DNA of 64,000 nt from a virus. This document shows, one piece after another, positions 1 through 64,000 of this stretch. The stretch spans positions 1 through 64,000 of the IMG/VR virus record IMGVR_UViG_3300023719_000001. One strand, given 5' to 3'. The translations under genes and the position numbers were made by a program. The notes below the pieces were generated by a model. The model searched no databases. It was not told the DNA's origin and worked only from the letters and a program-made list of their open reading frames with translations. How positions within the stretch are numbered: the stretch's first letter is position 1; each line of letters starts with the position of its first letter.

Positions 1-33
1 CGAGGATTTCTCCTTTGGTACTCTTTGAAGCCA
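1..33 (-). CDS. hypothetical protein, N-terminal fragment (gene runs off the left window edge; begins MASKSTKGEIL)
   Basis: ATG at 33..31 preceded by AGGAGG 8 nt upstream on the minus strand; ORF continues past position 1. Confidence 0.35.
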
Positions 34-73
34 TGGTAAGACCTCCTGCTTATCTTTGTGAGTTTCAAAATTA

Positions 74-87
74 GGTATATTATACCT
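74..87. promoter_or_regulatory. perfect 13-bp palindrome GGTATAtTATACC (operator-like)
   Basis: inverted repeat read directly; lies in an intergenic region next to the int-proximal repeats. Confidence 0.3.
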
Positions 88-112
88 TACTTCCTACTTT
101 TTTTCAAGATGG

Positions 113-219
113 TCTATGCAAATCTCTATAAGTCTATATTTATCGATATTGCGACATTATTTCGAAGTCGTTTTTGCCATTCCAAAATGGACTCTATGCA
201 AATCTCTGTAAGTCTATAT
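113..219. repeat. two 27-bp direct repeats TCTATGCAAATCTCT(A/G)TAAGTCTATAT (113-139 and 193-219)
   Basis: one mismatch between copies, ~80 bp apart, immediately beyond the 3' end of the integrase gene; candidate arm-type sites / attP region. Confidence 0.6.
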
Positions 220-234
220 ATCTTTTGAAGATTT

Positions 235-257
235 GGTGTCAAAATTGGTGTCAAATA
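235..257. repeat. tandem 11-12 bp repeat GGTGTCAAAAT / GGTGTCAAATA
   Basis: adjacent direct repeats abutting the integrase stop codon. Confidence 0.5.
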
Positions 258-258
258 A

Positions 259-1425
259 TTAGGAAACAATCCTATTAAACTGTTTGATTGCCTCTGCTTC
301 GGTCTCTTCTTTTAAGATATGAGTATACACTTTCAAGGTTATATCGGGCGACGAATGTCCCATGAGGTATTGAACCGATTTAACATCCATCTTGGCTTTG
401 ACAAGCCGTGTACAATATTCGTGGCGCATACTATGGGCAGTGACTTCAGGCAATGGTTCATCATGGCAACTATTATAGGCTTTGATTAGTCCTTCAAAAA
501 TTCTAACAAGGTTTTTATTCGTATAGGGCCTTCCAGTTTTTGCTATAAACAAGAAGTCGGCCTGCCCATCTATTATTCTCTCTGCTTTTACAATCGGACG
601 TTGTTTTATCGCTTCTTCAAAAGCAATGATGGCGTCTTTAGATAATGGGATAGTCCTTATCCCACTTTCTGTTTTTGTAGGTGCTAAATACAGCCCGCCG
701 CTCTTTCCATCGTACACCATCTGATGAGATATAGTAACAGTGTTGTTATCAAAATCAAATGACTTTTTTGTTAGCCCGCATAATTCTCCTGCTCGAAGTC
801 CTGTCTCGTGCAAAAGCATCACCATGCCAACATGCCTTTTATATACTCGACTAGATTTCATGAACTTGATCAGATTTTGATACTGCTCTTCTGTTAATAT
901 TTCTTTTTCTTTTGAGTCACATTTGACAACTGTATTTAATTTAAAAACGAATGGATTTCTAGGAATTATATTCTCATCAAACATTTCTTGAAATGCCGGT
1001 CTAGCTAAAGACATGACATCTCTGATTGTTGTATAACAATATCCTTCGTTATCCAATTCTCGTGCAAATTGTTTTACATCGCGCACTAAAATATCAGTTG
1101 CATTCATTTCCCCAATTAGGTGATTCTGAAAGATTTTCAAATTCTGCGATTTTGTTTTATAGCTGCTTGGCCTAATAGTAAGTTTTGTTTCTTCGAGATG
1201 TCTTTTTGCTAATTGGTATACTGTGATTTTTGAAGTAGACGTTGTACTCCAATTAAGTTTTTCTTGGATTTCAGCTTCTTTTTCTCTCAATTCTTTAAGT
1301 GAAGTGGCGTATATTATTGAGCGTTTTCCAAGTTTGTTTGTCCATCTATATTGGTATCTCCCATCCTTTCTCTGGCTCTCGCCGTCTTTTAAAACTTTGC
1401 CATTATTATCTTTACGTCTTATCAT
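259..1425 (-). CDS. int: tyrosine recombinase / phage integrase
   Basis: 388 aa; C-terminal catalytic motifs HSMRHEY...LMGHSS...TLKVYTH (H-x-x-R, GHS, Y nucleophile); N-terminal arm/core-binding region. Confidence 0.85.
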   Translation of the reverse strand: MIRRKDNNGKVLKDGESQRKDGRYQYRWTNKLGKRSIIYATSLKELREKEAEIQEKLNWSTTSTSKITVYQLAKRHLEETKLTIRPSSYKTKSQNLKIFQNHLIGEMNATDILVRDVKQFARELDNEGYCYTTIRDVMSLARPAFQEMFDENIIPRNPFVFKLNTVVKCDSKEKEILTEEQYQNLIKFMKSSRVYKRHVGMVMLLHETGLRAGELCGLTKKSFDFDNNTVTISHQMVYDGKSGGLYLAPTKTESGIRTIPLSKDAIIAFEEAIKQRPIVKAERIIDGQADFLFIAKTGRPYTNKNLVRIFEGLIKAYNSCHDEPLPEVTAHSMRHEYCTRLVKAKMDVKSVQYLMGHSSPDITLKVYTHILKEETEAEAIKQFNRIVS

Positions 1426-1498
1426 GATGCAGAACTCCTTACGTTATATAAGAAGCTCTGGTGTGACACCATGAGTATACCACATCAGAGCCTATATT

Positions 1499-1693
1499 TC
1501 AAACAGAATACGTTTGATCTATATATTTTTCGAGAGCTTTACGTTTGATAAGACGTTTATTCCCCACCCAAAGTACCAATGGACAGTTTTCATCATCAGT
1601 AATCGCTCTTAGTCGGCAGACCCCAATCCCCGTGTAAGCAGCCGCTTCATCTAACGTCAGAGTCGTCTTTTCCCAAATTGGGACTTCTTTCAT
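1499..1693 (-). CDS. xis: excisionase-like HTH DNA-binding protein
   Basis: 64 aa; LTLDEAAAYTGIG...LR helix-turn-helix typical of the Xis/MerR-like family; immediately upstream of int. Confidence 0.5.
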   Translation of the reverse strand: MKEVPIWEKTTLTLDEAAAYTGIGVCRLRAITDDENCPLVLWVGNKRLIKRKALEKYIDQTYSV

Positions 1694-2517
1694 TCAATCA
1701 CCCTCTCCATCTTCTCTTCCCCATACCTTGCCACACATACATTGTAAAGTAGCATGGCACGTGTCATAAGGCCAACTCCGCCGATACGAGGGGTCACTTT
1801 GATGTCTTCCATCTCATAAATATCATCGGCACAGTCGCCGTGTTGCTTTCCGTTCTCGTCATAGTTGATGCCAACATCGATGCAGACTTCAACCCGATCA
1901 AGACCAAACGGTGTGATAAAGTTGCGCTTGCCCACAGCAGAGATGACCACATCGACCATTTCAAATCCAAGAGTAGTGGCCTTCATGCGGGAACCCGTGC
2001 TATTCACAGAGATCACATTACAGTGCCGTTTAATCAGCATATCAACCAGCGGACGACCAACAATATCAGATTGACCGCATACGAGTACATTCTTGCCATC
2101 CAGATCGTAACCGATGGAGTCAAAAATCTTCATAACGCCCAGCGGAGTGCAGGGCTGAAATTTAGATGTAGAATTAAAGCCATCAACGTCAAGTTCATCT
2201 GGAATACAAATATTTTTAGGGTCGATATGTTTTGGCAACGGAAGCTGAACAATGATACCGTCCACATATTCCCAATTATAATCTTCTAAGATCTTGTTGT
2301 TCAATTCATCTTCGGTAATATTTTCTGGCAGTTTGACAAGCTCCACTCCGATTCCAACCTCTTCACAGTCACGCAGCTTGCCGCGAATATAAGCATTGGA
2401 TGCAGGGTTGTCCCCTACTTGATAAATATGTAAAATAGGAGCATAGTCATCTTCTGCGATGACATTCTTGATTTTATTTTTGATATCCTGTGCGATAGAT
2501 TTGCAGTCAATAATCAT
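1690..2517 (-). CDS. folD: bifunctional methylenetetrahydrofolate dehydrogenase/cyclohydrolase FolD
   Basis: 275 aa; GDNPASNAYIRGK, Rossmann segment VLVCGQSDIVGRP, C-terminal PRIGGVGLMT motif. Confidence 0.8.
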   Translation of the reverse strand: MIIDCKSIAQDIKNKIKNVIAEDDYAPILHIYQVGDNPASNAYIRGKLRDCEEVGIGVELVKLPENITEDELNNKILEDYNWEYVDGIIVQLPLPKHIDPKNICIPDELDVDGFNSTSKFQPCTPLGVMKIFDSIGYDLDGKNVLVCGQSDIVGRPLVDMLIKRHCNVISVNSTGSRMKATTLGFEMVDVVISAVGKRNFITPFGLDRVEVCIDVGINYDENGKQHGDCADDIYEMEDIKVTPRIGGVGLMTRAMLLYNVCVARYGEEKMERVIE

Positions 2518-2529
2518 TGTGAGTCTCCT

Positions 2530-2940
2530 TTATAAGAATGTCTGAAATAGTTTCCTAAGCTTTGCGCTGAGAGCGTTATTTTCAAGATATGACGAAGAAT
2601 TCGATCTGAACTTTCTGTACGGAACGTTTTCAGATGATAGATAAACATCATAATTGATGTCGTCTATTGTGAAGGACTCATTAGTGACAACTTTGGCGGT
2701 CGGTAAAAGACATTCAAGCAATGAAATATCATAATTGAAATCCTGACAAAGAGATTTACCAAAATCATCAATATCTGGAATCTTCTCATTATCGATATAG
2801 TCCCAAATATATTTTATTCCAGTTAGACCATCTTTCATGAGGCTATCCGTTTTTACCATTTTGTGTAGGTCTGTATCAATCAAAATAAATCTACTATAGA
2901 ATCCAGAAAATCCTCCATTAGACTGTAAAAGCAGCTTCAT
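2530..2940 (-). CDS. hypothetical protein
   Basis: 136-aa ORF, co-oriented, start overlaps the upstream stop (ATGA). Confidence 0.4.
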   Translation of the reverse strand: MKLLLQSNGGFSGFYSRFILIDTDLHKMVKTDSLMKDGLTGIKYIWDYIDNEKIPDIDDFGKSLCQDFNYDISLLECLLPTAKVVTNESFTIDDINYDVYLSSENVPYRKFRSNSSSYLENNALSAKLRKLFQTFL

Positions 2941-3152
2941 ATGTTTTCTCCTTTATACTCACTACTACTATACAGAATATTTCGTAGCTGATTGATAAAA
3001 CCATCAACAACGCATTCACTGCAATCTAAATTAACCGTACACATGCCACAGCTATCAGTATAATGGTGCAGTAGATCTTCGATTGATCTTTTATAATATT
3101 CTGTTTGGTCTTTATAAAACCCTAATTCTTTACCATCCAAGTTCAACACCAC
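2937..3152 (-). CDS. hypothetical Cys-rich protein
   Basis: 71 aa; CGMCTVNLDCSEC; translationally coupled. Confidence 0.35.
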   Translation of the reverse strand: MVLNLDGKELGFYKDQTEYYKRSIEDLLHHYTDSCGMCTVNLDCSECVVDGFINQLRNILYSSSEYKGENI

Positions 3153-3621
3153 CTTCGTTTACAATATAGATGCCGTTGTCTTTAAGATATTCTATAAATT
3201 CTTCGTGTGGCAACTTATGTGCAAGTTCACAAATAGTGTAACTGCTTCTGCCTTTCACCCATTTTGTTTCTTTACGCAAGTTAGACCATTGATGTACACG
3301 AAATTCCTTGCAATACCATTTTAAATGAAATGCATCTGCACACAAATCGCAAATTGGTATCTCTACATAAAAGTCACCCGGATAGCGTTTTCTTCGCCAC
3401 CATTCCATATCATAGAATACAATACCATAGAGTTCAGGATAATCTTCAAATCCATGTTCTCTAAGGTAAGTAAAACTCAATCCATTGATAGTCCATTCTG
3501 GCGACCTTGGAACTGTATATCGAAGCTGCGATTCTGTATGTGAGATACAGGCGTTGTTATATTTTCCGTCGATGCCCATAATGTACCAGTCGGATTTATA
3601 ATAGCCTATTTGTTTAGTCAC
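3130..3621 (-). CDS. hypothetical Trp-rich protein
   Basis: 163-aa ORF in compact operon. Confidence 0.4.
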   Translation of the reverse strand: MTKQIGYYKSDWYIMGIDGKYNNACISHTESQLRYTVPRSPEWTINGLSFTYLREHGFEDYPELYGIVFYDMEWWRRKRYPGDFYVEIPICDLCADAFHLKWYCKEFRVHQWSNLRKETKWVKGRSSYTICELAHKLPHEEFIEYLKDNGIYIVNEGGVELGW

Positions 3622-4075
3622 AACTAATCACCTCCCCAGTATCATCACCCAACGGCAACGTGCATCCATAAAATGTTCCCAAATTTTCGATTTTAAAATA
3701 GTACCATTTTTTCGTCACGTAGTCATAAATACTGTAGCAAGTGCAGCGGCCATCATGCCAACGGTTCTTTTTAATAGCATCAATATCAAGTTCTAAAAAT
3801 CGTTTGATTTCGGATAATTTATATGAAGCAAAAATATAATCCCATGGGCCACGCCAATGGATAAACCACATGTGCTCTACGAAGTTCGGCCATTCTACAG
3901 AAAATCGTTCGACTGGTTTACTTCTGCCAAAATTCTTATATTGAAGAAAATAGTTGCTAATACCGTGTACACCAGTCCAATAATGGCCTTTAGTGCAGAT
4001 GAAATGAGAATAGCTTTCCCATTCTGGATTTTGTATTTCCCAGTGATTCTTTTCGATTGAAAATCTATCGTCCAT
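3614..4075 (-). CDS. hypothetical Trp-rich protein
   Basis: 153-aa ORF overlapping neighbour by 8 nt. Confidence 0.4.
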   Translation of the reverse strand: MDDRFSIEKNHWEIQNPEWESYSHFICTKGHYWTGVHGISNYFLQYKNFGRSKPVERFSVEWPNFVEHMWFIHWRGPWDYIFASYKLSEIKRFLELDIDAIKKNRWHDGRCTCYSIYDYVTKKWYYFKIENLGTFYGCTLPLGDDTGEVISCD

Positions 4076-4139
4076 TCAATCTACCTCATAAAAGTCTAGT
4101 TTTACTGTATTATTTTCTAATTTTTATAGCGATGATACG

Positions 4140-4463
4140 TTATTTATTTACTGTTCGGAACTGTTTCTCCATAAAGTCGTCCCATTTCATACCGAGAGGA
4201 TTACCGTCAACATCCACACAGTTGCCATCATCATCACAATAAACAGCAGGCTCTGTTGGCTTGCCATAAAATGGGATAGATTCCTTTGGAACAATTTGAA
4301 TTTCTTTGTTAGGATCATAATTGAAATCGTGAGTCCCATCGCAAGCTACGACATCTCCATCCGGCATTATGTAAACCGGTTTGAAGAACTTCTTGTTTGG
4401 ATTGTTTGATGTGTCAAAAGAGATTCCTACGATTTCGTATTTCTTTCCGTTAATTTCGACCAT
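4140..4463 (-). CDS. hypothetical protein
   Basis: 107-aa ORF. Confidence 0.4.
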   Translation of the reverse strand: MVEINGKKYEIVGISFDTSNNPNKKFFKPVYIMPDGDVVACDGTHDFNYDPNKEIQIVPKESIPFYGKPTEPAVYCDDDGNCVDVDGNPLGMKWDDFMEKQFRTVNK

Positions 4464-4765
4464 TAAAAATTAACCCTCCGAATGTGTCTATTCAAAACAT
4501 CCTGCATTTCTTCTACAATATCAATAACAGCGCACTCTGCTTTATCTTTTTGATATTCTTTTACAGAATCAACATCAACATCAATATTGATTACATCATT
4601 ATGGTATGGTTCTCCGGTCAAATCAATACCATAGGTGATCTCATCAAATGGAGCATTGTACCATTCTCCAGTATTACCGTCTGCGAATCCAAATGTCAGT
4701 TCAGTATTCTCGTCGTATCCGATTTCGTTTAGTTTGTTGATGAGCTCTACAACTTTCATAATCAA
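4463..4765 (-). CDS. hypothetical acidic protein
   Basis: 100-aa ORF, stop/start overlap with downstream gene. Confidence 0.4.
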   Translation of the reverse strand: MIMKVVELINKLNEIGYDENTELTFGFADGNTGEWYNAPFDEITYGIDLTGEPYHNDVINIDVDVDSVKEYQKDKAECAVIDIVEEMQDVLNRHIRRVNF

Positions 4766-4810
4766 TCTCCTGAATGCTTTCTATAAGCGCATACTTCTTT
4801 ATGTAAACAT

Positions 4811-5218
4811 TTACTGCAAATAGCCATTTTTTCTCGCTTTCCAACAGAAATTCTCTGCCCAATCATAAAATAGTTTTGGAATGTCTCGTACACAAGAAAC
4901 AACTTCCTGAAGTAAGGTGTTACTAGCTTTGTCTTCATGAGGTTCTTTATAAATACATTCCCATTTATACTCCCAGAGTTCAACTGTACTATTATCTTGT
5001 GTACTGATTTTCACAAAAATAGAACGAAGATGTGCGTTTACATTTACAGAAGTATAGCAATGTTCTTGTTCAAGCGGCCATTCATTTATTTTTTCAAGTA
5101 AACTAACTGCCCTATCGACCGCCATTTCGAATAGTGGTTGCTCGTCAGAGCACACACATATTCGTTCTATATCACCATCATGTAGAAGATTCAACTCCCA
5201 AATTTCTATTGTTCTCAC
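4811..5218 (-). CDS. hypothetical protein
   Basis: 135-aa ORF. Confidence 0.4.
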   Translation of the reverse strand: MRTIEIWELNLLHDGDIERICVCSDEQPLFEMAVDRAVSLLEKINEWPLEQEHCYTSVNVNAHLRSIFVKISTQDNSTVELWEYKWECIYKEPHEDKASNTLLQEVVSCVRDIPKLFYDWAENFCWKARKNGYLQ

Positions 5219-5238
5219 CTCTTTCTAAAACATACATT

Positions 5239-5475
5239 TCAATCGTCAAAAACCTCGTCCCTTGGAACAGCTACCTCTACGCTATAAGCAATGCTAGTAC
5301 ATTCTGGGCATCTTGTTTCATAATGAAGGAACTTAGAAACGTCCAGTCCTCCACGCATACGATATTCCGTAACAGAATTTTGGTCTGCCCAAAACTCACA
5401 GCCACAACTGCACTCGAAATGTACCGCGTACTCTATAGGTTTCACAATTCTATGTTTAATAATTTGATATGCCAT
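5239..5475 (-). CDS. hypothetical zinc-ribbon protein
   Basis: 78 aa; CSCGCE...CPEC. Confidence 0.35.
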   Translation of the reverse strand: MAYQIIKHRIVKPIEYAVHFECSCGCEFWADQNSVTEYRMRGGLDVSKFLHYETRCPECTSIAYSVEVAVPRDEVFDD

Positions 5476-5485
5476 ACTATACTCC

Positions 5486-5839
5486 TTACTGCATACTCAC
5501 ACGATTATATACTGACCCATTCTTATCAGCCAGCAAGCACTGCTCTAGATATTCTTGTTTTTTCATAAGCTCGTATTTGGCAGCGAAAATCATACCATTA
5601 TATTCAGTTGCCGCTTCTTCATAAGTGTCTGCGAAACGATAACAATCAGGATTTGCCCCAACGCTAAAAGTCTTTGATCTAGTTTTGTTACTCAAGGTAT
5701 GGAACTTAGAATAGCAACTTCTTTCTTCAAAAGTACCAAAGACAGGCTCACATTTGATGCCAGCCTTTGTATCGTCAAATCTAAATCCAGTACACCATAG
5801 AGGGGTATCTTCTGGGACTGTTTTAATGTCGTAAACCAT
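5486..5839 (-). CDS. hypothetical protein
   Basis: 117-aa ORF. Confidence 0.4.
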   Translation of the reverse strand: MVYDIKTVPEDTPLWCTGFRFDDTKAGIKCEPVFGTFEERSCYSKFHTLSNKTRSKTFSVGANPDCYRFADTYEEAATEYNGMIFAAKYELMKKQEYLEQCLLADKNGSVYNRVSMQ

Positions 5840-5849
5840 ATTTTATTCC

Positions 5850-6086
5850 TCAAATATTATTCGCCGCAAACACAAACGACATATTAAAAATATCTTGGAG
5901 ATTTCTTTCTTGAATCATATTCTCTTCGGATAAAGCAACCTTGATAACTTCATCGTCGGTATGCGTATCATCATATTCTACTGTATCACAAATCTTATAC
6001 AGTTTGCCGTCTTTCTCTTGAAGTAATGTTCCCTCACCAAGTTTTAATGGAGTTGTTTTCTTTTCTTCTCGAATATGTGCTTTCAT
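5850..6086 (-). CDS. hypothetical protein
   Basis: 78-aa ORF coupled to the MTase gene. Confidence 0.35.
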   Translation of the reverse strand: MKAHIREEKKTTPLKLGEGTLLQEKDGKLYKICDTVEYDDTHTDDEVIKVALSEENMIQERNLQDIFNMSFVFAANNI

Positions 6087-6820
6087 GATACCTCGATTCT
6101 TTCTTTGGCAATCTCAAAATATTTTTGGTCAAGTTCTATACCAATATAATTTCGTTCAAGATTTTTAGCGGCAATACCACTTCCACCAACACCCATACAA
6201 TTATCAAGAATGGTCTCACCCTTATTTGTGTAAGTACTGATAAGCCACTCCATCAAAGCTACCGGTTTCTCGGTTGGATGGAGCATAACGGAACTATGTG
6301 CTCTTTGAAATGTCACCAGCGATTTCGGATACTTTTTCGTGTCACCCGCTCTTTCCGCAGATGCCCGATTTGTAGAATTAAAGTTGCCGTAGTTGTTGTT
6401 TTTACGGTTTCCTTCTTTATATTTTGTGCCCATTCCGTGGAGCGGTTTACCTTCTGTGAATTGTGGATTATATGTAGGAAGCTTCTTATAAAAAACAACA
6501 ATTTCTTCTGTACTGCGGAGTGGCATTCGTTTTGCATTCAAAAATCCAGATGAAAGAACTTTATCCCACACGAGATTATATCGCCACATTTTGCGGTTAC
6601 TTTCCATAAGATCTGCCATGAACATTCCATCAGCAAACAGACAAATCGCACCGTTATCCTTAATGATTCGGTTGTATTGTTCCCACAGCTTATCGAAAGG
6701 AATCACAGAATCCCATTTATTATGAGTGACACCATAGGGCAAGTCACAAAGAATCATATCGATAGATTTATCTGTGATTTGTGGCATAATTTTCAAACAA
6801 TCATCATTATAAAGTTCCAT
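6083..6820 (-). CDS. DNA methyltransferase, beta-class N6A/N4C (N6_N4_Mtase family)
   Basis: 245 aa; N-terminal motif IV variant DLPYG; C-terminal motif I region ILDNCMGVGGSGIAAKNLERNYIGIELD. Confidence 0.8.
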   Translation of the reverse strand: MELYNDDCLKIMPQITDKSIDMILCDLPYGVTHNKWDSVIPFDKLWEQYNRIIKDNGAICLFADGMFMADLMESNRKMWRYNLVWDKVLSSGFLNAKRMPLRSTEEIVVFYKKLPTYNPQFTEGKPLHGMGTKYKEGNRKNNNYGNFNSTNRASAERAGDTKKYPKSLVTFQRAHSSVMLHPTEKPVALMEWLISTYTNKGETILDNCMGVGGSGIAAKNLERNYIGIELDQKYFEIAKERIEVS

Positions 6821-6867
6821 TCATTCACATCCTCTTATTCCTCCCACCCACCCATAAAATTTACCTT

Positions 6868-7191
6868 TTACCAGAATGAATATTTCGTTCTAATCGAAGG
6901 TGTTTCTACACTTTTTGCAGGATTCTCCAGCGTTGCAGCCGATGCGATAATTTCACCGATGCTCTTCTGGAATTCCTGCAATTTCTTCAATTCGCTTTTA
7001 ATATCAACTTTCACTTCGACATTTTCAATAAACCCAATGTCCTCAAGACATTTACAGTAACCGGCAATCTCGTTATAGAAGATGTGGTCGTATTCTTCCA
7101 AAAGCGTGTGCTCGTCAAACAGCTTTACTTGCCATGCAATTCCAAATGGAGCTTCTTTCTCGTAATGAGATTCGATAATATAATACTTCAT
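6868..7191 (-). CDS. hypothetical protein
   Basis: 107-aa ORF. Confidence 0.4.
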   Translation of the reverse strand: MKYYIIESHYEKEAPFGIAWQVKLFDEHTLLEEYDHIFYNEIAGYCKCLEDIGFIENVEVKVDIKSELKKLQEFQKSIGEIIASAATLENPAKSVETPSIRTKYSFW

Positions 7192-7257
7192 TATATATTC
7201 TCCTTACTTGATGCTGTCCTTAGCTTTAACCCTCTTTAAAACATCAGCTTTATTCTC

Positions 7258-7791
7258 TTACTGTTTTCCGGTACTTCCAAAACCACCGGCTCCACGCTCA
7301 GTTTCGTCCAATTCGGAAACTTCTTCAAAATCAGCCTGCCAAAACGGAACAACTGCCATCTGAGCAATACGGTCACCATGAGTAATCATTTGAGGGATGT
7401 CGGAATGATTATGTAAAGCAACGATGTACTCGCCACGATAATCCTGATCGCAAATACCAGTTTTATTCGCAGGAGCAAGTCCCTGCTTGGTTGCCATACC
7501 GCTACGAGCGTAGATAGCGACGTACCAACCTTCCGGCAGAGCCATTCGCAGACCAGTATGTACCTTAACTGTCTCACCCGGCTGAATCATAATGCAGCGG
7601 TCGCCATTCTTGTTTACCATCGTTGCATCATCAAAACTAATGTAAGCATACAGGTCTGCACAAGCAGCATTTTTAGAACCATAAGTCGGCAGACGAGCAT
7701 CTTCGTGCAGTTTATTGATCTTAATGTTGGGGCGATACGGCATCCGACTCATGCCATAGCCAAGATTAGTAGTTGCGTTTCCTAAATCCAT
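7258..7791 (-). CDS. dut: dUTP diphosphatase (dUTPase)
   Basis: motifs ARSGMA, GICDQDYRGE, GDRIAQM, RGAGGFGSTG; start trimmed to the ATG at 7791 that has AAAGGA 8 nt upstream (the longer ORF to 7863 would overlap nrdG). Confidence 0.8.
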   Translation of the reverse strand: MDLGNATTNLGYGMSRMPYRPNIKINKLHEDARLPTYGSKNAACADLYAYISFDDATMVNKNGDRCIMIQPGETVKVHTGLRMALPEGWYVAIYARSGMATKQGLAPANKTGICDQDYRGEYIVALHNHSDIPQMITHGDRIAQMAVVPFWQADFEEVSELDETERGAGGFGSTGKQ

Positions 7792-7816
7792 ATTATTTTC
7801 CTTTCTCTTCTGGAGT

Positions 7817-8320
7817 CTACCAAAGGGTTGGCTCTTTATATCCAAGACTCCATTTAATATCAATTACTCGTTGGTTCTTACTTCCCATATATGGAAGTGA
7901 GATATCTTTTTCTGCTTCAATAAAAGGACCATCTACAAGGACGTTGATATCCGCAAGAATGTCAGCCACAAGTCCATCTTGGTTCCATAAGTCTTCCCAC
8001 TTGTATCCAGTCCAGAGCCAGACGTCTTTTTTGCTTAGAAATTCAGTCCACACACGATGGACGATTTTCTTAACAACTTCTCTATTCTCCGGCAAGAGTG
8101 GATCTCCACCAGTAAGCGTAAGCCCCTGAATATAATCAGGTCGAAGTAAATCTACAATTTTATCAAGCGTTTCATCCGTGAATGGCTGACCACAATTCGC
8201 GTTCCATGTAGTAGGATTCTGACAGCCGGGACAATGATGATCACAACCCTGCACGAAAAGTGTGACGCGCACCCCTTCGCCATTTGCTATATCACAGGGA
8301 ACAATTTTAGCGTAGTTCAT
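7817..8320 (-). CDS. nrdG: anaerobic ribonucleotide reductase activating protein NrdG (radical SAM)
   Basis: 167 aa; CDHHCPGCQN (CxxxCxxC) near the N-terminus. Confidence 0.8.
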   Translation of the reverse strand: MNYAKIVPCDIANGEGVRVTLFVQGCDHHCPGCQNPTTWNANCGQPFTDETLDKIVDLLRPDYIQGLTLTGGDPLLPENREVVKKIVHRVWTEFLSKKDVWLWTGYKWEDLWNQDGLVADILADINVLVDGPFIEAEKDISLPYMGSKNQRVIDIKWSLGYKEPTLW

Positions 8321-8700
8321 TTAATGCCCTCCATTTTTGCCCCACAATAGGGACAATACTTAAAAGGCTTGTATTTCTCAGAGCCGATACAAGGTGTCTC
8401 GCGCGGATAGAAAAAATCTTCGTAAAACTGTTCGTTGCAATTAGAACAATGATATACAGAGTCTTCTTCGTCATCGCACGGCCAGTGATCCCAGTGTGCA
8501 ATAGCACGAACTGTATTAGATTCTGCTTTCGGAAGCCCTAATAGGTCTTCGCGTTCTTCTGCTAGGAAATCGGAATAGTCATCTCGTTCGTCATAAAAGC
8601 GCATGTGCTTCAAGCCACTGTCAATTTCGTCTAGTAAAGGAGTGATATCCGCCCATTGAGCGTTTTCAGGAATATATTTCGCCATCTTGAACCACCTCAA
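8317..8700 (-). CDS. hypothetical zinc-ribbon protein
   Basis: 127 aa; CSNCNE...CPYCG. Confidence 0.4.
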   Translation of the reverse strand: MRWFKMAKYIPENAQWADITPLLDEIDSGLKHMRFYDERDDYSDFLAEEREDLLGLPKAESNTVRAIAHWDHWPCDDEEDSVYHCSNCNEQFYEDFFYPRETPCIGSEKYKPFKYCPYCGAKMEGIK

Positions 8701-8874
8701 TGCTTAAACGTCTGTAATGCTGCAAACACGACAATGGCAACGTTCACAACTCCACAAAAGAACTTCTGTGTTCTTTCGTCATCAAAACTTGCCTTGGACA
8801 CTTCAACGATAAGCTGCTCACATCGGATGCAACAGCCCATCATAATTAGAGTTGCTAAGACAGCAATCGTAAAA

Positions 8875-9183
8875 TCAATCCACATCGATTAGCACCTCCT
8901 CGATAGGAATAATCTGACCATCAACGTAGTAGCACATCTGACCGTGCTTATTATAATAAGGAGACATATAGCCGTAGCCTGTGTAGCCTGCACCTTTTCC
9001 GAACAAATAATACATGATGTGTGTATCCTTGTCGTACACCATAGGAGTGTCACCGATACGATAGAACCAGTCATTCGCTACAGTTACATTCCCTACTGAG
9101 TCTTTCACCCTTGTACTGCATCCAGTCAGTATAATCGCTACTAGAAGTACGCATACGGCAGTATTTTTAAAAATTTTAAACAT
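8875..9183 (-). CDS. putative lipoprotein
   Basis: 102 aa; signal peptide with lipobox LTGC. Confidence 0.45.
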   Translation of the reverse strand: MFKIFKNTAVCVLLVAIILTGCSTRVKDSVGNVTVANDWFYRIGDTPMVYDKDTHIMYYLFGKGAGYTGYGYMSPYYNKHGQMCYYVDGQIIPIEEVLIDVD

Positions 9184-9266
9184 ACCCTTCCTTTCTGTTA
9201 AAAGCGGAATTCTATCAAAATCTGTAAAAAATTATTACGATAATACGTTGATTAAATTTAGCAAAA

Positions 9267-9596
9267 TCAGGATTTTTTCTCCTCCTCCGGCAGATACCGC
9301 CAATAGTCAGGTTCCTTAACAGCATAAAGAACTCCAATTTCGTGCCATCCAACATAAGAACTCAGAACTGCTGTATCCTCTCTACCATCTTTATATCTGA
9401 TCTGGCACGGTACACCATATTTCGGCAACTCAATATTTGTGCTTTTCCAACCGTCGTTTTCTTCCGGCCAGTCAATTCTAGCTCCGCAATTTCCGCAGTA
9501 GCCGTTCTGGTTTCCATCTTCGTTATAAAGGTACTCACCACTGCCACAGCACTGACAGGAGACGATACCATCTTCTGCAAAAGGATTATTAATCAT
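9267..9596 (-). CDS. hypothetical Cys-rich protein
   Basis: 109 aa; CQCCGSG...CGNCG. Confidence 0.4.
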   Translation of the reverse strand: MINNPFAEDGIVSCQCCGSGEYLYNEDGNQNGYCGNCGARIDWPEENDGWKSTNIELPKYGVPCQIRYKDGREDTAVLSSYVGWHEIGVLYAVKEPDYWRYLPEEEKKS

Positions 9597-10044
9597 CGTT
9601 TACCTCCTGCGGGTAATCCGGCCACTGTTGCCAATGTGTCACATTAAAAAGAACATTACCATCTGAATCTGTCCAAAAGTCCTGTTCCTTGTAATATGAA
9701 GCAATTGTTTTGTATCTGCAACCGTCAGGATCTTTATCAATCGCCAAAACGTCATCGCTCCAACCAGACTTCGGGTTTACATCTGGATTGTGATCTTTTG
9801 TACTAATCCACAAATTACAGCCAAAGGCTTCTGCTGGGAAAGTCTTGCAGAATACGCCTTGTTCGTTTTTCAAAAGAATACGTTCAGCCTGATTGAATAC
9901 ATCATCAGGAACAGAACATTCAATTGTTCCGTTGTTTTTCTTTGCAATTACGTTAATAACGAACTCATCCGCATCCATATTAGCCGGCCTCCTCTTTCTC
10001 TTTGTCATCAAAAAAAGATCCGTAATCAAACCACTTATCCTCAA
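9589..10044 (-). CDS. hypothetical protein
   Basis: 151-aa ORF. Confidence 0.4.
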   Translation of the reverse strand: MRISGLITDLFLMTKRKRRPANMDADEFVINVIAKKNNGTIECSVPDDVFNQAERILLKNEQGVFCKTFPAEAFGCNLWISTKDHNPDVNPKSGWSDDVLAIDKDPDGCRYKTIASYYKEQDFWTDSDGNVLFNVTHWQQWPDYPQEVNDD

Positions 10045-10378
10045 GAATATTGCCGATAATCTTTACTGTACTGCCCCAGCCTTTTGTTGCCACACGGACA
10101 TATTTCCCCTTCATGTCCTCATATTTACTGCAACCAACCGTGTCCATAATCCGCATGATGGCCTCAATGCCCGAAGCATAACCTTCAAAGTTTTTTGCTC
10201 CAACATATCCTTTACCAAAGACGTAACCACCATAGCAACAACAAGGGCCATGACCATCAAGACTCAGATAAAAAACAAGACAAGCGTGATCTTCCATGCT
10301 AAGAGATACATTCTTGATTTCTGCATTCCAAATTTCGTATCCTTCAGCCTCAAGCTGCTTTTTCGTCCATTTCTTCAT
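9980..10378 (-). CDS. hypothetical protein
   Basis: 132-aa ORF. Confidence 0.4.
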   Translation of the reverse strand: MKKWTKKQLEAEGYEIWNAEIKNVSLSMEDHACLVFYLSLDGHGPCCCYGGYVFGKGYVGAKNFEGYASGIEAIMRIMDTVGCSKYEDMKGKYVRVATKGWGSTVKIIGNILEDKWFDYGSFFDDKEKEEAG

Positions 10379-10404
10379 ATATTCACCTCGCTAGAACGGC
10401 ACTT

Positions 10405-10668
10405 TTATCGTGAATGAATTTCTATCCAAAGATTTCTCAACGGAATTCCATTTATCTTTTTTGCCTCAAGATATTTTGTTTCATTTGGCTCATTATTGCG
10501 GTATTCGTACCTTATTGTGCTTTCCACTTCATAATAAGTGTTTTTATTTACAATCTCACAAGATGCCCAATTGTCGGTTTCGATAATGAGCACTTTCTTA
10601 TATGATGGGTTAAGCAGAGGCTCAATATTGAAGTGACATTTTGACTCAACACTCATAAAGCACCCCAC
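10405..10668 (-). CDS. hypothetical protein
   Basis: 87-aa ORF. Confidence 0.3.
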   Translation of the reverse strand: MGCFMSVESKCHFNIEPLLNPSYKKVLIIETDNWASCEIVNKNTYYEVESTIRYEYRNNEPNETKYLEAKKINGIPLRNLWIEIHSR

Positions 10669-10797
10669 TTCTCACGACCACAGGTGTTACAGACAAAGTG
10701 CCATTTATCACACAAACTGTGTTTTGCATCATAGAACATCACGCCACCACATCGACTACACTCTGGAAGGAACCAACGGAGTAGACGTTTCAAGAGT

Positions 10798-11142
10798 TTA
10801 GCAATCATTCTTACTCTTTCTCCATAATCCGTGCTTTTTCATAATCTCGAAGAAATCTTCCATAAGAGTAGCGGCCATCTTACCAGGTATTTCAGGGAGA
10901 TCTAGTCCAAAATCTCTAAAAGCACAGTGTAGGCAGTCCCATGGAGTTAAGGCGAATTTTTCATAAAAATCCAACGTATTCGTCTCGTACTCAAACTGTC
11001 TCACTTCATTCTTAGTGAGCCATTTCTGCCACTTGCCACAAGCAGAGCAATACAGACCAATCTGGCTACCTTTACTCTGGATAAAGAAGGATTCACTGCC
11101 ACACTTACATTTGAAGTCCATCTCAGCCACCTGCCTTTTCAA
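10798..11142 (-). CDS. hypothetical zinc-finger protein
   Basis: 114 aa; CKCGS...CSACGKW. Confidence 0.4.
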   Translation of the reverse strand: MKRQVAEMDFKCKCGSESFFIQSKGSQIGLYCSACGKWQKWLTKNEVRQFEYETNTLDFYEKFALTPWDCLHCAFRDFGLDLPEIPGKMAATLMEDFFEIMKKHGLWRKSKNDC

Positions 11143-11368
11143 TGCTCTGAATCATACAGCTCATGTTAGGATGAGCCTTTTCAAAGCGATGATGCGCCTT
11201 GTTTATAGCATCATTCTGATCCTGCGCCTTTACCATATATGTATTGAATGCCTGATTCCCATCATCGTAGTACATTACTTCAACAGACCAATAATCCATA
11301 AGACTCCTTTCTTTATCGACCGTTATAAAAATCAAACTCAACATCAGAAATAATATCTTCCATTTCAT
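11123..11368 (-). CDS. hypothetical secreted/membrane protein
   Basis: 81 aa with N-terminal hydrophobic segment. Confidence 0.35.
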   Translation of the reverse strand: MKWKILFLMLSLIFITVDKERSLMDYWSVEVMYYDDGNQAFNTYMVKAQDQNDAINKAHHRFEKAHPNMSCMIQSIEKAGG

Positions 11369-11496
11369 TTTGACTAATATTGTTCGCTTGTTGTATGACT
11401 CGAATAATTTCGAGAATCAACTGACGTATACGTTCCACATCCATGTTTTCATGCCACCACACCCACCCTGCTTTTATTCCATCAATAAGATGTTAC

Positions 11497-12348
11497 TTAC
11501 TCACCCTTAGTTACAACGGTATCAGCACCCTGTACAGTCACCCAACCATGCTTCAGACGAGCTTCTGCTTCCTTCATCTGAATCAGCTCAGGAGTGATAG
11601 ACTCGGAAAGCACCTTATTTGCATCAGCCTCGGCCTGTGCTTCAATCATCTTAACGTCAGCTTCCGTCTGTGCCTTAACCTTATCAGTCTCCGCCTGAGC
11701 CAGAGCGGTCTGCTTATTCAGCTCTGCAATCTCTGCGTCCTGCTTTGCCTGCTCCTTTGCGCGAATCTTCTGCATCAGGGTATCATCAGGCTGTGCATCC
11801 ACAATCAGAGCAGAGGAAACATTGATTCCATACTCTGCGGTCAGCTTCTCATTCAGATAGTTGGTGATTGCAGTATTCACACCTGCTCGATCATCGGAAT
11901 AAATCTGCATGACACTGAACTGAGGAGTAACTTCCTTGACGTAAGCAATAATATCGTTCTGAATCTTGCTCTCCATCAGGCTCTCACCGTCCATACCACC
12001 AAACTTGGTGTACAGTTCAACAACATGCTCCGGCAGGAAGTTATAATTGACAGTCAGGTTGATTGCAATCGTACCGCCATTAGCAGGGGCATCAATGTGC
12101 CAATCTGCGTGTTCCTTTACGCCATAGTCGGACGGAGCATTAGAAAATACCACTCGCTGCTGAGTAATCGGGAACTCAGACACATGCTTCAGTGGACTCA
12201 TGAAATGCCAGCCCTGAGAAATAGTCTGCTGCTCAACACCCTTTGCAGAATAAACAACACCAACATAGCCAGTATGTACTCGCTCGGTACAAAGCACCGC
12301 ACCGACTGCAATGAGGAATGCAACGAAAATTGCCATAAATTTCTTCAT
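11497..12348 (-). CDS. SPFH/Band-7 domain membrane protein (HflK/C-, prohibitin-like)
   Basis: 283 aa; N-terminal TM, SPFH core GYVGVVYS...GWHFMSPL, C-terminal Ala/Glu/Gln-rich coiled coil; AAGGAG RBS. Confidence 0.7.
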   Translation of the reverse strand: MKKFMAIFVAFLIAVGAVLCTERVHTGYVGVVYSAKGVEQQTISQGWHFMSPLKHVSEFPITQQRVVFSNAPSDYGVKEHADWHIDAPANGGTIAINLTVNYNFLPEHVVELYTKFGGMDGESLMESKIQNDIIAYVKEVTPQFSVMQIYSDDRAGVNTAITNYLNEKLTAEYGINVSSALIVDAQPDDTLMQKIRAKEQAKQDAEIAELNKQTALAQAETDKVKAQTEADVKMIEAQAEADANKVLSESITPELIQMKEAEARLKHGWVTVQGADTVVTKGE

Positions 12349-12358
12349 AAGTATCTCC

Positions 12359-12436
12359 TTAATCTTTATAGTTATCTTTTAAAATGTAATAGGCGATAAC
12401 CCATACAATCACAAAGAAAACAATGATTTCTTTCAT
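12359..12436 (-). CDS. hydrophobic micropeptide (25 aa, MKEIIVFFVIVWVIAYYILKDNYKD)
   Basis: hand-translated small ORF sitting between nrdD and the SPFH gene, 10 nt upstream of the SPFH start; single TM helix. Confidence 0.3.
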   Translation of the reverse strand: MKEIIVFFVIVWVIAYYILKDNYKD

Positions 12437-12470
12437 AAATAACCCCACCAACCCACCGCTTATACATTAT

Positions 12471-14672
12471 TTAGTTGTCGCTCAAATGAACCACTCGATC
12501 TCGAATTTCCTGAGTGCGTCCTTGATTCCAAAAATTGGTTCCCAGGTAACCGCAGGTACGTCTTACGACATTCATTTTGTTCTGGTCACGATTACCACAA
12601 TTCGGGCACTCCCATACAAGCTTGTGGTTTTTCTCATCTTCTACAATTTTAATTTCGCCGTCGTAACCACAGCACTGGCAGTAGTCGGACTTGGTGTTCA
12701 GCTCCGCATACATGATGTTGTCGTAAATGAACTGCATAACACTAAGCACCGCAGGAATGTTCTGCTGCAGATTTGGCACCTCGATATAGCTAATCGCTCC
12801 TCCGGGAGAAAGCTTCTGGAACTCGCTCTCAAACTTTAGCTTAGTGAAAGCATCGATATGTTCACGGACAACGACATGATAAGAATTTGTTACGTAGTCA
12901 TGGTCAGTAACATCTGGAATCATACCGAACCGCTTCTGCAAGCAACGTGCAAATTCATATGTAGTGGACTCCAAAGGAGTACCATACAGGGAGTAATCGA
13001 TGTTTTCAGCGGCCTTCCACTCGTTACACTTGTCATTCATGTGCTGCATAATTTCGAGAGCGAAAGGTTTAGCATCAGGATCGGTGTGGCTCTTGCCGGT
13101 CATATACTTCACACACTCATACAGACCGGCATAACCCAGGCTGATGGTGGAGTAGCCGCCGAAGAGCAACTTGTCGATCTTCTCGCCCTTCTTTAGACGA
13201 GCTAATGCACCGTACTGCCACAGGATAGGGGCCATATCAGAAGGAGTGCCGAGTAGACGCTTGTGACGAATCTGTAGAGCTCGATGACACAATTCGAGTC
13301 GTTCATCGAAGATTTTCCAGAATTTATCCTTGTCCCTTTCTGAACTGCAAGCCACATCTACCAGATTGATAGTTACCACACCTTGGTTAAAGCGGCCATA
13401 ATACTTATGCCCCTTAACCCAATTCTTGGCATTAGCTACGTTCTCAGTGATGCGGTCAGGAGTAAGGAAGGATCTACAGCCCATGCTAGGCCACACACCG
13501 CCTTTAAGCTCCTTCATAACCTTTGCGGAAATATAATCAGGAACCATTCGCTTGGCAGTACACTTAGCCGCCAGCTCAGTCAGGTAATAATATTTAGAAT
13601 CGGGATGAATGTTATCCTCATCAAGAGCATAAATGAGCTTTGGGAAGGCCGGAGTGACCCATACCCCAACTTCATTCTTTACACCCTGGATGCGCTGTTT
13701 TAACACTTCTTCAACAATTAGAGCCAAATCATCACGAGTCTGACCTTCTGGAACTTCATCGAGGTACATAAACACGGTGATAAAAGGGGCCTGACCGTTG
13801 GTGGTCATCAGGGTGACCACCTGATACTGGATGGTCTGCACGCCACGAGCAATTTCTTTATGTAAACGCTCTTCTACAATTCGATTGATAGTTTCAGACT
13901 CCGGCATCTTATCGATTTCATTATTCTGAACCATCTCGTAAAATTCTTGGCGTATTTCACTTGCAATCTTCTTGCGGGAAACATCTACGAATGGAGCCAG
14001 ATGTGAAAGTGTAATACTCTGACCTCCAAATTGCATCGAAGCCACCTGTGCAATGATCTGGGTGGCAATGTTGCAGGCGGTGGAAAAGCTGTGGGGCTTC
14101 TCGATATAGGTGCCGGAGATGACGGTGCCGTTCTGGAGCATATCTTCCAGATTGACCAGATCGCAATTATGGCAGTGCATCACAAAATAATCTTTATCAT
14201 GCACATGAATTAAACCATTTTTGTGTGCATCTCGGATATCCTTTGGAAGTAGAAGTCTGTCAGTTAGTTCCTTAGATACCTCTCCGGCCATGTAATCACG
14301 TTGCGTGCTATTGATGGTTGCGTTCTTATTACTATTTTCCTGATTAATTGCGTCGTTCTGGGCATCAAGAATTTCAAGAATACTTGCGTTGGTTTTCTCT
14401 TTATCTCGAATTTCCTGACGATACTGTCGCCACTGACTATATGCATCTGCAACATCAATGAACGGGCTATTTGCTAGACTGTCCACTACGATATCCTGAA
14501 TCTGCTCAACAGAAAGAATGTCCGGCATGTCTGCGATATAGTCAGCAATCGCATTCGACACACGAGCGTCGATGCCACCCGGCGTACAGGTCATCGCCTT
14601 CTCAATCGCATTTACAATCTTACTTTTATCAAAAGAAACTTTCGTTCCATCGCGTTTAATCACATATTCCAT
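12471..14672 (-). CDS. nrdD: anaerobic ribonucleoside-triphosphate reductase NrdD (class III, glycyl radical)
   Basis: 733 aa; N-terminal ATP-cone, C-terminal Zn site CQCCGYDGE...CPNCGN and glycyl-radical motif RTCGYLG. Confidence 0.9.
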   Translation of the reverse strand: MEYVIKRDGTKVSFDKSKIVNAIEKAMTCTPGGIDARVSNAIADYIADMPDILSVEQIQDIVVDSLANSPFIDVADAYSQWRQYRQEIRDKEKTNASILEILDAQNDAINQENSNKNATINSTQRDYMAGEVSKELTDRLLLPKDIRDAHKNGLIHVHDKDYFVMHCHNCDLVNLEDMLQNGTVISGTYIEKPHSFSTACNIATQIIAQVASMQFGGQSITLSHLAPFVDVSRKKIASEIRQEFYEMVQNNEIDKMPESETINRIVEERLHKEIARGVQTIQYQVVTLMTTNGQAPFITVFMYLDEVPEGQTRDDLALIVEEVLKQRIQGVKNEVGVWVTPAFPKLIYALDEDNIHPDSKYYYLTELAAKCTAKRMVPDYISAKVMKELKGGVWPSMGCRSFLTPDRITENVANAKNWVKGHKYYGRFNQGVVTINLVDVACSSERDKDKFWKIFDERLELCHRALQIRHKRLLGTPSDMAPILWQYGALARLKKGEKIDKLLFGGYSTISLGYAGLYECVKYMTGKSHTDPDAKPFALEIMQHMNDKCNEWKAAENIDYSLYGTPLESTTYEFARCLQKRFGMIPDVTDHDYVTNSYHVVVREHIDAFTKLKFESEFQKLSPGGAISYIEVPNLQQNIPAVLSVMQFIYDNIMYAELNTKSDYCQCCGYDGEIKIVEDEKNHKLVWECPNCGNRDQNKMNVVRRTCGYLGTNFWNQGRTQEIRDRVVHLSDN

Positions 14673-14683
14673 GTAATCACCTC

Positions 14684-16207
14684 TTACTCAGCATCCTGCA
14701 CATCGTTCTTTTCAGAAACAATCGTCGAATCGCTTACAAGGTTCACATTCTTAGTGACCTTTGCATCGTAACTGTTGGCACGGACAATTTCCTTCATATC
14801 AATGCCAGTTGCTTCACGAACGGCCTCAAAAGTCTGAGCCATGACTGCTGGGACATTGCCGGAAATCTCAGAAACACCATTTGCGTTACTGCCAATGATG
14901 GAAACCTTGTCAATGGACGCCAGCGGCTTTGCAACCTCAGATGCAATGCTAGGAAGAATCTTAATGATCATTTCGCCCATAGCCGCACCATTGTACTGCT
15001 TGTAAGCTTCAGCCTTCTTCAGCATAGCTTCTGCTTCAGCAAGACCCTTCTGCTTGATGGCCTCAGCTTCCGCCATACCAACCATACGGATACCTTCTGC
15101 CTCCTGTTCCTTAGCGAACTTTGCGGATTCTGCAGAACGCTCTGCTTCGTACTTCTTTGCTTCAGCTTCCTTCTGACGCTTATACAGGTCAGCGTCTGCC
15201 TGCTTACGAACTTCCGCATCCAGCTTCTGCTGGCGAACTTCTGCTTCTTTAGCGGCCAGTTCAACCATCTTTTTCTGCTGTGCAATAGCTGCATCGGCTT
15301 CAGCTTCCTTGATTTCCTTATCACGGAGATTCATCTGAATCTGACCAGCCGCCTCAGCATCAGCATTTGCTCTATCGGCCTTAGTCTTTAGAGCGGCCTG
15401 AGCCAGCAGATACTCATTGTTGCGCTGGGCAATAGCAGTCTTGGACTCAATTTCCTTCTCGTTTGCTTCACGAGCCGTGTCAGCCTTTGCGCGAGCAATA
15501 TCACGAGCGGCTTCTGCCTTAGCAATCTCAGCCTGTTTCTTCACCAGTTCCTCCTGCTGGACACCAATTGCTTCAATGACACCATGGTTATGACCCTGTG
15601 CGTCAATAGCATCCTTGATATCCTGAACATTGAAAGTAACAACTTCCAGACCCATCTTTGCCAGATCAGGACGAGCATTCTCAACAACGGAAATTGCCAT
15701 CTGTTTACGATTAGTCAGGATATCGTTGACAGTCATCTCAGAGACAATCTCTCGCAGATTGCCCTGAAGGACATCGTTGATCTTCTCGTTGATTCCATCT
15801 TCACTCATGCCAAGGAAGTTGGAAATAGCAGCCTGCTGACGAGCACTAATGTAAGTCTTTGCATCCTCGCAACCGGCGCTCTTAATCTCATCATCAGTTA
15901 CAGTAGAGTTTTCAGAGTAAACCTGAACAGTAACAACAGAGTCCAGCCACAGAGAAACACCCTCTTTAGTCTTAACACCTGTTTCAGGAGTCTTAACATC
16001 AATCTTGAGCAGTCGCATATTTAGACGGTCAGCTCGCTGAATAACCGGAAGGACGAACACGCCACGACCACAGATAACTTTTGGCTTAGACAGCCCAAAA
16101 CCTGTCACGACGATTGCCTGAGTAGGAGGAGCCTTCTTGTAGCAAGTAAATGCAAAGGCGACCAGAAGGACAACAACGACAGGAATTGCAATAAACATCA
16201 TATTCAT
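14684..16207 (-). CDS. flotillin-like SPFH domain protein (YqiK/FloT-like)
   Basis: 507 aa; N-terminal TM, SPFH domain, long EA-repeat coiled coil (KAEAARDIARAKADTAREANEKE...). Confidence 0.7.
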   Translation of the reverse strand: MNMMFIAIPVVVVLLVAFAFTCYKKAPPTQAIVVTGFGLSKPKVICGRGVFVLPVIQRADRLNMRLLKIDVKTPETGVKTKEGVSLWLDSVVTVQVYSENSTVTDDEIKSAGCEDAKTYISARQQAAISNFLGMSEDGINEKINDVLQGNLREIVSEMTVNDILTNRKQMAISVVENARPDLAKMGLEVVTFNVQDIKDAIDAQGHNHGVIEAIGVQQEELVKKQAEIAKAEAARDIARAKADTAREANEKEIESKTAIAQRNNEYLLAQAALKTKADRANADAEAAGQIQMNLRDKEIKEAEADAAIAQQKKMVELAAKEAEVRQQKLDAEVRKQADADLYKRQKEAEAKKYEAERSAESAKFAKEQEAEGIRMVGMAEAEAIKQKGLAEAEAMLKKAEAYKQYNGAAMGEMIIKILPSIASEVAKPLASIDKVSIIGSNANGVSEISGNVPAVMAQTFEAVREATGIDMKEIVRANSYDAKVTKNVNLVSDSTIVSEKNDVQDAE

Positions 16208-16223
16208 GTATTTTTCTCCTTGA

Positions 16224-16313
16224 TTATCTTAAAACAAATTTGGCAAAGCCAAAAATCAATACTGTAACAAACAGGGCGAATACCGCAAATGGTTCTTCCC
16301 AATTGTATCTCAT
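16224..16313 (-). CDS. hydrophobic micropeptide (29 aa, MRYNWEEPFAVFALFVTVLIFGFAKFVLR)
   Basis: internal ATG of the 69-aa ORF with AAGAGG RBS 8 nt upstream; 16 nt before the flotillin start. Confidence 0.3.
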   Translation of the reverse strand: MRYNWEEPFAVFALFVTVLIFGFAKFVLR

Positions 16314-16326
16314 ATATGTAAACCTC

Positions 16327-16767
16327 TTAGAATTTGACTTCATCGGCACAATCAGGAACCACGGCAGTCTCAATGTTTGGAGCATGAATCTCTGGACGGA
16401 AAACCAAGTCATCCGTATAATCAGGCTTTGCATGACGAGGAATGTAATCCAGCATTGTAGTTAGGTTGTCAGTTACTTCGCTAGGAACCTTCTTGAGCGT
16501 ATCTACGACGCTTTCAACAATCTTCTGCTGTTCCTCTAAAAGCCGGATTTTATAGTCCAAATACCAACGTGCCTTCGTCAAATCTTGAAGCTGAGAATTG
16601 CCATCTTTGTGACCTGCCCGGCTCAGATACTTACCAACATTCCAAAGATAAGCATCCTTGTCTAACTGCCACTCCCGTAGCACTTTGATTGCCTCATAGG
16701 GATTGTCTGCACCGCCGTAATAAGACGGGTGCTCGACGTTCTTCTTGATTTCGTCAAGTGTTTGCAT
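16327..16767 (-). CDS. hypothetical protein (HPSYYGG...NPYE motif, DUF3310-like from memory)
   Basis: start trimmed to MQTLDEIKK (ATG 16767, AGGAGG 7 nt upstream); overlaps the thyX stop by 14 nt. Confidence 0.4.
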   Translation of the reverse strand: MQTLDEIKKNVEHPSYYGGADNPYEAIKVLREWQLDKDAYLWNVGKYLSRAGHKDGNSQLQDLTKARWYLDYKIRLLEEQQKIVESVVDTLKKVPSEVTDNLTTMLDYIPRHAKPDYTDDLVFRPEIHAPNIETAVVPDCADEVKF

Positions 16768-17470
16768 CAATAACCTCCTTGTTTTTTTCAATAGGCTTAT
16801 AAACATCTGCCAACCGAGGATGACGGCCACAGCAGCCACGACCTTCTGGACAGAACGGATACTTCGGATTAGCCTCACAGGAAGGAACCATCCAGTTTGC
16901 TACTTCAGGACAAACCTGTGCAACTTCCTTCTTCATTTCTGTGAACATCTCGCGGATTTCTTTTTGAGCCCTAGAACAAAGTCGAAGATGACTCATCTCA
17001 ATCAAAGCACGAGCGTTCATCGTGATGTAGAATTCTGTACAGCAAGCATTTGGCAGAACTGCACGAGCGTCTTCGTTTTTGGCATTATGATACTTCTTGA
17101 GAATCTGATAATCGGTATCAATGTCCGACATCATATTATCGAAAACATCAGCATCTTCACCGGTAAACGGATTTACATACTTGAATCCATCCTCGCTGCA
17201 ATAACGCTGGCTGCGGCAGCTCATGCTAATATGTCGATGACGACTAATCTGTGCCAGAAGTGCGCGACTCACATCTTTGACATAGAACGTAAAGTTGATG
17301 TGTTCAAGCACAGAATAATGACCGCTGGCCTTACATCCCTTAGCAATCTTATAATCGTCAGTCATTGAAGAATCATAACAAATACTCGCAGCTTCCTCTA
17401 CAATATCTAAAGGATTCTTATCATTTGTAGGAACAACTCGCTGTGTGTACGCAATCAAATCAACAGTCAT
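16754..17470 (-). CDS. thyX: flavin-dependent thymidylate synthase ThyX
   Basis: 238 aa; ThyX signature RHRHISMSCRSQRY (RHRxxSxxxxSxR). Confidence 0.85.
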   Translation of the reverse strand: MTVDLIAYTQRVVPTNDKNPLDIVEEAASICYDSSMTDDYKIAKGCKASGHYSVLEHINFTFYVKDVSRALLAQISRHRHISMSCRSQRYCSEDGFKYVNPFTGEDADVFDNMMSDIDTDYQILKKYHNAKNEDARAVLPNACCTEFYITMNARALIEMSHLRLCSRAQKEIREMFTEMKKEVAQVCPEVANWMVPSCEANPKYPFCPEGRGCCGRHPRLADVYKPIEKNKEVIDANT

Positions 17471-17480
17471 TCAACTCTCC

Positions 17481-17705
17481 TTAATATTCGTCCTGCCAGT
17501 TTTCAGGAATGTCGTTCTCACCAATTACGATGCAATTTTTAGGTGCGACATTTAAAGTGTACTTTCCATCTTGAACTTTAATCATTACGTTCATAATGGA
17601 GACAACTTTATGAATGCTCCAAAGAACTCCGCGACCTTTTCGAGTTCTAGCTCTAAGAACTGTGTCGCCAATATGAATTTCTCTATTAAGAATATCGGTT
17701 ACCAT
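17481..17705 (-). CDS. hypothetical protein
   Basis: 74-aa ORF. Confidence 0.4.
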   Translation of the reverse strand: MVTDILNREIHIGDTVLRARTRKGRGVLWSIHKVVSIMNVMIKVQDGKYTLNVAPKNCIVIGENDIPENWQDEY

Positions 17706-17864
17706 TTAATCCTCCTTTACTTTAGAAGTGCAAACTTAAACCAATCTGGGAAGCTTGATACTGAAATCCAATATTTGATAAGACAAGATAATAGCCACAA
17801 CGCAATCATGATTCCGACCGCAATAAGATAATCCTTAAAAATCTTAATGAAAGCGATCCACATC

Positions 17865-18068
17865 TTAATCCTGTCTCTCATTTACCTCACCTCTTTCAAT
17901 CAACTCATCCACAGTAACCTCTCCACAGAGAACCTGTTTAAGCTGCTCTTCTGACAACTGATATGTAATCGGATCTCCACATTCAGTGGGATATCGAGCT
18001 AAGATTCTATAATACTCTGCAAGGGCTCGTTCCTTACGACCCTGCTCACGATGGTCAATACCAATCAT
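17865..18068 (-). CDS. hypothetical protein
   Basis: 67-aa ORF. Confidence 0.35.
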   Translation of the reverse strand: MIGIDHREQGRKERALAEYYRILARYPTECGDPITYQLSEEQLKQVLCGEVTVDELIERGEVNERQD

Positions 18069-18313
18069 ATCGCCCCACCTCCTTCCTCAAATTCTTCACT
18101 CTTTCCGGTCACGACATAGATGTCATCTTCGAGATCTTCTTTATCAACAAACGATATTTCTCCTAGCCGCAGACCGCACTTGTTACTTTCTGGTCTGTTG
18201 TCAATTATGTAGAAGTCGCCAGCATCACAAAGAACCTTATACCAGTGTCCTTTCTGCAAAGTGGCTTCTGCCGGGCCCCACTCTTTATAGTCCGTTCTGA
18301 AGTACATCCTCAT
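18065..18313 (-). CDS. hypothetical protein
   Basis: 82-aa ORF, overlapping stop/start. Confidence 0.4.
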   Translation of the reverse strand: MRMYFRTDYKEWGPAEATLQKGHWYKVLCDAGDFYIIDNRPESNKCGLRLGEISFVDKEDLEDDIYVVTGKSEEFEEGGGAI

Positions 18314-18660
18314 TAGAGCTCCTTGTAGGGTTCCATATCACCCTTCCAAATCTGAAAATAAGGATGTGCGTCAATGCCGTAAACCTGACCCTTCATACCG
18401 GTACTGGTGATTTTGTAAGGCTTTCTGTCTTCAAGGCTATTGATAAAGTCCTGATACTGAGGACTCATCTTAAAGAAATCTTTCTTACCCTGAATCCTCT
18501 TTACCTTAATAGTGACCTCATCACCAATCTTTGGTTCCCACTCTTCAACTGGCATCCCAGCCAGAAAGTCGGGACCACCGGCCTTTTTGATTCGCCGGGC
18601 AAGGATTCGTGCCTTACGCTGCTCTCTGCGCCGGTCTTCTCGATTCATCGAATTACTCAT
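18313..18660 (-). CDS. hypothetical basic protein
   Basis: 115 aa; Arg/Lys-rich N-terminus. Confidence 0.4.
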   Translation of the reverse strand: MSNSMNREDRRREQRKARILARRIKKAGGPDFLAGMPVEEWEPKIGDEVTIKVKRIQGKKDFFKMSPQYQDFINSLEDRKPYKITSTGMKGQVYGIDAHPYFQIWKGDMEPYKEL

Positions 18661-18925
18661 ATTCTGTTCCTTTCAGCTTATCAAAGTAGGGATCGCCGTC
18701 TCGCTTCTCTAATAAGTTGAGCTCCCCGGCGGAGCCTACAGAATACAAACGAAAATTTTTAAAAATCTCAGCACCTTTAATAGTGGCTAGAGATGTAATT
18801 ATGTACAGTATATTGTGTTCTTCTGTGCCATCCGTAAGTTGAACTTCAAGTCGTTCTTTCTTTGGGATAGCTAGTTTTTTGAAATCATTCATTTTAGTTA
18901 TTTGGCATAATATAAGCAAGTGCAT
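18653..18925 (-). CDS. hypothetical protein
   Basis: 90-aa ORF. Confidence 0.35.
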   Translation of the reverse strand: MHLLILCQITKMNDFKKLAIPKKERLEVQLTDGTEEHNILYIITSLATIKGAEIFKNFRLYSVGSAGELNLLEKRDGDPYFDKLKGTEYE

Positions 18926-19121
18926 TCAACTTATAGCAATAAAAAATATCGCAAATAACACTCTTACACCTTTCTTCGGAATCGTATCCTCCAAGAATGA
19001 TTCCGCGCTCACCATTTCCCTGTCTTGCGTAAATATTAAGGCTTGCAGTATCAATGATGGCTATACGGTCAAGATTTACGATTTCTTTGTTTTGCGTTAA
19101 AAGTAGCATTTTACACCTCAC
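18894..19121 (-). CDS. hypothetical protein
   Basis: 75-aa ORF. Confidence 0.3.
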   Translation of the reverse strand: MRCKMLLLTQNKEIVNLDRIAIIDTASLNIYARQGNGERGIILGGYDSEERCKSVICDIFYCYKLNALAYIMPNN

Positions 19122-19396
19122 AAATCGGCAAGCTGTGCAGGAGAATCGATATCTGGACTATCCAAATCCATCCCAAACTCCTCAGACATTTCATTTTTGA
19201 TTCCCCAAAAGTAACCTTCGGATGGAACGTAAACAATAGTCCACCATCCATACGCTTCTTTATTCTTAGGCGTGAATTCACGAGTTGGAATTCGATTGCC
19301 GCCGAAGCTAATTGTTGTGGTTTTGGATGGATTCTCAACACATTTGTTATCAAGAATCCGAAGAATGTGCTTAATGGACTTCTTAGAAAGATTCAT
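19118..19396 (-). CDS. hypothetical protein
   Basis: 92-aa ORF. Confidence 0.35.
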   Translation of the reverse strand: MNLSKKSIKHILRILDNKCVENPSKTTTISFGGNRIPTREFTPKNKEAYGWWTIVYVPSEGYFWGIKNEMSEEFGMDLDSPDIDSPAQLADL

Positions 19397-19776
19397 GCCA
19401 ATCCCTCCCGTTCAGCTTTCCACTGGGCGTACTTATCATAAGCAATCTTTTGAGCAAGCTCTTTGTTTTCAGCGGTAACATAAATAGTCCATGTCATACC
19501 CTTATTGAAAAGAATGTCCTCAAAATAATCCGGTTTCCACTCCCCATCTTTAATATCTTCGACGTCTCTGTCAGAATGGCATACGATCCAACCCCCATTT
19601 TTTTCGTAGTGATAAACCTTCCAAACGCCAATCGGATTTATAATACAATCATCGTACTCTTCAACATAACCATCGTAGGCCGCAGCGATTCTTTCTGCTT
19701 TTTCTTTATCTTCAGTGATAGTAATAATCCGATAATCTGAATATTCACCTTGGGTCACTGCATAATAAGTTCTCAC
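19393..19776 (-). CDS. hypothetical protein
   Basis: 127-aa ORF. Confidence 0.4.
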   Translation of the reverse strand: MRTYYAVTQGEYSDYRIITITEDKEKAERIAAAYDGYVEEYDDCIINPIGVWKVYHYEKNGGWIVCHSDRDVEDIKDGEWKPDYFEDILFNKGMTWTIYVTAENKELAQKIAYDKYAQWKAEREGLA

Positions 19777-19862
19777 ATCTGCTCCTTAGCCGTAGCTTAC
19801 TTCATTCTTATCGTTTCCACCCATCCAATAAAAGGAATCTTTTAGCTTGTTTTTAGGCATAT

Positions 19863-20159
19863 TTACCTCATTTTTGCTCCGCAATTTAGACAGTATTTTG
19901 AACATAGGGCTATGACTGGTCCTACAGTATTCCCACAGATTGAGCAACCCCATGCCCCATCGTATCTATCTTTACGCCGAATCCAATATCCTCTAGGCCG
20001 CATAGATTCCGCGTCAATTGTCGGAGCGTTTTCAATATTTTTCTTCATGAGAGCGATACCGTCTCGCCAAGCATCGGCTTCTTTTTCACTGTATTGCTTG
20101 ATTGTCCAATTATTTCGGTCAAGCAAAGCATTTGCGTCAATCAACCTAACATCAGCCAT
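19863..20159 (-). CDS. hypothetical zinc-ribbon protein
   Basis: trimmed to MADVRLID...; C-terminal CSICGN...CLNCG; the longer 200-aa ORF would overlap the ligase gene. Confidence 0.35.
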   Translation of the reverse strand: MADVRLIDANALLDRNNWTIKQYSEKEADAWRDGIALMKKNIENAPTIDAESMRPRGYWIRRKDRYDGAWGCSICGNTVGPVIALCSKYCLNCGAKMR

Positions 20160-21483
20160 AAGACACCTCGTTCTTGTCGTTTCGGAATCGCACAAAAGTT
20201 GGGAATTGCAGGGACTCAAGGCCGGTCTTTTTATCCATCGTGACCTCTTTGTATTTACACTCCACAATCTTACCGATGTAATTATCAGGATTTGCCCACA
20301 CAGCAGCTCTCGTAGCATCATCAAAACCAGAACCGACACGAAGCTCGTTGCCCTTGTAGTCCACAACCAGAGCGCCCATCGTACCAGCCAGACGATTCTG
20401 ACCTTCCTCAATCGCGGTGATTCGCAGGTCAACAGTATAGAATCGCTTAATTTTGAGACATCCATTGTGACGAGCCCGACGATAAGGTACGTCCGTGTTC
20501 AACATAAGACCTTCCCAATCGTGCTCGACCGCATAATCAAGCCACTTTGGAATCACGTTTTGGTCTTTTCCTTCATAAACCATGGGAACAATCTCAATAT
20601 TTTCAAGGTGCTTATGAGTAATCTCTGCACGAAGGCAATTCAACCATTCGCGGCGCGTCCGATACGGAACCGTGCATTTACTGCGGTCGAACTCAACAAC
20701 AGGGATGACATCAAAAATAACGAACTTGATGCCCGTCTTGTCCTTACTATCCGAGTTCAATAGGCCAGTGCCATAACGAAAAGCCTCTCCGTCTGACATT
20801 CCTTCTGGATTCTTATAGATAAGTTCGCCATCAAATACCCAAGCATCTCGCTTTGATGCGTCTCCATCGTATAGAGCAAGCAGGTCATTTTTTATATGGT
20901 CGAGTCCTTTAAACTTCTGGACCTGCCGAGAGATGAGCTCGCCTCTATGCATGGTGCCCCTATTGCCATTTTCTTTCTGGCTAAGGCTGAACCAAGTTCC
21001 CTTCTTTAGCTTGACCTTATCAATTGGATATCCCTGCTGAACTTCCCATACAGGAACAATCTCTTCGCCGTACACCTTATTGATGGTAGCTGCTTCAACT
21101 CCAATCGGCAGGTTCTTAGTGAACAGTCGCTTCAGGAACTCTTCGTATTCAGGATTTTTATGTAAATAATTCTGGATTGTTGCGATGGATGCGTCAGAGC
21201 CGGTATTGTGACCGGCACCCATAATATAAAGGTATCCGCAGCTGAGATACTGAACATCGATATCCGGCTTTGCAGCTACCTTCTTATTGATCTTTGCATC
21301 AGACAGGCCAGTAACAATCGCCGGGTCAAGCAGGAATCGGAAGAATGCCATCAGCTCGTCAGCCTCATCTCCAAAATCTTTTCGTGCATCCAGCAAAATG
21401 CGGGTCTTGTCCGTCTTCTTCTTTGCTTTTTGCAATGCCTTAACCATTGCATCAAGCTTACCTATGAGTTCCTTATCTGTCAT
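20152..21483 (-). CDS. ATP-dependent DNA ligase
   Basis: 443 aa; nucleotidyltransferase motifs III (AWVFDGELIY), IV (EGLMLN), V (CLKIKRF); noncanonical motif I candidate KENGNR. Confidence 0.65.
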   Translation of the reverse strand: MTDKELIGKLDAMVKALQKAKKKTDKTRILLDARKDFGDEADELMAFFRFLLDPAIVTGLSDAKINKKVAAKPDIDVQYLSCGYLYIMGAGHNTGSDASIATIQNYLHKNPEYEEFLKRLFTKNLPIGVEAATINKVYGEEIVPVWEVQQGYPIDKVKLKKGTWFSLSQKENGNRGTMHRGELISRQVQKFKGLDHIKNDLLALYDGDASKRDAWVFDGELIYKNPEGMSDGEAFRYGTGLLNSDSKDKTGIKFVIFDVIPVVEFDRSKCTVPYRTRREWLNCLRAEITHKHLENIEIVPMVYEGKDQNVIPKWLDYAVEHDWEGLMLNTDVPYRRARHNGCLKIKRFYTVDLRITAIEEGQNRLAGTMGALVVDYKGNELRVGSGFDDATRAAVWANPDNYIGKIVECKYKEVTMDKKTGLESLQFPTFVRFRNDKNEVSYG

Positions 21484-21496
21484 AAAGCCTCCTTGC

Positions 21497-21523
21497 GTAT
21501 CCTGTGTTATATAGTTATAGCTA
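21497..21523 (-). promoter_or_regulatory. conserved phage motif copy M1 (GTATCCTGTGTTATATAG[ttatag]CTA)
   Basis: 14 nt upstream of the ligase start; matches the ~21-bp consensus with a 6-nt insertion. Confidence 0.4.
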
Positions 21524-21565
21524 ATAAAGAAAGGCTTGTCGTTACGAGCAAGCCATTCCCTTCTC

Positions 21566-21586
21566 GTATCCTGTATTGTATAGCTA
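21566..21586 (-). promoter_or_regulatory. conserved phage motif copy M2 (GTATCCTGTATTGTATAGCTA)
   Basis: sequence identity to the other copies. Confidence 0.4.
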
Positions 21587-21624
21587 AAGAGAGAATTTTA
21601 AGCCTCCGGGATGGAGACTTTTTG

Positions 21625-21645
21625 TAGCTATATTATACAGGATAC
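21625..21645 (+). promoter_or_regulatory. conserved phage motif copy M3 in inverted orientation (TAGCTATATTATACAGGATAC)
   Basis: forms an inverted repeat with M2; 12 nt downstream of the helicase stop. Confidence 0.4.
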
Positions 21646-21656
21646 GCACATAATTG

Positions 21657-23987
21657 TCAATGATTTTCTGAAAATTCTTTCCGTAAAAATTCCTTCAGGA
21701 ACGTCCGCTTGTATGGAACTCTCGAAGTCTTTACAGCCCGATCAAGAGCGTGAGTTTCGGCGCAAATCACACAATACTTCTTGGCACGAGTGATAGCCGT
21801 ATAGAGCCATTCTCTTGTCAACATCAGATATGCGGAGTTGTCCATGCCAACAATCACATACGGTGCTTCACTGCCCTGCAGCTTATGACAACTCAGAGCA
21901 TAAGCAAGTTCAAGCGTTGCCCAGATGTTATTCCCACCAAAGTAATGAGGAATAAATATCGTGCCCCACTGGTCAAAATCAACCAGAATAAAGCTATTCT
22001 CAATCTTTCGGATAATGCCACGGTTTCCGTTGAACACCGGACACTTCTCTTCCTTTTTCTTTGTCTTGAAATTATATGTATGAAGTTCGTAGTTGTTCTT
22101 GTTGATAATAACCTGATCGCCCTCACGCAGAGTGTACACTCTATCCTTGCCATCACCATAGATTGTGACCTTTGCTTCTGCTTGACCACTACTCGGATTC
22201 ACGATTTCCTGAATAGCATTATTGACTTCATAGGTGCAGATACTGCCACGAAGCTTCTGTGGAAGTACAATCTGAATCTTCGCACTATCATTCCCTACCT
22301 TATTATATAAGGTACGGTACTGATTGATGATGTGGTTGAATGACTCACTTGCATCCTTATAGATATCAAGCTCCAAGTCACGAAGTTCACCACGAACCTC
22401 ATTGCCAGCCCAGCCATAAGGAACCAACTGTGTAGCATTACGAACCTTGATGCTCTCCGTAATAATTGCAGACTTAGCTGCCTGACGATGGATCTTAGTC
22501 AAACGAGCTACAGGAACAACCTTAGATGCAAGCATATCTTTGAAGATGTTGCACATACCGATACTCTCAAGCTGGCCGTCATCACCAATCATGATGAATC
22601 GCTTGCCGGTCTCGATTGCCTGAATCAAGTCATAGAATAACTGAGCTCCAACCATAGAGGTCTCATCCAGAATGATAATGTCTTCTTCAAGAGGATTGCC
22701 CTTGTTATGGACGAAACCACCATTCTCAATATCATAACCAAGAAGACGATGAATGGTCTTACCGTCCTGACCAGTAATCTCCTGCATACGAGCTGCGGCA
22801 CGACCAGAAAGTGCAGTCTGAGCAAAAGACTTACCACGAAGAACCTTTAAGACACCAGCGACAACGGTACTTTTACCGCATCCACCAAGACCTGTGACGA
22901 TAGCAATATTGTTAGAGCATACCTTTTTAATAGCATCTCTCTGCTCTTCAGTGTACTCGATACCAAGTTCATCCTCGGCTTCATTGATTGCTACGTCCAT
23001 ATTTCGACCAATCGGATCAACAGGTGCATCCGCCAGTCGCTTGATTTCCTTTGCGATTTCATCTTCCAGATTCCACACTCTAGTTAAAGCAAATTCCTGA
23101 CGGTCATCACTCCACCAAAGTGTTTCACGGACATCGTGCAGATGGAAAAGTGCCCTTTTGATGACTTCTTGGTCACCCTCATTCAAATCAAGTTCCTTGA
23201 TGCAGCTATTGATTGTCTGGTTTGCCGGGATAATAGAGTTTCCTTCTTCGGCACGGGCAGCAAGAAAATGCATGACGTAAGCTTCGATTCTGAATTGCGA
23301 ATTGTGCTTTAAGCCCATATTCAAAGCAAGAGCATCAGCTTTTTTCCAGCCGATGCCATACACATCGTCAATCAGGACGTAAGGATTCTCTTCAATCTTT
23401 CTCACCAGAGTGTCTGCACCATGATATTGACGGACAAGCTTTTCAATAGCACTAGGGGTCAGACCGTACTCAATTAGCTTTGTGTACGCCTCACTGTTAT
23501 CAATGTTGTTTTCATAAGTATCAATGATCTTTTGAGCTCTGCCTTCCGTAATACCACCAACAGTGCAAAGCGACTTGATATCACCATTCTTGATAATCTC
23601 ATACGGATTTTCGAATGCTTCATAAAGTATCTCAAACTGATGGTCGGTCAGGATATAATGGAGAAAGCTTTTCTGTTCTTCCGGGTCAGTAATCTCTTGA
23701 AACTCATTCATATAAATGATTTTATACTGGTCACCAAACTTTTCATGATGAACATACTCACCACAGAACGAATAAGTTTTATTCATATCGAGGCTAGGAA
23801 CGTTGCCCTTTAACCGGAGGTCACTGTATCGACTCATAACAGGATTTCCCTGCTTGACTTTTACCACCTCGGCAGAGAAAGTGGCGAAGCCGCCGGGCTC
23901 CACCTCCCTCCCATCTTTCGGATAAAAGACTCGTTTTATCCTGATGTAGCAACGGATCATATTTTCATTGAATTTTTTATCTGCCAC
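21657..23987 (-). CDS. RecD-like / Dda-like SF1 DNA helicase
   Basis: 776 aa; Walker A TGLGGCGKST, motif II IIILDETSM, C-terminal SF1 motifs. Confidence 0.8.
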   Translation of the reverse strand: MADKKFNENMIRCYIRIKRVFYPKDGREVEPGGFATFSAEVVKVKQGNPVMSRYSDLRLKGNVPSLDMNKTYSFCGEYVHHEKFGDQYKIIYMNEFQEITDPEEQKSFLHYILTDHQFEILYEAFENPYEIIKNGDIKSLCTVGGITEGRAQKIIDTYENNIDNSEAYTKLIEYGLTPSAIEKLVRQYHGADTLVRKIEENPYVLIDDVYGIGWKKADALALNMGLKHNSQFRIEAYVMHFLAARAEEGNSIIPANQTINSCIKELDLNEGDQEVIKRALFHLHDVRETLWWSDDRQEFALTRVWNLEDEIAKEIKRLADAPVDPIGRNMDVAINEAEDELGIEYTEEQRDAIKKVCSNNIAIVTGLGGCGKSTVVAGVLKVLRGKSFAQTALSGRAAARMQEITGQDGKTIHRLLGYDIENGGFVHNKGNPLEEDIIILDETSMVGAQLFYDLIQAIETGKRFIMIGDDGQLESIGMCNIFKDMLASKVVPVARLTKIHRQAAKSAIITESIKVRNATQLVPYGWAGNEVRGELRDLELDIYKDASESFNHIINQYRTLYNKVGNDSAKIQIVLPQKLRGSICTYEVNNAIQEIVNPSSGQAEAKVTIYGDGKDRVYTLREGDQVIINKNNYELHTYNFKTKKKEEKCPVFNGNRGIIRKIENSFILVDFDQWGTIFIPHYFGGNNIWATLELAYALSCHKLQGSEAPYVIVGMDNSAYLMLTREWLYTAITRAKKYCVICAETHALDRAVKTSRVPYKRTFLKEFLRKEFSENH

Positions 23988-23999
23988 TTTATAACCCTC

Positions 24000-26900
24000 T
24001 TACGCTATCTCTCTATCATGCAGCCACTGCTTATAAGGCTTCATCTTCTCAACAATGTACGAATTTTCTTTTCTCTTGCAAAGGATTGCAAGATCGTTAC
24101 CCTTTGAAATCAGACTTGAATATCGTGCATACTGAGATGCCCAACAAATCATTTCGACAATACCACCTGTCGTGTAAACATGTAAGTACGCAAACTGGTT
24201 GCCACGTTTATCCTTCTTTTTTTGGATATCTACGATAACACAAATAGCAGTTGCCTTACCGCCATCCTCTACAGTATCAAGACCAGCATCAATATAGGTG
24301 CAAGCATCCTTAATGGGATTGCTAGTCAAAAACATTGAAAGAGTTTCAAATTCCCACATGTGCTCGTCTTGCATATACTTTTCAGCAAACGCCTGCATAA
24401 ATGCATTCCGCTTTTTGTCTTTTTCTTTCTTTCGATTCCATGTGCCCGCTTCCCAGCGCTCCCTTCTTACCTTATTATATAAGGCAAGTCTGGTTGGTTT
24501 GTCTTTAATAGAATCCGTATCAATGCCGTATTCGTCTTTAAGAATGGAAATCTTAGGGAGAGACGCCATCTCATGGAATCCTTTCTCTTTATACTCATTC
24601 TCAAAAACCATATTTGCAAAAGTGATTAAGATTTTTTTCTTATCCTTTGTCGGGATAGCGCCAGCCTTAATCAACTTGACAACATTTGAGGTTCCAATCT
24701 TACCACCGTTTGCCCTCTGAACAAAGTCTGCCAGTCCAGAATATGGACGGTCTGCAATCACTCCTGAAGCGACACTCTCACCCATTCCCTTAATGGCTTT
24801 CAAACCAAACAAGATTGTGTGCTTTTCCGCATCAGCCTTAAATTCCATATCAGACTTGTTGACACTTGGAGGAAGGACACGAATATGTAGACGGTCGCAT
24901 TCGTTGATAAACACACCCATTTTGCCAGAATCACCTTCCTTGGTAATCATACACGCAGCCATGAAATACTCAGTATAATGAGTTTTCAGGTAAGCCGTCA
25001 GGTAAGAAAGAAGTCCATACGCAACTGCGTGGCCTCTATTAAAGGAATAAGAAGCCTGCTTCAAGATTAGTGCCCACATCTCAGAAATCTGGTAATCATT
25101 CCATCCTTTCTTGTGAAGACCATCTCGGAACTGAACTTCCAAGGATGCCATAACATCTTTCTTTTTCTTGCCGATAGCACGACGAGCATTGTCAACCTCA
25201 GTTTCAGGGAATCCTGCATAGCGGAATACCGCTAGTGCCTGTTCCTGATAAAGAAGAATGTATTGCGTCTTAGCAAAAAGCTGTTTGATGTCAGGATGGA
25301 GTAGTTTGATAGTCTCTGGATGAAGTTTATTGGAGCAATACGTCGGGAAGCTGTCCTTAGTACCAGGACGATTCGCTGCGTTCACAACAATGATATCCTC
25401 AGCATTATCGCACTTTGCTTCAACACACATCTTTCGTGCTTCTGCAGATTCCATCTGGAAAATGCCAATTGTGTTGCCCGACTTGTAGACGGTATCATAG
25501 ACAGCCTTATCACTTAGATCAAGATGGTTGATATCGACATCTTCCCATGTTAATCCAGCCATCTTTAACGTATCGTCAATAATGTCCAGATTCTCAAGAC
25601 CAAGGAAGTCCATCTTGACCAGCGACAAATCATCCATGGCATTGTGCATCTCAAGTTGGCACATCTGATTGCCTTCTCTGTCCATACAAAGAGGACAATA
25701 TTCAATGACAGGCTTGGGCGTAATCAATGTACCGGCAGCATGGCGACCCATACTCTTAGGCAGACCCTCAAGACGCATAACGTATTTGAACCATAGAGGA
25801 AACTTGTCATATACATTAGAAAGCTGTTCACTCTTTCCGAGGATATCCTTTAGTAGAACTTCCTTTTCAACTTCTTCGCCAAGGTCATCCAGCGTTTTTA
25901 CAGTCGGAATTAACTTGGCGACCTCATTACGTAATTCATACGGAATCTGCATATAATACGGGCTTTCTGGGTCTTCGTTCAGAACTTTGCCAATATCTTT
26001 GATGGCAACTTTTGTAGACAAAGAGTTAAACGTAGCGATAGGAGCAACATTTTCTTTGCCGAAAAGTTCTTCTGCAATAGCAATAAGTTCCTTTCGACGA
26101 CGTTTAGAGACATCGAAGTCGAAGTCGGCCAGGCTCTTTCTACCTTTGTTTGCAAAGCGAGAGAAGTCAAGATCCCAACGAACAGAGTCAATCTGAGTAA
26201 CATTCTCCATAAAAAGGCAAAGACAATTTGCGCCAGAACCACGAGAGTACCCACGAGGAATTTTGCGTTCATCAGCCTTTTTGCAAAGCATATACAGCAT
26301 AATGAAATAGTCAATATAATCAACATACTTCAAAACATCCAGTTCCATCTCAATACGATTCCGCCGGGTTTGCTGTTCCACTTCACTCATCCACCCGAAT
26401 TTTTTATTAAAAGTGGCATATACAAGGTGCCGAAGATAATCAAAATGAGAATCAAATTTTCCCTCAATTTTCACTTCTGGCATCTGGTTCGGCTGTCCAA
26501 GACCGATATCGATATCATCAATCATGTCTGCGATTTTCACAGACATCTCACAGCCTTTTTTGATAAAGTCCTCATCAAACTGCTTTGATAGCGTTCTCAA
26601 AACATCGTTTTCAGTCTGAAGATAGCAGTCAACGTAGCTTTCACCAACTTCTCGGCCTTCTCCAATCTCAACAAAGACAGAGTGTGCATCAATATCTTCT
26701 TTAGAAAGCATGTGAGCATCGGTCGTAATGGTATACGGCAAGTCGTATTTCCTAATAAACGCCGCAATTTTTGCATTGGCCTCAGCTTGATCTGGCGTAT
26801 CATGTGACTGTACTTCCATAAACACGTCATCAAAGATCCATTCCAGTTTGTTCCATAACTGCCATGCTTCAGTCTCGTTGCCATCAACAAGTAATCTACT

Positions 26901-27344
26901 CATTCGACCAACTTGACAGGCCGTAAGACAGATGATACCTTCCCCCCACTCGTTCTGTTCAATGATATTCAAAGAAGTTCGAGGCTTTTTATACATGCCA
27001 TCAATGCAAGCATTTGAAACAATCTTGAACAGATTTTTCAAACCGGTCTCGTTCTTCGCCAGTAAAACAAGATGGTAACGTGGTTGTTTATAGTCTTTTG
27101 TGTCGGCTTTCTCTGCCTGATTATCTACTTCATAAACTTCACAGCCGATGATAGGCTTAATACCTTCTGCTTTACAAGCCTTAACTTGGTCAACAAAAGA
27201 ATGCATCTTGCCATGGTCTGTAACAGCAATAGCCTTCTGACCATTCTCTTTGGCAAAGTCTACAAGTTCCTTGACGGTAAGAATAGAGTCAAGTAACGAA
27301 CCCTGCGCTGTATGTACATGAAGATTTACAAAATTATCTGACAT
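24000..27344 (-). CDS. dnaE: DNA polymerase III alpha subunit (DnaE-type) with N-terminal PHP domain
   Basis: 1114 aa; PHP signature NFVNLHVHTAQGSLLDS, then polymerase core. Confidence 0.9.
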   Translation of the reverse strand: MSDNFVNLHVHTAQGSLLDSILTVKELVDFAKENGQKAIAVTDHGKMHSFVDQVKACKAEGIKPIIGCEVYEVDNQAEKADTKDYKQPRYHLVLLAKNETGLKNLFKIVSNACIDGMYKKPRTSLNIIEQNEWGEGIICLTACQVGRMSRLLVDGNETEAWQLWNKLEWIFDDVFMEVQSHDTPDQAEANAKIAAFIRKYDLPYTITTDAHMLSKEDIDAHSVFVEIGEGREVGESYVDCYLQTENDVLRTLSKQFDEDFIKKGCEMSVKIADMIDDIDIGLGQPNQMPEVKIEGKFDSHFDYLRHLVYATFNKKFGWMSEVEQQTRRNRIEMELDVLKYVDYIDYFIMLYMLCKKADERKIPRGYSRGSGANCLCLFMENVTQIDSVRWDLDFSRFANKGRKSLADFDFDVSKRRRKELIAIAEELFGKENVAPIATFNSLSTKVAIKDIGKVLNEDPESPYYMQIPYELRNEVAKLIPTVKTLDDLGEEVEKEVLLKDILGKSEQLSNVYDKFPLWFKYVMRLEGLPKSMGRHAAGTLITPKPVIEYCPLCMDREGNQMCQLEMHNAMDDLSLVKMDFLGLENLDIIDDTLKMAGLTWEDVDINHLDLSDKAVYDTVYKSGNTIGIFQMESAEARKMCVEAKCDNAEDIIVVNAANRPGTKDSFPTYCSNKLHPETIKLLHPDIKQLFAKTQYILLYQEQALAVFRYAGFPETEVDNARRAIGKKKKDVMASLEVQFRDGLHKKGWNDYQISEMWALILKQASYSFNRGHAVAYGLLSYLTAYLKTHYTEYFMAACMITKEGDSGKMGVFINECDRLHIRVLPPSVNKSDMEFKADAEKHTILFGLKAIKGMGESVASGVIADRPYSGLADFVQRANGGKIGTSNVVKLIKAGAIPTKDKKKILITFANMVFENEYKEKGFHEMASLPKISILKDEYGIDTDSIKDKPTRLALYNKVRRERWEAGTWNRKKEKDKKRNAFMQAFAEKYMQDEHMWEFETLSMFLTSNPIKDACTYIDAGLDTVEDGGKATAICVIVDIQKKKDKRGNQFAYLHVYTTGGIVEMICWASQYARYSSLISKGNDLAILCKRKENSYIVEKMKPYKQWLHDREIA

Positions 27345-27361
27345 CTATTCTCCTTTCACCA

Positions 27362-27685
27362 TTAAAACTGGTCGCGTTCCTTCAGACGCTTAATCCAGCG
27401 CTTGCGCTTCTCGTTAGCAATCTCATTCGCTTTCGATGTAAACGCCAAGATGCAATCCTCGTCATCATCATAGTATGCATAGATACAGTTCAGCACATCG
27501 CCGAATTCTTCTACGAGATTTTCATAAGCCTCGTTAATGCTTACCGGCGTAGGATTCTTCATGTCGATTGCACGATAAAACTTTATCGCAGCTTTCGACA
27601 ACTCAGATCCTTCCTCACCCATCTGAATGAGAATTTCCTTGCCATCAATATAATCAAGCACTCGTAAATTTTTATCTTTGATCAT
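27362..27685 (-). CDS. putative MazG-like nucleotide pyrophosphohydrolase
   Basis: 107 aa; QMGEEGSELSKAAIKF resembles the MazG EExGE helix. Confidence 0.35.
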   Translation of the reverse strand: MIKDKNLRVLDYIDGKEILIQMGEEGSELSKAAIKFYRAIDMKNPTPVSINEAYENLVEEFGDVLNCIYAYYDDDEDCILAFTSKANEIANEKRKRWIKRLKERDQF

Positions 27686-27927
27686 TCTGTCTGCTCCTTA
27701 TCTTCGATGGACACTCTTAAAGTTACAGTCTTACCGTCCTTTGTTGTCCATGTGTATCCACCAAAAGTTCTATTGTTGAACTGAGCTTCAGAAAGAAGCC
27801 AATCACGAACTGCCTCAATAGCTTCATCTGTGACACGAGTTTTATCTTTCCATTCGGTTCCATTCTTTTTAACAGTTCCTGCGTAAATACCAAACATACC
27901 ACAGCTCACATGATATTCACTCATCAC
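27682..27927 (-). CDS. hypothetical protein
   Basis: 81-aa ORF. Confidence 0.35.
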   Translation of the reverse strand: MMSEYHVSCGMFGIYAGTVKKNGTEWKDKTRVTDEAIEAVRDWLLSEAQFNNRTFGGYTWTTKDGKTVTLRVSIEDKEQTE

Positions 27928-28678
27928 TCTTCACCTTGTCTCCAAACTTAATAATATCGTCAAAAAGCATCACATAGTCATCGGTGTACTTGTTACCATG
28001 AAAATGGCCGAAGTACCAGAATGGTTTACAATCGTTAGGATAACATTCGTATATATCATCAAAGAATATTTCAGTTGACTGGTCTACTGTGCTTTGATCA
28101 ATACCACCGATAAACAATTCAGTTGGAATGAACCGGAATGGACAGGTATGCGTGAGCATAACATCAATATCATCGATTTGAGGGTCATGTGTAATATTCC
28201 AGATCTTTTTCTTAGTCTTTTCACTCGGCTGTTCATTCGGCCACCAGTTCCATCCACGTTCCAACCGATAATATTTATCTACGGAATAAGCTCCGCCGCA
28301 AACAAGACAGTTCAGAATTTCCCTATCAGCAAGAATCTGGTAAACTTCGCCATCAATAGCAAAATACTGATTGGGATAATGTGGGTCATGCCACACTTTT
28401 CCGCAAATATCTCCACTGATTTCCTTTGTCTTATAGCCATCCTTACGAGACGGGCGGCGTTCGTGATTTCCATGAATGCAGAATAAATTCGCAGGGATGT
28501 CCGCAGCAATGGTCTTAATGCTCCATTCACGAGAATCATCCTTGCCGTAGTAATTCAAACCAACATCGCCAAGGCAGATAATCCAATCATTCTTTCCAAG
28601 ATTGTGTCTAATGCAAAACTTATTTAGCTTTAAGAGACGATTAAAGTCGCCGTGAATATCGCCTGTAATATAAACCAT
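27917..28678 (-). CDS. calcineurin-like metallophosphoesterase
   Basis: 253 aa; GDIHGD, GDVGLNYYG and GNHE metallophosphatase motifs. Confidence 0.7.
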   Translation of the reverse strand: MVYITGDIHGDFNRLLKLNKFCIRHNLGKNDWIICLGDVGLNYYGKDDSREWSIKTIAADIPANLFCIHGNHERRPSRKDGYKTKEISGDICGKVWHDPHYPNQYFAIDGEVYQILADREILNCLVCGGAYSVDKYYRLERGWNWWPNEQPSEKTKKKIWNITHDPQIDDIDVMLTHTCPFRFIPTELFIGGIDQSTVDQSTEIFFDDIYECYPNDCKPFWYFGHFHGNKYTDDYVMLFDDIIKFGDKVKSDE

Positions 28679-28687
28679 ATACTCACC

Positions 28688-28936
28688 TCACTCAAAATCT
28701 TCTTTATCAATCACATAAGTTCGTGGATAAAACCTATCGTTTCTATCACCGAAAATATCAACAAAGTAGACTTTAACAATCTCAAACTTACGATTACACT
28801 CTTTGCTTTTTAGCATTTTAACTGCATCTCTTGCATTTTCAGCGTAGATTTCTCTGTGTAAGTTGTGATATTTCTTGAGCGTATAATTATATGTACGGTA
28901 ATCAATTTTGTAATATCTATATCGTCGTTTTTCCAT
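28688..28936 (-). CDS. hypothetical protein
   Basis: 82-aa ORF. Confidence 0.3.
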   Translation of the reverse strand: MEKRRYRYYKIDYRTYNYTLKKYHNLHREIYAENARDAVKMLKSKECNRKFEIVKVYFVDIFGDRNDRFYPRTYVIDKEDFE

Positions 28937-28939
28937 TTT

Positions 28940-29263
28940 TCATTCAAAATCAAGAACAATCATATCTCCCATACCTTCATAGAAAACATGACCTATCTTA
29001 AATTTCTCACTAACCGATCCGTGGTCAGTTTCGATACAAATCTCCCAATCTGGATGCTGCTCTGCAAATTTATCAAGAATATGAGTCAATTCATCCGGTT
29101 CAATAATATGAGCACCATCATTTAAAATCTGATTAAATGCTGTACCTTCCCGAAGTGGTTCTAAATCTGCAATAGTATGTGCAAGTGATTGATGTGCTTT
29201 GTCAAGCAAATTTAATGGCAAATCGTAATTACCAACTTTATTCATTGTCAACCAACTCTCCAT
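28940..29263 (-). CDS. hypothetical protein
   Basis: 107-aa ORF. Confidence 0.35.
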   Translation of the reverse strand: MESWLTMNKVGNYDLPLNLLDKAHQSLAHTIADLEPLREGTAFNQILNDGAHIIEPDELTHILDKFAEQHPDWEICIETDHGSVSEKFKIGHVFYEGMGDMIVLDFE

Positions 29264-29579
29264 TCTTTACTTTTACAGCCTTATCGTCCCAATATTCATC
29301 AGCCCCAACCTTTCTAGGAGCAGTGCCAAAATGCTCTTTCCACTCAGGAAGACTCTCATTGATGGCATCAAACTGAATACCCCAATCAAAGCAAGCCTCC
29401 ATTGCATCATACAAAAGCTTTCCTTCCCGACAAGTCCAGAGAATCAGACCAGCACCGTGCTTCTGTTCCTGAATTGCTTGATAAATGACATTCCAGTTTG
29501 GTTCACCGATATCAGGATAATTATTCTCACAGAGAGTGCCATCAAAGTCGATGGCGATAGCACGTTTCCAATTTCCCAT
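29238..29579 (-). CDS. putative HAD-superfamily phosphatase
   Basis: 113 aa; N-terminal IDFDGTL (DxDGT) motif. Confidence 0.4.
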   Translation of the reverse strand: MGNWKRAIAIDFDGTLCENNYPDIGEPNWNVIYQAIQEQKHGAGLILWTCREGKLLYDAMEACFDWGIQFDAINESLPEWKEHFGTAPRKVGADEYWDDKAVKVKNGELVDNE

Positions 29580-29580
29580 A

Positions 29581-31305
29581 TCAAATCACCTCAAAATCAA
29601 CAATCTGCGCCTGCGGAGTAACTTTGTTTCCGTACTGATTTAAAGACAACCGGCATACAGCATTGATGTATTTTTCTTCCTGATCACCATAGAAGTCATT
29701 ATTGATCCAGCCAATCATCCGGCCATTATCTGCAAAGCACACAAAATCAATGCCTTTTTCTTCATCAGAATACTTCCACATATTGCCGTTCTTGCCCATC
29801 GGAGCACATCCACTATGAATCAGCGGAATATTTTTAATGTAGAAATATGGCTCTGAGATTCCCTGTGCCCAGATTTTATGCATTTCATACATGGTCTTCG
29901 GCAATGCAACAGTCAGCCTACTATAGTCAAAATCAAAGTCAACCACGATTGCTTTGCTCATCGTGACATCTTTAAGCAGCTCATTACAATCCGCAATCGC
30001 CTTTGGCACATTTTCTTTCTTGATTTTCACGCCAGCAGCGTTGTCATGCCCAAGAACCGACTCAAAATCTCCGGTGCTCATCAGGAATTCTTTTAAGCTT
30101 TCAATTGGAGAACCATCAGGATTTCTCATTGAACCACCGTAATAGTCCGGCTCATCAGCAAATGTACGAAGTAACACACACGGTTTTGCATACATTTCAG
30201 CCAGCTTGATTGCCACAACACCAGTCAAAGTGTTATCGAGAATACCAGTAGAGTTACAGAAAAGAATCTTATTCTGGTCTGCACCATGCTTTTCAATCAG
30301 TTCCTGAAGCTCCGCAACAGCCTTGTCCTTAGTCTTGTTCTGCTGATACTTGCAAGAGGAGCACTCACGAGCCACATGCTGCGCCAGAGTCTCATCAACC
30401 GTGACACCGGCATTCTTGCCACGGGTCGGAGTATACTGGAACGTCTGTTCTTCACCGACCATTGCACGGAACATCCGCTTCTTCTGCTCGGATGAGCCAA
30501 CACGAATCAGTGCGTTCATCATCGGAACGATGTAAAACTGAACATCATTAATAGTCGAGTCACCCTTAATATTGAAGCTATTCGCCTCAACCAAAGCACA
30601 AATCATCGGATTTACAATTCGTGCCAGACCTTTTGTACAAAGACGTTTTGTCTCATACGAGTGCATATCCATAACATCACCGATGTTTCCGACTGCCACC
30701 AGATCAAGATACCGGTCTGCAACATCAGTCCAATTATATTCATCAACAGCCTGAAGAAACTTATACACTACGCCAGCGCCAGACAATTCCTTATTAGGAT
30801 ATGTACCGTTCTGGTTGTTGACGATTACTGCGTAAGGATTTTCTCTATCACAGATATGATGGTCAAGAATCAAAATATCAATGCCATTTTCGCGGAGTTC
30901 CTTACACTGCTCGACATCGTTGCTGCCAGCATCAGGAATAATCAGTAAGGTAGTTTCAGGTGGAACCTCAATTTCTTTAGAGAGTCCATGTTCCTTGCCA
31001 CTATGATGCAGAACATTGATTTTTCCAAAATAACCAATCGTCTTCAAATACTGAAACATCATTGAAGCACTTGTGAATCCATCCACATCACAGTCTACAA
31101 GGATAGAGATAATAGACTTATTCCAGATATGTTTGTTCAATAGCCTGACAGCATCTTCCATGTTGTCCAGTTCCCACGGAGAATTCAGACAAGAATCATC
31201 TAGGTTCATGTAAGTCTTATAATCCTCAACCCCTCTGTTCTCCATAATCGTTCCAATCGGGTCGGATAGGTCATTCCTACTCCCCTTCCAGAGTTTTACA
31301 TTCAT
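29581..31305 (-). CDS. DHH-family phosphoesterase / RecJ-like ssDNA exonuclease
   Basis: 574 aa; DHH motifs DCDVDG and LILDHH, DHHA1-like GHDNAAG. Confidence 0.7.
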   Translation of the reverse strand: MNVKLWKGSRNDLSDPIGTIMENRGVEDYKTYMNLDDSCLNSPWELDNMEDAVRLLNKHIWNKSIISILVDCDVDGFTSASMMFQYLKTIGYFGKINVLHHSGKEHGLSKEIEVPPETTLLIIPDAGSNDVEQCKELRENGIDILILDHHICDRENPYAVIVNNQNGTYPNKELSGAGVVYKFLQAVDEYNWTDVADRYLDLVAVGNIGDVMDMHSYETKRLCTKGLARIVNPMICALVEANSFNIKGDSTINDVQFYIVPMMNALIRVGSSEQKKRMFRAMVGEEQTFQYTPTRGKNAGVTVDETLAQHVARECSSCKYQQNKTKDKAVAELQELIEKHGADQNKILFCNSTGILDNTLTGVVAIKLAEMYAKPCVLLRTFADEPDYYGGSMRNPDGSPIESLKEFLMSTGDFESVLGHDNAAGVKIKKENVPKAIADCNELLKDVTMSKAIVVDFDFDYSRLTVALPKTMYEMHKIWAQGISEPYFYIKNIPLIHSGCAPMGKNGNMWKYSDEEKGIDFVCFADNGRMIGWINNDFYGDQEEKYINAVCRLSLNQYGNKVTPQAQIVDFEVI

Positions 31306-32324
31306 TTAATTCTCCTAACACAATTCTCAATCAATGCCTTAAATTTTTCAGGATTATCAGTCGGGGCTTCCTTTTCATCCAGAATCCCTTTATCGTCTAC
31401 TACAGCATACACACTTACGCCATCGACGAATCGATTGGCGAGAACCATAAGCTCACTAAGCTGAACGTCTTTATCAAAGACGAAACAAATATCAACGCAA
31501 AGACGTGTCAAAATTTCAATTTGATTTTGTGAAACCTTCTTACCGCCAGTCGCCACACAGTTGCAGACATCCATGTTCCACATCTGCATGACAGACTTTT
31601 CAGCTTCACCAACATATACTAGACCTTTATTCTTAATGTACGGCTCTGTCTTATACAGGCCATACAGAATACGGTTTCTGGCACACGGCTCAAGATATAG
31701 ATACTTTAATTCACCTTCAGGCGGCTTGCCAAAATATCTTCCCTTTACACCAACCAGAGTGCCAATTTCATCTCTAATTGGAATCGTGATTCTATTTGTC
31801 AGTTCATCAAAGCCAATCTCAAACTCCTGCTGCGTCTCATAAGATATCCCATCGTCAGCAAAAATCTGGTTCACATAAGGTTTGTAATAACCGAGGATGG
31901 CTTCAGAGATGGGGACTATCGGACGGTCATCCTCGTGTTCTTCACCTTCACTTTGCATGGCGATGAGTTCTTTTAGAATCAACATACTTTTAGGAAGGTC
32001 TTCCTCGAAGTTGTGATAGTAGTCAAGTCCAACCCATTCGCAGATTTGCTTAATAGCTTTTGGGAAAGACAGTTCCAGAAAGAACTGGACGACAGAAATC
32101 AAATCGTAACTGGTCTTTCCATTGGCAATATCTCGTGTGTAATCTACCGCAGTAAGATTTTCATTCTCGTAGATACAGAGTGCCGTTCTATTGTCACCAT
32201 CTGGATTTGCACACTGGTAATAACCAGCCTTGTGACTGATATGATGACAACCAAGTTCCTCCAGAATCGGTTCAATCTGCTGTTCTTCAAGAATGTAATT
32301 TTTCAGATCTGCGATATTTACCAT
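31302..32324 (-). CDS. DNA primase (zinc-binding N-terminus + TOPRIM)
   Basis: 340 aa; N-terminal Cys/His cluster, TOPRIM-like GEAEKS...DKD segment; immediately downstream of the helicase gene. Confidence 0.55.
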   Translation of the reverse strand: MVNIADLKNYILEEQQIEPILEELGCHHISHKAGYYQCANPDGDNRTALCIYENENLTAVDYTRDIANGKTSYDLISVVQFFLELSFPKAIKQICEWVGLDYYHNFEEDLPKSMLILKELIAMQSEGEEHEDDRPIVPISEAILGYYKPYVNQIFADDGISYETQQEFEIGFDELTNRITIPIRDEIGTLVGVKGRYFGKPPEGELKYLYLEPCARNRILYGLYKTEPYIKNKGLVYVGEAEKSVMQMWNMDVCNCVATGGKKVSQNQIEILTRLCVDICFVFDKDVQLSELMVLANRFVDGVSVYAVVDDKGILDEKEAPTDNPEKFKALIENCVRRIK

Positions 32325-32333
32325 TGTAGTTCC

Positions 32334-33857
32334 TTACTTTCTGGTGCAGACACCGACCTCTTTCCAGACATTCTGATTCAAATTCACTTCAAACATGATT
32401 TTCTTTTTCTCACCAAAGCGGTTCTTATCGATGTTTCCAACGTAATACCGCTTATCTGGATTTAGCCGATGGGCACAGTCACCGCCCCACTCAGGGTCAT
32501 GAGAGATGTATTGATACTTCGCGAACTTATCTTTTGGAATCTCCTTGAACAGAACCATCGTCCAAGCAACATGCTTAATCATTTTTGACTCAGCAATGTT
32601 GTTTGAATTCAGCTCATCAGGAAGATACTCATGAGCGTTTTCGGCCAACTGGATACTACCGTAGATAAAGATCTTCAGATTTTTCGCAATCTCTTCAAGT
32701 TCGGTGGCCGTGACCTTGAACGCCGCCCATTCACCAATAGATGCAATATCGTTCTTTAAAGTATCATAGAACACATACTTAACTCCCTGAGTGAGAGCTG
32801 CCTTCTGGATTTCAAATCGCAGAGACTTATCACTATAATCAGCAGAAACATCTTTTGCGATAATCAAGCCTTGTGATTCGTTCTCAATCCACTGGCAAAC
32901 ATCAAGCACATTGCGGTACTCTTCGCTTTCTTCGTAGACACGAGCGGTAAACTCATCAATGCTTTCTATGTATTCTCCATCTTCGTTTTGCTTTCGGAAG
33001 ATGAAGTTTCCATTTGCATCCCGGTACATTCCAAGGGTGATTTCTCGCTCATCCTTGTGGAAGCGATGACCATGCAACTCTTGAAATTCAGGATTATTGA
33101 TGGCGGTGACCAGTAAGCAATACCGGACTGACTCAAGATCCATCTCGTTTAGCAGCAGAAGAGCTTTTTGCTTTTGAACCAATGTGACGTAGGCAACAAT
33201 CGCCATCATGTATCTAGTCTTACCAGCATTAGATGGCATACCATTGAACATCACAGTGCCAAGCTTCAATCCTCGGAACAAATCATTCATGATAGGATAC
33301 TGGAACGGCAAACCCATATCGGGAACGCTCAGACGTTCATTGACCATTGGTAGCAGACCATTATTCAAAATCTCAGCATCATCGTTTGTGATAATAACCG
33401 TATTGATCTTGTCGGCCTTGCCACGAATCAATTTATAAATGTCCTGAGCACCAAACATTTCAAACTGTCGATGCTTCAAGATTCCTTCAATGTTAAATCC
33501 GTTTCTCTGATACTCACGAAGTAGCGAATATTTCTTCAAGATATTAAAGTATCCCTTGATGTCATCGTCATTCGCAAGGCTCATGTAGTATTCAATGGTT
33601 GACCAGCCCTTCAGCCGCTTGTATTGGGACAATCTGGACTCATCTTCAGCCATAAACGTTAAAACAGACGTTTTATTAAATTCTTGAGTCCGAGTTTCAT
33701 AAATAATTAACGCTGCATCGTAGAAAAATTTTGTTGCTTCATCGGCAAAATCGTACTTGCTCTTGACATAATGCCCATACTCGACCAAATAGTCAGGATG
33801 CTTGTAAATTGCGCCAACAAATAGAATTTCGTTCGGGATATTTGAAATGAGTTCCAC
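32334..33857 (-). CDS. DnaB-like replicative DNA helicase
   Basis: 507 aa; Walker A FNGMPSNAGKT, RecA-like C-terminal core. Confidence 0.8.
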   Translation of the reverse strand: MELISNIPNEILFVGAIYKHPDYLVEYGHYVKSKYDFADEATKFFYDAALIIYETRTQEFNKTSVLTFMAEDESRLSQYKRLKGWSTIEYYMSLANDDDIKGYFNILKKYSLLREYQRNGFNIEGILKHRQFEMFGAQDIYKLIRGKADKINTVIITNDDAEILNNGLLPMVNERLSVPDMGLPFQYPIMNDLFRGLKLGTVMFNGMPSNAGKTRYMMAIVAYVTLVQKQKALLLLNEMDLESVRYCLLVTAINNPEFQELHGHRFHKDEREITLGMYRDANGNFIFRKQNEDGEYIESIDEFTARVYEESEEYRNVLDVCQWIENESQGLIIAKDVSADYSDKSLRFEIQKAALTQGVKYVFYDTLKNDIASIGEWAAFKVTATELEEIAKNLKIFIYGSIQLAENAHEYLPDELNSNNIAESKMIKHVAWTMVLFKEIPKDKFAKYQYISHDPEWGGDCAHRLNPDKRYYVGNIDKNRFGEKKKIMFEVNLNQNVWKEVGVCTRK

Positions 33858-33874
33858 TCATCCACCTCCCTCTT

Positions 33875-34567
33875 TTATATCTCATCGAGAATTGCATTTA
33901 TATCAATTTCGTTCTCGTTTTTACTCTGTTTCGGTGCTGTTTTCATCCGTTTCAGTACCGTTTCAGTCAGATTTTCCTTCATTTTTTCTTCGCTTTCACT
34001 GCGAATCGAAGCTAGTCTTTCTTTTCGATCGAGATAACTAGGATATTGAGCCAATAAAACAGCCAAGTCGTAATTCCATCGCTGACTCATATCACAACCC
34101 TTTGCTTCTTTCTCGGCAACTATCTTATCTAGTCGGGGTTTCGCTAGAACCCACATATCGTAAAGTTCTAGCGGAGGAATAGAACCTCTGTATTTGTAAT
34201 AATTACCGGAAATTAACTGCGCAAGTTTCGAGTAGAAGCTACCAGGAACAACCGCCGGGGCGTATATATCTCGAATATGGTCGAAAAGAATCTTTTTCTC
34301 TTCCTGTTTGATATGTGCAAGCTCACGATTGTGGTCTTGTTCTCTCTTTTTGGAAAGAAGATCATCGACCTTTTTGTCCGTAGTGTCATTCACTTTGTCA
34401 AAAAATGCCCTTAGCAGGTCATCTGTCCAAGGGCGTTTTTGATTTTTCTTTTTTTCTACAAAACAATCCTTATGGTAAAAACCAGTCTTGTCGTAGAAAA
34501 ACGTGCTACGGTCTCGCTCGATGAAAATGTTCTTCCCGCAAATCTTGCATTTACGGGTTAGTTCCAT
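33875..34567 (-). CDS. hypothetical protein with N-terminal zinc ribbon (possible helicase-loader / replication accessory)
   Basis: 230 aa; CKICGKN...; stop/start overlap with the helicase operon. Confidence 0.4.
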   Translation of the reverse strand: MELTRKCKICGKNIFIERDRSTFFYDKTGFYHKDCFVEKKKNQKRPWTDDLLRAFFDKVNDTTDKKVDDLLSKKREQDHNRELAHIKQEEKKILFDHIRDIYAPAVVPGSFYSKLAQLISGNYYKYRGSIPPLELYDMWVLAKPRLDKIVAEKEAKGCDMSQRWNYDLAVLLAQYPSYLDRKERLASIRSESEEKMKENLTETVLKRMKTAPKQSKNENEIDINAILDEI

Positions 34568-35715
34568 TAAGCCAGTTCCTTCTCCATGACTGCGGCGACC
34601 TTCTTCAGTTCCTCAATATCAGTCATAGAACGGAATGCAGTAGACAGGCCAGCCGCCTTAACAGCCTTCTGTGCTGCGCTCTTCTTCACAGGAGAAGCAG
34701 AAGCAATCAGGTCATTCAGCTTTGCCTTAATGTCATCCAGAGAAGGCTCTTTATTGTCGGAACTCTTATCTGCCGGAGCATCATCCGGCTCATCGTTTTC
34801 GATACCAAGGTCACGCATACTCAGCTTAACCTCAGTCTTAACAGCATCGTTCAGGCCGTTCTTGATGACGTTCTCCCGATTCTTTGCGCTACTAGAGATA
34901 ATGTCCTGATACTCAAGCAGGGTCAAATCCTCAACGACCTCACCACCCTTGTGCATACCAGTACGATCCTTATCGAAGAAAGCAAGCTGCTGACCATCTT
35001 GGAAGTACAGACGGAACTCAGTATCAACGTTGTACTCCTGACCAGCGAAGCCATCAGGAATCTTGCGACCAGTGGGCTCACTTACGATAGAACCATTCAC
35101 AACCTTGGTATGCTTCTCATCCTTCTCACGGCAGATGACGATGTAGTTTACGCCAGATGCATTCAGATCCAAAATCAGAGACTGACCCTTGAAGTTCAGG
35201 GTATTGAAATCCTTGAGTTCCATGCCAGCACCCTCAATCTTAACTGCCTTTTCATCACCGGTCAGACCCTGAGATGCAGCCTTAACCTTGGCACGCTTCT
35301 GCGAGAAGGCGGTGAGGCCCTGGGTAGCTGTCATCTTAAGAATGGATGCGGAGTCAACAACCAGAGCGTCTGCACGGAACGGCTTGCCATCTGCGTCCAG
35401 ATAAACATCACCATTCTCATCCTCGATATCCTCATCGTTGGTAACCATCTTGATATAATCCTGAACTTCTGCCAGAGACTGGGTGTAAACAATCAGCAGA
35501 TTGTCAGGATTCACACCATTGGCTTCCAGTTCCTCAGTATAGTTATCAATAGAACCATTCTCGGTATCCAGATACAGAACACGGAACGGCTTGCCGTCTG
35601 CATTCTTCAAATAGCACAGCTGCATAGCAGTACGAGACTTACCAGTTCCCTGTTCACCATAAATCAGCATATGAAGCTTCTTACGAACAGCAGATGCCTT
35701 ACGAATCATAGCCAT
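34567..35715 (-). CDS. Sak4-like RecA-superfamily ATPase
   Basis: 382 aa; Walker A YGEQGTGKS near the N-terminus; adjacent to the putative SSB. Confidence 0.5.
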   Translation of the reverse strand: MAMIRKASAVRKKLHMLIYGEQGTGKSRTAMQLCYLKNADGKPFRVLYLDTENGSIDNYTEELEANGVNPDNLLIVYTQSLAEVQDYIKMVTNDEDIEDENGDVYLDADGKPFRADALVVDSASILKMTATQGLTAFSQKRAKVKAASQGLTGDEKAVKIEGAGMELKDFNTLNFKGQSLILDLNASGVNYIVICREKDEKHTKVVNGSIVSEPTGRKIPDGFAGQEYNVDTEFRLYFQDGQQLAFFDKDRTGMHKGGEVVEDLTLLEYQDIISSSAKNRENVIKNGLNDAVKTEVKLSMRDLGIENDEPDDAPADKSSDNKEPSLDDIKAKLNDLIASASPVKKSAAQKAVKAAGLSTAFRSMTDIEELKKVAAVMEKELA

Positions 35716-35743
35716 ATATGTAAATTCCTCTCTAAATCTTTTA

Positions 35744-36037
35744 TTAAACTTTCAAACACTCATACCACGGATCACCCGTTTCAACTGCATGAGCAACATA
35801 ATCCAACTGACGGGTGATGTTATCCACACTATCAACCAGAAGGTCTTTACACCCTACCGGAACAGCACCACCATTGCATTCCGCGTCGGCTTTAGCTTCT
35901 GCAATAATCTCAGGATGCGTAGTAAACACAATAGACATCATCGGAGAGTCTTCTTCAGGTTCCTTTTCAAGCGCTTCGATGTAGACAATGTAAAATTTCA
36001 TACCATTATAAGCGGTATACTCAAGAGTATTCTGCAT
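35744..36037 (-). CDS. hypothetical protein
   Basis: 97-aa ORF with AAGGAG RBS and upstream motif M4. Confidence 0.4.
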   Translation of the reverse strand: MQNTLEYTAYNGMKFYIVYIEALEKEPEEDSPMMSIVFTTHPEIIAEAKADAECNGGAVPVGCKDLLVDSVDNITRQLDYVAHAVETGDPWYECLKV

Positions 36038-36052
36038 AACTAAACTCCTTAT

Positions 36053-36073
36053 GTATCCTGTATTGCATAGCTA
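36053..36073 (-). promoter_or_regulatory. conserved phage motif copy M4 (GTATCCTGTATTGCATAGCTA)
   Basis: 15 nt upstream of the gene start at 36037. Confidence 0.4.
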
Positions 36074-36086
36074 ATGCTAAAATAAA

Positions 36087-37187
36087 TTAACCCCAGTCGT
36101 CCTCTTCCTCATTTGCAGGAGTTGCAGTAGACTTGTTGGAACCACCCCACCAAGAAGTGTCGTTCTCAGCAGCCTTGCCGTCGAAGTCCTTCTTAGCCTG
36201 AGTATTGGCAGCAATCTTTGCCCGTGCCTCGGAGATATTGTCCTCTGTGTAAGTAGGTTCCGCATCCTTGTCGCCAGGGTTCGGATCAAAGGAATCAGGA
36301 TTAACGCCCTCAATATACAGCTTACGAACTGCCGGAGTGCTCTGGCGCTTCATCTTATTAGGACCACCCCAGATATTCTCGGTCTCAACTTCCTCAACCT
36401 TCTGCTGATTGACAATGGGGCCAAAACACTCAAAGCTAGTATAAGACTTCAGACGCTTACGAATAGAATCAGCCAGAACCTTATTCTGAGTGTTTGCCTT
36501 ATAGTCAATGAAAAGCTCTGCGTCCTCAATGGTGTTGTAGTTCACAATTTTTGCATCAACAACTACTTCATCATCCTCATCACTCTTGCGGCAACCAGTG
36601 TAAACAATGGTCTGAGTAAACAGAGCCAGCTCCTCGAAACCCTCTGCATCGAAGTCGATTTCCTTAGAGCTCAGAGAAACCTGAGTAGGAACAAATCGAA
36701 TCTGGTGCTTATCGTTGTAAGTGCTGTACTCGATGTTACCACGGACATACACGTTGTCACCGTCATGCAGATTCTCGGAAATCTCCTTAGCTGCATCAAA
36801 ATCGGTCAGAGTCTTGTTATCATTGACGACCTTACCAGACTCATTCGTCTTCTTGGTAACACCGACCTTGACGCCAATCATATCATAGCCTTCCGGTGCA
36901 ACATAAGTCAGACGATCCTTCCAAGCGACTTCCTTCTTATCCTTCTCGATGCCCTTGTCCTTATCGGCACGGCGGAAGAAATAAACCTTATCACGAGGCA
37001 TACCAGCCAGATCAACATAGAAAGTGTTTTCATTGGAAGTCTGAATGCCAAAGCTCAGGACACGGCGCATAGCACCACTCTTAGTCTCCTTCTCGTTATA
37101 GAAGTTGCTACGCTGGGTGCCGGTGACCTTACCAGCCATCTCAAAAGAACCACGGGTCTGAGGAAGATTAAAAATTCTATCTGCCAT
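36087..37187 (-). CDS. putative ssDNA-binding protein
   Basis: 366 aa; acidic C-terminal tail ...ANEEEDDWG; partnered with the Sak4-like gene. Confidence 0.4.
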   Translation of the reverse strand: MADRIFNLPQTRGSFEMAGKVTGTQRSNFYNEKETKSGAMRRVLSFGIQTSNENTFYVDLAGMPRDKVYFFRRADKDKGIEKDKKEVAWKDRLTYVAPEGYDMIGVKVGVTKKTNESGKVVNDNKTLTDFDAAKEISENLHDGDNVYVRGNIEYSTYNDKHQIRFVPTQVSLSSKEIDFDAEGFEELALFTQTIVYTGCRKSDEDDEVVVDAKIVNYNTIEDAELFIDYKANTQNKVLADSIRKRLKSYTSFECFGPIVNQQKVEEVETENIWGGPNKMKRQSTPAVRKLYIEGVNPDSFDPNPGDKDAEPTYTEDNISEARAKIAANTQAKKDFDGKAAENDTSWWGGSNKSTATPANEEEDDWG

Positions 37188-37332
37188 ATCAAGTCTCCTT
37201 TATGTAATTTTGTTTCATTGATAATCACTTATGTTTCTTTTTATTGTCTTGAATCAATTCATGCACTATTCATTTTATGTATTATCCTCCGTCTGTCTTA
37301 TTGATGGCTTATATTTCATACGGCACTCGCCG

Positions 37333-37545
37333 TTAGAAATCGTCCTTTAAGGGATTATGTACAAACATTGCGCCGAGCACTACTGGGAGCCGTTCTGAAC
37401 ACTCAGGACACAAATCAAAACTCAAAAGCGAACCGTCAAGCTGGCTACCATAAGAGTATTGATGCTCAAAACTGATTCCCTGCTCGCTACCTATCGGCTT
37501 GATTTCACGACCACACCAGTTACATATTTTCTTACATGTGTTCAT
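37333..37545 (-). CDS. hypothetical zinc-finger protein
   Basis: 70 aa; CNWCG...CPEC. Confidence 0.35.
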   Translation of the reverse strand: MNTCKKICNWCGREIKPIGSEQGISFEHQYSYGSQLDGSLLSFDLCPECSERLPVVLGAMFVHNPLKDDF

Positions 37546-37562
37546 ACGGCATCACCCCATTT

Positions 37563-37841
37563 TTAATATTCTCTATCACGGAACATTTTAGATTGAGCAC
37601 GAGTCAGTCTGTTGTTCCGACCATGCTTAGGTCTGAATGCGGACTGCAGTTTGTTATTTGCATATTCGAGATCGCTCTCCAAAATCTTCGCAGCTTCTTC
37701 AATATAATCTCGAATTGCACAATACTGGTCACTGCTAATACAGTGTGTCTTTAGATAATCAAGCATATCGACTGCCTGATTCTTCAAAAGAAGCGTATCT
37801 TCAAGCTGAGTTTTACGCCGTTGGAAGAATTCCTCGTTCAT
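37563..37841 (-). CDS. hypothetical protein
   Basis: 92-aa ORF. Confidence 0.35.
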   Translation of the reverse strand: MNEEFFQRRKTQLEDTLLLKNQAVDMLDYLKTHCISSDQYCAIRDYIEEAAKILESDLEYANNKLQSAFRPKHGRNNRLTRAQSKMFRDREY

Positions 37842-38230
37842 TACTCATCGCCTCCTTCGATAGTAATAAGATAGGTCCTGTTTTCATATGCAGCCCAGTC
37901 AAGATTTTGTCCACACAGTTTGCAAACTTTCTCCTTCCAATTTACCGGATTGCCGCACGTTGGACATTGATAAAGCTTACAATGATTTGTCGGATAAGAA
38001 AGAATCGGCATTTCTGGTTTATTTTCTGCTTGGTTTACCAGAAGTTTGACAAACCTTATGTACTTGTCTGCATAACATAATATCATCTCGTAAGCATGAG
38101 TGGTATGTTCACGAGGGCGAAATTCACCATCTGTATGACCAAGACGAATCTGTTTTTCCATGATTTCTTTCGCTTCATCGAAAGTCATCTTTTCAATTTC
38201 ACGTTTTGTAGCGTGCAGCCAATCTTTCAT
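37841..38230 (-). CDS. hypothetical zinc-ribbon protein
   Basis: 129 aa; CPTCGN...CKLCGQ. Confidence 0.4.
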   Translation of the reverse strand: MKDWLHATKREIEKMTFDEAKEIMEKQIRLGHTDGEFRPREHTTHAYEMILCYADKYIRFVKLLVNQAENKPEMPILSYPTNHCKLYQCPTCGNPVNWKEKVCKLCGQNLDWAAYENRTYLITIEGGDE

Positions 38231-38505
38231 AATACACCACTTTCAGCAAACGCATAGTTATGCTTTGCATTCTTATCTGTCCATACGCCCCAATCCATCT
38301 TGTGATGACAATCAGAACATTCACACTCGAACTTTTCCAGTTTCGTCACACAAAACGGACAGAGATACGTGTTCTTCTCCTTCTGAAAGATAGGACTTGC
38401 TGGAATGCTCAAAGAACCTGGGTCGATGGTTACATTGATAGGAATTTTGCTGTTCATCGTGTTACCTCTTATTTGAATTAGCCTTTTATGAGATTTTCTT
38501 ATCAA
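38227..38505 (-). CDS. hypothetical zinc-ribbon protein
   Basis: 92 aa; CPFC...CECSDC. Confidence 0.35.
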   Translation of the reverse strand: MIRKSHKRLIQIRGNTMNSKIPINVTIDPGSLSIPASPIFQKEKNTYLCPFCVTKLEKFECECSDCHHKMDWGVWTDKNAKHNYAFAESGVL

Positions 38506-38911
38506 GCTTCCGCAGTTCTAACTTACTTGGAAGAAAATTTCTACAGAAGTATGCACTTCCAAACGACACTCCCTCGACAGGACTGTCTGTGTGTTCAGGG
38601 TCCATAAATCCGATTCGAGAATCAAAACACAACATCTGTACATCATTTTTAAAAATGTCAAATCGTGTTTTCCCCTGAATACTATTTGCAGGAAGCAGTA
38701 GAGCAAACGGTTTTTCAAGTTCATATGCTCTACGCAGCACATCATCCTTCTTACTAAAAGGAGGATTCGAAATCATAACATCCCAACGTTCTGGTTCATA
38801 TGTAAAGAAATCTTGCCCATTATCGATATGGCTACACTCTACTTTGTACCCAGCATTTCTAAACACCTGCACAAAAGCAGACCATTCTTTATCAAACGGA
38901 CACCAAATCAC
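38486..38911 (-). CDS. N6-adenine DNA methyltransferase-like protein (Dam-like; NPPF motif), possibly 5'-truncated or split
   Basis: 141 aa from a GTG start; catalytic motif IV DVMISNPPFS; no AdoMet motif I within the ORF; a short upstream ORF in another frame ends in GTGA overlapping the start. Confidence 0.5.
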   Translation of the reverse strand: MIWCPFDKEWSAFVQVFRNAGYKVECSHIDNGQDFFTYEPERWDVMISNPPFSKKDDVLRRAYELEKPFALLLPANSIQGKTRFDIFKNDVQMLCFDSRIGFMDPEHTDSPVEGVSFGSAYFCRNFLPSKLELRKLDKKIS

Positions 38912-38924
38912 TGCTTCACTCGAC

Positions 38925-38930
38925 GGGGGG
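38925..38930. repeat. G6 homopolymer tract immediately upstream of the Dam-like gene
   Basis: cgacGGGGGGcaaa; a 1-nt length change would fuse the upstream reading frame to the MTase ORF. Confidence 0.5.
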
Positions 38931-39028
38931 CAAATTCAAGCAATGGAATAACCGCGTAAACCGGTGTGTATCGCTCATCGCCTGCCGCAGATCGGTCAGC
39001 TGTTAAATATCCTTTGTTTTCTGGCAAA

Positions 39029-40505
39029 TTATCCTCCTTGCTTTTCTGGAAAATGCTCCTTAGTTACTGCAACGCAGAACGGTTCGATTTCAGATCCCCA
39101 GATAGCAGTACCATCACCATACGTACTTTCAAAGACAAGCGGAAAGCCACCAATCCCATCGAATAGACTGCCAAGCGTAGGATTTTCACCAATATACGGC
39201 TTCATCTTCTGGCAAATCCAGTACCACTGCGGTAACGCAATCGAATTGCCGAGAGCCTTATAACGAGCTGCGTCAGAAGTCTTGTGCTTCTTCCCATTCT
39301 CATCGATCCAGTCACCGATATCAGTCCATCCGTCAGGGAAACCCTGTAACCGTTCATCCTCCAAAGGAGTCAAGCGGCGAACAATCCATCGTAGATTCTT
39401 AGTTTCCTTCTCTGCAATCAGGTCAGTAGCGTCCTTATAATCACGAGATTTCATCGTGCTGGCGTGTTCGCTTTCCTTGTACTCACCAATGCGCTGCATT
39501 GCAAAGGCTTTCTTTTCAACGACCAGCGGCATATTATTACCGCCCGTTCCCCACTGAGCAGTACAAGTCGGACTTGTATCACCCTGCTGAGTGTATCGAG
39601 CGTCCTGACTGTGACTCTCAAATACCACCGGTGAAATCTTTTGTTTTGAATTATGTAATGATGGATTTTCTACCAAGCAAATTAGCGTCTGGTCTTGCAA
39701 CGTAGAAATCGTTGCGCTCAATTCAGTTTGAACCAGAGCGCCTTTACCTCCGCCTTCACATCCAGAACGGATTTTTAGAGTGTAGGCTGCAGGTTCTGTG
39801 CATCGAGTCGAAGTCTCTCGATGGTCTGACTCCAATACTCGTCCAATTCCTTCTCTTCCAGACCTTCTTGTTCCTTCACTTTCTGCACCACCTGTGACAG
39901 AGTTCCTGGATTCCACCATTCGATCATATCCAGCAACGCTTGCTTCAGGAGTTCGGGCAAAGGTTTTCCACGCCGGGATGCTCTCACAAGAATCCCCTGA
40001 CATGCTCGTGCGCTCAAATAGAATTTCTGAGGCACGTTGTCCTCCAAAATCCATGACAAGCGCGATTCTCTGGCGGCGCTGGGCGACTCCCCAGTATTTA
40101 GCGTCGAACAATCTCCATGCAAGAGACCATCCATTACCGGAAATCGCTCCAGATTTTTCCCACTTTCCGTTCTTTCCTGAAGGTCGAGGAATTGAAACGT
40201 CTGGCTCGACAATGCGTGCAAATCTTTCCAACACACATCTGAAGTCTTCACCTTTGCTTGAGCTGAAAGCTCCTCTGACATTTTCCCAGATTGCGAATTT
40301 TGGATATTCTCCATTAGTGGCCTCCCTCATTTCTGTAATCACACGAATCATTTCAAGGAACAATCCAGAGCGTTCACCAGCCAAACCTTCACGTTTACCG
40401 GCCTGACTCAAATCTTGGCATGGACTGCCTCCTGTGATACAGGAAACCGGTTCAATCTGCCATCCATGAAGTTGTGTAATATCTCCGTAATGCTTCAGTT
40501 TTCAT
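39029..40505 (-). CDS. DNA (cytosine-5)-methyltransferase, circularly permuted; leader ATG at 40505 is out of frame by +1 and an in-frame TGA lies between them
   Basis: hand translation gives HYGDIT (III), GGSPCQDLSQAGKREG (IV), FAIWENV (VI), QRRQRIALV (VIII), TRD SPTCTAQWGTGGNN, RRLTPLEDERLQGFPD (IX), KALGNSIALPQ (X), then C-terminal FDGIGGF (I) + SEIEPFCVAVTKEHFPE; region ~50% GC. Confidence 0.6.
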
Positions 40506-40516
40506 CCCTCCTTTTC

Positions 40517-40537
40517 GTATCCTGTATTATATAGCTA
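40517..40537 (-). promoter_or_regulatory. conserved phage motif copy M5 (GTATCCTGTATTATATAGCTA)
   Basis: immediately upstream of the GGAGGG RBS and ATG of the C5-MTase leader. Confidence 0.4.
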
Positions 40538-40641
40538 AAACTCAGAAAATGAGCGAAAAAATAATAGACGTATCAACGTCATATTATTTCGTCGCCTATA
40601 AAACAAAAGATTTAGCAGATTTTATGTATGCCCTATCGGGC

Positions 40642-40718
40642 TGGTGGGACAGGAGAGATTTGAACTCCCGACCAAGCGGTTATGAGCCGCCAGCTCTGAC
40701 CAACTGAGCTACTATCCC
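40642..40718 (-). tRNA. tRNA-Met (anticodon CAT; elongator Met or Ile2-type), CCA encoded
   Basis: cloverleaf folded by hand: acceptor GGGATAG/CTGTCCC, D-arm GCTC..GAGC, anticodon loop CTCATAA, T-loop TTCAAAT. Confidence 0.8.
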
Positions 40719-40908
40719 ATAAAAACCAGTTAAACAGCTGCAACTATTCAACTGGGCACCTTCCTTATAAAACACTATTGCATCTATATCATATAGACGA
40801 GGAAGGAATAACAGCGATGCACATTTCCTATATCTCGCCCCTTTCGGGGTAGTATTTCGCACAGGCGCGGCCGGGACTGACCGCTTAAAATCCCTACCCA
40901 TACGAAAT

Positions 40909-40983
40909 TGGAGCAGCGAAAGGTAGTCGAAACCTCATCCTCAGCTTGGAAGGCTGATATACTAGCCGTTGTACGACCGCTGC
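40909..40983 (-). tRNA. tRNA-Gly (anticodon TCC), CCA encoded
   Basis: acceptor GCAGCGG/TCGCTGC, anticodon stem-loop TCAGC-CTTCCAA-GCTGA, T-loop TTCGACT. Confidence 0.7.
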
Positions 40984-41089
40984 ATGAGAACCCAGCTTAC
41001 AAAGCACTACTGCACCATCACTGGCGAGCCGGGAATAATAGTGGCAATCAAAGGAGATCAACAAACGGTACGCAACCATTCTATGACCG

Positions 41090-41171
41090 TGGTGCGGATA
41101 GTGGGCATCGAACCCACACGCTAAAGCACCAGAGCCTAAATCTGGCGTGTCTGCCATTCCACCATATCCGC
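41090..41171 (-). tRNA. tRNA-Leu (anticodon TAG), type II, CCA encoded
   Basis: acceptor GCGGATA/TATCCGC, anticodon loop TTTAGGC, long variable arm, T-arm GTGGG-TTCGATG-CCCAC. Confidence 0.8.
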
Positions 41172-41176
41172 ATAAA

Positions 41177-41247
41177 TTGCGCCAACAGGGGTCGAACCTG
41201 TGATGGAGGAGTCAAAGTCCTCTGCCTTACCGCTTGGCGATGGCGCA
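41177..41247 (-). tRNA. tRNA-Gln (anticodon TTG), no encoded CCA
   Basis: U1-A72 acceptor TGCGCCA/TGGCGCA, anticodon loop CTTTGAC, T-arm ACAGG-TTCGACC-CCTGT. Confidence 0.75.
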
Positions 41248-41314
41248 TCATGTACCCAGCTTACTGGAGAATAATCCTACTGCCTTACTATTAAGGAGCT
41301 GGGAATAATAGGAA

Positions 41315-41390
41315 TTGGTCCGAGTGACAGGTCATGATCCTGCGGCCTCATGCTCCCAAAGCACGCGCTCTTCCAACTGAGCTACACCCG
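41315..41390 (-). tRNA. tRNA-Pro (anticodon TGG), CCA encoded; atypical T-loop
   Basis: acceptor CCGGGTG/CACTCGG, D-arm GCTC-AGTTGGAA-GAGC, anticodon loop TTTGGGA; T-loop ATCATGA is unusual. Confidence 0.6.
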
Positions 41391-41397
41391 GATATCA

Positions 41398-41480
41398 GTG
41401 CTACCAGCGGGGGTCGAACCCGCACGTCTTTCGACATCGGTTTTTAAGACCGAAGCGTACTGCCTATTTCGCCATGGTAG
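41398..41480 (-). tRNA. tRNA-Leu (anticodon TAA), type II, no encoded CCA
   Basis: acceptor GCTACCA/TGGTAGC, anticodon stem-loop TCGGT-CTTAAAA-ACCGA, long variable arm, T-arm GCGGG-TTCGACC-CCCGC. Confidence 0.8.
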
Positions 41481-41562
41481 CATATAAAAGCTGTCTGTCC
41501 AGCAGTCAATCGTCTTTCCGATTTGCCAGTTGAGTTTGCCATCCGCTCATCTACACATGAGC

Positions 41563-41646
41563 TGGTAGGGATAGAGGGATTCGGACCCTCACGTCTCTCG
41601 ACACTGGGACTTGAAACCAGCGTGGCTGCCATTTCACCATATCCCC
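41563..41646 (-). tRNA. tRNA-Leu (anticodon CAA), type II, CCA encoded
   Basis: aligns with the Leu(TAG) copy; anticodon loop TTCAAGT, one 31-39 mismatch, G1-U72 wobble. Confidence 0.65.
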
Positions 41647-41712
41647 ATATTGCCGGTCTTTCCCGGCCGTCAGCCCCGCTCAGGGCATTTTCGGAGGAAG
41701 AAAATGTCTTAA

Positions 41713-42381
41713 TTACTCATTACCAAGCGTATCAGCGATATCCTTGAAGTCATTCCACTTGATTTTGACAATTACTCGATTACCTCTGCGGTCTTTCAAC
41801 TCAACCTTTGGACGACCAACCAGACCTTCCATATAAATGTCATCAATCGAAACCGTAGACTTCGGATGTTGACACACAAACTTGATACCGTCTCGAATCG
41901 TCCCTGTAAACAAAATAGGAACTACTTGGATACCAAACATCTGAGCAGTCTTTTCAACCCACTCTCTACTCTGGTAGTTATCACCAATCAGGACATCGAA
42001 CAAGATGAACCACTCATCAGGTCAGTATCCATGACCACATCCTTGAATTTTGCCACCATAACCCTCTCCAAAGAGGATTACTTCTTTATCACCGTAAGTC
42101 TGTTCAAACAATTCCTCTGCTTCAGAAGTACCGAAAATTTCATTTAGTGCATTCAGCAGATTCTTTGGAAGTTCTGCACGTTCAGTTCGTCCGGCAAAGC
42201 TGACTTTATGACCGTCCCAGCAAACACGCACATTCGTGCCATCCACTTTCTCAGTAAATTCCCACTCATTATTTTGTAGGAACTCAATGGTTTCATTACG
42301 AAAATCACCGATAATCAGCTTTTTAGTGCCTTCGATATCACGATTAAACACCGTTTCGATTTTTTCGTAGGTTTTCATCAA
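41713..42381 (-). CDS. Rnl2-like RNA ligase interrupted by a single in-frame TGA (at 42022-42024)
   Basis: motif I EKVDGTN, motif III ILFGEGYGG, then ...GHGY-TGA-PDEWFILFDVLIGD (motif IIIa), motif IV EGLVGRP, motif V IVKIKWNDF; both halves verified by hand to be in the same frame. Confidence 0.6.
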
Positions 42382-42448
42382 AAATCACCTCAAAATTCTA
42401 ACGTATTTTCGTTAATTATTTTAACGAAAATCACGATAAAATGTCTAT

Positions 42449-42832
42449 TTAATTCAACTCTTCCAGCTTCTTCATTAGCTGGTCAACGTCCATATCTTCA
42501 AGTTCCTTGTCCTTCTTCTTTGCAACGATCTTCATAATCTTATCACGTTGCGCCTTCTTCTCTGCGGCGTCCACACGTGCCTCGTACTCGGCCAGCCTGA
42601 CAGAAACGATGTATTTGACTAGCTCAATCTTATTTTCCAGTTCTGTATTTTCGGCGCTCTTAACAGCCAGCAAAGAATCTTCATCTGCGGTTTTCTTTTG
42701 ACGGTTCAGAGTCTTAAAAATCGCATCCAGTGCCTCGACGCTCAGAGCCCACAGATCTTCAACAGTCATAACACCCTTATAGTTGAAGCGATAGCGATTA
42801 CGGGTTGCAATTTCAAACAGATTCTTTTCCAT
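42449..42832 (-). CDS. hypothetical coiled-coil protein
   Basis: 127-aa ORF, Lys/Glu-rich C-terminus. Confidence 0.4.
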   Translation of the reverse strand: MEKNLFEIATRNRYRFNYKGVMTVEDLWALSVEALDAIFKTLNRQKKTADEDSLLAVKSAENTELENKIELVKYIVSVRLAEYEARVDAAEKKAQRDKIMKIVAKKKDKELEDMDVDQLMKKLEELN

Positions 42833-42846
42833 AATTATTTCTCCTT

Positions 42847-44919
42847 TCAGATAACCACTTTCAAAATTCGCTCAGTAGCTCCCTGCACCTTAACAATAAA
42901 GGAATCCTGCTTCGTTTCAGAGAATCCAACGCCGGACAGCTGATCATTTACCGACTGAACTGCCATCTGAGAACCCAGCGCCTCAAATACTCGCTTATGC
43001 TGTAGCAATTCCGCCTTCAGGAATTCGTTGTAAAATCCGTTCGGCTTTTCGGGGTTGACGCAATCCTTGAGCATGAAGAAGTAGTGACGATTGCCATTGC
43101 CGGTCTGTTCGTCCCAGTAGTTCGGAGAGTACATCGCCACAGACACAGGTACGAACTGGTTGGAACTCACACCCCAAATTTCACGGGTGCTGGTAGAACT
43201 GGGAAGCAGTTCCTTGATAGAGAATTTGCCATCCTTCAGAGTGACCTTTGCCACAGCTACATTCTGACCACCATGCAGCGGCTTATCGTAGTTAAACGAG
43301 TAGATGTTGCCATCGAATTCGATTTCAGCACGGAAACCGGTTTTGCCGCCGCGACTAGCGAAGCAGTTTACATAGAAGCTGTACTCGCCTTCCTTCATCT
43401 TTTTGATGTCAGGCCAGGTGATATTCTCGACCGCGGCCTTATAGCGAATGGGACGCATAATATCTACGTCCAGGCGGCCATCAGTACGAGGGTGCCACTT
43501 GCTGCCGAAATAGATGTGATTCTTATCGGGTTCAATGCAATGAGCATCCTCATCATTTTCATCCCACTCGCCCGGCTTATCGTTCCACTGAATAGAGAAA
43601 CGCAGCACGCCATCGACTTTGCCGCCAGCATTCTTGACGTTCTCTCGAATCTGGCTGTCAGTCATGTTACCTGTATACGCCCAACTGAATCCATTTGCCC
43701 ACTTGAACATAGACGGCGCACTCTTATCCTGCGGAGCAACCAGAGACACCATGTTCTTCGAGAACCGATTTTCCATAAACAGTTCCAGACCTGCTGCAGT
43801 AGGCAGAACTTCTTTGACGAACTTTTCAATACCAATTTCTTCTGCGCGGCCGAACTTCTTGGGGTCGGTACCCAGAGACTTTGCCATTGCCTCGAACGGA
43901 TTCGCAGCGCCAAGCACACGAGGAGCGGCATCGCGGTTGCAGAACAGAATGTTGTTGGCAGTAATATCATCCAGAGTGGCGAACCGACGACCCAGACTGT
44001 TCATATAGCCCAGCTCAGTGACGGTTTTCTGTGCATCCTCCAGCATCTTCTTAGTGAAAATTGCCTTTGGACGCTTATAGTTTGCAGGAGCAACAACCTT
44101 CTCAAAGGCAGTGACGGCAGAATCTACATCCATACCTTCGCTCAAATTGATAAGAAGGGTGCCGATAGCGGTGTTACGAATGCGAAGCTGCGCCGCCGTA
44201 GCATACGTAGGGGCAAGCCATACAAAGGCAACCTTTTCGTCAACAGACAGTTTGTCATAACCAATCTTATCGTGCTTAAACTCCTTTACAGACCGCTCAA
44301 ACTCCTTGCCGCGATACAGACTATTCTGTGCAATCAGCTCCAGAACAGTATCAACCGCATCCATAGTCAGTTCTTCCAGAGAACGCTTGAATACATTCGC
44401 CGAATCGCGCCACTGAGCCATCTTAGCAGCTACGTCATCTCCGCTGGTAATGAAACGCTGCGGAATATTAACTGCGAAATGATCCCAAGTATGTACGTCC
44501 TTATGGTTTTCGTCGTACTCGTAGTTCATCACGGTGCCGAACATATCTCCAGAACCGATCATATTGCGACTGACAAAGTACGGATTCACAATGGTACGGC
44601 TCTTCACATAGGCAGCCAGCGCATCAACAACCGGCTGATACTTGGCAGACTTTGCATCGAAATCCCAGATGGAAATCAAATTATAATTCTTATCAAACGC
44701 CACCAGTTTACCGATATTTTTCACAAAACGGCGGCAGCAGGAACAGTCATACTCACGACGCTTTCGGAACAGCTCATTCGTGCCGGCCGGGAAGCTGTCG
44801 AGATACAGATTGTACAGTTCGTCTTCGTCTGCATCGGTGATAAACAGAGGGTTTTCGCTCTTCACCATCTCGTCAAAATGCTCCTGCAGCAGAGTACGGA
44901 ATTCTTTAAAATCAGACAT
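42847..44919 (-). CDS. large hypothetical protein (690 aa; Cys cluster DCSCCRRF), GC-richer than its surroundings
   Basis: long ORF with GGAG RBS and motif M6 upstream; natural amino-acid composition, unlike the 621-aa antisense ORF. Confidence 0.55.
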   Translation of the reverse strand: MSDFKEFRTLLQEHFDEMVKSENPLFITDADEDELYNLYLDSFPAGTNELFRKRREYDCSCCRRFVKNIGKLVAFDKNYNLISIWDFDAKSAKYQPVVDALAAYVKSRTIVNPYFVSRNMIGSGDMFGTVMNYEYDENHKDVHTWDHFAVNIPQRFITSGDDVAAKMAQWRDSANVFKRSLEELTMDAVDTVLELIAQNSLYRGKEFERSVKEFKHDKIGYDKLSVDEKVAFVWLAPTYATAAQLRIRNTAIGTLLINLSEGMDVDSAVTAFEKVVAPANYKRPKAIFTKKMLEDAQKTVTELGYMNSLGRRFATLDDITANNILFCNRDAAPRVLGAANPFEAMAKSLGTDPKKFGRAEEIGIEKFVKEVLPTAAGLELFMENRFSKNMVSLVAPQDKSAPSMFKWANGFSWAYTGNMTDSQIRENVKNAGGKVDGVLRFSIQWNDKPGEWDENDEDAHCIEPDKNHIYFGSKWHPRTDGRLDVDIMRPIRYKAAVENITWPDIKKMKEGEYSFYVNCFASRGGKTGFRAEIEFDGNIYSFNYDKPLHGGQNVAVAKVTLKDGKFSIKELLPSSTSTREIWGVSSNQFVPVSVAMYSPNYWDEQTGNGNRHYFFMLKDCVNPEKPNGFYNEFLKAELLQHKRVFEALGSQMAVQSVNDQLSGVGFSETKQDSFIVKVQGATERILKVVI

Positions 44920-44949
44920 TGTTATTCTCCATTCAAATACTATTTTTAA

Positions 44950-44970
44950 GTATCCTGTATTATATATCTA
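44950..44970 (-). promoter_or_regulatory. conserved phage motif copy M6 (GTATCCTGTATTATATATCTA)
   Basis: ~30 nt upstream of the 690-aa gene start. Confidence 0.4.
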
Positions 44971-45005
44971 ACGTATTAAAATCAAGGAGCCGAAGCCCCC
45001 TGTTT

Positions 45006-45932
45006 TTAATTTTTATGGAAATATTCGACCCAACCTTTGTATCCTTGTCTGAAGCTAATGTAGGCAACCTTGCTACACTTTCTTCCGATAATGTCTGCAA
45101 GAGGGTCTTTACCATTTCCGAAACTAAGTTCTGCAAGATTAAATTCTGGATTATTCTTACAGTAGTCGTAGACCTTCACGTATTCGCCGTTTCTGGTTAG
45201 ATGCCTTCGATCTAAAGCCTTTGAGTGATATCTTTTTTCGAGGATGTTATTCAACCGCATAAAATAGGTATGAATTGTATGCACAGACATCTTTGGGTCA
45301 CTGTCTGCACCGATACTATCCTCGGTTTTACGAATGATGTAATCACCATTCATGACATAGAATGCCCTATACCCTCCCTTATTGGGAGCGTCATACTGTT
45401 TCATTTCATAACACTGCTTAATAATATCCATCAACTTTGCATCAACACCTGTCTTATCAAGAACAGTACAAGATTCAAAATCGACATCGTTAATCGTCAG
45501 GTTAGAAACTTCTTCAGAAGTAAGGCCAATCCAGTACAGTGCAGCAATCACGTTCATACGAATCTGATATGGCTCTTCATACTTATTTAAGAAGTCAACA
45601 AACTCATCAACTGATGCAAAGTATTTATCCGCATACATATTGTCTGCGCTTACATCGCTCTCTGAAAAGTCAGCCAGATCATACATGCTTGTTTTGTTTT
45701 CGCTTTTGATGTAGCCTGTGATTATTGACTTCACATTTTTAAACGAACGACTCGAGTTCACCCAATTATATTTGGCAAACATCTTTACGAAATCATCTTT
45801 TGTGAAGTCAAACAACTCATACCCACGCTCAGCCTCGTAACCCAGAACATGGTTAAGCGTCGATACAACAAACTCACCGCTTCTATCAGAATACTTTTCA
45901 GCAAAAGCTTTGATCTTTTCTTCAGTAAGCAT
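45006..45932 (-). CDS. putative site-specific (tyrosine) recombinase-like protein, weak
   Basis: 308 aa; C-terminal HTIHTYFMRL...RR...VAYISFRQGY weakly resembles box II of the integrase family; hairpin plus T-run follows the stop. Confidence 0.3.
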   Translation of the reverse strand: MLTEEKIKAFAEKYSDRSGEFVVSTLNHVLGYEAERGYELFDFTKDDFVKMFAKYNWVNSSRSFKNVKSIITGYIKSENKTSMYDLADFSESDVSADNMYADKYFASVDEFVDFLNKYEEPYQIRMNVIAALYWIGLTSEEVSNLTINDVDFESCTVLDKTGVDAKLMDIIKQCYEMKQYDAPNKGGYRAFYVMNGDYIIRKTEDSIGADSDPKMSVHTIHTYFMRLNNILEKRYHSKALDRRHLTRNGEYVKVYDYCKNNPEFNLAELSFGNGKDPLADIIGRKCSKVAYISFRQGYKGWVEYFHKN

Positions 45933-45985
45933 AGTGGCACACTCCTTCTTATTATATGTAGTGTACCATTAACCATTATAAAAAA

Positions 45986-46405
45986 TCAAGCAAATGCGGC
46001 AAAATTTTGAAATTCCATGGTATGTTGTACGCCGCTCAGGAATGCTGCGAGTAAAAACGGTTCATCCTTGCATCTTGCCATTGCGATCATATTCATATGA
46101 CGCTCAGACAAGACACCAAGCTTTTTGATGAACTGTCCTTTGTTAAGTGTATCAGTCTCTTCACAAAGAACGATACTATCAACCTCTAGGAAATCGCAGT
46201 CTTCTTTCGAGAGTAGAACATGAACCGGAGAACGCTTGTATATTCTGGAAGACAACGGATTCCCTTTGATTGTGGGACTGAAGAAGTTGCGCTTGTTGTT
46301 GCTTGTCACAACGAACGGTCGAATACCGCGCTGCTGATGACCTGTTGCATTGGACAAATCGACCAACCAAACCTCTCCGACCTTTGGGTCAATATTGTTG
46401 TCCAT
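45986..46405 (-). CDS. MazF/PemK-family endoribonuclease toxin
   Basis: 139 aa; VGEVWLVDLSNATGHQQRGIRPFVVTS and DTLNKGQFIKKLGVLSERHMNMIAMA match the MazF fold signature; no MazE-like ORF directly upstream. Confidence 0.7.
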   Translation of the reverse strand: MDNNIDPKVGEVWLVDLSNATGHQQRGIRPFVVTSNNKRNFFSPTIKGNPLSSRIYKRSPVHVLLSKEDCDFLEVDSIVLCEETDTLNKGQFIKKLGVLSERHMNMIAMARCKDEPFLLAAFLSGVQHTMEFQNFAAFA

Positions 46406-46441
46406 AGTTTTTCTCCTCTATAATAGTGTAGCTCCGTTCCA

Positions 46442-46462
46442 TAGCTATATTATACAGGATAC
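46442..46462 (+). promoter_or_regulatory. conserved phage motif copy M7, inverted orientation (TAGCTATATTATACAGGATAC)
   Basis: lies between the MazF start and the stop of the upstream gene. Confidence 0.4.
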
Positions 46463-46496
46463 CATTTCAGAAGTCAAGAGGTTTTTGAAAATATTT

Positions 46497-46841
46497 TTAG
46501 TGCCCGTACAACTCGGGATTCTCTGATACGAACACGCTTGTGTTATCGAATATCATCTCATACGCTTTCTCTTTATCGCCCGGTCTAAGCTCAATCCTCC
46601 TTGCTTCGTGGCATTCTTGCCGCAGCTCAATATGACTTTCGTTTCCGAAGAAGCCAATGCCTTTAACGATCCCATGTGTCTCTGTTCCAACATCGTTCAT
46701 TTTGTTACAGACCATGTGAACATCTACACCATTGCAAACAAAACAAACCCACACTCTCTTTTTTCTTATGTACTTTAAAAAGTCATCAACTCGTATGACC
46801 TTCAGAACCTTTCTCTCACGCATTAAAACACCGCCCTCCAC
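46497..46841 (-). CDS. hypothetical protein
   Basis: 114-aa ORF preceded by a strong sigma70-like promoter. Confidence 0.4.
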   Translation of the reverse strand: MEGGVLMRERKVLKVIRVDDFLKYIRKKRVWVCFVCNGVDVHMVCNKMNDVGTETHGIVKGIGFFGNESHIELRQECHEARRIELRPGDKEKAYEMIFDNTSVFVSENPELYGH

Positions 46842-46864
46842 TCATTTAGACAACTTTCAAGATA

Positions 46865-46892
46865 TATTATACACATCTTTTTGTTTTAGTCA
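46865..46892 (-). promoter_or_regulatory. sigma70-type promoter (-35 TTGACT, 16-nt spacer, -10 TATAAT) within a duplicated TATATTATACA(C)ATCTTTTTGTT element
   Basis: read on the minus strand ~20 nt upstream of the gene start at 46841; second partial copy at 46893-46915. Confidence 0.5.
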
Positions 46893-46947
46893 ATATATTA
46901 TACATCTTTTTGTTGTTGTAAAAGTTTAAAATTTTAGATGATGCCAT

Positions 46948-47574
46948 TCACTCGGCATCATCCACAACCAGTTCCGCGTTGTAATAGAACCTATGTGCGC
47001 CAAATTGTCCAGCGAACGTTGCTCCGCGCTCGTGCCAACTGCCGGAAGCTGCCGCCGGGGTCACAAACCATTGAATTGGTTTGTCTGAAATTTTAGCGCC
47101 GTAATCAAACACCATAGACACAGCCAATTCGTTCTCTGCCGTCACCTTCCTATTATATAAGGAACTATAACCATACTTCTTAAAGACCTGCTGGATGGTT
47201 AGACCATCAAGTACGGCAGAATCATAAAGACATTGAGCCACAGCCATCTGACCTTCTAGGCTATCAGCACCTGCTTCACAAGCAACGATCTGCTCCGCAA
47301 GAGCACGCTCATCATTAGTGAGTTCGCGCTTTCCCTGACTGAAGTTTACCACACGCGTTTCGATAACAGTTTTTACGATGACTTCTGGTTCCTTTTCCTC
47401 TTGCTGCACAACACTTACTGCCGGAGGACTACTATTATAAAGGTACGAATTGCTCTGATTTTGAATTACCGGGCTGATCTTCGATACCAGATTCCCTGCC
47501 AGCAAGCACATTATACACACAATGGCAACACTTTGCTCACAATTTATTAACAAATTAGAGTTAATGAAAATCAC
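46948..47574 (-). CDS. SleB/CwlJ-family cell wall hydrolase (candidate endolysin) with N-terminal signal-anchor
   Basis: 208 aa; Hydrolase_2-like EGQMAVAQCLYD and C-terminal WHERG...GAHRFY; hydrophobic N-terminus. Confidence 0.6.
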   Translation of the reverse strand: MIFINSNLLINCEQSVAIVCIMCLLAGNLVSKISPVIQNQSNSYLYNSSPPAVSVVQQEEKEPEVIVKTVIETRVVNFSQGKRELTNDERALAEQIVACEAGADSLEGQMAVAQCLYDSAVLDGLTIQQVFKKYGYSSLYNRKVTAENELAVSMVFDYGAKISDKPIQWFVTPAAASGSWHERGATFAGQFGAHRFYYNAELVVDDAE

Positions 47575-47595
47575 TTCCCTTCAAAAATATTGGTT

Positions 47596-47787
47596 TTATA
47601 AGCTGCGCAAAAATTCATACAGCTCAATTTCACCTTGCAGCCAAACGATATCTCCGCCAGCCTTCAAATACACCGAATAGATCTTATCAGGATGCTCGAA
47701 GATAGATTCTACCTTCTTAGCTGCGTTCCGATCAATAAGTACACTACTCATAGTCTTATTCTCCTTCTTCAAAACGCATATCCACAC
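47596..47787 (-). CDS. hypothetical protein
   Basis: 63-aa ORF. Confidence 0.3.
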   Translation of the reverse strand: MWICVLKKENKTMSSVLIDRNAAKKVESIFEHPDKIYSVYLKAGGDIVWLQGEIELYEFLRSL

Positions 47788-48104
47788 ACATTATTATGCA
47801 GCGGCGGTTCAATCTCGAATGCTGTGTCACTCTCAGCATCATATTTAAACCACCTCGTCAATTCTGGTCTTGGATACAGACCTTCCTCGTATCCTTCAAC
47901 GACTGCGTAGTTGTAACAATGTTCAAAGATGTCAGTCACGTTTTCCTTAACAACTCGAATAGCCTCTGCTAAATCTGTAAAGAATCCAGCAATCCAACTG
48001 TCGTCCGGCATCCAGTAGATGCCTTTGGTATTTGACACTGGCGAACTAAATTTCGCATTCTGCTCGTTCTTAAACGAGTCAATCATTGTTACGGTATAAA
48101 TCAT
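47769..48104 (-). CDS. hypothetical protein
   Basis: trimmed to the internal Met MIYTVTMID to avoid overlapping the upstream gene. Confidence 0.35.
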   Translation of the reverse strand: MIYTVTMIDSFKNEQNAKFSSPVSNTKGIYWMPDDSWIAGFFTDLAEAIRVVKENVTDIFEHCYNYAVVEGYEEGLYPRPELTRWFKYDAESDTAFEIEPPLHNNVCGYAF

Positions 48105-48105
48105 T

Positions 48106-48324
48106 TTAAAACACCTTATTATCAAAATGTACTCTATCTTCAACTGGTTCCTGTAACCATACAATCCATTCAAATTTATTCTTGGGATAACGGTCTGGAT
48201 ACTTCTGAATGTTCTCAAGAAACTTTTCAAGCCCCATAATGTCTATCTTTCTAATTGCGTCAAGTCGAGTCACTTCATGTTTGTTCTTTTCATGATTTGT
48301 TTCGCTCATAATATTTTCCTCCAT
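48106..48324 (-). CDS. hypothetical protein
   Basis: 72-aa ORF. Confidence 0.3.
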   Translation of the reverse strand: MEENIMSETNHEKNKHEVTRLDAIRKIDIMGLEKFLENIQKYPDRYPKNKFEWIVWLQEPVEDRVHFDNKVF

Positions 48325-48337
48325 TAAATCTTAGTTT

Positions 48338-48568
48338 TTATTCGACTCGCTTATTCCACGCTTCGATAAGGTCGGCTTTGATTCTTTCCTTGTCTTTTTC
48401 AGAGGAATCAAAGTAGTAAGTTTTGCTTTCCATGAAAACATGGCAGTTGCACCTATTTTCTTTGTTTCCTCTCGTAACATACATCCATCGTGTTTGGCGA
48501 TAACTGCCCTCTGCAACGGTAACTTCTCCACCACAAAAAGGACACGGCTTTAATTTATATTCACTCAT
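48338..48568 (-). CDS. Lar-family restriction-alleviation-like protein
   Basis: 76 aa; N-terminal LKPCPFCGG zinc-ribbon signature of the Lar family (from memory). Confidence 0.4.
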   Translation of the reverse strand: MSEYKLKPCPFCGGEVTVAEGSYRQTRWMYVTRGNKENRCNCHVFMESKTYYFDSSEKDKERIKADLIEAWNKRVE

Positions 48569-48615
48569 AACTATGTCTCCCTAAATCTCAGCATTTATTA
48601 GACATACCTTTTCAC

Positions 48616-48831
48616 TCAAAAGTTATCCAAATCATTTTTAGCAGCTAACACATTATAATGAATTTCATGCTCGTGTCCTTTTACAGAATCATTTAATCTT
48701 TTAGCGATCCTTTCCGCTCCTTGTTTTGAAAATTGCCAACTTGCCGTTTTATCTTTTGTCCATCCATCTATACATTTATATTTTTTGTACTCAATACCAT
48801 TTTTTGTGGTTTTAATTACATAGAATTTCAT
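48616..48831 (-). CDS. hypothetical protein
   Basis: 71-aa ORF. Confidence 0.3.
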   Translation of the reverse strand: MKFYVIKTTKNGIEYKKYKCIDGWTKDKTASWQFSKQGAERIAKRLNDSVKGHEHEIHYNVLAAKNDLDNF

Positions 48832-48862
48832 AGAATCCTCCTAGAACTTAACTTTTATCACA

Positions 48863-49162
48863 TCAACTACGTTCTTTAATCAAACCATTAGCCGATGCCT
48901 CTGCTCTTAATTTTATGAGTTCTTTCTTTGTTTCAAAATTTTTCTCATATCTTTCCATAAAAGCCCGAACGTTCATGTTCTTCTGGTTATTCGGAAAGAT
49001 AAATTCGTCTAAAATACCATCTTTTGTTACCGTATAAATATCCTTTGATGTATACTGTTTTTTCAATTTCACCTCAAAGCCATGTTTTAATAGCCAAGAG
49101 ATAGCTAGTTCCTCTTGTTTATTAAAGTCCCATTTTTTATTTTCAAGTCCTTGTAAATTCAT
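48863..49162 (-). CDS. hypothetical protein
   Basis: 99 aa; sigma70-like promoter (TTGACG-17-TATGCT) upstream at ~49190-49225. Confidence 0.35.
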   Translation of the reverse strand: MNLQGLENKKWDFNKQEELAISWLLKHGFEVKLKKQYTSKDIYTVTKDGILDEFIFPNNQKNMNVRAFMERYEKNFETKKELIKLRAEASANGLIKERS

Positions 49163-49270
49163 AAGTCCACCTCATTCCATGTTTGCGCATTCTGTGGTTA
49201 TGCAAAGCATAACAGCATAACCAGTTATCGTCAAGCTTTTTTCAGTAATTTCATAAGAACCCGGATTTTA

Positions 49271-49498
49271 TCACTTTCCATCCAATGCATCCTCAAGCTT
49301 GCCGTTGATAGAATCGATTTCTCGCATTAACCTGCAGAACCAATCCCCATCTTTATCAAGCCTAAAACACAGATCCTTGTCTCCGCTCTTATAACCCATA
49401 TAGCATCCAGACCGGCACAGGCTTGTCACATCAAGTGCGTCTTGTATAACTCGTGCTTCATTGAGAGTCAAATCAATCTTCATCTTGTTTCTCTCCAA
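49271..49498 (-). CDS. hypothetical protein
   Basis: 75-aa ORF. Confidence 0.3.
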   Translation of the reverse strand: MERNKMKIDLTLNEARVIQDALDVTSLCRSGCYMGYKSGDKDLCFRLDKDGDWFCRLMREIDSINGKLEDALDGK

Positions 49499-49743
49499 TC
49501 AAACTTCTGACCACAATCTCTGCAATAGTGATCATACCTACTTGCAATTACCGTATTGCATTTGGGACAGCGAAAACTTCCATACTTCGGATCAACGACA
49601 ACTTTTTCACCCTCAATACGGCTGAAATAGTCATCAAGTACATCACTCAAAATTATCTTCCCGCGCCAGCCGAGGTCATTCTGCTGAATATTCTTCGTGA
49701 GAATTCGATATGCGCTAATGATTTCACGCTTTGTGTATTTCAT
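49480..49743 (-). CDS. hypothetical zinc-ribbon protein
   Basis: 87 aa; CPKC...CRDCG. Confidence 0.35.
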   Translation of the reverse strand: MKYTKREIISAYRILTKNIQQNDLGWRGKIILSDVLDDYFSRIEGEKVVVDPKYGSFRCPKCNTVIASRYDHYCRDCGQKFDWRETR

Positions 49744-49746
49744 GTT

Positions 49747-50265
49747 TTACTCCTCTACCATATCTTTATTTACAGTATTCCATATCTCAGTTGAAACACT
49801 TTCATTTTCATCAGACAGACGGTTAATCCAAGCATTCAACACCTCTCTGTACACCGTCATATTCGGGCAGAAGTAGCTGTTTGTAAATACCGGCATATCA
49901 TCATTACACAGAATTCTCATAACAGCAGCGCACACGGCTGCGGATCTTGATACGCCAGCACCACAATTCACGCAGAACCAATCTGTCTTATCTTCCTCAT
50001 GGTTGTCCAGAACAAAATTCACGATATTCTTAGCTTGAACATCAGTGATACAGGTGCCTTCTAAATCAGTAGTGCAATCATCAAACTTCAGCGGTAGAAA
50101 AGTAATGTTGCCCTCACACTTATGAAAATCAATATGATGACCATTAGCTTCTGTGATTAAAATAAACCGAATCCGTTCAAAATGTGGCTGTCGGATAAAG
50201 TCTTCTGCATCTTCTGCACTCATCACCGAGAATTTCCATTTTCTTCGATACATAGTAACAATCAT
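49747..50265 (-). CDS. dual-specificity / tyrosine protein phosphatase-like
   Basis: 172 aa; PTP loop VNCGAGVSRSAA (C-x5-R). Confidence 0.5.
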   Translation of the reverse strand: MIVTMYRRKWKFSVMSAEDAEDFIRQPHFERIRFILITEANGHHIDFHKCEGNITFLPLKFDDCTTDLEGTCITDVQAKNIVNFVLDNHEEDKTDWFCVNCGAGVSRSAAVCAAVMRILCNDDMPVFTNSYFCPNMTVYREVLNAWINRLSDENESVSTEIWNTVNKDMVEE

Positions 50266-50447
50266 TTCTCATCATCCTTCTTTAACAACACTTGTTTTAA
50301 ATATTCTGGTGTTAGTTCTCTTATCGTTCCATCCTCTTCTTGAATCATTGGCACCTTATACTTCGACGAAAATGGGACATTATACTTTTTACAAAGTTCT
50401 AAAAATAATTCGCAGTCAAACATTTCTATTCAATCCTTCCAAAGAAT

Positions 50448-50663
50448 TTAGGTTTTATCAAAATCCTCTTTGATACATTCTTCTCTTGCTTTTTCAAGTG
50501 TTTCTTCTACGATTCTTATTGCAATATCAATACCACGCATCTTACCATGATAATAAAGCCTATCGCCATCCTTTTTACCATTAAGTCCAGCATCAAAGTG
50601 TTCCTGTGATGCTTTATCAAACTCTTCTCTAAGATGATTATAAATTTCTGTTAGTTGCCCCAT
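50448..50663 (-). CDS. hypothetical protein
   Basis: 71-aa ORF. Confidence 0.3.
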   Translation of the reverse strand: MGQLTEIYNHLREEFDKASQEHFDAGLNGKKDGDRLYYHGKMRGIDIAIRIVEETLEKAREECIKEDFDKT

Positions 50664-50949
50664 ATTTACACCTCCAACTCAAAACGCAAACGGATTACTA
50701 TTCACTGCTATTATCAACGCCACATTAAAAGCAAACATTACAAACGCGGTCATTCTCTATCACCTCAATCTCTAAATTCAATATCGACAACAATATTCTC
50801 GGGCTCTGTCATGTACCTTCGTGCCAGCAGATCTACCATGCGTTCCTTGTCCCCAAGATTGCTATTACGCAAAAGATACGAACAAACTTGCCTACCTCTA
50901 TACAAGAACACAGCCCATGCATTTCTCCTCAATGGGTTTGTTGTGTTAA

Positions 50950-51294
50950 TCATTCCATCGCTTCCTCCAGAGATGTGGTCACATCACCAAAGTCAAAATC
51001 CAGAGCACCAATCATATCATTCAGCGCATCCACAGCATCAGACAGATTCGTACAAGCATCATCTGCTCTATCGTACCGCTCACTCCCTTGCAGATTCTCC
51101 GGCATATTATCACGATACTCTTCTTCTTCCCACTGAATATCCTCAACGTCAGACTTTACACTTTCGACCTCTGCTACAAGCTCTTCCAGCTTCTTACGGA
51201 TGGAACAAAAACGGTCAATGGTCTGCTTGATAGCTTTTCTACGAGTGTTGTTCATTTTCAAATCTCCTTTTAATCTACGATGCCAAGCTTGCAA
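50950..51294 (-). CDS. hypothetical coiled-coil protein
   Basis: 114-aa ORF. Confidence 0.35.
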   Translation of the reverse strand: MQAWHRRLKGDLKMNNTRRKAIKQTIDRFCSIRKKLEELVAEVESVKSDVEDIQWEEEEYRDNMPENLQGSERYDRADDACTNLSDAVDALNDMIGALDFDFGDVTTSLEEAME

Positions 51295-51671
51295 ATGTTT
51301 TTCGGATCAGTGATATAACCAAACGTCAACGTGTTTCGCAGATACCCCTTATACTCAAATCCACGATCACGAGCTGCCAGACGGCACACATCTCGAATCG
51401 CAGATTCTCTCGGCCAAGAGATGCCAGCCAGCTGATACTTCCACTGAAGATCTCTCAGCTTCTGCCACTCAATCACAGGCTTCTTTTCATTCTCAAAACA
51501 TAAACCGTTCTGCACGGCATACTTCAAAGCATCACACCGCTTACTCTCTTCCGATGTACAAGTGCCCCATTCGTTTTCGAGACGGCGATATGCCCTATCG
51601 AACGGTGCTTGCTTTACCGCATCAATACCAAACGCTGCTCCAAGCAAACCCAAACCAAGTAACAACCCCAT
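51270..51671 (-). CDS. hypothetical secreted/membrane protein
   Basis: 133 aa; Gly/Leu-rich N-terminal hydrophobic segment. Confidence 0.35.
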   Translation of the reverse strand: MGLLLGLGLLGAAFGIDAVKQAPFDRAYRRLENEWGTCTSEESKRCDALKYAVQNGLCFENEKKPVIEWQKLRDLQWKYQLAGISWPRESAIRDVCRLAARDRGFEYKGYLRNTLTFGYITDPKNICKLGIVD

Positions 51672-51686
51672 AATTCAAACCTCCAT

Positions 51687-52379
51687 TCATGCTGTTTCCA
51701 GCTCTCTTTTAACCAGCGGACGACGTTTTGTTGCGTTTTTTAGCCAATCGTTTCCACTGGGAGCTTGTCTATCCACTCTTGTATTGCGACCACAACCAGT
51801 CGGACACACCCGGCGATAATCATCGGCAGTCTTGCAACCAAGAGATTCCGCTTCATCCAGAGCTTTTCGCACATAAGCCCATGTACTACCACCTAGATCA
51901 GAACACTTTCCAATCACAGCAAGTACAAGTTCATCGCCCATGCGCTCAACATATTCTGCCAAAGCCTTCTTTCCTGCAACACCGAGCTTTCCGATGTCCT
52001 CTCGAAAGACATCCTCGATAGATTTCGTCGTTGTCGCTTCATCACTAGACGAAGACGATATCTTATCTTTTTCTTTCTCTTTTTCTTTTTCTAGCTTGCT
52101 CTTGCTTGCGTTTGCTTCGTTTTGCTTACGCTTGCTTTCACCGCCAGCTTTTCCAGAAATGCGCTTACCTTCGATGTATTCGGCATCTTTAATTAAATCT
52201 CTCTTTACAGCAGGCCACACATACCGCTCATTTCCGTTGAGTTCAGGCTCCATTCCAGACGATTTATATTTCATCATCGCCAGTACTAGACGCCCCACCT
52301 CAGCAGCACTAAGGGGCTCAAAGTAGCTCTCATAAGTATCCCAGATTTTAATATAAGTATCAGCCATAACACACCTCAA
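51687..52379 (-). CDS. DnaD-domain replication-initiation-like protein
   Basis: 230 aa; C-terminal WAYVRKALDEAESLGCKT resembles the DnaD domain; Lys/Glu/Ser-rich linker. Confidence 0.4.
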   Translation of the reverse strand: MRCVMADTYIKIWDTYESYFEPLSAAEVGRLVLAMMKYKSSGMEPELNGNERYVWPAVKRDLIKDAEYIEGKRISGKAGGESKRKQNEANASKSKLEKEKEKEKDKISSSSSDEATTTKSIEDVFREDIGKLGVAGKKALAEYVERMGDELVLAVIGKCSDLGGSTWAYVRKALDEAESLGCKTADDYRRVCPTGCGRNTRVDRQAPSGNDWLKNATKRRPLVKRELETA

Positions 52380-53245
52380 GAGTTTTCATGGCAGTCCACG
52401 CCATAATCAATCCCAGAGTAGTATTCATCATCCACTTCTTCATCCAGACCAATATAGCGAAGCGTAATTGCCTGACTACTGTGATTTAGACTATACTGCA
52501 ACCACGCAAGAGCTTTTATGTCATTTGGACGAGATGCAATAAACTGATATCCGAAAGTTTTGCGGCAGCTATGAGAACCAAGCTGGACAGGAAGATTTAG
52601 CTCCTTACCAACTTGACGCATGATTCTACCAAAAGAATCCACATCAAGCGGATCGCCCATTTCTTTTGGATTTGCATCATACTTACGGAACACATCAGAT
52701 TTACTTACGCTTGTTCCACCGTTTGTTCTCATGGAGTTCTTCCAACTGCCTTGCCGAGACGGGAAGAGCCAATCGTCATAAGACAATCCATCAATATTGA
52801 TATAAGTTTGAATACACTTTAGTGCCGGGACCGGAACTTTAAGAATGCGATACTTATTTGTTTTCTTTTCCTTAACACGAAGTTTTGCGTTGAAATTCAC
52901 CACAACCTTTCCATTCATATCTGTAGCTGCTACATCAGAAACCTTCAAACGAAGCAAATCACTTGCTCTGAATCCTGTGCAACATCCTACATTAAACAAA
53001 CACCAGTTGCGGTACTGACGTTTAATCCAGAAATATTCTGAAATACGTTTAATATCTTCTTTGTCCTTAATCGGCTGAACCGTTCCATGATTCGCTTCCA
53101 TCCGAGTCAGGTTATAATTCCTTTTGATTACTTTCTGGTGCCTTTCTTCTTTAGAAGAATCATATTCAGAAAAATCAAAAGCAACCGTATTCTCGTTTTT
53201 CTTTTCATTCTCAAGTGCGTTCATTACATTCACCTCAAATTCCAT
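52376..53245 (-). CDS. tyrosine recombinase (phage integrase family)
   Basis: 289 aa; GFRASDLLRL (box I Arg), HSCRKTFG (H-x-x-R), LNHSSQAITLRY (GHS...Y). Confidence 0.6.
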   Translation of the reverse strand: MEFEVNVMNALENEKKNENTVAFDFSEYDSSKEERHQKVIKRNYNLTRMEANHGTVQPIKDKEDIKRISEYFWIKRQYRNWCLFNVGCCTGFRASDLLRLKVSDVAATDMNGKVVVNFNAKLRVKEKKTNKYRILKVPVPALKCIQTYINIDGLSYDDWLFPSRQGSWKNSMRTNGGTSVSKSDVFRKYDANPKEMGDPLDVDSFGRIMRQVGKELNLPVQLGSHSCRKTFGYQFIASRPNDIKALAWLQYSLNHSSQAITLRYIGLDEEVDDEYYSGIDYGVDCHENS

Positions 53246-53459
53246 ACTTCAAACAGTATTTTCCGTAAGATAATCCCTCTGCATCTGCCATTCTTACAAT
53301 CTCAACAAATGTTGGTTTATGTTTCTTTTTATTCTTGCATCGAATGGATGCCTCATTTCTTATTATCTTACGACATTTATCACAATAGAGCTTTCCACAT
53401 TTAGGGCCATACCATGTAATGCCACAGCGATTACACGTTATGTTTCCATATACCATCAT
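53235..53459 (-). CDS. hypothetical zinc-ribbon protein
   Basis: 74 aa; CNRCG...CDKC. Confidence 0.35.
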   Translation of the reverse strand: MMVYGNITCNRCGITWYGPKCGKLYCDKCRKIIRNEASIRCKNKKKHKPTFVEIVRMADAEGLSYGKYCLKYGI

Positions 53460-53462
53460 AAT

Positions 53463-53732
53463 TCACACCTCAAACTTGTCAATTTTCCAATGATGTCGAT
53501 AGTAATTTCCAGAGCTCCCACTAACAACGGACGCCTCACATGAATCACACCACGTTTCGTCCTGGTTCACACTATTTCCTTCCGAGTCCCGGCAATCCTT
53601 ATAAAGCGAGAACATCTTTTCAGACAACTTCTCTTTATCTTTGTTAATGGTAATAATATTACCTTCCGCGTAGAAATCGCTAGAATCAATACATTCATGT
53701 AAAATACGAATCGTCATTTTTATGTACCTCAA
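53463..53732 (-). CDS. hypothetical protein
   Basis: 89-aa ORF. Confidence 0.35.
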   Translation of the reverse strand: MRYIKMTIRILHECIDSSDFYAEGNIITINKDKEKLSEKMFSLYKDCRDSEGNSVNQDETWCDSCEASVVSGSSGNYYRHHWKIDKFEV

Positions 53733-54352
53733 TTCTTTTCAAACAGATCGTTGCGAACTTTCGGAGTAAACTGACGAGTGTCAAGTTGCTCAATGGCAGT
53801 CTCAAGCCGACTATGACCCCAATCATTGTTGTTTCGACGACTCATCGCAATCTCAATTAGAAACTTTGCATCCTTGGCTTCTCTCCTCTTACGACGAGCC
53901 TTCTTTAATTCCGCCATAAGTTGATAACCTTGCGCTGCGTTCACTGTTTTGAACTCAATTGCGTGTTCAATATCAGCAATCTCATCACTAGCCGCAGTTA
54001 AATCACTGTAGACTTTGGCATATAAATCATCGAGGCTGGCCATGGTTTTGTCTGTGACCTCAAGATTTTTCTTCAACTCTATCAGCCATTCAGAATCTTT
54101 CATATGAAATGCGTATGTATTCGGCTTTACAACCTGATTTGTTATATTCGGACTCTTATTTGCAGCTTCGATTTCATCCATTGATTTCGGCACATAGTAT
54201 CCGTTCTTATACCCGGCGGGAAGCTTGTTGATTTCACAAATCGCCAGTCCCTTAGATTCAAACTGTAACGCTAGGTTAATATCACAAGTTGCACAGATTC
54301 GACCTCCCTTCCGTTTCATAATATAGTTGTGCCCATTCGATATTACGTACAT
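53729..54352 (-). CDS. hypothetical protein
   Basis: 207-aa ORF. Confidence 0.4.
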   Translation of the reverse strand: MYVISNGHNYIMKRKGGRICATCDINLALQFESKGLAICEINKLPAGYKNGYYVPKSMDEIEAANKSPNITNQVVKPNTYAFHMKDSEWLIELKKNLEVTDKTMASLDDLYAKVYSDLTAASDEIADIEHAIEFKTVNAAQGYQLMAELKKARRKRREAKDAKFLIEIAMSRRNNNDWGHSRLETAIEQLDTRQFTPKVRNDLFEKN

Positions 54353-55654
54353 TTACTTGTTCTCCTGTTCTTTCATCAGCTGCTTTACAGCCTTTTTAAA
54401 CAGTGCAAGATTCTTTTCACTTTCGATAAACACCTTCGTTTTCGGACTTGGTGCTTTACCATGAGCCTTCTCGTAAGCAATAAACAAATTATTCATCTTC
54501 TTATAACCAATACGCTCATAGATTAGGGTATAAGTGTGCTTATATTGTGGCTTGTCACCAAGTTTTTCCGCCAGAGGCATCATGATTGGAAAAAGAATCT
54601 TCGCCGTCTCACTCTGTTTCTTAGGCTTATCTTCTACAACTTCTTTGACTACTGCGTCAACAATAGGACCATCGCTCACGTTTACTTCAGAAACAGCTTC
54701 GACAGCCTTTGGAGTCAGACGAAGTTCATTCTGATTCTGATGCAGACGTTCAATAGATGCCGCGTACATATCTGCGACAACAGCACCCATAACGGATTTC
54801 CAAGTGGAGTCCTCTTCGATAATATCAATCGTAGAGATTTTCCCACTACGATTCGTTCTTTTAACATACTTCGCACGAGCGTCTTCCAAAACGAAACCAT
54901 AATTACGATTCAGATATTCATATATCTTGTGAAGCGTTTCCTTATTCGTATAGCCTTTGGTATTTGCAATCACACCAATCTTGCTATACAAATCTTTACG
55001 CCAGTCACTCATTTCATCCTGAAACACATTGCGAGGAGTATAGCTCTTAGCACGAATCGAATTATCCATCTGCTTATCCTTAATCTGATGGACACACTGA
55101 GACACGCTGCTGATTATATTCAGTGCTTCGTTGCTAGTAGCACGAGCTTCCTCAATCTGGTCACCGAGCTCCTTGCGAGTGGAATCAAGTTCACTCTGAA
55201 GGTTCTTCATGCTATCAAACAGAGCGTGAAGTCTTACATCAATGAACTCCTTACTCAGTGCAGCATCCATCTGAGGAGTAGCCAGAACGGAATCGCCACG
55301 CATCAGAGATTCCATAATGTCCCAGCAGAAATCCATAAACGCATCCGCCTTCGGCTGACGAGACAAACGACAGATTTCCATAACACCACGCAAACTGTAC
55401 ATATATGTTTGACGTTCTTGCGTATAATTTCCGACCTCAGTCGTCAAATTGACGACCGAGCTCAACGGGTCAAGACGGTCTGCATTACGCTCATGAATCT
55501 TCGCAATGTACTTCCGAGGTTCTTTACATTCCAGTGCTCGCCCAATCTGTTCACGGGTCATATAATACTGGTGTTTATCATTCTGGTACACGTCCACATT
55601 CAGTGCGCCGAATGGCTTAGAGGTTATTACAGTCATAGAATTGTTAGTAGTCAT
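54353..55654 (-). CDS. ant: phage antirepressor (Bro-N domain + KilA-C-like C-terminus)
   Basis: 433 aa; N-terminal Bro-N-like FGALNVDVYQNDKHQYYMTREQIGRALE. Confidence 0.55.
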   Translation of the reverse strand: MTTNNSMTVITSKPFGALNVDVYQNDKHQYYMTREQIGRALECKEPRKYIAKIHERNADRLDPLSSVVNLTTEVGNYTQERQTYMYSLRGVMEICRLSRQPKADAFMDFCWDIMESLMRGDSVLATPQMDAALSKEFIDVRLHALFDSMKNLQSELDSTRKELGDQIEEARATSNEALNIISSVSQCVHQIKDKQMDNSIRAKSYTPRNVFQDEMSDWRKDLYSKIGVIANTKGYTNKETLHKIYEYLNRNYGFVLEDARAKYVKRTNRSGKISTIDIIEEDSTWKSVMGAVVADMYAASIERLHQNQNELRLTPKAVEAVSEVNVSDGPIVDAVVKEVVEDKPKKQSETAKILFPIMMPLAEKLGDKPQYKHTYTLIYERIGYKKMNNLFIAYEKAHGKAPSPKTKVFIESEKNLALFKKAVKQLMKEQENK

Positions 55655-55673
55655 TTTGTTTTACTCCCTCCGC

Positions 55674-55925
55674 TCACTCTTTAATCATAAGTTGTTCTTT
55701 AGTCCAGCGCATCATCCTAGTGTATTCATCCGTAGACGTATTTTCCCAGATAAAGACCCTGCCTTCGCCAGTTTCTTTATCAATTTCCGTACAAGATAAA
55801 TCAATTTGAACGCCATCTTCTCTCTGAAGATAAATATAAATTCCTGGATAATCCTTATAATCTCCACCAGCTTCAGCAACCAGTTTTCCGATGGGCGTGT
55901 CAATTTCAAATCTCTTTTCATTCAT
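55674..55925 (-). CDS. hypothetical protein
   Basis: 83-aa ORF. Confidence 0.35.
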   Translation of the reverse strand: MNEKRFEIDTPIGKLVAEAGGDYKDYPGIYIYLQREDGVQIDLSCTEIDKETGEGRVFIWENTSTDEYTRMMRWTKEQLMIKE

Positions 55926-55954
55926 ATTACTATCTCCTTAGAAGAACTGTTTTA

Positions 55955-56215
55955 TCAAATCTCTACGATTTTCCACCAATCGTATGCGTCACAAGCATCA
56001 ATACGAATATCACCTTTTAATCGCAAAACACTAAAATTCTGTTCACCGTTTTCATCTTCATAATATCTACAATAATGATTTACAAGAATATCGTCCACTT
56101 GTTTGTTCATTTCACTTTCCGCCTCAAGAATCGTATTGAAACCCTTTTTATAAACAACTTCTGGGAGAAATGAACCCTCACCTTTTGCAATATAAATATT
56201 GATAAGCAAAAACAT
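55955..56215 (-). CDS. hypothetical protein
   Basis: 86-aa ORF. Confidence 0.35.
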   Translation of the reverse strand: MFLLINIYIAKGEGSFLPEVVYKKGFNTILEAESEMNKQVDDILVNHYCRYYEDENGEQNFSVLRLKGDIRIDACDAYDWWKIVEI

Positions 56216-56229
56216 TTTATTTTCTCCTT

Positions 56230-56463
56230 TTAAAACTGATATTTCCAGAACAACTTTGCGTTGCCGGTGATGGTCTGCAAAAAACCAATGTATTCGTCAA
56301 AGGAGCACACGCCATTCATTTTCAGCTTGCGTGCTCCCACAACTCGTGCGGCCATCTTCGGATCATAATCAACAGCATCAATAAATGCACTGTCAACCAT
56401 CTTCTGCTCAAACATACTGTCGACCATCTTCTGCTCAAACATTTTGATTTCGTTAGTGTCCAT
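56230..56463 (-). CDS. hypothetical protein with internal 9-aa tandem repeat (MFEQKMVDS x2)
   Basis: 77 aa; 27-nt direct DNA duplication around 56385-56440. Confidence 0.35.
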   Translation of the reverse strand: MDTNEIKMFEQKMVDSMFEQKMVDSAFIDAVDYDPKMAARVVGARKLKMNGVCSFDEYIGFLQTITGNAKLFWKYQF

Positions 56464-56465
56464 TT

Positions 56466-56813
56466 TTAAATCTCCTTAATCACCAATGCGTATTCACCGA
56501 TTCGGTTTACAAACTCTCTGCCGTATGTCTTGTACAGTTCATACATACAGTCCAAATCACCTCCACGAAACACTCCAACAATTTCAATTCCCTGATTGTA
56601 AAGCAGTTTTGCCAAGCGAGTCGCCACATAATGCGAATCCTTATTTGTTGCAGCCAAATAAAGATCATCCATTTCTTCTGTAATAACATCGCTCGCATCA
56701 ATAGCTTCAATAAACTCACCATCACTGTCGTAAAATTTTAAATATTCTTCTTCGTTGCAGTTATTTGCTTTAAAGAGCCCATAGTCATTTTCGATTTCAA
56801 GTTTGATTTTCAT
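56466..56813 (-). CDS. hypothetical acidic protein
   Basis: 115-aa ORF. Confidence 0.35.
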   Translation of the reverse strand: MKIKLEIENDYGLFKANNCNEEEYLKFYDSDGEFIEAIDASDVITEEMDDLYLAATNKDSHYVATRLAKLLYNQGIEIVGVFRGGDLDCMYELYKTYGREFVNRIGEYALVIKEI

Positions 56814-56824
56814 TTTAATTCTCC

Positions 56825-57058
56825 TTACTCAAAATCCCACCATGCGTTAATAGACGTATTCGGAACATAAACCTCAAGCATATGATGGCCGTCACGAATC
56901 CATTCAGGCTCATAGCCTTCATCTCGCAACTCTTTCATCAGGCTTTCGAAATCATTATTAACAGACTCTACCGCATCTTCCATCGTTTTGTGTTCTACAC
57001 GGTAAGGACCATTACACATCGTATCGTCATAGCAAACAATGACTGCTTTGTTCTTCAT
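56825..57058 (-). CDS. hypothetical protein
   Basis: 77-aa ORF. Confidence 0.35.
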   Translation of the reverse strand: MKNKAVIVCYDDTMCNGPYRVEHKTMEDAVESVNNDFESLMKELRDEGYEPEWIRDGHHMLEVYVPNTSINAWWDFE

Positions 57059-57070
57059 ATTTATTTCTCC

Positions 57071-57376
57071 TTAAAAACATGTTCCATCCGAATATTCAAA
57101 ATCGATATACCATACTTCGTTTGTGTACAATTCATCTGGTTCACCAGTTGTAAAACTCATTCCAAGAATATCAAGAACACTTACAAATTTCCGCCATGTT
57201 TCTTCATTATCAAACAATAGCATATCTCCGTCCGTTGAAATGTTTCCTGACATACACCCATCGCCATCAGCTCTTTCTACAAAAGAAATAAGAGCGTCTT
57301 GTAAATCGTAAGCATACTCGTCAATACTTTTTTCACAGCTTTTCATTTTTAAAACCTCGATTTTATTTAATTTCAA
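57071..57376 (-). CDS. hypothetical acidic protein
   Basis: 101-aa ORF. Confidence 0.35.
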   Translation of the reverse strand: MKLNKIEVLKMKSCEKSIDEYAYDLQDALISFVERADGDGCMSGNISTDGDMLLFDNEETWRKFVSVLDILGMSFTTGEPDELYTNEVWYIDFEYSDGTCF

Positions 57377-57680
57377 TATTCATTTTGCTAAATAAATATT
57401 TAGCAGATTCTTCAATCGCATCAATAGACCAAACATTAGGATTACACACACCAAGAATTTTATCGCCAGAAGCATTGTAACGTGCATCACAAAAATGCCA
57501 CCAGCTATTATCGCCAGCATCATATTCATAATAAACATCCACATCAATTTCAGGGTGACCATCTACATGATATTTAATCTGATCTTTATCATTAAATGTA
57601 TCCGGTTTGTATCCACGTCCATTCCATCCAGAAGGATTCATTTTAGAAAGAAAATCTCTTGCAATCTCACGTGCCGTCAT
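57363..57680 (-). CDS. hypothetical protein
   Basis: 105-aa ORF. Confidence 0.35.
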   Translation of the reverse strand: MTAREIARDFLSKMNPSGWNGRGYKPDTFNDKDQIKYHVDGHPEIDVDVYYEYDAGDNSWWHFCDARYNASGDKILGVCNPNVWSIDAIEESAKYLFSKMNIEIK

Positions 57681-57870
57681 AAGTTAATGCCCCCAAAATA
57701 AAAGCTTTTTCTGAATCAAAAGGTTTTAGTAACTCACATTTGTTGGTTTCTTCATTAAAAATACCAACTGTCACACCTTCTCTTAACCAATATGAAAGTG
57801 TATCAAGAGCTTCCTTAACTTCGTCCACTGAATGATCCCATCCGCAATTTTGGATAATCATAACTCTCAC
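57667..57870 (-). CDS. hypothetical protein
   Basis: 67-aa ORF. Confidence 0.3.
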   Translation of the reverse strand: MRVMIIQNCGWDHSVDEVKEALDTLSYWLREGVTVGIFNEETNKCELLKPFDSEKAFILGALTYDGT

Positions 57871-57885
57871 TCCCTTAATTCCTCA

Positions 57886-58104
57886 TTATATTATTATCTT
57901 ATCCTCACCAAGCGTTTCGGTTTCATACGTTGCATAGACAAGCTCTGTCGGCTTGCTGTAACACATTTTCATCCAGTTAAGTTCTGCGTTACGCAGCTCT
58001 TTTGTAGGATAGACTTCATGCCCTCTATATGTATCGCCGTACATAAAGTGTCTGACAGAGTATTCAAGATGGTAATACATTATTTTTCTCTCAGCTCCTC
58101 GCAC
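57886..58104 (-). CDS. hypothetical protein
   Basis: 72-aa ORF. Confidence 0.3.
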   Translation of the reverse strand: MRGAERKIMYYHLEYSVRHFMYGDTYRGHEVYPTKELRNAELNWMKMCYSKPTELVYATYETETLGEDKIII

Positions 58105-58277
58105 ACTTTAGCAATGATAGCAAGACCATTACGACGAAAATCAGCATTGTAAGGATTTTGTGCCATAATATCTAGCGAATGCAACAAATTTTCTAAATCA
58201 AGGTTATACTCAACACCTGCTACATCGCAAAGCGTCTCCGTCATTTGTTTAATGTCATATTTTATAGTAATTCTCAT
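58080..58277 (-). CDS. hypothetical protein
   Basis: 65-aa ORF. Confidence 0.3.
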   Translation of the reverse strand: MRITIKYDIKQMTETLCDVAGVEYNLDLENLLHSLDIMAQNPYNADFRRNGLAIIAKVCEELREK

Positions 58278-58292
58278 AATAAAACTCTCCTT

Positions 58293-58487
58293 TTATTTTC
58301 TTATATAGCCGCAAACTTCTTCATGAAAATCAGGGTCTTCGTCCTCGATAGCGTCTGTTGCTCCCCAATAATCACACCAGTTTACAGCACTTTCGGATTG
58401 ATTGTCGGCAATACTCATCGCTTCATCTTTACTATCCGCTTCGACATAAATATATCCAGTTTTAACCACAGTAACTTCGTATTTCAT
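58293..58487 (-). CDS. hypothetical acidic protein
   Basis: 64-aa ORF. Confidence 0.3.
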   Translation of the reverse strand: MKYEVTVVKTGYIYVEADSKDEAMSIADNQSESAVNWCDYWGATDAIEDEDPDFHEEVCGYIRK

Positions 58488-58582
58488 AATTACACCTCAC
58501 TAAGATCTGCATCTTCCAGCACTTCATTACCATGCGAGGATGGGGCGGTTTCGGTGGACGGGTCGTCAGCCCAATCTCGGCC

Positions 58583-58822
58583 TTAAGAATTGGAATATCC
58601 TTTTCCGATTAATGCGAAGTAATGCCAACAAAATTCTTCATCAGCTTTAAGAAGGCGAACCTTGACCCCGAATTGGTGCATACCGCTGAAGCGTCTATCG
58701 CAAGCCCATTTATGAATTGCGATTTCTTTAGCTTCTTTGGCGGTTTCTGCTTCAACATGGATTATCCAACTTTGCTCACCACCTTTCTTTGTATAAAAAC
58801 AAACTTCATAATACTTACTCAT
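58583..58822 (-). CDS. hypothetical protein
   Basis: 79-aa ORF. Confidence 0.3.
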   Translation of the reverse strand: MSKYYEVCFYTKKGGEQSWIIHVEAETAKEAKEIAIHKWACDRRFSGMHQFGVKVRLLKADEEFCWHYFALIGKGYSNS

Positions 58823-58868
58823 ATCTCATATACCTCTTTCGGTGCCTTATTCGCTTTTGTCGTGTCCT

Positions 58869-59210
58869 TTAAAACACCATATTAAAATTTGCATTAAAAA
58901 GAATCTCATTGCCATATTCAACAAGAGTATCCTTGAACCACTTTTCGTTCTTCTGCCACCACAGTTCAGCCTGCTTCGGAGTCAACACAATTCCTTTCTG
59001 TTTTGCTGCTTCGATAACATCATCAGTACACCAACGAGTTTCTGCGAACCAGTATTTATCTACGCCGCAATCCTTTTCCTGTTCATCCTCAACGTAATTT
59101 GGACAAAAATCAGTGTAGAAATCAACATCAAAAAGTGTGATGGTCATGTAGTCGCCACTTAGTTCACGCTCAACATCCGCAACCTCCTCTCTAAGATATA
59201 ACTCAGACAT
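58869..59210 (-). CDS. hypothetical protein with an FDVDFYTxFCPN domain (paralog of 63687..63992)
   Basis: 113 aa; shares ITLFDVDFYTDFCPNYVEDE with the last gene of the window. Confidence 0.4.
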   Translation of the reverse strand: MSELYLREEVADVERELSGDYMTITLFDVDFYTDFCPNYVEDEQEKDCGVDKYWFAETRWCTDDVIEAAKQKGIVLTPKQAELWWQKNEKWFKDTLVEYGNEILFNANFNMVF

Positions 59211-59395
59211 GATTCCATCATCGTGTCTCTTAATCCACTCTTCTGTTACATTGAATTTCTTTGCTAACTCGTCAACTTCAAATACCTATGTACCGTAGTT
59301 CGTATTCTCTGTACCATACTTCACCATATAGTCAGCAATCTGACGTTCCATCATGTTGTCATCCATGATATTTTCCTCCTAAAATTCAACATTTA

Positions 59396-60334
59396 TCAAA
59401 AGCGCCAGCTAGTTGTAACAACCTTTTTTGCTTCGCCTTCTTCGTATTTGTTATTTTTAATAGCTTCTTCTAAACCATTACCTGCATTGTAGGCCATACC
59501 ATTTTGAACAAGATCATCTCCAAGAAAACCACCACAAGAATCAATTTCAACCCAATTGGATTCGGCGCTTTCTTCGACATCATCTTCTACAAAACCATCC
59601 TGTTCATAAAGCGTATACCCATACACTTCACCAGTCAGATAGTTGTTATACGCCTCAACGTCAAGTTCCATATTTTTTTCAGCAATAGCTTTATTCTTTT
59701 CGTTAAAGTCAGAAAGAACAGTAACAATCCATCCAGCGCAACTTGAATCAAACGTATCATTGTAAGGATATGTCCGATCTCCGCAGCTCATCGTGATTAC
59801 GCTGTGTTCGTAAATCCAAAGAGGAAGCCAAACCACTTTCTTTTCAAGCAATTTCATACAATCACGAATGGAAAAATCTCCTCTTGAATACTGAACAAGA
59901 TCATCATAAAACAGATTTCTCCAAGAATATTCTTCTTCATTTGGAATCCAATCGTTTGACTCAAAATCATTGACGCAAATTGCCCAATAATCATTATCGT
60001 CATCCTGGTCGTGATATTGAACTGCACATGTATCAAATAACTTTTTGTTTACAAGTGCATCAAGAACTTCCTTGTCGTCGCAATACTTCCAAACAAGGTT
60101 ATTCCAAAAACTTTCCGGTGTATCTGCTTCAATAAAGTCTCCAAGTTTATAATTCCCATAAAAGCAAGCCATAATAGAATCATGGTCATAATCACGAGGG
60201 TTACACTCTTCGCCATTGTCTGCCCAAATATGTAAACAATAATTTATATCGTTGTCTGTCCATTTTATGGTTTCATTATCATAGCAATATAACATATTTA
60301 AAATCTCCCTTTTATCAATCCTTTTAATGCACAA
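59396..60334 (-). CDS. hypothetical highly acidic protein (312 aa)
   Basis: long ORF; very Asp/Glu-, Trp- and Tyr-rich composition. Confidence 0.45.
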   Translation of the reverse strand: MCIKRIDKREILNMLYCYDNETIKWTDNDINYCLHIWADNGEECNPRDYDHDSIMACFYGNYKLGDFIEADTPESFWNNLVWKYCDDKEVLDALVNKKLFDTCAVQYHDQDDDNDYWAICVNDFESNDWIPNEEEYSWRNLFYDDLVQYSRGDFSIRDCMKLLEKKVVWLPLWIYEHSVITMSCGDRTYPYNDTFDSSCAGWIVTVLSDFNEKNKAIAEKNMELDVEAYNNYLTGEVYGYTLYEQDGFVEDDVEESAESNWVEIDSCGGFLGDDLVQNGMAYNAGNGLEEAIKNNKYEEGEAKKVVTTSWRF

Positions 60335-60518
60335 AAATTGTAATCATACCTTCGCAATCTGCCGTAAAGAACGACACTTCGTACCGACTGGCTTCTGAAA
60401 TTGAAATCTGGTCACGTTTACAATAATCTTTGATTTTTTGCTCCTTGTAGTCATCCCAAAGAGCTACGCTTGTGCCATCAGTGACCAAAGAAAGAAATGT
60501 AAGTAAATTCATATCCAT
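60324..60518 (-). CDS. hypothetical protein
   Basis: 64-aa ORF. Confidence 0.3.
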   Translation of the reverse strand: MDMNLLTFLSLVTDGTSVALWDDYKEQKIKDYCKRDQISISEASRYEVSFFTADCEGMITIFVH

Positions 60519-60525
60519 TCACCTC

Positions 60526-60798
60526 TTATGCGCTTGCCTTTTCTTCAAATGTGTACCAATCAGACCAAATCTTATCGACCTCGCCATTCTTAAAACCATT
60601 CTTATAATCGGTAAACTCAACATAATAGTTGCTTGTCCACTCATTCAGGCAGTGTTCATAGATAGCTGCGACTCCACGCTTTGTTTCAACGACAAAACTA
60701 TCAATTAGAACACCCTCAACATAAGCACCAGTGTATTGTGCTTTATTCTGGTGCATCCAACGGCCAAGAGCACCTGCATTAAGATAAAACCGAGTCAT
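60526..60798 (-). CDS. hypothetical protein
   Basis: 90-aa ORF. Confidence 0.35.
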   Translation of the reverse strand: MTRFYLNAGALGRWMHQNKAQYTGAYVEGVLIDSFVVETKRGVAAIYEHCLNEWTSNYYVEFTDYKNGFKNGEVDKIWSDWYTFEEKASA

Positions 60799-60801
60799 AA
60801 T

Positions 60802-61068
60802 TCATTCTCCTCTTTCCATTCCGTCGCAACTTCCAACAATTCTATCAATCATTTCCATATACTCTCCGAATGTTTTGCATTTCACTTCCACTCCAAAACA
60901 AGCTGCATAAACAACCAAAGAGTCATTACTTGCCACATAATTACATTCGTGCCACCAGTCATAAAGCATGGAATCAACACTGCCAGAAATAACTCTACTG
61001 TTGCCATTATCATCCTTAACAATTACTACACAGTCGTCCAGAACGTCATTAAAAAGCAACATATTCAT
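60802..61068 (-). CDS. hypothetical protein
   Basis: 88-aa ORF. Confidence 0.35.
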   Translation of the reverse strand: MNMLLFNDVLDDCVVIVKDDNGNSRVISGSVDSMLYDWWHECNYVASNDSLVVYAACFGVEVKCKTFGEYMEMIDRIVGSCDGMERGE

Positions 61069-61080
61069 TCTCCTTTACTC

Positions 61081-61338
61081 TTACTCTGCAATCATCATAG
61101 CGAGAACTGGTTCACCGGAATCTTTCAGCTGAAGTTCCAGAATGCCGCCGTCATCCACAATCTCACACTTGCTTAGATAATCCTGAAGAAAGAACATCTG
61201 ACATTCCTGCCAAAAGATTTCTTTCGGATCTTCGTCCTCATCTACGAATACATTCTTATGATGAAAAGATTCATTCCAAACCCAACCAACACCATCAAAA
61301 CAAGCGTGAAGTTCCCTCAGATCCCACATAATCATCAC
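61081..61338 (-). CDS. MWDL-family small protein, divergent copy 5
   Basis: begins (MMI)MWDLRELH; tandem with four closer paralogs. Confidence 0.4.
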   Translation of the reverse strand: MMIMWDLRELHACFDGVGWVWNESFHHKNVFVDEDEDPKEIFWQECQMFFLQDYLSKCEIVDDGGILELQLKDSGEPVLAMMIAE

Positions 61339-61558
61339 TCCTTAAAACTCCAGTTTTTCTTAGTTCTTTCACGAGCACTTCCTCGATATCCTCTTTTTCA
61401 TTTTCTGAAACGTTAAGATGATAAAAAACACGAATTGAATTGTACAACCGCTTACACACATACATAACATCGAAATAGTATTTATCATTCGTGTTGAACA
61501 TCAAAGCGTGGCCAGTACCATCTTCTTTATGGTAATTGTTTTCAATTAAATCCCACAT
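61295..61558 (-). CDS. MWDL-family small protein, copy 4
   Basis: MWDLIENNYHKEDGTGHAL...; paralog alignment. Confidence 0.45.
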   Translation of the reverse strand: MWDLIENNYHKEDGTGHALMFNTNDKYYFDVMYVCKRLYNSIRVFYHLNVSENEKEDIEEVLVKELRKTGVLRSDDYVGSEGTSRLF

Positions 61559-61561
61559 AAT

Positions 61562-61783
61562 TTAAACTCCGTAATTCTTATTCAAATCTTCAAAAAGAAG
61601 GTCTCGAATTTCATCCATATGATCTTCGTCAATTTCATACGGCTTATAAATCATAATGCAGTAGTCCATAACAAGATACATAACCGAATATCCATACGAG
61701 TTTCCATCATCTTCTTTATATCTAAACTCTGCACAGCCAAATTTGTGATCTTCTGCATATTCGTTTGCAATTAAAACCCACAT
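61562..61783 (-). CDS. MWDL-family small protein, copy 3
   Basis: MWVLIANEYAEDHKFGCAEF... Confidence 0.45.
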   Translation of the reverse strand: MWVLIANEYAEDHKFGCAEFRYKEDDGNSYGYSVMYLVMDYCIMIYKPYEIDEDHMDEIRDLLFEDLNKNYGV

Positions 61784-61785
61784 AA

Positions 61786-62022
61786 TCAGTCCTCCCCAAA
61801 AATATGACGCTTGCTAAGGTCATCATAAATAATATCCTCAATTTTATTTTTGGTATTATCATCGAGTTCTCCGTAAGGAGCATCATCAAGATAATAGAAG
61901 TAAATTTCATTTCCAAGGTTCTTGTACATGACACTTACATAAAACCCAGCTGAAATTCCATTCAGTAAAGCATATCCAATACCGTACACTTCTGAATAAT
62001 TGTTACCCATTAAATCCCACAT
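61786..62022 (-). CDS. MWDL-family small protein, copy 2
   Basis: MWDLMGNNYSEVYGIGYAL... Confidence 0.45.
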   Translation of the reverse strand: MWDLMGNNYSEVYGIGYALLNGISAGFYVSVMYKNLGNEIYFYYLDDAPYGELDDNTKNKIEDIIYDDLSKRHIFGED

Positions 62023-62024
62023 AG

Positions 62025-62255
62025 TTAGTCCTCAAAAGTTTTAGAACGTCTTAAAATAATAATTTCTTTCATTTCTTCTTTATCTCTTGCGGTAGCAAAA
62101 GTGATAGAGAAAGAATACTCTGGATAATAAAAAGAAACACAAAAATCAAACACTACATACATGATTGTAAGGTAATGACCTGTTTGTTTGTTCTTGAATT
62201 TTGCTCTTCCGATTTTATATTCTTCAGAGTATCTATCTTCAATTAAATCCCACAT
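62025..62255 (-). CDS. MWDL-family small protein, copy 1
   Basis: MWDLIEDRYSEEYKIGRAKF...; 2-3 nt intergenic gaps along the array. Confidence 0.45.
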   Translation of the reverse strand: MWDLIEDRYSEEYKIGRAKFKNKQTGHYLTIMYVVFDFCVSFYYPEYSFSITFATARDKEEMKEIIILRRSKTFED

Positions 62256-62259
62256 TTTA

Positions 62260-62772
62260 TCACCTCAAAATCTCCTTGAGCATCTTTACCATACCTTCGT
62301 AATCTTTATCATCGGCACCCAGCATACGAACCGTCATATCAAAATCAACTGTCTGACAATCACTGAAATCGTATTGTTCAATATCATTACTACAAGTGTC
62401 AGGGTAATGTTCTTCGAGCCGGTCTTTCGTACCACAGTCACAGAAGGTTCCAGAATAATAATCACTGGCCGACTCACCTGTTTTCATGTACACACGGATA
62501 CCATCTGTGACAATCACTTTAGCGAACCGCTTCATATCTTCTGGCGTAAAGGTCTTATCCATAACATCATACGAATAGACCATGTAACAAGTTTTATCAG
62601 GCTCATAAATATCCTGTTCCTTATCTGCACCAAACGCTCTAGCGTATCCACCAGCCCATCCACCACAAAACACAAGAATTTCTTTTCCCGCTTCGATAGC
62701 TGCCATATATTCCTCTTCAGGAATCGCTACAATTCTTCCGTTAGGAAAAATAAAACCTTCAAATTCTCTCAT
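62260..62772 (-). CDS. hypothetical protein
   Basis: 170-aa ORF. Confidence 0.4.
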   Translation of the reverse strand: MREFEGFIFPNGRIVAIPEEEYMAAIEAGKEILVFCGGWAGGYARAFGADKEQDIYEPDKTCYMVYSYDVMDKTFTPEDMKRFAKVIVTDGIRVYMKTGESASDYYSGTFCDCGTKDRLEEHYPDTCSNDIEQYDFSDCQTVDFDMTVRMLGADDKDYEGMVKMLKEILR

Positions 62773-62776
62773 TTTA

Positions 62777-62986
62777 TCACTCCTCTGCGTCTTTTACCGT
62801 AACACTATCAATGTCCGTCGGATTCGGATTATCTGGTTCAATCTCACCGGCAACAAATCTATCTTTCGCAATTTCATAAGCATCATCTTTGTTGTCTGCT
62901 TCTACAAACGTTGTGTAAGTAACGCTTGTTTCAATAGTAACGTAATAGCCGTTCATTTTACACACTCCCAACATTCTTGAATCCAT
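62777..62986 (-). CDS. hypothetical protein
   Basis: 69-aa ORF. Confidence 0.3.
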   Translation of the reverse strand: MDSRMLGVCKMNGYYVTIETSVTYTTFVEADNKDDAYEIAKDRFVAGEIEPDNPNPTDIDSVTVKDAEE

Positions 62987-63143
62987 AAAGGCTATAACCT
63001 TTATATTTGAAATATCGCATTGCTTTATTGATTTGAGAAGAACTTGCCGTTGAATGACTTTTCAGGTATGTATTTTTATATTCACACAGCTTTTTATACT
63101 CGTCACTTTCACGATGGGCTTTTAGCTTTTCACAAATGGTCAT
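62958..63143 (-). CDS. hypothetical protein
   Basis: 61-aa ORF. Confidence 0.25.
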   Translation of the reverse strand: MTICEKLKAHRESDEYKKLCEYKNTYLKSHSTASSSQINKAMRYFKYKGYSLYGFKNVGSV

Positions 63144-63187
63144 GACAGCCTGGATAACGCTCCGGTGCCACGCAGTAACGGCAAGGA

Positions 63188-63508
63188 TCAGTCATCGTCA
63201 TTCTCCTTTTTACCAACGCTGTCAAACATTTCTCTGATACAGTTAATCCACACGTTGTTTTCCGGCATATTGCAATCAAAATTATCTTGAAAACGTTCTA
63301 CTAATTCCTCAGCATATTCAATAGCTTCATCATAAGAATAGCCGTATTCTCCTTCAATCCAATCCTCATGAAGTTCGAGTTGATTTTTAGCATCAGCAAG
63401 GCGATACTGATATTCTCTATAACGATATGCCGCTTCAATCTGTTCAGGTGTCATCTCCCAAGACTTACCATCCCAGCTAGTCACAACAATCTTGTTTTCG
63501 TTTCTCAT
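63188..63508 (-). CDS. hypothetical acidic protein
   Basis: 106-aa ORF. Confidence 0.35.
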   Translation of the reverse strand: MRNENKIVVTSWDGKSWEMTPEQIEAAYRYREYQYRLADAKNQLELHEDWIEGEYGYSYDEAIEYAEELVERFQDNFDCNMPENNVWINCIREMFDSVGKKENDDD

Positions 63509-63690
63509 ACTACAAACTCCTTTTCTTTTGTAAACTTAATCACCAGCGCATTTACGTTGGCTGCTTCCATTGTTGATTGTTTTGCATCCTCATGATTCCC
63601 TGCTCTGAGGAATGAAACGCTCTGATCCATCAACTTACGCCGATAGGAAGAAAGAGCTGCGAGAACGATATTCTTTTCAATGTTGGTCAT
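63505..63690 (-). CDS. hypothetical protein
   Basis: 61-aa ORF, stop/start overlap. Confidence 0.3.
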   Translation of the reverse strand: MTNIEKNIVLAALSSYRRKLMDQSVSFLRAGNHEDAKQSTMEAANVNALVIKFTKEKEFVV

Positions 63691-63992
63691 ACAATCTCAC
63701 TCCAATCTTTATCCTCTACATTGGGACAAAATTTTGTATAAAAATCAACGTCAAAAGTTTTCACATAAAAATCAGAGCCTTCTTGTAGAGTACATTCCAC
63801 GTCAGCAACCGATTCGTGTTCATAAAGTGAATCAAAAATCTCTCCACAATAGGCCGCAACAAACATTTTGCTTACGTTAAATTCTTTTTTGATTTCGTCA
63901 ATATGAAAAATCCAATTGCCTTCTGTAGTATTTTTTGTACCTTCTTTGACCATCCATTCGGCAATCTGCTTCACAACTTTGCTTTCGTCCAT
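63687..63992 (-). CDS. hypothetical protein with an FDVDFYTxFCPN domain (paralog of 58869..59210)
   Basis: 101 aa; KTFDVDFYTKFCPNVEDKDW. Confidence 0.4.
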   Translation of the reverse strand: MDESKVVKQIAEWMVKEGTKNTTEGNWIFHIDEIKKEFNVSKMFVAAYCGEIFDSLYEHESVADVECTLQEGSDFYVKTFDVDFYTKFCPNVEDKDWSEIV

Positions 63993-64000
63993 TTTATCAC

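Follow-up and report, generated by a model that had tools for sequence, protein, structure and literature searches.

SPFH scaffolds and their membrane partners

Few membrane organisers are as widespread as SPFH scaffolds. In the prohibitin, HflK/C and erlin assemblies whose structures have been solved, 22-26 subunits make up a ring that forms a dome over a patch of membrane. Flotillins, e.g., flotillin-1/2 and Bacillus FloT, exhibit a membrane anchor, an SPFH domain, a long coiled coil and a Flot domain. In bacterial and archaeal NfeD-SPFH operons (YuaF-FloT, YqeZ/NfeD-FloA, YbbJ-QmcA, YqiJ-YqiK and PH1510-PH1511), a membrane-protein gene sits directly upstream of the SPFH gene and is co-transcribed with it. 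NfeD proteins possess several transmembrane helices and a C-terminal beta-barrel (Pfam NfeD), some of them together with a ClpP-like protease domain. Cooperation between FloA and NfeD has been described (PMC11222466). On the phage side, the protein MbpV, composed of an N-terminal transmembrane helix and a charged tail, adjoins the SPFH protein MbpS (PMC7150955); in Kayvirus (Staphylococcus phage K/G1/Staph1N), the MbpV gene lies immediately upstream of, and overlaps, the gene of the 263-aa anchored MbpS.

The locus considered here presents two SPFH genes on either side of nrdD, each one preceded by the gene of a micropeptide. It belongs to a window of 64,000 nt, i.e., the whole stretch of DNA analysed, corresponding to positions 1 to 64,000 of IMGVR_UViG_3300023719_000001. 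The source is a common and very abundant human-gut phage of roughly 130 kb and of virulent type. The features of the locus, in the direction of transcription, are as follows:

16327..16878, minus strand: DUF3310 protein (Pfam DUF3310, 2.8e-10), upstream neighbour of the flotillin slot
16296..16329, minus strand: left junction shared by the slot occupants in their alignment, TAAGAGGTTTACATAnATGAGATACAAyTGGGAA
16224-16313, minus strand: micro2, single-helix peptide gene, 29 aa, MRYNWEEPFAVFALFVTVLIFGFAKFVLR, 16 nt upstream of flot507
14684-16207, minus strand: flot507, FloT-type flotillin, 507 aa
12471-14672, minus strand: nrdD, class III anaerobic ribonucleotide reductase, 733 aa, between both cassettes
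12444..12457, minus strand: G-rich motif GGTGGGTTGGTGGG, upstream boundary of the micro1-SPFH283 cassette
12359-12436, minus strand: micro1, single-helix peptide gene, 25 aa, MKEIIVFFVIVWVIAYYILKDNYKD
11497-12348, minus strand: SPFH283, prohibitin/HflK-like SPFH protein, 283 aa
11454..11467, minus strand: G-rich motif GGTGGGTGTGGTGG, downstream boundary of the same cassette
7820..8320, minus strand: nrdG-like activase (tblastn with NrdG of locus L001 as query, 57% identity, E 7e-61)

Organisation of the locus

In the ORF list, SPFH283, micro1, nrdD, flot507 and micro2 are all located on the minus strand, and the genes follow one another co-directionally and tightly packed, with gaps of 10-16 nt, in the order thyX-DUF3310-micro2-flot-nrdD-micro1-SPFH. 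Since promoter- or terminator-like sites are not in excess in the block, the whole reads as one co-directional unit. The ORFs, their coordinates and the gaps given in the preliminary description were all found correct on re-examination, the distance from micropeptide stop to SPFH start being 10 nt for micro1 and 16 nt for micro2. The window contains 63 minus-strand ORFs of 100 aa or more, and a small hydrophobic ORF abuts 5 of them upstream; two of these five are the SPFH genes, and the placement of the micropeptides thus exceeds chance. Both micropeptide genes have a Shine-Dalgarno-like sequence upstream, and both products exhibit one hydrophobic stretch (maximum Kyte-Doolittle score over 17 residues of 2.56 for micro1 and 2.44 for micro2).

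The product of nrdD is recognised by the Pfam models NRDD (640.8 bits, 3e-192), ATP-cone and Gly_radical. Among relatives, its alleles range over 99, 90, 81 and 28% amino acid identity, with intein-sized insertions and one split form. In the window, the micro1-SPFH283 cassette and several small ORFs lie between nrdD and the nrdG-like activase; in locus L001, nrdG comes close behind nrdD with one small HNH-like ORF between them.

Two SPFH proteins of different subfamilies

Profile searches bear out the assignment of both large proteins to the SPFH / Band 7 superfamily: against a Pfam gathering score of 23.6, Band_7 (PF01145) is matched at 85.3 bits (7e-24) by SPFH283 and at 70.3 bits (3e-19) by flot507. 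In SPFH283, an N-terminal transmembrane helix is followed by an SPFH domain and a coiled coil, with a conserved GWVTVQGAD motif at the C-terminus; the protein lacks a Flot domain and belongs to PHROG 200, i.e., phage SPFH proteins labelled “lipoprotein” (2e-54 over residues 1-280). MbpS of Kayvirus likewise matches PHROG 200 and Band_7, and aligns with SPFH283 over 98% of its length (26% identity, E 1e-21). The family profile of SPFH283 matches prohibitin (5e-17), erlin-1/2 (about 1e-12), HflK (3e-8) and HflC (only 6e-3), as well as QmcA and stomatin, and no NCBIfam model, those of HflK and HflC included, is matched at E <= 0.01. Of the initial designation as HflK/C-like SPFH protein, the superfamily and a likeness to HflK thus stand, but membership of HflK/HflC does not, considering the stronger match to prohibitin and a single SPFH gene in place of an hflK-hflC pair. 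With the prohibitin, HflK-HflC and erlin cages, SPFH283 shares a profile similarity spanning the anchor-proximal SPFH domain and the coiled coil, and a predicted type II topology; it differs from these heteromeric pairs in being encoded by a single gene, and from their association with an enclosed AAA protease in presenting no sign of one.

The second protein, flot507, has the architecture of flotillin-1/2 and Bacillus FloT, its hydrophobic N-terminal anchor being followed by an SPFH domain, a long coiled coil and a C-terminal Flot domain; unlike them, it is phage-encoded. Besides Band_7, it passes the Flot model (PF15975; 34.5 bits, 2.5e-8, cut-off 27), which upholds its description as flotillin-like, and it matches human flotillin-1 (9l3g, 9bq2) at E 1e-48 over residues 27-489, while PHROG 200 is matched at only 5e-10. 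The NCBIfam FloT model (NF058507) is covered from positions 5 to 474 of 477 at 257.3 bits as compared with a cut-off of 700 bits, and flot507 is therefore FloT-like only, not a FloT equivalog or an orthologue of Bacillus FloT.

Phage SPFH proteins had been presented as uncommon. This does not hold for the SPFH283 type, homologues of which occur in 491 of 50,697 phage records, but does hold for the flotillin type, found in 10 records out of the same 50,697 and, in IMG/VR, in 18 loci of the family of the source phage. Neither is the locus the product of a cassette duplication, as first proposed. The only alignment between SPFH283 and flot507 lies in a coiled coil rich in Ala, Glu and Lys (29% over 133 residues, E 1e-4 in a single comparison), and the two fall into different subfamilies, namely prohibitin/HflK-like and FloT/flotillin-1-like, and micro1 and micro2 have no sequence in common; the SPFH proteins are thus non-paralogous and the micropeptides unrelated.

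The micro1-SPFH283 unit

Micro1 and SPFH283 form a real two-gene, operon-like unit, because they co-occur in 80 of 80 loci, because micro1 evolves with a dN/dS of about 0.12, and because the ribosome-binding site of the SPFH gene overlaps the micro1 stop. In all 80 loci carrying SPFH283, micro1 is found at a fixed position, and it is missing wherever SPFH283 is missing; the spacing remains constant across three different upstream contexts. The stop codon TAA is part of the Shine-Dalgarno sequence of SPFH283 (TAAGGAG). As an alternative start, a TTG codon would extend micro1 to 30 aa, reaching 12451. Among 29 haplotypes, variable sites number 10, 2 and 12 at the first, second and third codon positions, and codon variants comprise 15 synonymous against 11 conservative ones. 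In comparison with the allele of locus L010, dN is 0.15 and dS 1.29, whereas out-of-frame ratios are about 0.6-1.3. For micro2 as for micro1, purifying selection is detected in the annotated frame and in neither of the other two, although for a 25-aa hydrophobic ORF a low dN/dS is weaker evidence than for a globular protein, since transmembrane helices tolerate many substitutions. In homologous loci, the ORFs of both micropeptides are conserved, and their evolution is that of coding sequence. Homologues of micro1, of 24-26 aa, precede SPFH orthologues of 77-96% identity in loci L010, L099, L179 and L189.

The unit is inherited as a whole. Micro1 and SPFH283 are jointly missing in 11 loci, where other cargo is found between the same G-rich boundary motifs. 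The motif GGTGGGTTGGTGGG, which may double as the ribosome-binding site of micro1, stays after nrdD where different cargo takes the place of the cassette, and is absent in the L010 allele; GGTGGGTGTGGTGG also closes the variable segment in cassette-free loci. With up to two mismatches, the G-rich boundary motif has four matches in the window versus 0.54 expected, two of which bracket the cassette.

Small membrane proteins paired with phage SPFH proteins

The pairing extends well beyond the source phage. Among more distant IMG/VR relatives with different phage backbones, 17 of 17 SPFH genes have a partner of 26-65 aa with an N-terminal transmembrane helix, whose stop codon either overlaps the start of the SPFH gene or is only a few nucleotides away from it, mostly as ATGA-type overlaps; the wider survey spans perhaps 8-10 lineages, which do not count as phylogenetically independent. 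Such abutting or overlapping frames suggest translational coupling. An abutting small membrane protein is likewise present in seven of eight annotated phages examined, the exception being Streptococcus Javan532, where no abutting small membrane ORF was found. The partner is located upstream in Spock (44 aa) and Goe21 (50 aa), abuts the SPFH gene in Amboise (59 aa), and lies directly downstream in TJE2 (67 aa) and in the archaeal virus HCTV-9 (44 aa). Judged from gene order, the association of a small membrane protein with a phage SPFH protein is a general one, i.e., a conserved operon-like unit across many phages.

Partners are single-pass proteins spanning 24-102 aa across viruses, their length following the SPFH clade, and partners of different length classes have no detectable homology to one another; they may therefore be analogues and not one family. 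Kayvirus MbpV, upstream of and overlapping its SPFH gene in the manner of micro1, illustrates the range: it is 102 aa long, carries an extended charged tail and has been compared to a holin, whereas micro1 has 25 aa with a tail of six residues and no detectable sequence similarity to MbpV. The surroundings also differ, the Kayvirus pair being found in the lysis region beside lysK and tgl, and micro1-SPFH283 in a nucleotide-metabolism region.

The micropeptides had been compared with the membrane proteins of the NfeD-flotillin and YqiJ-YqiK pairs. The arrangement is indeed alike, with an adjacent and co-inherited membrane-protein gene, fully for micro1-SPFH283 and partly for micro2-flot507, and the expected logic, i.e., an accessory subunit of an oligomeric scaffold, would be common to both by analogy. 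Kinship, in contrast, is rejected: micro1 and micro2 match nothing in Pfam, NCBIfam, PHROGs or PADLOC, the longer phage partners have no significant match in Pfam, and, whereas NfeD (Pfam PF01957) has several helices, the peptides have one and, at 25-29 aa, leave no room for its C-terminal beta-barrel.

Exchange of cargo beside nrdD

The two cassettes are independent accessory cargo and occupy recombination hot spots on either side of nrdD, a gene that is itself highly mosaic. Among related gut-phage contigs, both cassettes are found in 6, the flotillin one only in 11 and the SPFH283 one only in about 70, and the close relative MT835556 exhibits DUF3310-nrdD-nrdG with neither of them.

The slot upstream of nrdD is occupied in most genomes by lemA and a 268-aa gene, or only by a 30-aa peptide. 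The flotillin-linked peptide, the stand-alone peptide and lemA have the left junction in common, namely the stop codon of DUF3310, a ribosome-binding site and codons 1-6 (MRYNWE/K); identity between occupants is high through codon 6 and then collapses. The stand-alone peptide is a micro2 homologue (52% identity) found alone before nrdD in 12 loci. Micro2 itself is intact as a 29-aa ORF in 14 of 18 flotillin loci, the exceptions being a 27-aa variant (L002), a frameshifted copy (L013), a copy whose start was not found by the scan (L015), and L004, where lemA and a 268-aa gene stand in its place directly before the flotillin. Micro2 is consequently not an obligate flotillin partner.

As for its origin, flot507 is 79% identical at the amino acid level to the flotillin of a Subdoligranulum variabile MAG, and 75-78% identical to numerous proteins from contigs as long as 233 kb. 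As its closest relatives outside the phage family include the Subdoligranulum protein, exchange with bacteria is inferred, with capture from a host as the most likely direction. Upstream of the Subdoligranulum flotillin gene lie about 400 nt of non-coding DNA, with neither NfeD nor micropeptide. The lemA-268aa-flot507 order of L004 mirrors lemA-254aa-120aa-flotillin of locus L100 (52, 40 and 76% identity), and flot507 probably arrived as part of a lemA-X-flotillin block.

Proposed organisation and alternative explanations

Taken together, we would explain the locus as an nrdD flanked by two hot spots, each holding optional membrane-protein cargo, with a dome-plus-peptide cassette on one side and a bacteria-related flotillin cassette on the other (probability of about 0.6). 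The first would be the local, minimal version of a widespread phage module combining a prohibitin/HflK-like SPFH protein with a small single-pass membrane protein. Homology makes a dome over a patch of membrane the most likely assembly of SPFH283; topology being predicted solely from the positive-inside rule for both SPFH proteins, the lysines preceding its helix would place this dome on the outer face of the cytoplasmic membrane, and those following the helix of flot507 would have the latter face the cytoplasm. Micro1 would most likely be a fixed-ratio subunit, lodged next to the ring of SPFH transmembrane helices or within it, the charged tail of 30-80 aa, predicted to be cytoplasmic, of partners in other lineages being reduced in micro1 to six residues. 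In the second cassette, a true flotillin follows the gene of a tiny phage membrane peptide, which is also found in loci lacking the flotillin. Within the host, the scaffolds may control membrane proteases such as FtsH, stabilise the membrane or exclude other phages. A broader reading is tentative and rather doubtful: PHROG 200 proteins would generally be two-component, with a tiny single-pass subunit of a non-NfeD phage class whose tail varies from about 6 to 80 residues, micro1 being the minimal form, and the extracytoplasmic SPFH283 and cytoplasmic flotillin cages would remodel both faces of the host membrane.

Micro2, and possibly micro1, could instead be a remnant: cassette swapping at the MRYNW junction would have spared only the start codon and first helix of a lemA-type gene, an ORF functionless in itself that stays open by chance or because it delivers ribosomes. 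The shared junction is in line with this, as lemA (185-190 aa) and both peptides also have helices of equal length, lemA is truncated to 26 aa in one locus, L004 does without micro2, the L013 and L002 copies are frameshifted and shortened, and no peptide of this kind accompanies the bacterial flotillin homologue that was examined. Yet, although about 70% of synonymous sites differ between the two micropeptide alleles, their length (29 and 30 aa), Pro8, the hydrophobic core and the F-x-F-x-K-x-V-L-R end are retained; between micro2 and the stand-alone allele, pN is 0.28-0.38 and pS 0.70, with out-of-frame ratios above 1, and the ORF is intact in most flotillin loci as well as in the 12 stand-alone ones. 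Inapplicable in any case to micro1, homologues of which sit in unrelated phage backbones, this explanation is regarded as unlikely.

A further alternative, improbable in our estimation, is that the micropeptide ORFs are cis-acting leaders for membrane targeting or translational coupling, the released peptide having no stable partner: the nascent hydrophobic peptide would draw the polycistronic mRNA to the membrane and terminating ribosomes would re-initiate on the SPFH gene, so that only hydrophobicity and ORF position matter. This agrees with the overlap of stop and Shine-Dalgarno sequence in micro1, with the ATGA-type overlaps of most relatives, and with partners having across lineages an N-terminal hydrophobic helix in common but not a sequence; a micro2-like peptide directly precedes nrdD, the first six codons of lemA are the same and lead into a helix, and further small hydrophobic ORFs occur at neighbouring junctions, e.g., a 28-aa ORF in L003 and L004. 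However, a leader should be superfluous for SPFH283 and flot507, each with its own N-terminal anchor and strong Shine-Dalgarno sequence, and the stand-alone peptide precedes nrdD, which encodes a soluble enzyme needing no membrane targeting. The downstream partners of TJE2 and HCTV-9 also speak against a leader, a pure leader would not need the 30-80-aa charged tails of longer partners, and the polar tail motif of micro1 (YYIL-KDNYK, or IINNFNDKE) is kept in phages whose SPFH is only 77% identical. Finally, a cooperation of the cassettes with nrdD, e.g., to tether or protect the oxygen-sensitive reductase at the membrane, with the flanking layout under selection, could draw on the tight co-directional packing with no internal promoter or terminator signal and on two other phages in which an SPFH gene neighbours genes of a ribonucleotide reductase, namely Bacillus phage FADO (SPFH-nrdH-nrdI-nrdE) and Enterococcus phage TJE2 (thyA ... 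nrdG-like-SPFH). It is largely refuted by the occurrence of all four presence/absence combinations among close relatives, nrdD-nrdG of MT835556 included; also against it are the usual slot occupants, lemA+268aa or the lone peptide, the SPFH pairs elsewhere neighbouring a lysin, RNA ligase, DNA polymerase, replication initiators or regulators, and the lack of any membrane segment in NrdD.

Were the partner a true subunit, as favoured here, a 25-aa peptide and a 283-aa scaffold in a very abundant gut phage would offer a minimal, genetically tractable system and a way to ask how clients or cofactors enter an SPFH cage, and would flag a class of unannotated micro-genes overlooked by gene callers; were the peptides only leaders or remnants, the locus would be an ordinary mosaic accessory region. 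It further illustrates the swapping of membrane-protein cargo at short conserved junctions beside an nrdD variable in allele and size, and flot507 is a rare case of a flotillin close to bacterial ones in a virulent-type gut phage.

No PADLOC-DB 2.0 defence-system model matches SPFH283, flot507, micro1 or micro2. The “lipoprotein” label of PHROG 200 hints at another anchoring mode in some members; as read from its sequence, SPFH283 has a non-canonical lipobox, Leu preceding the conserved Cys. Exact or 99% copies of SPFH283 are carried on hundreds of gut metagenome contigs, and the names attached to them at source, i.e., “HflC-like,” “HflC” or “High frequency of lysogenization C protein,” are homology labels only.

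Organisation of the locus

Between 9.5 and 18.5 kb of the window, every gene lies on the minus strand, with thyX and the DUF3310 gene standing first and second in transcription order.

Features of the nrdD locus (window coordinates, strand, identity)
16754-17470, minus, thyX
16327-16878, minus, DUF3310 protein
16224-16313, minus, micro2, peptide of 29 aa
14684-16207, minus, flot507, flotillin-like SPFH protein (Pfam Band_7 and Flot)
12471-14672, minus, nrdD (Pfam NRDD, ATP-cone and Gly_radical)
12444-12457, minus, G-rich motif GGTGGGTTGGTGGG, upstream edge of the micro1 + SPFH283 cassette
12359-12436, minus, micro1, peptide of 25 aa
11497-12348, minus, SPFH283, prohibitin/HflK-like SPFH protein (Pfam Band_7)
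11454-11467, minus, G-rich motif GGTGGGTGTGGTGG, downstream edge of the micro1 + SPFH283 cassette
7820-8320, minus, nrdG-like gene, beyond small ORFs 3' of SPFH283

Gene listing and Pfam searches confirm the ORFs, positions, gaps and families of the preliminary description, including its SPFH assignments, with Band_7 recovered in both large proteins and Flot in the 507-aa one. The stop-to-start spacing is 10 nt for micro1-SPFH283, where the Shine-Dalgarno sequence of SPFH283 (TAAGGAG) contains the micro1 stop codon, and 16 nt for micro2-flot507; a single stretch of strong hydrophobicity is present in each micropeptide. A small hydrophobic ORF abuts 5 of 63 genes in the window, the two SPFH genes being among these five, and the association of micropeptide and SPFH gene is real and better than chance. 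Since a scan for promoter- and terminator-like sites in the region gave no excess over shuffled sequence, the locus is read as one co-directional block, and independent "moron" transcription units were ruled out on the same ground.

As listed, the DUF3310 ORF begins with GTG at 16878 and shares about 125 nt with thyX (16754-16878); as the protein starts at internal Met codons in relatives (MFISLLKK... or MQTLDEIKK...), its actual start probably lies further downstream. About 4 kb separate nrdD from nrdG (7820-12348), a stretch that holds the SPFH cassette and a number of small ORFs, among them a 62-aa hydrophobic ORF (8697-8885) abutting a 127-aa ORF (8317-8700). Unlike in the window, nrdG lies closely 3' of nrdD in the related locus L001, where an HNH-like ORF stands between the two.

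A recurrent pairing of SPFH and small membrane proteins

The most useful outcome is the pairing of a phage prohibitin-like SPFH protein with a tiny single-pass membrane protein, which is recurrent and so far undescribed, its overall kind, i.e., the SPFH-plus-accessory operon, being already known. SPFH283 belongs to the phage family PHROG 200, and its family profile matches prohibitin best, followed by erlin, HflK, QmcA and stomatin; no NCBIfam model matched it, and as a lone query it retrieved nothing in a PDB sequence search, solved structures being reached by the family profile only. Phage SPFH proteins had been considered uncommon, a view that does not hold for this type, with homologues in 491 of 50,697 phage records. 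A small membrane protein adjoins the SPFH gene in all 17 more distant relatives and in several named phages.

Small membrane partners of SPFH proteins in other phages
17/17 IMG/VR relatives at greater distance (SPFH identity to the window 58-78%): 26-65 aa with N-terminal helix and a stop codon that overlaps the SPFH start or lies a few nt from it
Clostridium phage Amboise: 59 aa, upstream
Kayvirus: MbpV, 102 aa, upstream
Bacillus phage Spock: 44 aa, upstream
Bacillus phage Goe21: 50 aa, upstream
Bacillus phage FADO: possible 24-aa ORF, about 70 nt upstream
Caulobacter phage Karma: 116-aa multi-helix protein, upstream
Enterococcus phage TJE2: 67 aa, directly downstream
Haloarcula virus HCTV-9: 44 aa, directly downstream

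No small membrane ORF abuts the SPFH gene of Streptococcus Javan532. Partner length tracks the SPFH clade, with micro1 at the short extreme. In the longer partners, an uncharged N-terminus and a single helix are followed by a tail that is basic then acidic, for which the positive-inside rule predicts an external N-terminus and a cytoplasmic tail; likewise, the Lys-Lys preceding the helix of SPFH283 predicts a type II orientation, as in prohibitin and HflK.

The suggested kinship of the micropeptides with NfeD or YqiJ found no backing, as neither they nor the longer phage partners gave any NfeD profile match. In the gut phage csAssE-Sib (about 151 kb; L191, 1899-4126), the gene before that of a 566-aa flotillin encodes a membrane protein of 164 aa with several helices, NfeD-like by eye and in an arrangement like NfeD-flotillin; Pfam found nothing in it and no claim is made.

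The micro1 + SPFH283 cassette

The window belongs to a very abundant family of phage contigs from the human gut, about 125-140 kb in size, hundreds of which carry exact or 99% copies of SPFH283. In a survey of 98 IMG/VR loci, micro1 accompanied SPFH283 at a fixed distance in 80 of 80 cases and was missing from all 11 flotillin-bearing loci devoid of SPFH283. Across 29 haplotypes, the variable sites of micro1 fall 10/2/12 by codon position, replacements are only of the V/I/M, A/S and N/D kinds (single D-to-G and Y-to-C variants excepted), and the stop codon is always TAA or TGA. Against the divergent allele of locus L010, dN is 0.15 and dS 1.29, where shifted frames give a ratio of about 0.6-1.3. 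Taken together, these patterns indicate that micro1 evolves as coding sequence. Homologues of 24-26 aa, e.g., VKELIAFFLLSWAVAFLIINNFNDKE, precede SPFH orthologues 77-96% identical on unrelated contigs of 30-110 kb.

In the L010 lineage, nucleotide changes are distributed along the whole SPFH283 gene and 8 of 10 amino-acid replacements map to its transmembrane helix (residues 5-18), so that micro1 and this helix are the fast-evolving parts, a pattern compatible with, without proving, a co-evolving helix-helix contact.

Homology begins at a G-rich motif some 25 nt ahead of micro1, independently of the upstream gene (three contexts), and closes at a similar motif after SPFH283. Both motifs flank other cargo in loci devoid of the cassette, and the upstream one is missing from the L010 allele. 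They may serve as recombination junctions or as unusual ribosome-binding sites, or may form G-quadruplexes.

The flotillin and the slot before nrdD

The arrangement had been described as a duplicated cassette, which the comparison contradicts: BLASTP alignment of SPFH283 with flot507 is confined to the Ala/Glu/Lys-rich coiled coil and the two micropeptides have no sequence in common. Judged by sequence, the cassettes are not duplicates. Flot507 covers the NCBIfam FloT model over its full length with a score below the equivalog cut-off, and matches human flotillin-1 with an E-value of 1e-48. With 10 phage records, several being fragments, the flotillin type is rare in phages and constitutes a rarer, secondary curiosity beside the SPFH pairing. 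Proteins encoded on long contigs match flot507 at 75-79% identity, among them one from a Subdoligranulum variabile MAG, whose flotillin has about 400 nt of non-coding sequence upstream, with neither NfeD nor micropeptide.

The slot between DUF3310 and nrdD exhibits three main states over 79 SPFH283-bearing loci, namely (i) lemA (185 aa, Pfam LemA) with a 268-aa membrane protein (54 loci), (ii) a stand-alone 30-aa peptide right before nrdD (12 loci), and (iii) micro2 with flotillin (6 loci). Across the three states the sequence is common from the DUF3310 stop codon through the ribosome-binding site and codons 1-6 (MRYNWE/K), and diverges thereafter, a hallmark of cassettes exchanged by recombination at a short conserved junction.

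Commonest occupant of the slot
L022 2384-3665 and L004 4692-5988: LemA-family protein (Pfam LemA 1e-33) with overlapping 268-aa membrane protein, the latter matching no family

The lemA pair also adjoins flotillin in contig L100, where the order lemA-254aa-120aa-flotillin mirrors the lemA-268aa-flot507 of L004, which is devoid of micro2, at 52, 40 and 76% identity; this parallel suggests that acquisition originally involved a lemA-X-flotillin block. The lemA-254aa-120aa block of L100 (JAQCZI010000011, 1707-2003 and 3821-4100) is flanked by a direct repeat in which the flotillin 5' end recurs in truncated form (MPVIIVALPVLIIVSFLCYRKAPPTQAIVVTG), as if the block had been inserted into the region where flotillin starts or had duplicated it. 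The possibility that micro2 is the fused end of the 268-aa or 120-aa protein was ruled out, their C-terminal sequences being unlike it.

As to the proposed micro2 + flotillin cassette, conservation of the ORF stands: 14 of the 18 loci with flotillin keep all 29 codons intact, L002 has a shortened form, L013 a frameshift and L004 a replacement, and a scan did not locate the ORF in L015. Obligate pairing does not stand, given L004 and the 12 stand-alone loci. Between the flotillin-linked allele and the stand-alone one, identity is 52%, about 70% of synonymous sites differ and pN is 0.28-0.38, and both retain length, Pro8, the hydrophobic core and a C-terminal FxFxKxVLR. Such constraint, together with the stand-alone and missing states, argues that micro2 is a real small phage gene, which neither arrived as the flotillin's partner nor is needed for flotillin carriage. 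In some relatives, L003 (5792-5878) and L004 (4609-4695), DUF3310 is followed, ahead of the next gene, by another hydrophobic ORF, of 28 aa (MRNENDTYLIFAIFFFIVAPGLALMAFR); tiny membrane ORFs seem to accumulate at slot junctions.

Independent assortment and mosaic nrdD

Flotillin is present in only 18 of the 98 surveyed loci, 6 of which also carry SPFH283, and GenBank MT835556 (nrdD 78% identical in nucleotides) has DUF3310-nrdD-nrdG with neither cassette. All four presence/absence combinations thus exist, so the cassettes assort independently and a functional tie to nrdD is not borne out. At least four nrdD alleles were distinguished (99, 90, 81 and 28% aa identity), some forms reaching 1000-1040 aa, a size consistent with inteins, and one being split by a 229-aa ORF.

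Mosaic nrdD genes
L001 6348-9350
L003 7536-10658
L004 7536-10610
L053 2687-5882

Homing-type elements in nrdD could explain the frequent recombination of its flanks. SPFH genes also adjoin ribonucleotide-reductase genes in two further large phages of Firmicutes, Bacillus phage FADO (SPFH-nrdH-nrdI-nrdE) and Enterococcus phage TJE2 (thyA ... nrdG-like-SPFH), which may reflect shared synteny of a nucleotide-metabolism module rather than a functional link.

Possible roles

Beyond the gene structure, families, co-inheritance, selection, junctions and independent assortment established here, the solved cages of prohibitin, HflK/C, erlin and flotillin (PMC11260169) suggest by analogy that SPFH283 and flot507 would each form a large ring or dome above a membrane patch, on the outer face for SPFH283 and on the cytoplasmic face for flot507, the small partner of SPFH283 possibly being a fixed-ratio membrane subunit. 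Candidate uses for a phage are control of an FtsH-type protease, stabilisation of the membrane or its proteins in infection, and exclusion of other phages. A PADLOC search gave no match and no link to known defence systems, on which ground a defence system was ruled out. Literature searches retrieved no functional study of phage SPFH proteins except the Kayvirus discussion, where MbpV is holin-like, MbpS has an SPFH domain and Sec-dependent export is put forward as speculation (PMC7150955). Association of the pair with a lysis module is confined to Kayvirus; in four other phages its neighbours are regulators, replication initiators, an HNH endonuclease and a nucleotidyltransferase.

Follow-up and report, generated by a model that had tools for sequence, protein, structure and literature searches.

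Genomic context of the locus

The stretch of DNA under analysis (64,000 nucleotides, hereafter the window) is part of an integrated temperate SPbeta-like prophage of Faecalibacterium, approximately 130 kb in size; members of this genus are among the most abundant commensals of the human gut. Genes for an integrase and Xis are present, and the prophage junction adjoins the integrase at window position ~65. The genes for DnaB, primase, RecJ and PolIII were found by tblastn to be collinear with yorI-yorL, and a match to yosS was also obtained. The best match of PolIII was to that of Clostridium phage Amboise (47% amino-acid identity), and megablast of 8 kb against the phages in GenBank returned no match. 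Rfam searches revealed only tRNA arrays in the window and its relatives; neither the long leaders at the divergent locus described below nor the host loci gave a match.

A search for a phage-encoded RNA polymerase or sigma factor gene had been advised in the original prediction. The phage family does possess a polymerase gene, located outside the window directly 3' of one copy of the repeated box that is the subject of this study: its product, a protein of 927 aa, is a YonO homologue (Pfam RdRP, 4.8e-14; 24% identity over 509 aa, E = 2e-22). Within the window, neither a T7-like polymerase nor a sigma factor was detected with Pfam and PHROGs among the large genes and 87 small ORFs, the latter joined as polyproteins. 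“Serglycin” matches obtained in the polyprotein scan were an artefact of the GS linkers.

Distribution and conservation of the 21-bp box

Seven copies of the sequence TAGCTATAYAATACAGGATAC, each with two mismatches at most, are spread over 25 kb of the window:

21497-21517, minus strand: box M1, TAACTATATAACACAGGATAC, 2 mismatches; co-oriented with the genes, 13 nt 5' of the ligase ATG
21566-21586, minus strand: box M2, 0 mismatches; co-oriented, ~40-60 nt 3' of the start inferred for the promoter at 21660-21632
21625-21645, plus strand: box M3, 1 mismatch; inverted relative to the genes, 11 nt beyond the helicase stop
36053-36073, minus strand: box M4, 1 mismatch; co-oriented, 15 nt 5' of the 97-aa gene, within a 49-bp gap
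40517-40537, minus strand: box M5, 0 mismatches; co-oriented, 3' of the tRNA-array terminator and 11 nt 5' of the ATG of a 17-codon ORF
44950-44970, minus strand: box M6, 1 mismatch; co-oriented, 30 nt 5' of the 690-aa gene
46442-46462, plus strand: box M7, 1 mismatch; inverted relative to the genes, 34 nt beyond the stop of the 114-aa gene

All seven copies had been recognised beforehand, at these coordinates and on these strands. The first of them was originally drawn as 21497-21523; the box proper occupies 21497-21517, and the remainder is an extra TAGCTA (21518-21523) ahead of M1, a 6-bp partial duplication (TAGCTA-TAACTA-TATAAC...). The positions assigned to the copies relative to the genes were right as well, and it should be added that the C5-methyltransferase frame itself starts further 3' than the 17-codon ORF that follows M5. 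The 97-aa gene preceded by M4 is the first one of the Sak4/DnaB/primase/RecJ/PolIII operon.

No chance matches to the box were obtained in 100 dinucleotide-preserving shuffles. Moreover, the window has no sites at three to six mismatches from the box, the next best having seven, and the box is therefore a discrete class. It was the only long multi-copy motif found in the window, and a k-mer search of 47 kb of Amboise sequence revealed no analogous repeated box. A role as attachment site was dismissed, the junction at window position ~65 being unrelated to the box.

In more than 80 related contigs (120-140 kb) the box occurs at the same eight loci, with approximately 12 copies per genome. All eight belong to the early, regulatory and replication region and span ~57 kb in the relatives; no further conserved locus was found elsewhere in these contigs, and a genome-wide distribution is thus not supported. 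Among 223 distinct instances from the relatives the edges of the box are sharp, and two conserved blocks were distinguished: TAGCTA (positions 1-6) and A-Y-ACAGGATAC (positions 11-21). The least conserved positions (7, 9, 10 and 12) lie within the central TATAAT. The box is asymmetric over its 21 bp, with no dyad symmetry and with unlike TAGCTA and ACAGGATAC blocks. When co-evolution of the box and its reader was considered, rare changes inside the conserved blocks (A20G, G3A, T1C) proved to be distributed over various sites and not concerted within genomes, and the box is unchanged in a relative whose repressor-like protein (see below) is only 73% identical.

Host-type promoters overlapped by the box

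Only five promoters with at least 11 of the 12 consensus positions were found in the window. Two of these hold the inverted copies M3 and M7, and the one at M3 is the sole 12/12 match:

21632-21660, minus strand: sigma-A-type promoter TTGACA-17-TATAAT (12/12 consensus), directed towards the ligase; the -10 coincides with the centre of M3, and the -35 and the helicase stop codon overlap
46449-46477, minus strand: sigma-A-type promoter TTGACT-17-TATAAT (11/12 consensus), directed towards the MazF-like/repressor-like operon; the -10 coincides with the centre of M7

On the gene strand, M3 covers about -20 to +1 of the ligase-directed promoter. TTGACA or TTGACT stands exactly 17 bp from the in-box -10 in every distinct relative (38/38 for the promoter at M3 and 14/14 for that at M7), i.e. 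the -35 of box-covered promoters was kept in 52/52. Overlap of box and promoter was seen not only at M3 and M7, but also at the early-operon head, immediately past the right end of the window, where it is again in register, and at the divergent locus. In the relatives, the latter has a TTGAAT-17-TGgTATAAT promoter inside the 38-bp spacer between two boxes, and this promoter reads through the box set just 3' of its inferred start. No recognisable promoter was found at M1, M2, M4, M5, M6 or the copy 5' of the YonO-like gene; in the window, boxes go together with sigma-A hexamers at 17 ± 1 bp solely at the two inverted copies, on the strand opposite to the box.

It had been suggested that the inverted copies could drive antisense transcripts or act as bidirectional terminators. 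Both ideas had to be given up, as both copies are in register within near-consensus sigma-A promoters firing in the gene direction.

A candidate repressor and a proposed operator model

The promoter covered by M7 is the start of an operon with the following two genes:

45986-46405, minus strand: PemK/MazF-like gene (PF02452, 3.8e-19), which opens the operon shared with the repressor-like gene
45006-45932, minus strand: gene for an integrase-fold protein of 308 aa, MrpR/YopR/SroF-like as judged from Pfam profiles and a fold search; its product is the candidate reader of the box

The 308-aa protein scored 19.1 bits with the Pfam profile MrpR_N_CB, below the cut-off of 27, and a 78%-identical homologue scored 27.7 bits; precomputed matches to MrpR_C_cat are recorded in most homologues. 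A Foldseek search against PDB, conducted with a mediocre structural model (pLDDT 65, TM about 0.3), placed the phi3T SroF-DNA structure (9rd5, E = 1e-4) and the SroF-Sar complex (9rgl) at the top, followed by Cre, YopR (8bj6) and MrpR (8a0a). Alignment with YopR by hhalign was not significant, nor did direct sequence comparison with PDB chains or YopR produce anything significant. Where recombinases carry the catalytic GLR, this protein has GLT, the catalytic arginine being lost. Profiles and predicted fold point to a distant relative of MrpR/YopR/SroF of SPbeta and phi3T, the similarity in sequence being weak.

We consider it probable (roughly 0.6) that the box is the operator of this integrase-fold repressor encoded by the prophage itself. 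Protein and box are connected by circumstantial evidence, and we infer both the binding of the box by the 308-aa protein and the repression exerted through it. A regulator-binding site was one of the alternatives named in the original prediction, and it is favoured here over a phage-specific promoter.

In the operator model, a repressor monomer would clamp the asymmetric box, reading TAGCTA and ACAGGATAC across the AT-rich centre. At three loci (M3, M7 and the start of the early operon), positions -20 to +1 of a strong sigma-A promoter lie under the box, so that the bound repressor would block the host RNA polymerase there; at M7, ahead of the operon of the repressor-like gene itself, this would amount to autoregulation. 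The model would also take in a fourth locus, where two boxes flank a sigma-A-type promoter in the divergent region beside the YonO-like RNA polymerase genes. It should be added that seven or eight of the 12 copies overlap no recognisable host-type promoter, which speaks against an operator.

Co-oriented copies and their surroundings

The remaining copies all point along the direction of transcription; each has a terminator-like hairpin on its 5' side and a ribosome-binding site as the next element on its 3' side. The following hairpins were noted in the window:

21533-21554, minus strand: hairpin H2 in the ligase leader, within the M2-M1 interval, GGCUUGCUCGUAACGACAAGCC then UUUCUUUAUU; -14.4 kcal/mol, z = -4.0
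21600-21620, minus strand: hairpin H1 in the 38-bp M3-M2 spacer; -11.1 kcal/mol in the gene-strand RNA versus -6.1 kcal/mol in the plus-strand RNA
40567-40580, minus strand: terminator-like hairpin, GACGTTGATACGTC plus T-run, 3' of tRNA-Met and just 5' of M5
44983-45002, minus strand: intrinsic-terminator-like hairpin, CAGGGGGCTTCGGCTCCTTG plus ATTTT, which closes the repressor-like operon just 5' of M6

H2 looks like a terminator or attenuator. The view that the copies mark points of transcription control is supported. Under the operator model the co-oriented copies would be extra operators or roadblocks, silencing the replication genes and the YonO-like gene in the lysogen, and they may retain weak promoter activity. 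A good functional model for them is offered by gp71 of mycobacteriophage L5 (cluster A), which has an asymmetric operator and “stoperators” in many copies, one of them over the early lytic promoter; the stoperators lie in short intergenic gaps along transcription, where elongation is blocked once the repressor is bound. In L5, however, the site has a length of 13 bp and is present ~30 times per 52-kb genome, and gp71 is a helix-turn-helix protein; neither protein nor site is homologous to those considered here.

The same arrangement raises objections to an operator: several copies follow terminator-like hairpins, where a promoter would be expected, and strict co-orientation together with closeness to ribosome-binding sites suits a promoter just as well. 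The box could accordingly be read as the promoter of the YonO-like single-polypeptide RNA polymerase or of other phage-specific transcription machinery, with co-oriented copies restarting transcription past terminators and inverted ones shutting off the overlapping host-type promoters via occlusion or head-on transcription. Indeed, the family has a YonO homologue with one box immediately 5' of its gene, and nine copies run along transcription 11-30 nt before ribosome-binding sites, often just past terminator-like hairpins. The contiguous conservation over 21 bp also resembles the promoters of single-subunit polymerases (T7/T3/SP6 class), in which a contiguous stretch of ~20 bp is conserved directly 5' of genes and often past terminators, and no sequence contradiction arises, as no YonO promoter consensus has been published (PMC5467207). 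In SPbeta, however, YonO transcribes the late structural operon only, from one start upstream of yonK (PMC5467207), whereas here no box occurs in the 9 kb that follow the YonO-like gene in one contig, and its copies are restricted to early, regulatory and replication genes, the late genes having none. Furthermore, three of the 12 copies face against the genes and coincide with host-type promoters, the YonO-like gene would need its own product for its expression, and a T7-like polymerase or sigma factor was not found among the window proteins scanned. We therefore regard this explanation as unlikely.

A combination with two readers is likewise unlikely: the integrase-fold repressor would occupy the boxes in the lysogen, and after induction the YonO-like two-barrel polymerase would use the co-oriented copies as promoters, the inverted ones silencing the overlapping host-type early promoters. 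If true, this would provide the first promoter consensus for the YonO-like polymerase class. More generally, if the box serves the YonO-like polymerase, the question of promoter recognition by minimal two-barrel polymerases is opened.

The centre of the box had also been read as a -10-type promoter element, and a related explanation holds that the co-oriented boxes are “-10 only” early or middle promoters of the host polymerase, possibly helped by an activator and with no repressor involved. In the window M5 and M6 do read TATAAT and M2 reads TACAAT, the DNA 5' of the boxes is T-rich, and the SPbeta repressor site (SPBRE) is itself within a TAGACA-17-TATAAT promoter just before a ribosome-binding site. 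Against this, conservation within the box is lowest at the hexamer, the last position of which is C instead of T in 61 of the 223 instances. At orthologous co-oriented sites the hexamer drifts to TATAAC, TGAAAC or CGTGAC, with TAGCTA and ACAGGATAC fixed; most relatives have TATAAC, TATGAC or CGTGAC at the centre of M6 itself. Neither a -35 nor an extended -10 TG accompanies the co-oriented copies, the most strongly conserved part (ACAGGATAC) is 3' of the hexamer, where sigma-A reads little, and the inverted copies use the opposite strand. The -10 reading of the box is not supported on these grounds, and promoters of the “-10 only” kind are, in our estimate, very improbable.

Inverted pairs

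As had been noticed earlier, M2 and M3 form an inverted pair with a 38-bp spacer. It is one of three such pairs in the phage genomes, with fixed spacing of 59-61 bp and spacers of 38-40 bp, a regularity that monomers acting independently do not explain and that thus counts against the operator model. It would be in favour of a function as RNA or DNA structure, be it a site of mRNA processing or translation control, a hairpin or cruciform of M2 and M3, origin iterons, or an invertible promoter switch. For structures of this kind one may also cite the transcription of co-oriented copies into leaders just 5' of ribosome-binding sites, the adjacent gene of a MazF-like RNase, the clustering of three copies within 150 bp in the replication module, and the fact that one of the pairs encloses a promoter.

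Several observations weigh against it. M3 and M7 would be located almost wholly 5' of the inferred starts and hence be missing from those transcripts. A long selected hairpin or origin at M2/M3, as suggested in the original prediction, was discarded because the arms do not co-vary: identity within pairs averages 18.8/21 versus 19.0 between loci, and perfect pairs number 0 of 64; the hairpin in between folds better on the gene strand. The same lack of covariation ruled out a cruciform. Iterons of a replication origin were rejected as well, the copies being dispersed (over 25 kb in the window and ~57 kb in relatives), the orientation within the cluster mixed, and the cumulative GC skew monotonic through it. 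An invertible switch was rejected because the orientation of the spacer relative to its flanks is constant (25/25 distinct relatives at the divergent locus, 38/38 at the helicase-ligase locus and the early-operon head), and a 38-bp spacer is too short for recombinase synapsis. A purely structural role of the box hence appears exceedingly unlikely.

Comparison with the SPbeta family

To our knowledge, integrase-fold master repressors that act as monomers on long asymmetric boxes were described in 2023-2025 and only in Bacillus phages of the SPbeta family. MrpR binds SPBRE at ten promoter regions (PMC10516654), and SroF is a monomer on a 26-bp asymmetric box with multiple sites across the genome (bioRxiv 10.1101/2025.11.27.690993). 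For the comparison we derived SPBRE as (TAGACA)AATACAAATAATATGTATA(TAAT).

In both cases a long non-palindromic box is dispersed in ~10-12 copies over intergenic and promoter regions of a ~130-kb temperate phage, with a phage-encoded, catalytically dead integrase-fold protein (MrpR = YopR = SroF in the SPbeta family) and a box at the operon of this protein; M7 at the repressor-like operon parallels SPBRE at the SPbeta yopM-yopR (sroA-F) operon. Moreover, the boxes match the SPBRE positions at yorE (the position of M4), yorM and yonP, and boxes are found in both cases at the head of the Sak4/DnaB/RecJ/PolIII operon, after the polymerase and 5' of the YonO gene. Many boxes abut a ribosome-binding site, here as in SPbeta.

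There are also differences. The sequence of the present box is unrelated to SPBRE and the phi3T box: SPbeta has no site within five mismatches of it and no box-like sequence, including the region upstream of yonK. The boxes of SPbeta and phi3T differ from one another too, so that similarity of box sequence is not strictly defining. In SPbeta, the conserved part falls in the -35/-10 spacer of same-strand promoters, whereas here it extends from 6 bp 5' to 9 bp 3' of the hexamer; unlike in SPbeta, the clear promoters use the box in reverse, most same-strand copies are without a promoter, and three inverted pairs with fixed spacing of 59-61 bp are present. The host is Faecalibacterium (Clostridia) and not Bacillus, and the likeness of the protein to MrpR/SroF is that of the fold or of a weak profile match only.

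These data suggest the same design, i.e. a repressor with dispersed boxes and a YonO-type polymerase, in a very common prophage of Faecalibacterium. The case for SPbeta-type regulation is a well-supported analogy and no new principle. Apart from this, the locus yields a precisely delimited box of 21 bp, two candidate target promoters with mapped positions, and the gene for a candidate repressor.

A copy of the box at the host aroD gene

The two-block box with a variable centre is also present in the chromosomal aroD leader in genomes of about ten Faecalibacterium species; there it follows a TTGACA-17-TATTAT promoter, 12 nt 3' of its -10 (inferred positions +6 to +26). These genomes have no other copy of the box and thus carry no such prophage. 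The host sites were found by an exact pattern, and their apparent conservation is therefore biased by the search.

Host aroD may, with low probability, also be controlled by the prophage repressor or by a host factor sharing the box, and the presence of the site in prophage-free genomes, where the reader could be a host factor, is a further point against the operator model. The box would then be a regulator site of Faecalibacterium copied by the phage, which would tie its early transcription to host physiology, and the MrpR-like protein would bind elsewhere. Sites of host factors in phage control regions have precedent, e.g. those of LexA and Spo0A. Repressor sites of phages in host genes have precedent too: an operator-like site of lambda CI at host pckA places a prophage repressor at a host metabolic gene, as the aroD box would do, although the host site here is found in prophage-free genomes. 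Furthermore, one host site per genome, its conservation subject to the bias just mentioned, stands against ~12 near-perfect phage sites, and the window offers no alternative multi-copy motif to the MrpR-like protein, whose relatives use at least ten dispersed long boxes. A borrowed host regulator site is for these reasons considered improbable. If the box does control host aroD, the question of prophage control over host metabolism is opened.

Two matches to the box in Faecalibacterium that fall inside a long coding frame were taken as chance. The leader of an rRNA operon next to the host aroD box, identified by eye from the sequence, accounts for the contig ends in this area.

Occurrence and distribution of the box

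The 21-bp repeat (hereafter, the box) was searched for in the window with TAGCTATAYAATACAGGATAC at up to three mismatches, and exactly seven sites were returned, five on the minus and two on the plus strand. These were the seven sites listed in the original prediction and no others, and the shuffled sequence gave no match. Loosening the window search to seven mismatches added no site with three to six mismatches, and the box was the sole long multi-copy word within the window. Every window gene is on the minus strand, so that five copies run with transcription (co-oriented) and two against it.

Copies of the box in the window and its conserved loci in related contigs
21497-21517 (-), M1, helicase-ligase locus, present in many genomes
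21566-21586 (-), M2, helicase-ligase locus
21625-21645 (+), M3, helicase-ligase locus, inverted
36053-36073 (-), M4, single-copy locus
40517-40537 (-), M5, single-copy locus
44950-44970 (-), M6, single-copy locus
46442-46462 (+), M7, single-copy locus, inverted
About 2.7 kb past the window's right end, early-operon head, inverted pair
5.5-7.8 kb beyond the early-operon head pair, divergent control region, inverted pair
Immediately upstream of the YonO-like gene, one box

Across 223 distinct instances from relatives the edges of the box were sharp, TAGCTA (positions 1-6) and A-Y-ACAGGATAC (11-21) were near-invariant, and positions 7, 9, 10 and 12, i.e. the 'TATAAT', varied most; this profile is biased by the exact-pattern search, although the pattern was identical in the approximately half of the instances recovered solely through proximity to a seed. 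Clustering of flanks in the relatives gave eight conserved loci with about 12 copies per genome, and a second scan with the box centre left free added no conserved locus; the box is therefore restricted to about 57 kb of DNA with early, regulatory and replication functions. Neither the remainder of the relatives' contigs nor window positions 1-21,000 yielded a copy, so that the scan does not bear out a genome-wide motif.

Accessory cargo varies among relatives at box-bounded positions, and the boxes seem to mark module boundaries: a ToxN-type toxin gene lies between the two upstream inverted pairs (relative L009:5108-5605), and M6 and M5 enclose a TnpB/Cas12f-like gene (relative L122:12936-14225).

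Inverted copies overlap host-type promoters

On the gene strand M3 reads caTTGACAattatgtgcGTATCCTGTATAATatagcta and M7 cTTGACTtctgaaatgGTATCCTGTATAATatagcta. In both, the box centre is a TATAAT, with a -35 hexamer placed exactly 17 bp away. The M3 promoter was the only 12/12 site in a promoter scan of 20-24 kb, the M7 promoter was one of two 11/12 sites in 35-48 kb, and the two are among five sites reaching 11/12 in the whole window on both strands. Among the relatives, all 38 distinct sequences of the M3/early-operon class had the -35 at 17 bp, as did all 14 of the M7 class, and the hexamer was conserved amid variable neighbours in the alignments; no other site class had a -35 on either strand. 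The M3, M7 and early-operon copies are predicted from these sequences to cover approximately -20 to +1 of strong host-type promoters, which point to the ligase, the early operon and the operon of a MazF-like gene and a 308-aa protein. The inverted copies had been proposed to drive antisense transcripts or to act as terminators; the conserved -35 at 17 bp from the box-centre TATAAT, in gene direction, argues against both. In the divergent locus, a TTGAAT-17-TGgTATAAT promoter is situated within the 38-bp spacer between two boxes and runs through one of them toward the YonO-like side.

In all three inverted pairs the spacing stays at 59-61 bp despite differing spacers. The arms do not co-vary (identity 18.8/21 within pairs vs 19.0 between loci) and a flipped spacer was never seen in the relatives; a selected hairpin, which the original prediction had suggested for M2 and M3, and an invertible switch were thus rejected.

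Two tandem sigma-A-type promoters (TTTACA-16-TATAAT and TTGACT-16-TATAAT) are located at 46860-46925, upstream of a 114-aa gene; a direct repeat, ACAAAAAGATGT(G)TATAATATAT, surrounds each of them, and the box is absent from both; they are candidate unregulated promoters where the repressor region begins. In relatives, long untranslated stretches of about 150-300 nt follow both divergent-region boxes (L009:1-420, 500-680; L018:1935-2195). Both contain ...CCAGACAGGGC... and neither matched an Rfam family; they are possible small RNAs or structured leaders, and recall the large non-coding stretch of SPbeta between yonN and yonK.

Co-oriented copies and the YonO-like polymerase

All copies not overlapping a promoter are co-oriented with transcription. 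They have neither a -35 nor an extended -10, and occupy very short intergenic gaps, typically past a terminator-like hairpin and 11-30 nt ahead of a start codon. The last position of the central hexamer is C in 61/223 instances, and orthologous sites carry TATAAC, TATGAC, TGAAAC and, in one relative, CGTGAC with the flanking blocks intact. Judged from these alignments, the hexamer of co-oriented copies is not constrained as a -10; being the most variable part of a box that here lacks a -35, it does not fit a -10-type promoter.

Of the phage RNA polymerase or sigma factor to which such promoters had been tentatively ascribed, the family does encode a polymerase, just outside the window. It is a 927-aa homologue of YonO, the single-polypeptide RNA polymerase of SPbeta (relative L018:5577-8360), with a Pfam RdRP match (4.8e-14) and 24% identity to YonO along 509 residues (E = 2e-22). 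That the box is a promoter for this polymerase is the main rival explanation; the position of boxes after terminators and the strict co-orientation of nine copies agree with it, but the distribution of the sites does not, and in SPbeta YonO transcribes the late operon only, from one start with an undefined promoter (PMC5467207). We consider it unlikely.

The seven-tRNA array (Met, Gly, Leu x3, Gln, Pro; gene strand, 40642-41646) is followed by a terminator and then M5, past which (window 40351-40540) the first ATG opens a 17-codon ORF only. The C5-methyltransferase frame starts without ATG at the PC motif region (..GGSPCQDLSQAG..) and its Pfam alignment begins only at profile position 74; the N-terminal SAM-binding motif I appears, from the sequence, to be missing or encoded elsewhere, and the gene may be split, permuted or frameshift-using.

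A candidate repressor and its relation to SPbeta

The gene at 45006-45932 (-) encodes the 308-aa protein, which is integrase-like by PHROGs and has no significant Pfam integrase domain. The MrpR_N_CB profile scored 19.1 bits against it and 27.7 bits, at the cut-off, against a 78%-identical homologue, and most homologues have a precomputed MrpR_C_cat match. Its AlphaFold model, of moderate quality (pLDDT 65), matched best among solved structures to DNA-bound phi3T SroF (E = 1e-4), followed by the SroF-antirepressor complex and then Cre, YopR and MrpR. The GLR of recombinases, which includes their catalytic arginine, is replaced by GLT. Compared directly by sequence, the protein and YopR showed no significant similarity, and the kinship is therefore distant. 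The gene lies downstream of the MazF-like gene in an operon that starts at the M7-covered promoter and ends with a hairpin, followed by M6.

MrpR (= YopR = SroF) is the SPbeta master repressor, with a tyrosine-recombinase fold whose catalysis is lost, and binds its repeated element SPBRE at ten promoter regions, including those of its own operon, aimR, yorE, yorM and yonP (PMC10516654). In phi3T, the SroF monomer encircles a 26-bp asymmetric box, of which 24 bp are read, and its sites are multiple across the genome (bioRxiv 10.1101/2025.11.27.690993). We located SPBRE in the SPbeta genome inside TAGACA-17-TATAAT promoters or directly abutting the ribosome-binding site, at positions that correspond to those of several boxes: heading the Sak4/DnaB/RecJ/PolIII operon, past the polymerase, and upstream of yonP-yonO. 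The prophage box and SPBRE have no common sequence, and their placement relative to the -10 differs.

The best-supported reading, to which we assign a probability of roughly 60%, takes the box to be an operator bound by an MrpR/SroF-like repressor; we infer that the 308-aa protein binds it and that binding represses. Between the phage promoter and the regulator-binding site originally proposed, the latter is favoured and the former is less supported. The bound box would occlude strong host-type promoters at three loci, among them the promoter from which the repressor-like gene's own operon starts. A fourth locus has a promoter flanked by two boxes, and the remaining sites would serve as co-directional secondary operators or roadblocks. 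The latter role would be functionally analogous to the 'stoperators' of mycobacteriophage L5. On this reading, the locus would add a distant relative, from the prophage of an abundant gut commensal, to a kind of repressor/box system described only recently.

A box in the host aroD leader

Scanning one genome per bacterial species placed the box in the leader of chromosomal aroD, the type I 3-dehydroquinase gene (Pfam DHquinase_I, 7.6e-66), of about ten species of Faecalibacterium; outside this genus it had no conserved context.

Loci with the box in the aroD leader
L134:234-254, F. prausnitzii ATCC 27768
L128, L129, L131, L133, L138, L140, L141, L143 and L150, about nine other loci

The TAGCTA and ACAGGATAC blocks are fixed and the centre variable, constancy here being no measure of conservation as the sites were found by exact pattern. 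Inverted relative to the gene, the box follows a TTGACA-17-TATTAT promoter, 12 nt past its -10 (inferred +6..+26). No second copy occurs in these genomes, which are therefore taken to be without the prophage. Either the prophage repressor would also target a host gene, or a host factor would read the box; box reading by a host factor, with which its presence in genomes without the prophage agrees, is in our estimate very unlikely. The box would be of high interest only if the YonO-like polymerase proved to use it as a promoter, or if it connected the phage to host metabolism. Contig ends near the aroD box are attributed not to the phage but to an adjacent, divergent upstream sequence that by eye resembles the leader of an rRNA operon.

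Prophage identity and additional observations

The window encodes a ligase, RecD2-type helicase, PolIII alpha, RecJ, primase, DnaB and Sak4-like protein, together with the C5-methyltransferase, NrdD and what PHROGs names a thymidylate synthase; it also has seven tRNAs, an excisionase gene and three genes of integrase type. Its replication block is collinear with SPbeta yorI-yorL. The closest GenBank phage showed just 47% identity in PolIII; in IMG/VR, many contigs of 120-140 kb share 85-95% identity with the window. Several lines show an integrated prophage: contigs with an identical integrase run on into chromosomal genes of 63% G+C, one contig with a circularised phage junction sets the host/phage boundary near window position 65, and Fmt, a host protein encoded in the flank, shares 84-85% identity with proteins that carry the name Faecalibacterium prausnitzii.

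Past the YonO-like gene, L018 encodes a 251-aa product, a ClpP-like protease, PhoH and a metallophosphoesterase, and then has another tRNA array, also of seven genes. Paralogous small early genes at 60800-62260, with products starting MWDL..., have in common the 14-mer ATGTGGGATTTAAT, which occurs three times. The RNA-ligase-like gene at 41713-42381 is seemingly split into ORFs of 96 and 119 aa, of which only the upstream 119-aa ORF gives a Pfam RNA_ligase match; relative L122 has an intact 221-aa RNA ligase, and the split gene may be a frameshift or pseudogene. Window 1-110 starts with host DNA, and from its phage side a minus-strand TTGAAA-17-TATAAT promoter (107->79) is directed into a host carboxyltransferase gene (ATG ~34-32), whose promoter the prophage may supply.

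Follow-up and report, generated by a model that had tools for sequence, protein, structure and literature searches.

Phase-variable DNA methyltransferases have been described from bacterial phasevarions, which comprise the Type III mod genes (ModA/ModH and related), the Type I genes hsdM/hsdS, and the Type IIG gene cj0031 (PMC5909438, PMC7383803, PMC4889913). In phages, contingency loci have been described as homopolymers of at least six nucleotides within ORFs, which undergo reversible frameshifts via polymerase slippage (Gomez, Barrick, and Waters 2025, preprint, PMC12633550). Poly-G tracts are also found in the receptor-binding proteins of Campylobacter Fletchervirus (Sorensen et al. 2021; PMC12633550). 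For such phage loci, the interpretation has been bet-hedging, either against the defences of the host or against variation in the receptor (PMC12633550). The word "methyltransferase" is absent from the main text of that preprint, and its sole mention of a methylase concerns Bordetella phage BPP-1, in whose methylase gene polyG tracts were identified (PMC12633550, citing Liu et al. 2004, J Bacteriol 186:1503).

Precedents for the locus described here are found among these phase-variable methyltransferases and phage contingency loci and in the BPP-1 poly-G tract; loci of this kind are already known. We analyzed a 64,000-nucleotide stretch of viral DNA (the window), to which all coordinates refer. 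Comparison with related genomes suggests that an orphan methyltransferase gene in the window is probably a slipped-strand contingency locus, that is, a phase-variable gene, and that the window carries it in the OFF state.

A Methyltransferase Gene Split by a Frameshift

An earlier, sequence-only reading of this region had recognized a 141-residue GTG ORF containing DVMISNPPFS, an upstream ORF whose TGA stop overlaps this GTG as GTGA, and a G6 homopolymer inside the upstream ORF. All three were confirmed in the sequence (table 1). The upstream ORF had been taken for a leader; however, it does not encode a leader peptide but the beginning of the methyltransferase itself, followed by a short out-of-frame tail.

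Table 1. Features of the Methyltransferase Region of the Window
Feature	Position	Strand	Remarks
Complete gene of the putative N6-adenine DNA methyltransferase	38486..39027	-	180 codons if the run is C7; frameshifted OFF allele in the window
5' segment, TTG ORF of 39 aa	38908..39027	-	Ends in ...EFAPRRVKQ and stop; methyltransferase codons 1-32, then 7 out-of-frame codons and TGA
3' segment, GTG ORF of 141 codons	38486..38911	-	GTG is Val40 of the full protein; carries strand 1, NPPF motif IV, and the C-terminal beta region
Homopolymer run	38925..38930	-	Coding strand C6, + strand G6; within codons 33-35 of the full gene
GTGA overlap	38908..38911	-	Stop of the shifted 5' frame overlapping the in-frame GTG; arises from GCA-GTG-ATT read in the other frame
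AGGAGG Shine-Dalgarno sequence	39033..39038	-	5 nt upstream of the TTG start, within the 3' end of the C5-methyltransferase gene; read from sequence
Circularly permuted C5-cytosine methyltransferase	39029..40498	-	Listed ORF starts at TTG 40411
GGCGGAGG in the C5-methyltransferase gene	39747..39754	-	Interrupted, in-frame counterpart of the pure poly-G run of relatives

When the run was corrected to C7, the resulting fusion matched phrog_799 across the junction (residues 17-162, E 3.8e-32), whereas the match of the 141-residue part alone was weaker (E 9.1e-27). Three intact homologues (P0001-P0003) of 180 or 181 residues cover 100% of the fused query at 92-97% identity, and an alignment showed that family-invariant positions are present in the N-terminal 32 residues. 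Taken together, these comparisons indicate that the two segments are halves of one methyltransferase gene, split by a frameshift in the C6 run. The start codon of the relatives is either ATG or TTG, at the same position as the TTG of the window. In gene calling, such genes end up as a truncated methyltransferase preceded by a "hypothetical 39-aa ORF".

According to the family alignment, the invariant residues D17, E18, Y24, A25, P28, E31, and F32 are missing from the 141-residue segment, and we infer that this remnant is inactive. The sequence GTGATTTGG at the GTGA overlap is common to all lineage-A loci, and re-initiation there is possible.

Enzyme Family and Predicted Fold

On the basis of profile matches, the gene product is a member of phrog_799, a small phage family annotated as "DNA methyltransferase". 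The SNPPFS sequence, which represents motif IV of the (D/N/S)PP(Y/F/W) class, is invariant in the 46 homologues aligned. The canonical glycine-rich AdoMet motif I (FxGxG) is absent, as had been noticed from the sequence alone, but this cannot be ascribed to truncation, since in its place an invariant W-C-P-x-D...S follows strand 1 throughout the family.

A Dam-like identity had also been suggested. In a Pfam search, PF05869 (Dam) reached 13.5 bits, short of its cut-off of 28.1 (E 0.058), and PF02086 (D12) was not among the matches at E up to 1; membership in either family was thus rejected. The score of PF13651 (EcoRI_methylase) was also below its cut-off (20.1 vs. 26.4 bits) and covered 53 residues of the 345-position model, around NPPF. 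Considering that several homologues at 60-83% identity have a precomputed PF13651 match, this kinship is probably distant but real, although M.EcoRI is twice the size of the window protein. A PDB sequence search with the fused protein gave nothing meaningful (best E 0.6), and an NCBIfam scan assigned no family. BLAST against phage GenBank entries found no close isolate, only partial matches at 66-74%, including a Fusobacterium phage "tRNA (adenine-N6)-methyltransferase" and a Thermus phage "sugar-phosphate nucleotidyltransferase".

The AlphaFold2 model of the intact homologue P0001 (pLDDT 84.6) is predicted to adopt the class I Rossmann methyltransferase fold. Its top Foldseek matches are mostly N6-adenine methyltransferases, such as TrmM (7wm6), PacII M (7vs4), HsdM (3ufb), and CamA (7rfm), with E values of 6e-5 to 1e-3 and TM-scores of only 0.42-0.52. 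Since tRNA/rRNA m6A enzymes are among these fold matches, the assignment of DNA as the substrate is based on the phage context and the PHROG annotation. The best reading of the gene product is a putative phage orphan N6-adenine DNA methyltransferase of 180 residues.

Length Variation of the Run between Near-Identical Genomes

The run falls within a variable loop between a conserved N-terminal helix (GDExYTPxYAVxPLLEF) and strand 1 (IWCPFD). A G6 run is not improbable by itself, as an iid model predicts approximately 1.2 G runs of at least six in 64 kb; G/C runs of at least six are depleted in the window overall (2 seen vs. ~12 expected). The non-trivial aspect of this run is its length variation between related genomes. 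The second G/C run of six (26942-26947) encodes WGEG in an intact 1114-aa PolIII-alpha-like gene and was set aside as a candidate for a further switch.

Relatives of the window gene were collected from human-gut phage contigs of ~70-170 kb (IMG/VR and metagenome). Run lengths of 6, 7, 8, 9, 10, 11, 12, and 14 were observed among loci L001-L023, and 5-16 nt overall, although the size of runs of 11-16 may be wrong in short-read assemblies. The gene is in frame at 7, 10, 13, and 16.

Pairwise comparison of closely related loci revealed that the run is hypervariable between otherwise near-identical genomes. The run is of different length in loci that have 0-3 substitutions between them in 6.4 kb, and this difference is either the only indel or one of two. 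Over 6,426 bp, three loci from three samples (L015, L016, and L020) differ by 2-3 mismatches and, as the only gap, by the length of the run (11, 8, and 12, respectively). L019 and L023 have no mismatches and two gaps, one in this run (14 vs. 11) and the other in a G run of the C5-methyltransferase gene. Similarly, L024 and L029 each differ from L028 by 0-1 mismatch and one gap, again the run (6 vs. 7). Because no other single-base indel separates L015, L016, and L020, their other A/T runs of 6-7 are invariant among these three loci.

An error of sequencing or assembly in the homopolymer is an extremely improbable source of the frameshift, even though homopolymers are error-prone on some platforms and the longest lengths are uncertain as stated above. 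The distinction between C6 and C7 is well within short-read accuracy, C6 recurs in many independent assemblies from different projects, and the exact 141-residue product is recorded in 258 blocks of a public assembly collection. In addition, relatives with C6, C8, C9, C11, C12, and C14 come from separate samples, and the invariance of the other homopolymers in the three loci above also argues against such an error. The sequence-only reading had proposed the homopolymer as a phase-variation switch; this proposal is supported, and neither of the two conditions that it named for its refutation held: the run length is heterogeneous between samples, and the methyltransferase N-terminal region is encoded in the frame of the supposed leader.

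ON and OFF Alleles

A census without selection on frame (31 IMG/VR and 5 metagenome contigs) found 23 alleles in frame and 13 (~36%) out of frame; these contigs are not phylogenetically independent, and many of those from IMG/VR belong to dataset 3300045988. The proportion in frame exceeds the one-third expected if length were random (binomial P-value = 1.7e-4, ignoring phylogeny). All three frame classes were seen (6/9/12, 8/11/14, and 7/10/16), and in-frame alleles are the commonest.

Apart from the run, the gene is well preserved. The ORF was otherwise intact in the 42 loci tested: once the run was normalised, 41 had the 180-codon ORF and one (L025) had 172 codons because of an earlier stop. 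The median dN/dS was 0.082 for OFF-only alleles, 0.084 for ON-only alleles, and 0.080 overall, and identical alleles were met in both ON and OFF states. The run thus appears to be essentially the sole lesion, with OFF alleles under the same purifying selection as ON alleles. It had been suggested that the gene might be split or decayed; split is literally true in the window, whereas decay is inconsistent with the intact ORFs and with the dN/dS of the OFF alleles. On the other hand, L065, which is outside the 42 loci, carries a further lesion (1 nt deleted in the Trp42 codon), indicating that some OFF alleles do decay.

OFF alleles might not be truly off. Ribosomal frameshifting, RNA-polymerase slippage, re-initiation at GTGA, or a split enzyme composed of the 39-aa and 141-aa products could supply activity, with run length tuning the level of methylation. 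All lineage-A alleles examined do have the GTGA overlap, and gene calls (leaders ending at 2996 or 3004) place the stop of the other wrong frame within 5 nt of the GTG as well. However, the GTG has no upstream Shine-Dalgarno sequence, and the 141-residue product is without seven family-invariant residues. Long homopolymers cause transcriptional slippage, but C6 is too short for appreciable slippage by RNA polymerase. A programmed ribosomal frameshift was rejected: there is no fixed frame relation, no single shift fits all three frame classes, and the commonest alleles, which are in frame and uninterrupted, would be harmed by it. We consider this explanation as a whole quite improbable as an alternative to a contingency locus, within which OFF alleles may nevertheless be leaky via GTGA re-initiation or slippage on long runs.

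Loop Homopolymers in Three Lineages of the Family

Run variants in the L045-type and L044/L048-type lineages were looked for in IMG/VR by two DNA-pattern scans, neither of which found any; the wider-family loci were obtained from a protein-seeded scan. Among 144 family loci, frameshifts were found in 12 of the 48 with a loop homopolymer of at least six and in none of the 96 without (Fisher P-value = 6.7e-7). A second lineage contains C8 ON (L109) and C9 OFF (L124) alleles, and a third has a poly-A run, with A8 ON (L118, L119, and L121) and A7 OFF (L126 and L128). Loop homopolymers with both ON and OFF alleles are thus present in three lineages of the family (poly-C twice, poly-A once). In-frame C7/C8 runs also occur at the same site in other genomic contexts (L044-L048). 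In L067-L069 the run is broken (TTCCCCC, TCCCCCC). A sequence of the CCTCCACC type would be a locked allele.

These data bear on the question of whether the run is simply a neutral mutational hotspot in a dispensable gene, which would suffer repeated frameshift loss with neither an evolved switch nor a bet-hedging benefit. The share of out-of-frame alleles in the census, the second lesion of L065, and the plasticity of the methyltransferase region, where the neighbouring C5-methyltransferase is swapped or replaced in relatives, would be compatible with such a hotspot. However, the dN/dS of OFF-only alleles equals the ON value and these alleles are otherwise intact, homopolymers at the same loop occur in both states in three lineages, and in-frame alleles are in excess in the census. 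Moreover, the run is removable by synonymous or near-synonymous changes, as in L067-L069 and in GGCGGAGG, yet pure runs of up to 14 persist. A neutral hotspot therefore seems unlikely, and phase variation is the reading that we prefer.

The Neighbouring C5-Methyltransferase and Genomic Context

The neighbours of the adenine methyltransferase gene are a C5-methyltransferase gene and small zinc-ribbon-like ORFs; no annotated nuclease was found among the flanking ORFs examined. The two methyltransferase genes had been described as back-to-back, but they lie in tandem on one strand and are not divergent: the TAA stop of the C5-methyltransferase (39031-39029) is followed by the TTG start (39027) of the adenine enzyme. 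Since AGGAGG lies inside the C5-methyltransferase gene, at its 3' end, the genes are a tandem and probably co-transcribed pair. Motif IV of the C5-methyltransferase (GGSPCQ, Cys codon 40420-40418) is in frame and upstream of the listed TTG start, and the true start is probably the CTG at 40498-40496.

The C5-methyltransferases of several relatives (L019, L021, L027, L031, and L049) contain a pure poly-G run that is length-variable (G7-G11).

Related phage contigs of 70-170 kb in IMG/VR carry genes for a PolIII-alpha-like polymerase and YorF, and a tRNA cluster is present in the window. The host is probably a strain of Oscillospiraceae, Ruminococcus, or Lachnospiraceae. GATC is depleted in the window to 0.40 of expectation, which makes it a candidate for the methylated site.

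Proposed Mechanism

According to the mechanism that we propose, slipped-strand mispairing during phage DNA replication would add or remove C's, and the length of the poly-C run in the loop-coding segment near the 5' end would set the reading frame. Lengths of 7, 10, 13, and 16 would give the full enzyme (ON), whereas with other lengths translation would stop after ~37-41 codons (OFF). The C6 of the window would then be an OFF allele, one C below ON. We infer that switching within phage populations is reversible, for which the dN/dS of OFF-only alleles and the identical alleles met in both states provide indirect support. C6/C7 runs are short for fast switching.

The target of the enzyme is likely the phage's own DNA. 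The switch may serve bet-hedging: progeny with methylated DNA would be safe from methylation-sensitive restriction, whereas progeny without methylation would be safe from methylation-dependent (Type IV or DpnI-like) restriction or be spared a cost of methylation. A burst would have the methylation state given by the genotype of the infecting parent, and phenotype would thus lag genotype by one infection cycle.

More tentatively, an abundant group of large human-gut phages might carry a two-gene epigenetic switch module, in which poly-C would toggle the adenine methyltransferase and, in many relatives, poly-G would toggle the adjacent permuted C5-methyltransferase; this could give up to four heritable methylation states of virion DNA. 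Such a module might have evolved as bet-hedging against hosts whose restriction is at times methylation-sensitive and at times methylation-dependent, and the switch in the loop of the adenine enzyme might have at least three independent origins, two with poly-C and one with poly-A.

Comparison with Known Systems

The usual view of phage methyltransferases is that of constant anti-restriction equipment. In the present case, a common gut phage appears to have a methylation state that is heritable and switches rapidly, with the gene OFF in about one-third of natural genomes while purifying selection on the gene as a whole is strong. A selective role of methylation-dependent defences in the gut is also suggested. 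If phage contigs are linked to hosts by their methylation, ON and OFF variants of the same phage would give different results.

Like the window gene, phasevarion genes encode N6-adenine methyltransferases and have, in the 5' part of the ORF, a simple sequence repeat or homopolymer by which they are toggled through frameshifting; ON and OFF variants occur in populations. However, phasevarion enzymes are encoded on the chromosome, have a partner nuclease within a restriction-modification system, and regulate genes of the host, whereas the window enzyme is a phage orphan of 180 residues. A phasevarion is defined by a restriction-modification system on a bacterial chromosome, and the window gene lies outside this definition.

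The genes reported in those studies of phage contingency loci include T4 rIIA, other T2/T4 genes, and receptor-binding proteins, whereas the window gene encodes a methyltransferase. The evidence for the window locus is comparative and metagenomic, not experimental; it adds data from natural populations to the recent proposal that phages use such loci.

A precedent in kind of gene is bpm of BPP-1. As far as the preprint cited above describes it, bpm is, like the window gene, a phage DNA methylase with a G/C homopolymer inside the coding region. This likeness is by gene description, and BPP-1 is a small Bordetella podovirus, whereas the relatives of the window are gut Clostridia-associated contigs of ~70-170 kb. 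The bpm tract is reportedly a frameshift hotspot, and the enzyme is said to be an adenine methylase. What the present case adds to BPP-1 is the frequency of ON and OFF alleles in natural populations, the convergence of runs in three lineages, and a further length-variable run, in the adjacent C5-methyltransferase.

One probable adenine methyltransferase gene split at a homopolymer

The sequence-only reading described a 141-aa GTG-started ORF carrying DVMISNPPFS, overlapped at its GTG by the TGA of a short leader ORF that contains a G6 tract. All of these elements were read in the sequence; on the coding strand, where lengths are quoted here, the tract is a C6 run. Direct reading showed that one additional C yields a single 180-codon ORF (...LLEFAPPSSEAVIWCPFD...) and that removal of one C gives an early stop. 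Against the C7-corrected protein, PHROG phrog_799 ("DNA methyltransferase") matched residues 17 to 162, spanning the junction (E 3.8e-32; 9.1e-27 for the 141-aa part alone). A large protein database contains full-length homologues of 180/181 aa (P0001-P0003; 97%, 94%, and 92% identity over 100% of the fused query) as well as the 141-aa truncated form (P0008). In an alignment of 46 homologues, residues 1-32 include the invariant D17, E18, Y24, A25, P28, E31, and F32. A short variable linker separates them from an invariant W42-C43-P44-x-D46, and the C run falls exactly within this linker. The cross-junction match, the full-length homologues, and the N-terminal invariants therefore identify the supposed leader as the enzyme's own N-terminus, followed by seven out-of-frame codons, and show that the two ORFs are one gene.

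An AGGAGG is located 5 nt upstream of the TTG start, within the 3' end of a C5-methyltransferase gene whose TAA is 1 nt ahead of this TTG. The two genes are therefore in tandem on the same strand, not back-to-back as had been proposed.

Features of the methyltransferase region and related genes in the window
Feature	Position	Strand	Remarks
5' ORF, 39 codons	39027 to 38908	minus	TTG start; product MPENKGYLTADRSAAGDERYTPVYAVIPLLEFAPRRVKQ*
3' ORF, 141 codons	38911-38486	minus	GTG start; carries DVMISNPPFS
C6 run	38925-38930	minus (G6 on + strand)	14 nt upstream of TGA/GTG overlap
C5-cytosine methyltransferase	39029-40498	minus	circularly permuted
GGCGGAGG	39747-39754	minus	interrupted in-frame counterpart of relatives' poly-G run
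Listed TTG start, C5 gene	40411
Cys codon of motif IV, C5 gene	40420-40418
CTG, C5 gene	40498-40496	minus	conserved
In-frame TGA upstream of C5 gene	40504-40502
Seven tRNA genes (Met, Gly, Leu x3, Gln, Pro)	40642-41646	minus	immediately upstream of methyltransferase pair
SPbeta-type replication genes	36087-37187	minus
PolIII-alpha (DnaE)-like gene	24000-27344	minus	intact, 1114 aa
Other G/C run	26942-26947		encodes WGEG in PolIII-alpha-like gene

Variation of run length

Related loci fetched via both in-frame (ON) and out-of-frame (OFF) proteins had run lengths of 6, 7, 8, 9, 10, 11, 12, and 14. Two frame-blind searches, one with a DNA pattern spanning the run over IMG/VR and metagenome contigs and the other a protein-seeded scan of IMG/VR, together yielded 36 distinct contigs of the window's lineage. 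The run was C7 in 19, C6 in 10, TC6 or TTC5 (7 nt) in 3, and C8, C11, C7TC4 (12 nt), and C12AC3 (16 nt) in one each; thus, in this set not selected by frame, 23 were in frame and 13 out of frame.

Pairs of near-identical loci taken from separate samples were also compared. L015, L016, and L020 (6,426 bp aligned, 2-3 mismatches per pair) had one gap, which was the run (11, 8, and 12, respectively), and contained no further single-base indel, so that other A/T runs of 6-7 are constant among them. The run was likewise the only gap between L024 and L028 (6 vs 7; 4,285 bp, 1 mismatch) and between L029 and L028 (6 vs 7; 2,062 bp, 0 mismatches). L019 and L023 (6,426 bp, 0 mismatches) had two gaps, one in the run (14 vs 11) and the other in a G run of the neighboring gene. 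At the sequence level, these comparisons show that run length turns over much more rapidly than point substitutions build up, and the suspected tract-length heterogeneity is thus present between samples. Differences between near-identical loci rule out a one-off sequencing error and out-of-frame runs recur across samples, making sequencing or assembly artefact a highly improbable source of the variation.

Intactness of the gene and probable maintenance of the run

With the run set to C7, an intact 180-codon ORF was obtained in 41/42 loci tested; in L025, an earlier stop shortened it to 172 codons. Median pairwise dN/dS was 0.080 overall, 0.082 among OFF-only alleles, and 0.084 among ON-only alleles, and several identical alleles were found in both states. 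OFF alleles thus bear the signature of a regularly used gene, which is indirect evidence for reversible switching, the process expected to produce such a pattern. The earlier suggestion of a split or decayed gene is correct for the window as regards the split, caused by a frameshift, but decay does not agree with these data. A single relative, L065 (IMGVR_UViG_3300045988_110667), has an out-of-frame C11 and has also lost 1 nt from the codon of the invariant Trp42 (GTGATTTGTGTCC), at locus positions about 1600-1640; it may be an OFF allele starting to decay, or an assembly error.

In the wider family, 144 loci drawn from IMG/VR and GTDB genomes were compared. Frameshifts between the N-terminal motif and WCP were detected in 12/48 loci with a linker homopolymer of at least 6 and in 0/96 of the rest (Fisher p = 6.7e-7). 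In a second lineage, the C run is in frame as C8 (L109) and out of frame as C9 (L124). In a third, a poly-A at the same position is in frame as A8 (L118, L119, and L121) and out of frame as A7 (L126 and L128), the ORF being otherwise intact. L044-L048 have in-frame C7/C8 at the same site in other gene neighborhoods, and Ruminococcus prophage-like copies have ...CCGAAAGACAAGAAG... at the run position and are always in frame. The recurrence of slippery runs at one tolerant loop, and the persistence of a pure run although interrupted in-frame versions exist (TTCCCCC and TCCCCCC in L067-L069), argue against an accidental run and for one that is maintained.

A neutral hotspot in a dispensable gene would explain the high OFF frequency and the doubly damaged L065, but fits neither the low dN/dS of OFF alleles nor the convergence of runs across lineages, nor the in-frame excess over one third (23/36, p = 1.7e-4, uncorrected for relatedness); we consider it unlikely. 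It is also quite improbable that the OFF state is leaky or compensated by frameshifting, GTGA re-initiation, or a split enzyme, as the three frame classes fit no single programmed shift and the 141-aa product is devoid of the seven invariant residues.

Enzyme family

The proposed Dam-like or D12 membership was not supported: Dam (PF05869) scored 13.5 bits, under its cut-off of 28.1, and D12 was absent from the Pfam matches. EcoRI_methylase was also under its cut-off (20.1 vs 26.4 bits), and NCBIfam and PDB sequence searches returned nothing meaningful. An AlphaFold2 model of the homologue P0001 (pLDDT 84.6, pTM 0.82) shows the compact fold of a Rossmann methyltransferase. Its top Foldseek matches were mostly N6-adenine methyltransferases, including tRNA m6A TrmM, PacII M, Type I HsdM, and CamA (E 6e-5 to 1e-3, TM-scores 0.42-0.52). 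The predicted fold and the invariant NPPF support an amino-methyltransferase, whose substrate, considering the phage context, is most likely DNA adenine. The lack of motif I in the 141-aa ORF is real, and is a family-wide trait: the canonical glycine-rich motif occurs in no family member. Relatives were detected in many gut phage contigs, and also in genomes and MAGs of Ruminococcus, Oscillospiraceae, and other Clostridia.

The adjoining C5-methyltransferase and genomic context

The C5-methyltransferase is permuted, as had been noted: the protein opens with motifs IV-X, and motifs I (LFDGIGG) and II stand at its C-terminal end. Relatives show a mosaic central (target-recognition) part; in some contigs a split leaves two ORFs of 237 and 248 aa, and in others a 210-aa ORF without Pfam match takes the gene's place. 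An uninterrupted poly-G run (7-11 nt) was found at the codons for ...SGCA-GGG-KGA... in L019, L021, L023, L027, L031, L049-L051, L071, and L072 (site TCTGGCTGCGCA-Gn-TAAAGGAGC), with G7, G8, G9, G10, and G11 before TAAAGG. It is G9 in L019 and G8 in L023, with 0 mismatches over 6.4 kb. Therefore, both tandem methyltransferases carry variable runs in some genomes, and the poly-G run may represent a second contingency locus of the same module.

The TTG start listed for this gene is preceded, in the same frame, by the catalytic motif IV (SPCQ; GGSPCQDLSQAGKREG). An in-frame TGA, overlapped by an out-of-frame ATG, precedes the motif, and no in-frame ATG, GTG, or TTG occurs between them. A conserved CTG 8 nt past an AGGAGG is likely the start. 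Gene callers give 457 aa for the relatives' enzyme, missing the catalytic cysteine.

G/C runs of at least 6 are depleted in the window (2 vs about 12 expected), the sole other run in 64 kb being in the PolIII-alpha-like gene. L015, L016, and L020 differ from L014 and L017 by about 300 bp of additional sequence in the intergenic region upstream of the C5 gene, which in the window is where the tRNA genes lie. SPbeta-type replication genes are also in the neighborhood in L001-L023 and L044. The window's lineage has YorF (PF27337) and kinase-phosphatase-RNA ligase and RNA ligase genes, and the more distant contig L044 (methyltransferase 84% identical) has YorH (PF26927), an AAA_24 ATPase, and a DnaB-like helicase. 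Related contigs are about 70-170 kb. The gene content points to a large phage of gut Clostridia that is distantly SPbeta-like; no cultured relative was present in the phage database.

Proposed mechanism and comparison with known systems

The run probably acts as a phase-variation switch, as the sequence-only reading suspected. Slipped-strand mispairing during replication would alter the run length; the phage itself encodes the PolIII-alpha-like polymerase. The enzyme would be made at run lengths of 7, 10, 13, or 16, and the remaining lengths would cause termination after about 37-41 codons, the C6 allele of the window presumably being OFF. Its nearest ON relatives (L030 and L060) are 12 substitutions and one C apart. 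As to a likely benefit, restriction systems in general suggest that methylated progeny might resist methylation-sensitive restriction, and unmethylated progeny might escape methylation-dependent nucleases or avoid a methylation cost. Because the infecting genome's own enzyme would modify the progeny DNA, phenotype would trail genotype by one cycle. GATC is strongly under-represented in the window: 119 sites were counted where trinucleotide frequencies predict 300 (O/E 0.40). This offers GATC-directed systems as a lead to a candidate selective pressure. CGCG has an O/E of 0.53 and many 6-bp palindromes are absent; together with the GATC depletion, these features suggest that the phage is under pressure from restriction.

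Methyltransferase phase variation via repeats is classical in bacterial Type I, III, and IIG systems (PMC5909438, PMC7383803, PMC4889913). Phage contingency loci have been shown in Campylobacter phage receptor-binding proteins (as cited in PMC12633550) and, for T2/T4, in that 2025 preprint, which mentions a poly-G tract in the methylase gene of BPP-1 as well. This kind of system is therefore already known. The present case contributes a different and very small methyltransferase family and large gut phages that are widespread as a group, as well as population frequencies of both ON and OFF states, convergent runs at one loop, and a second variable run in the adjoining gene.
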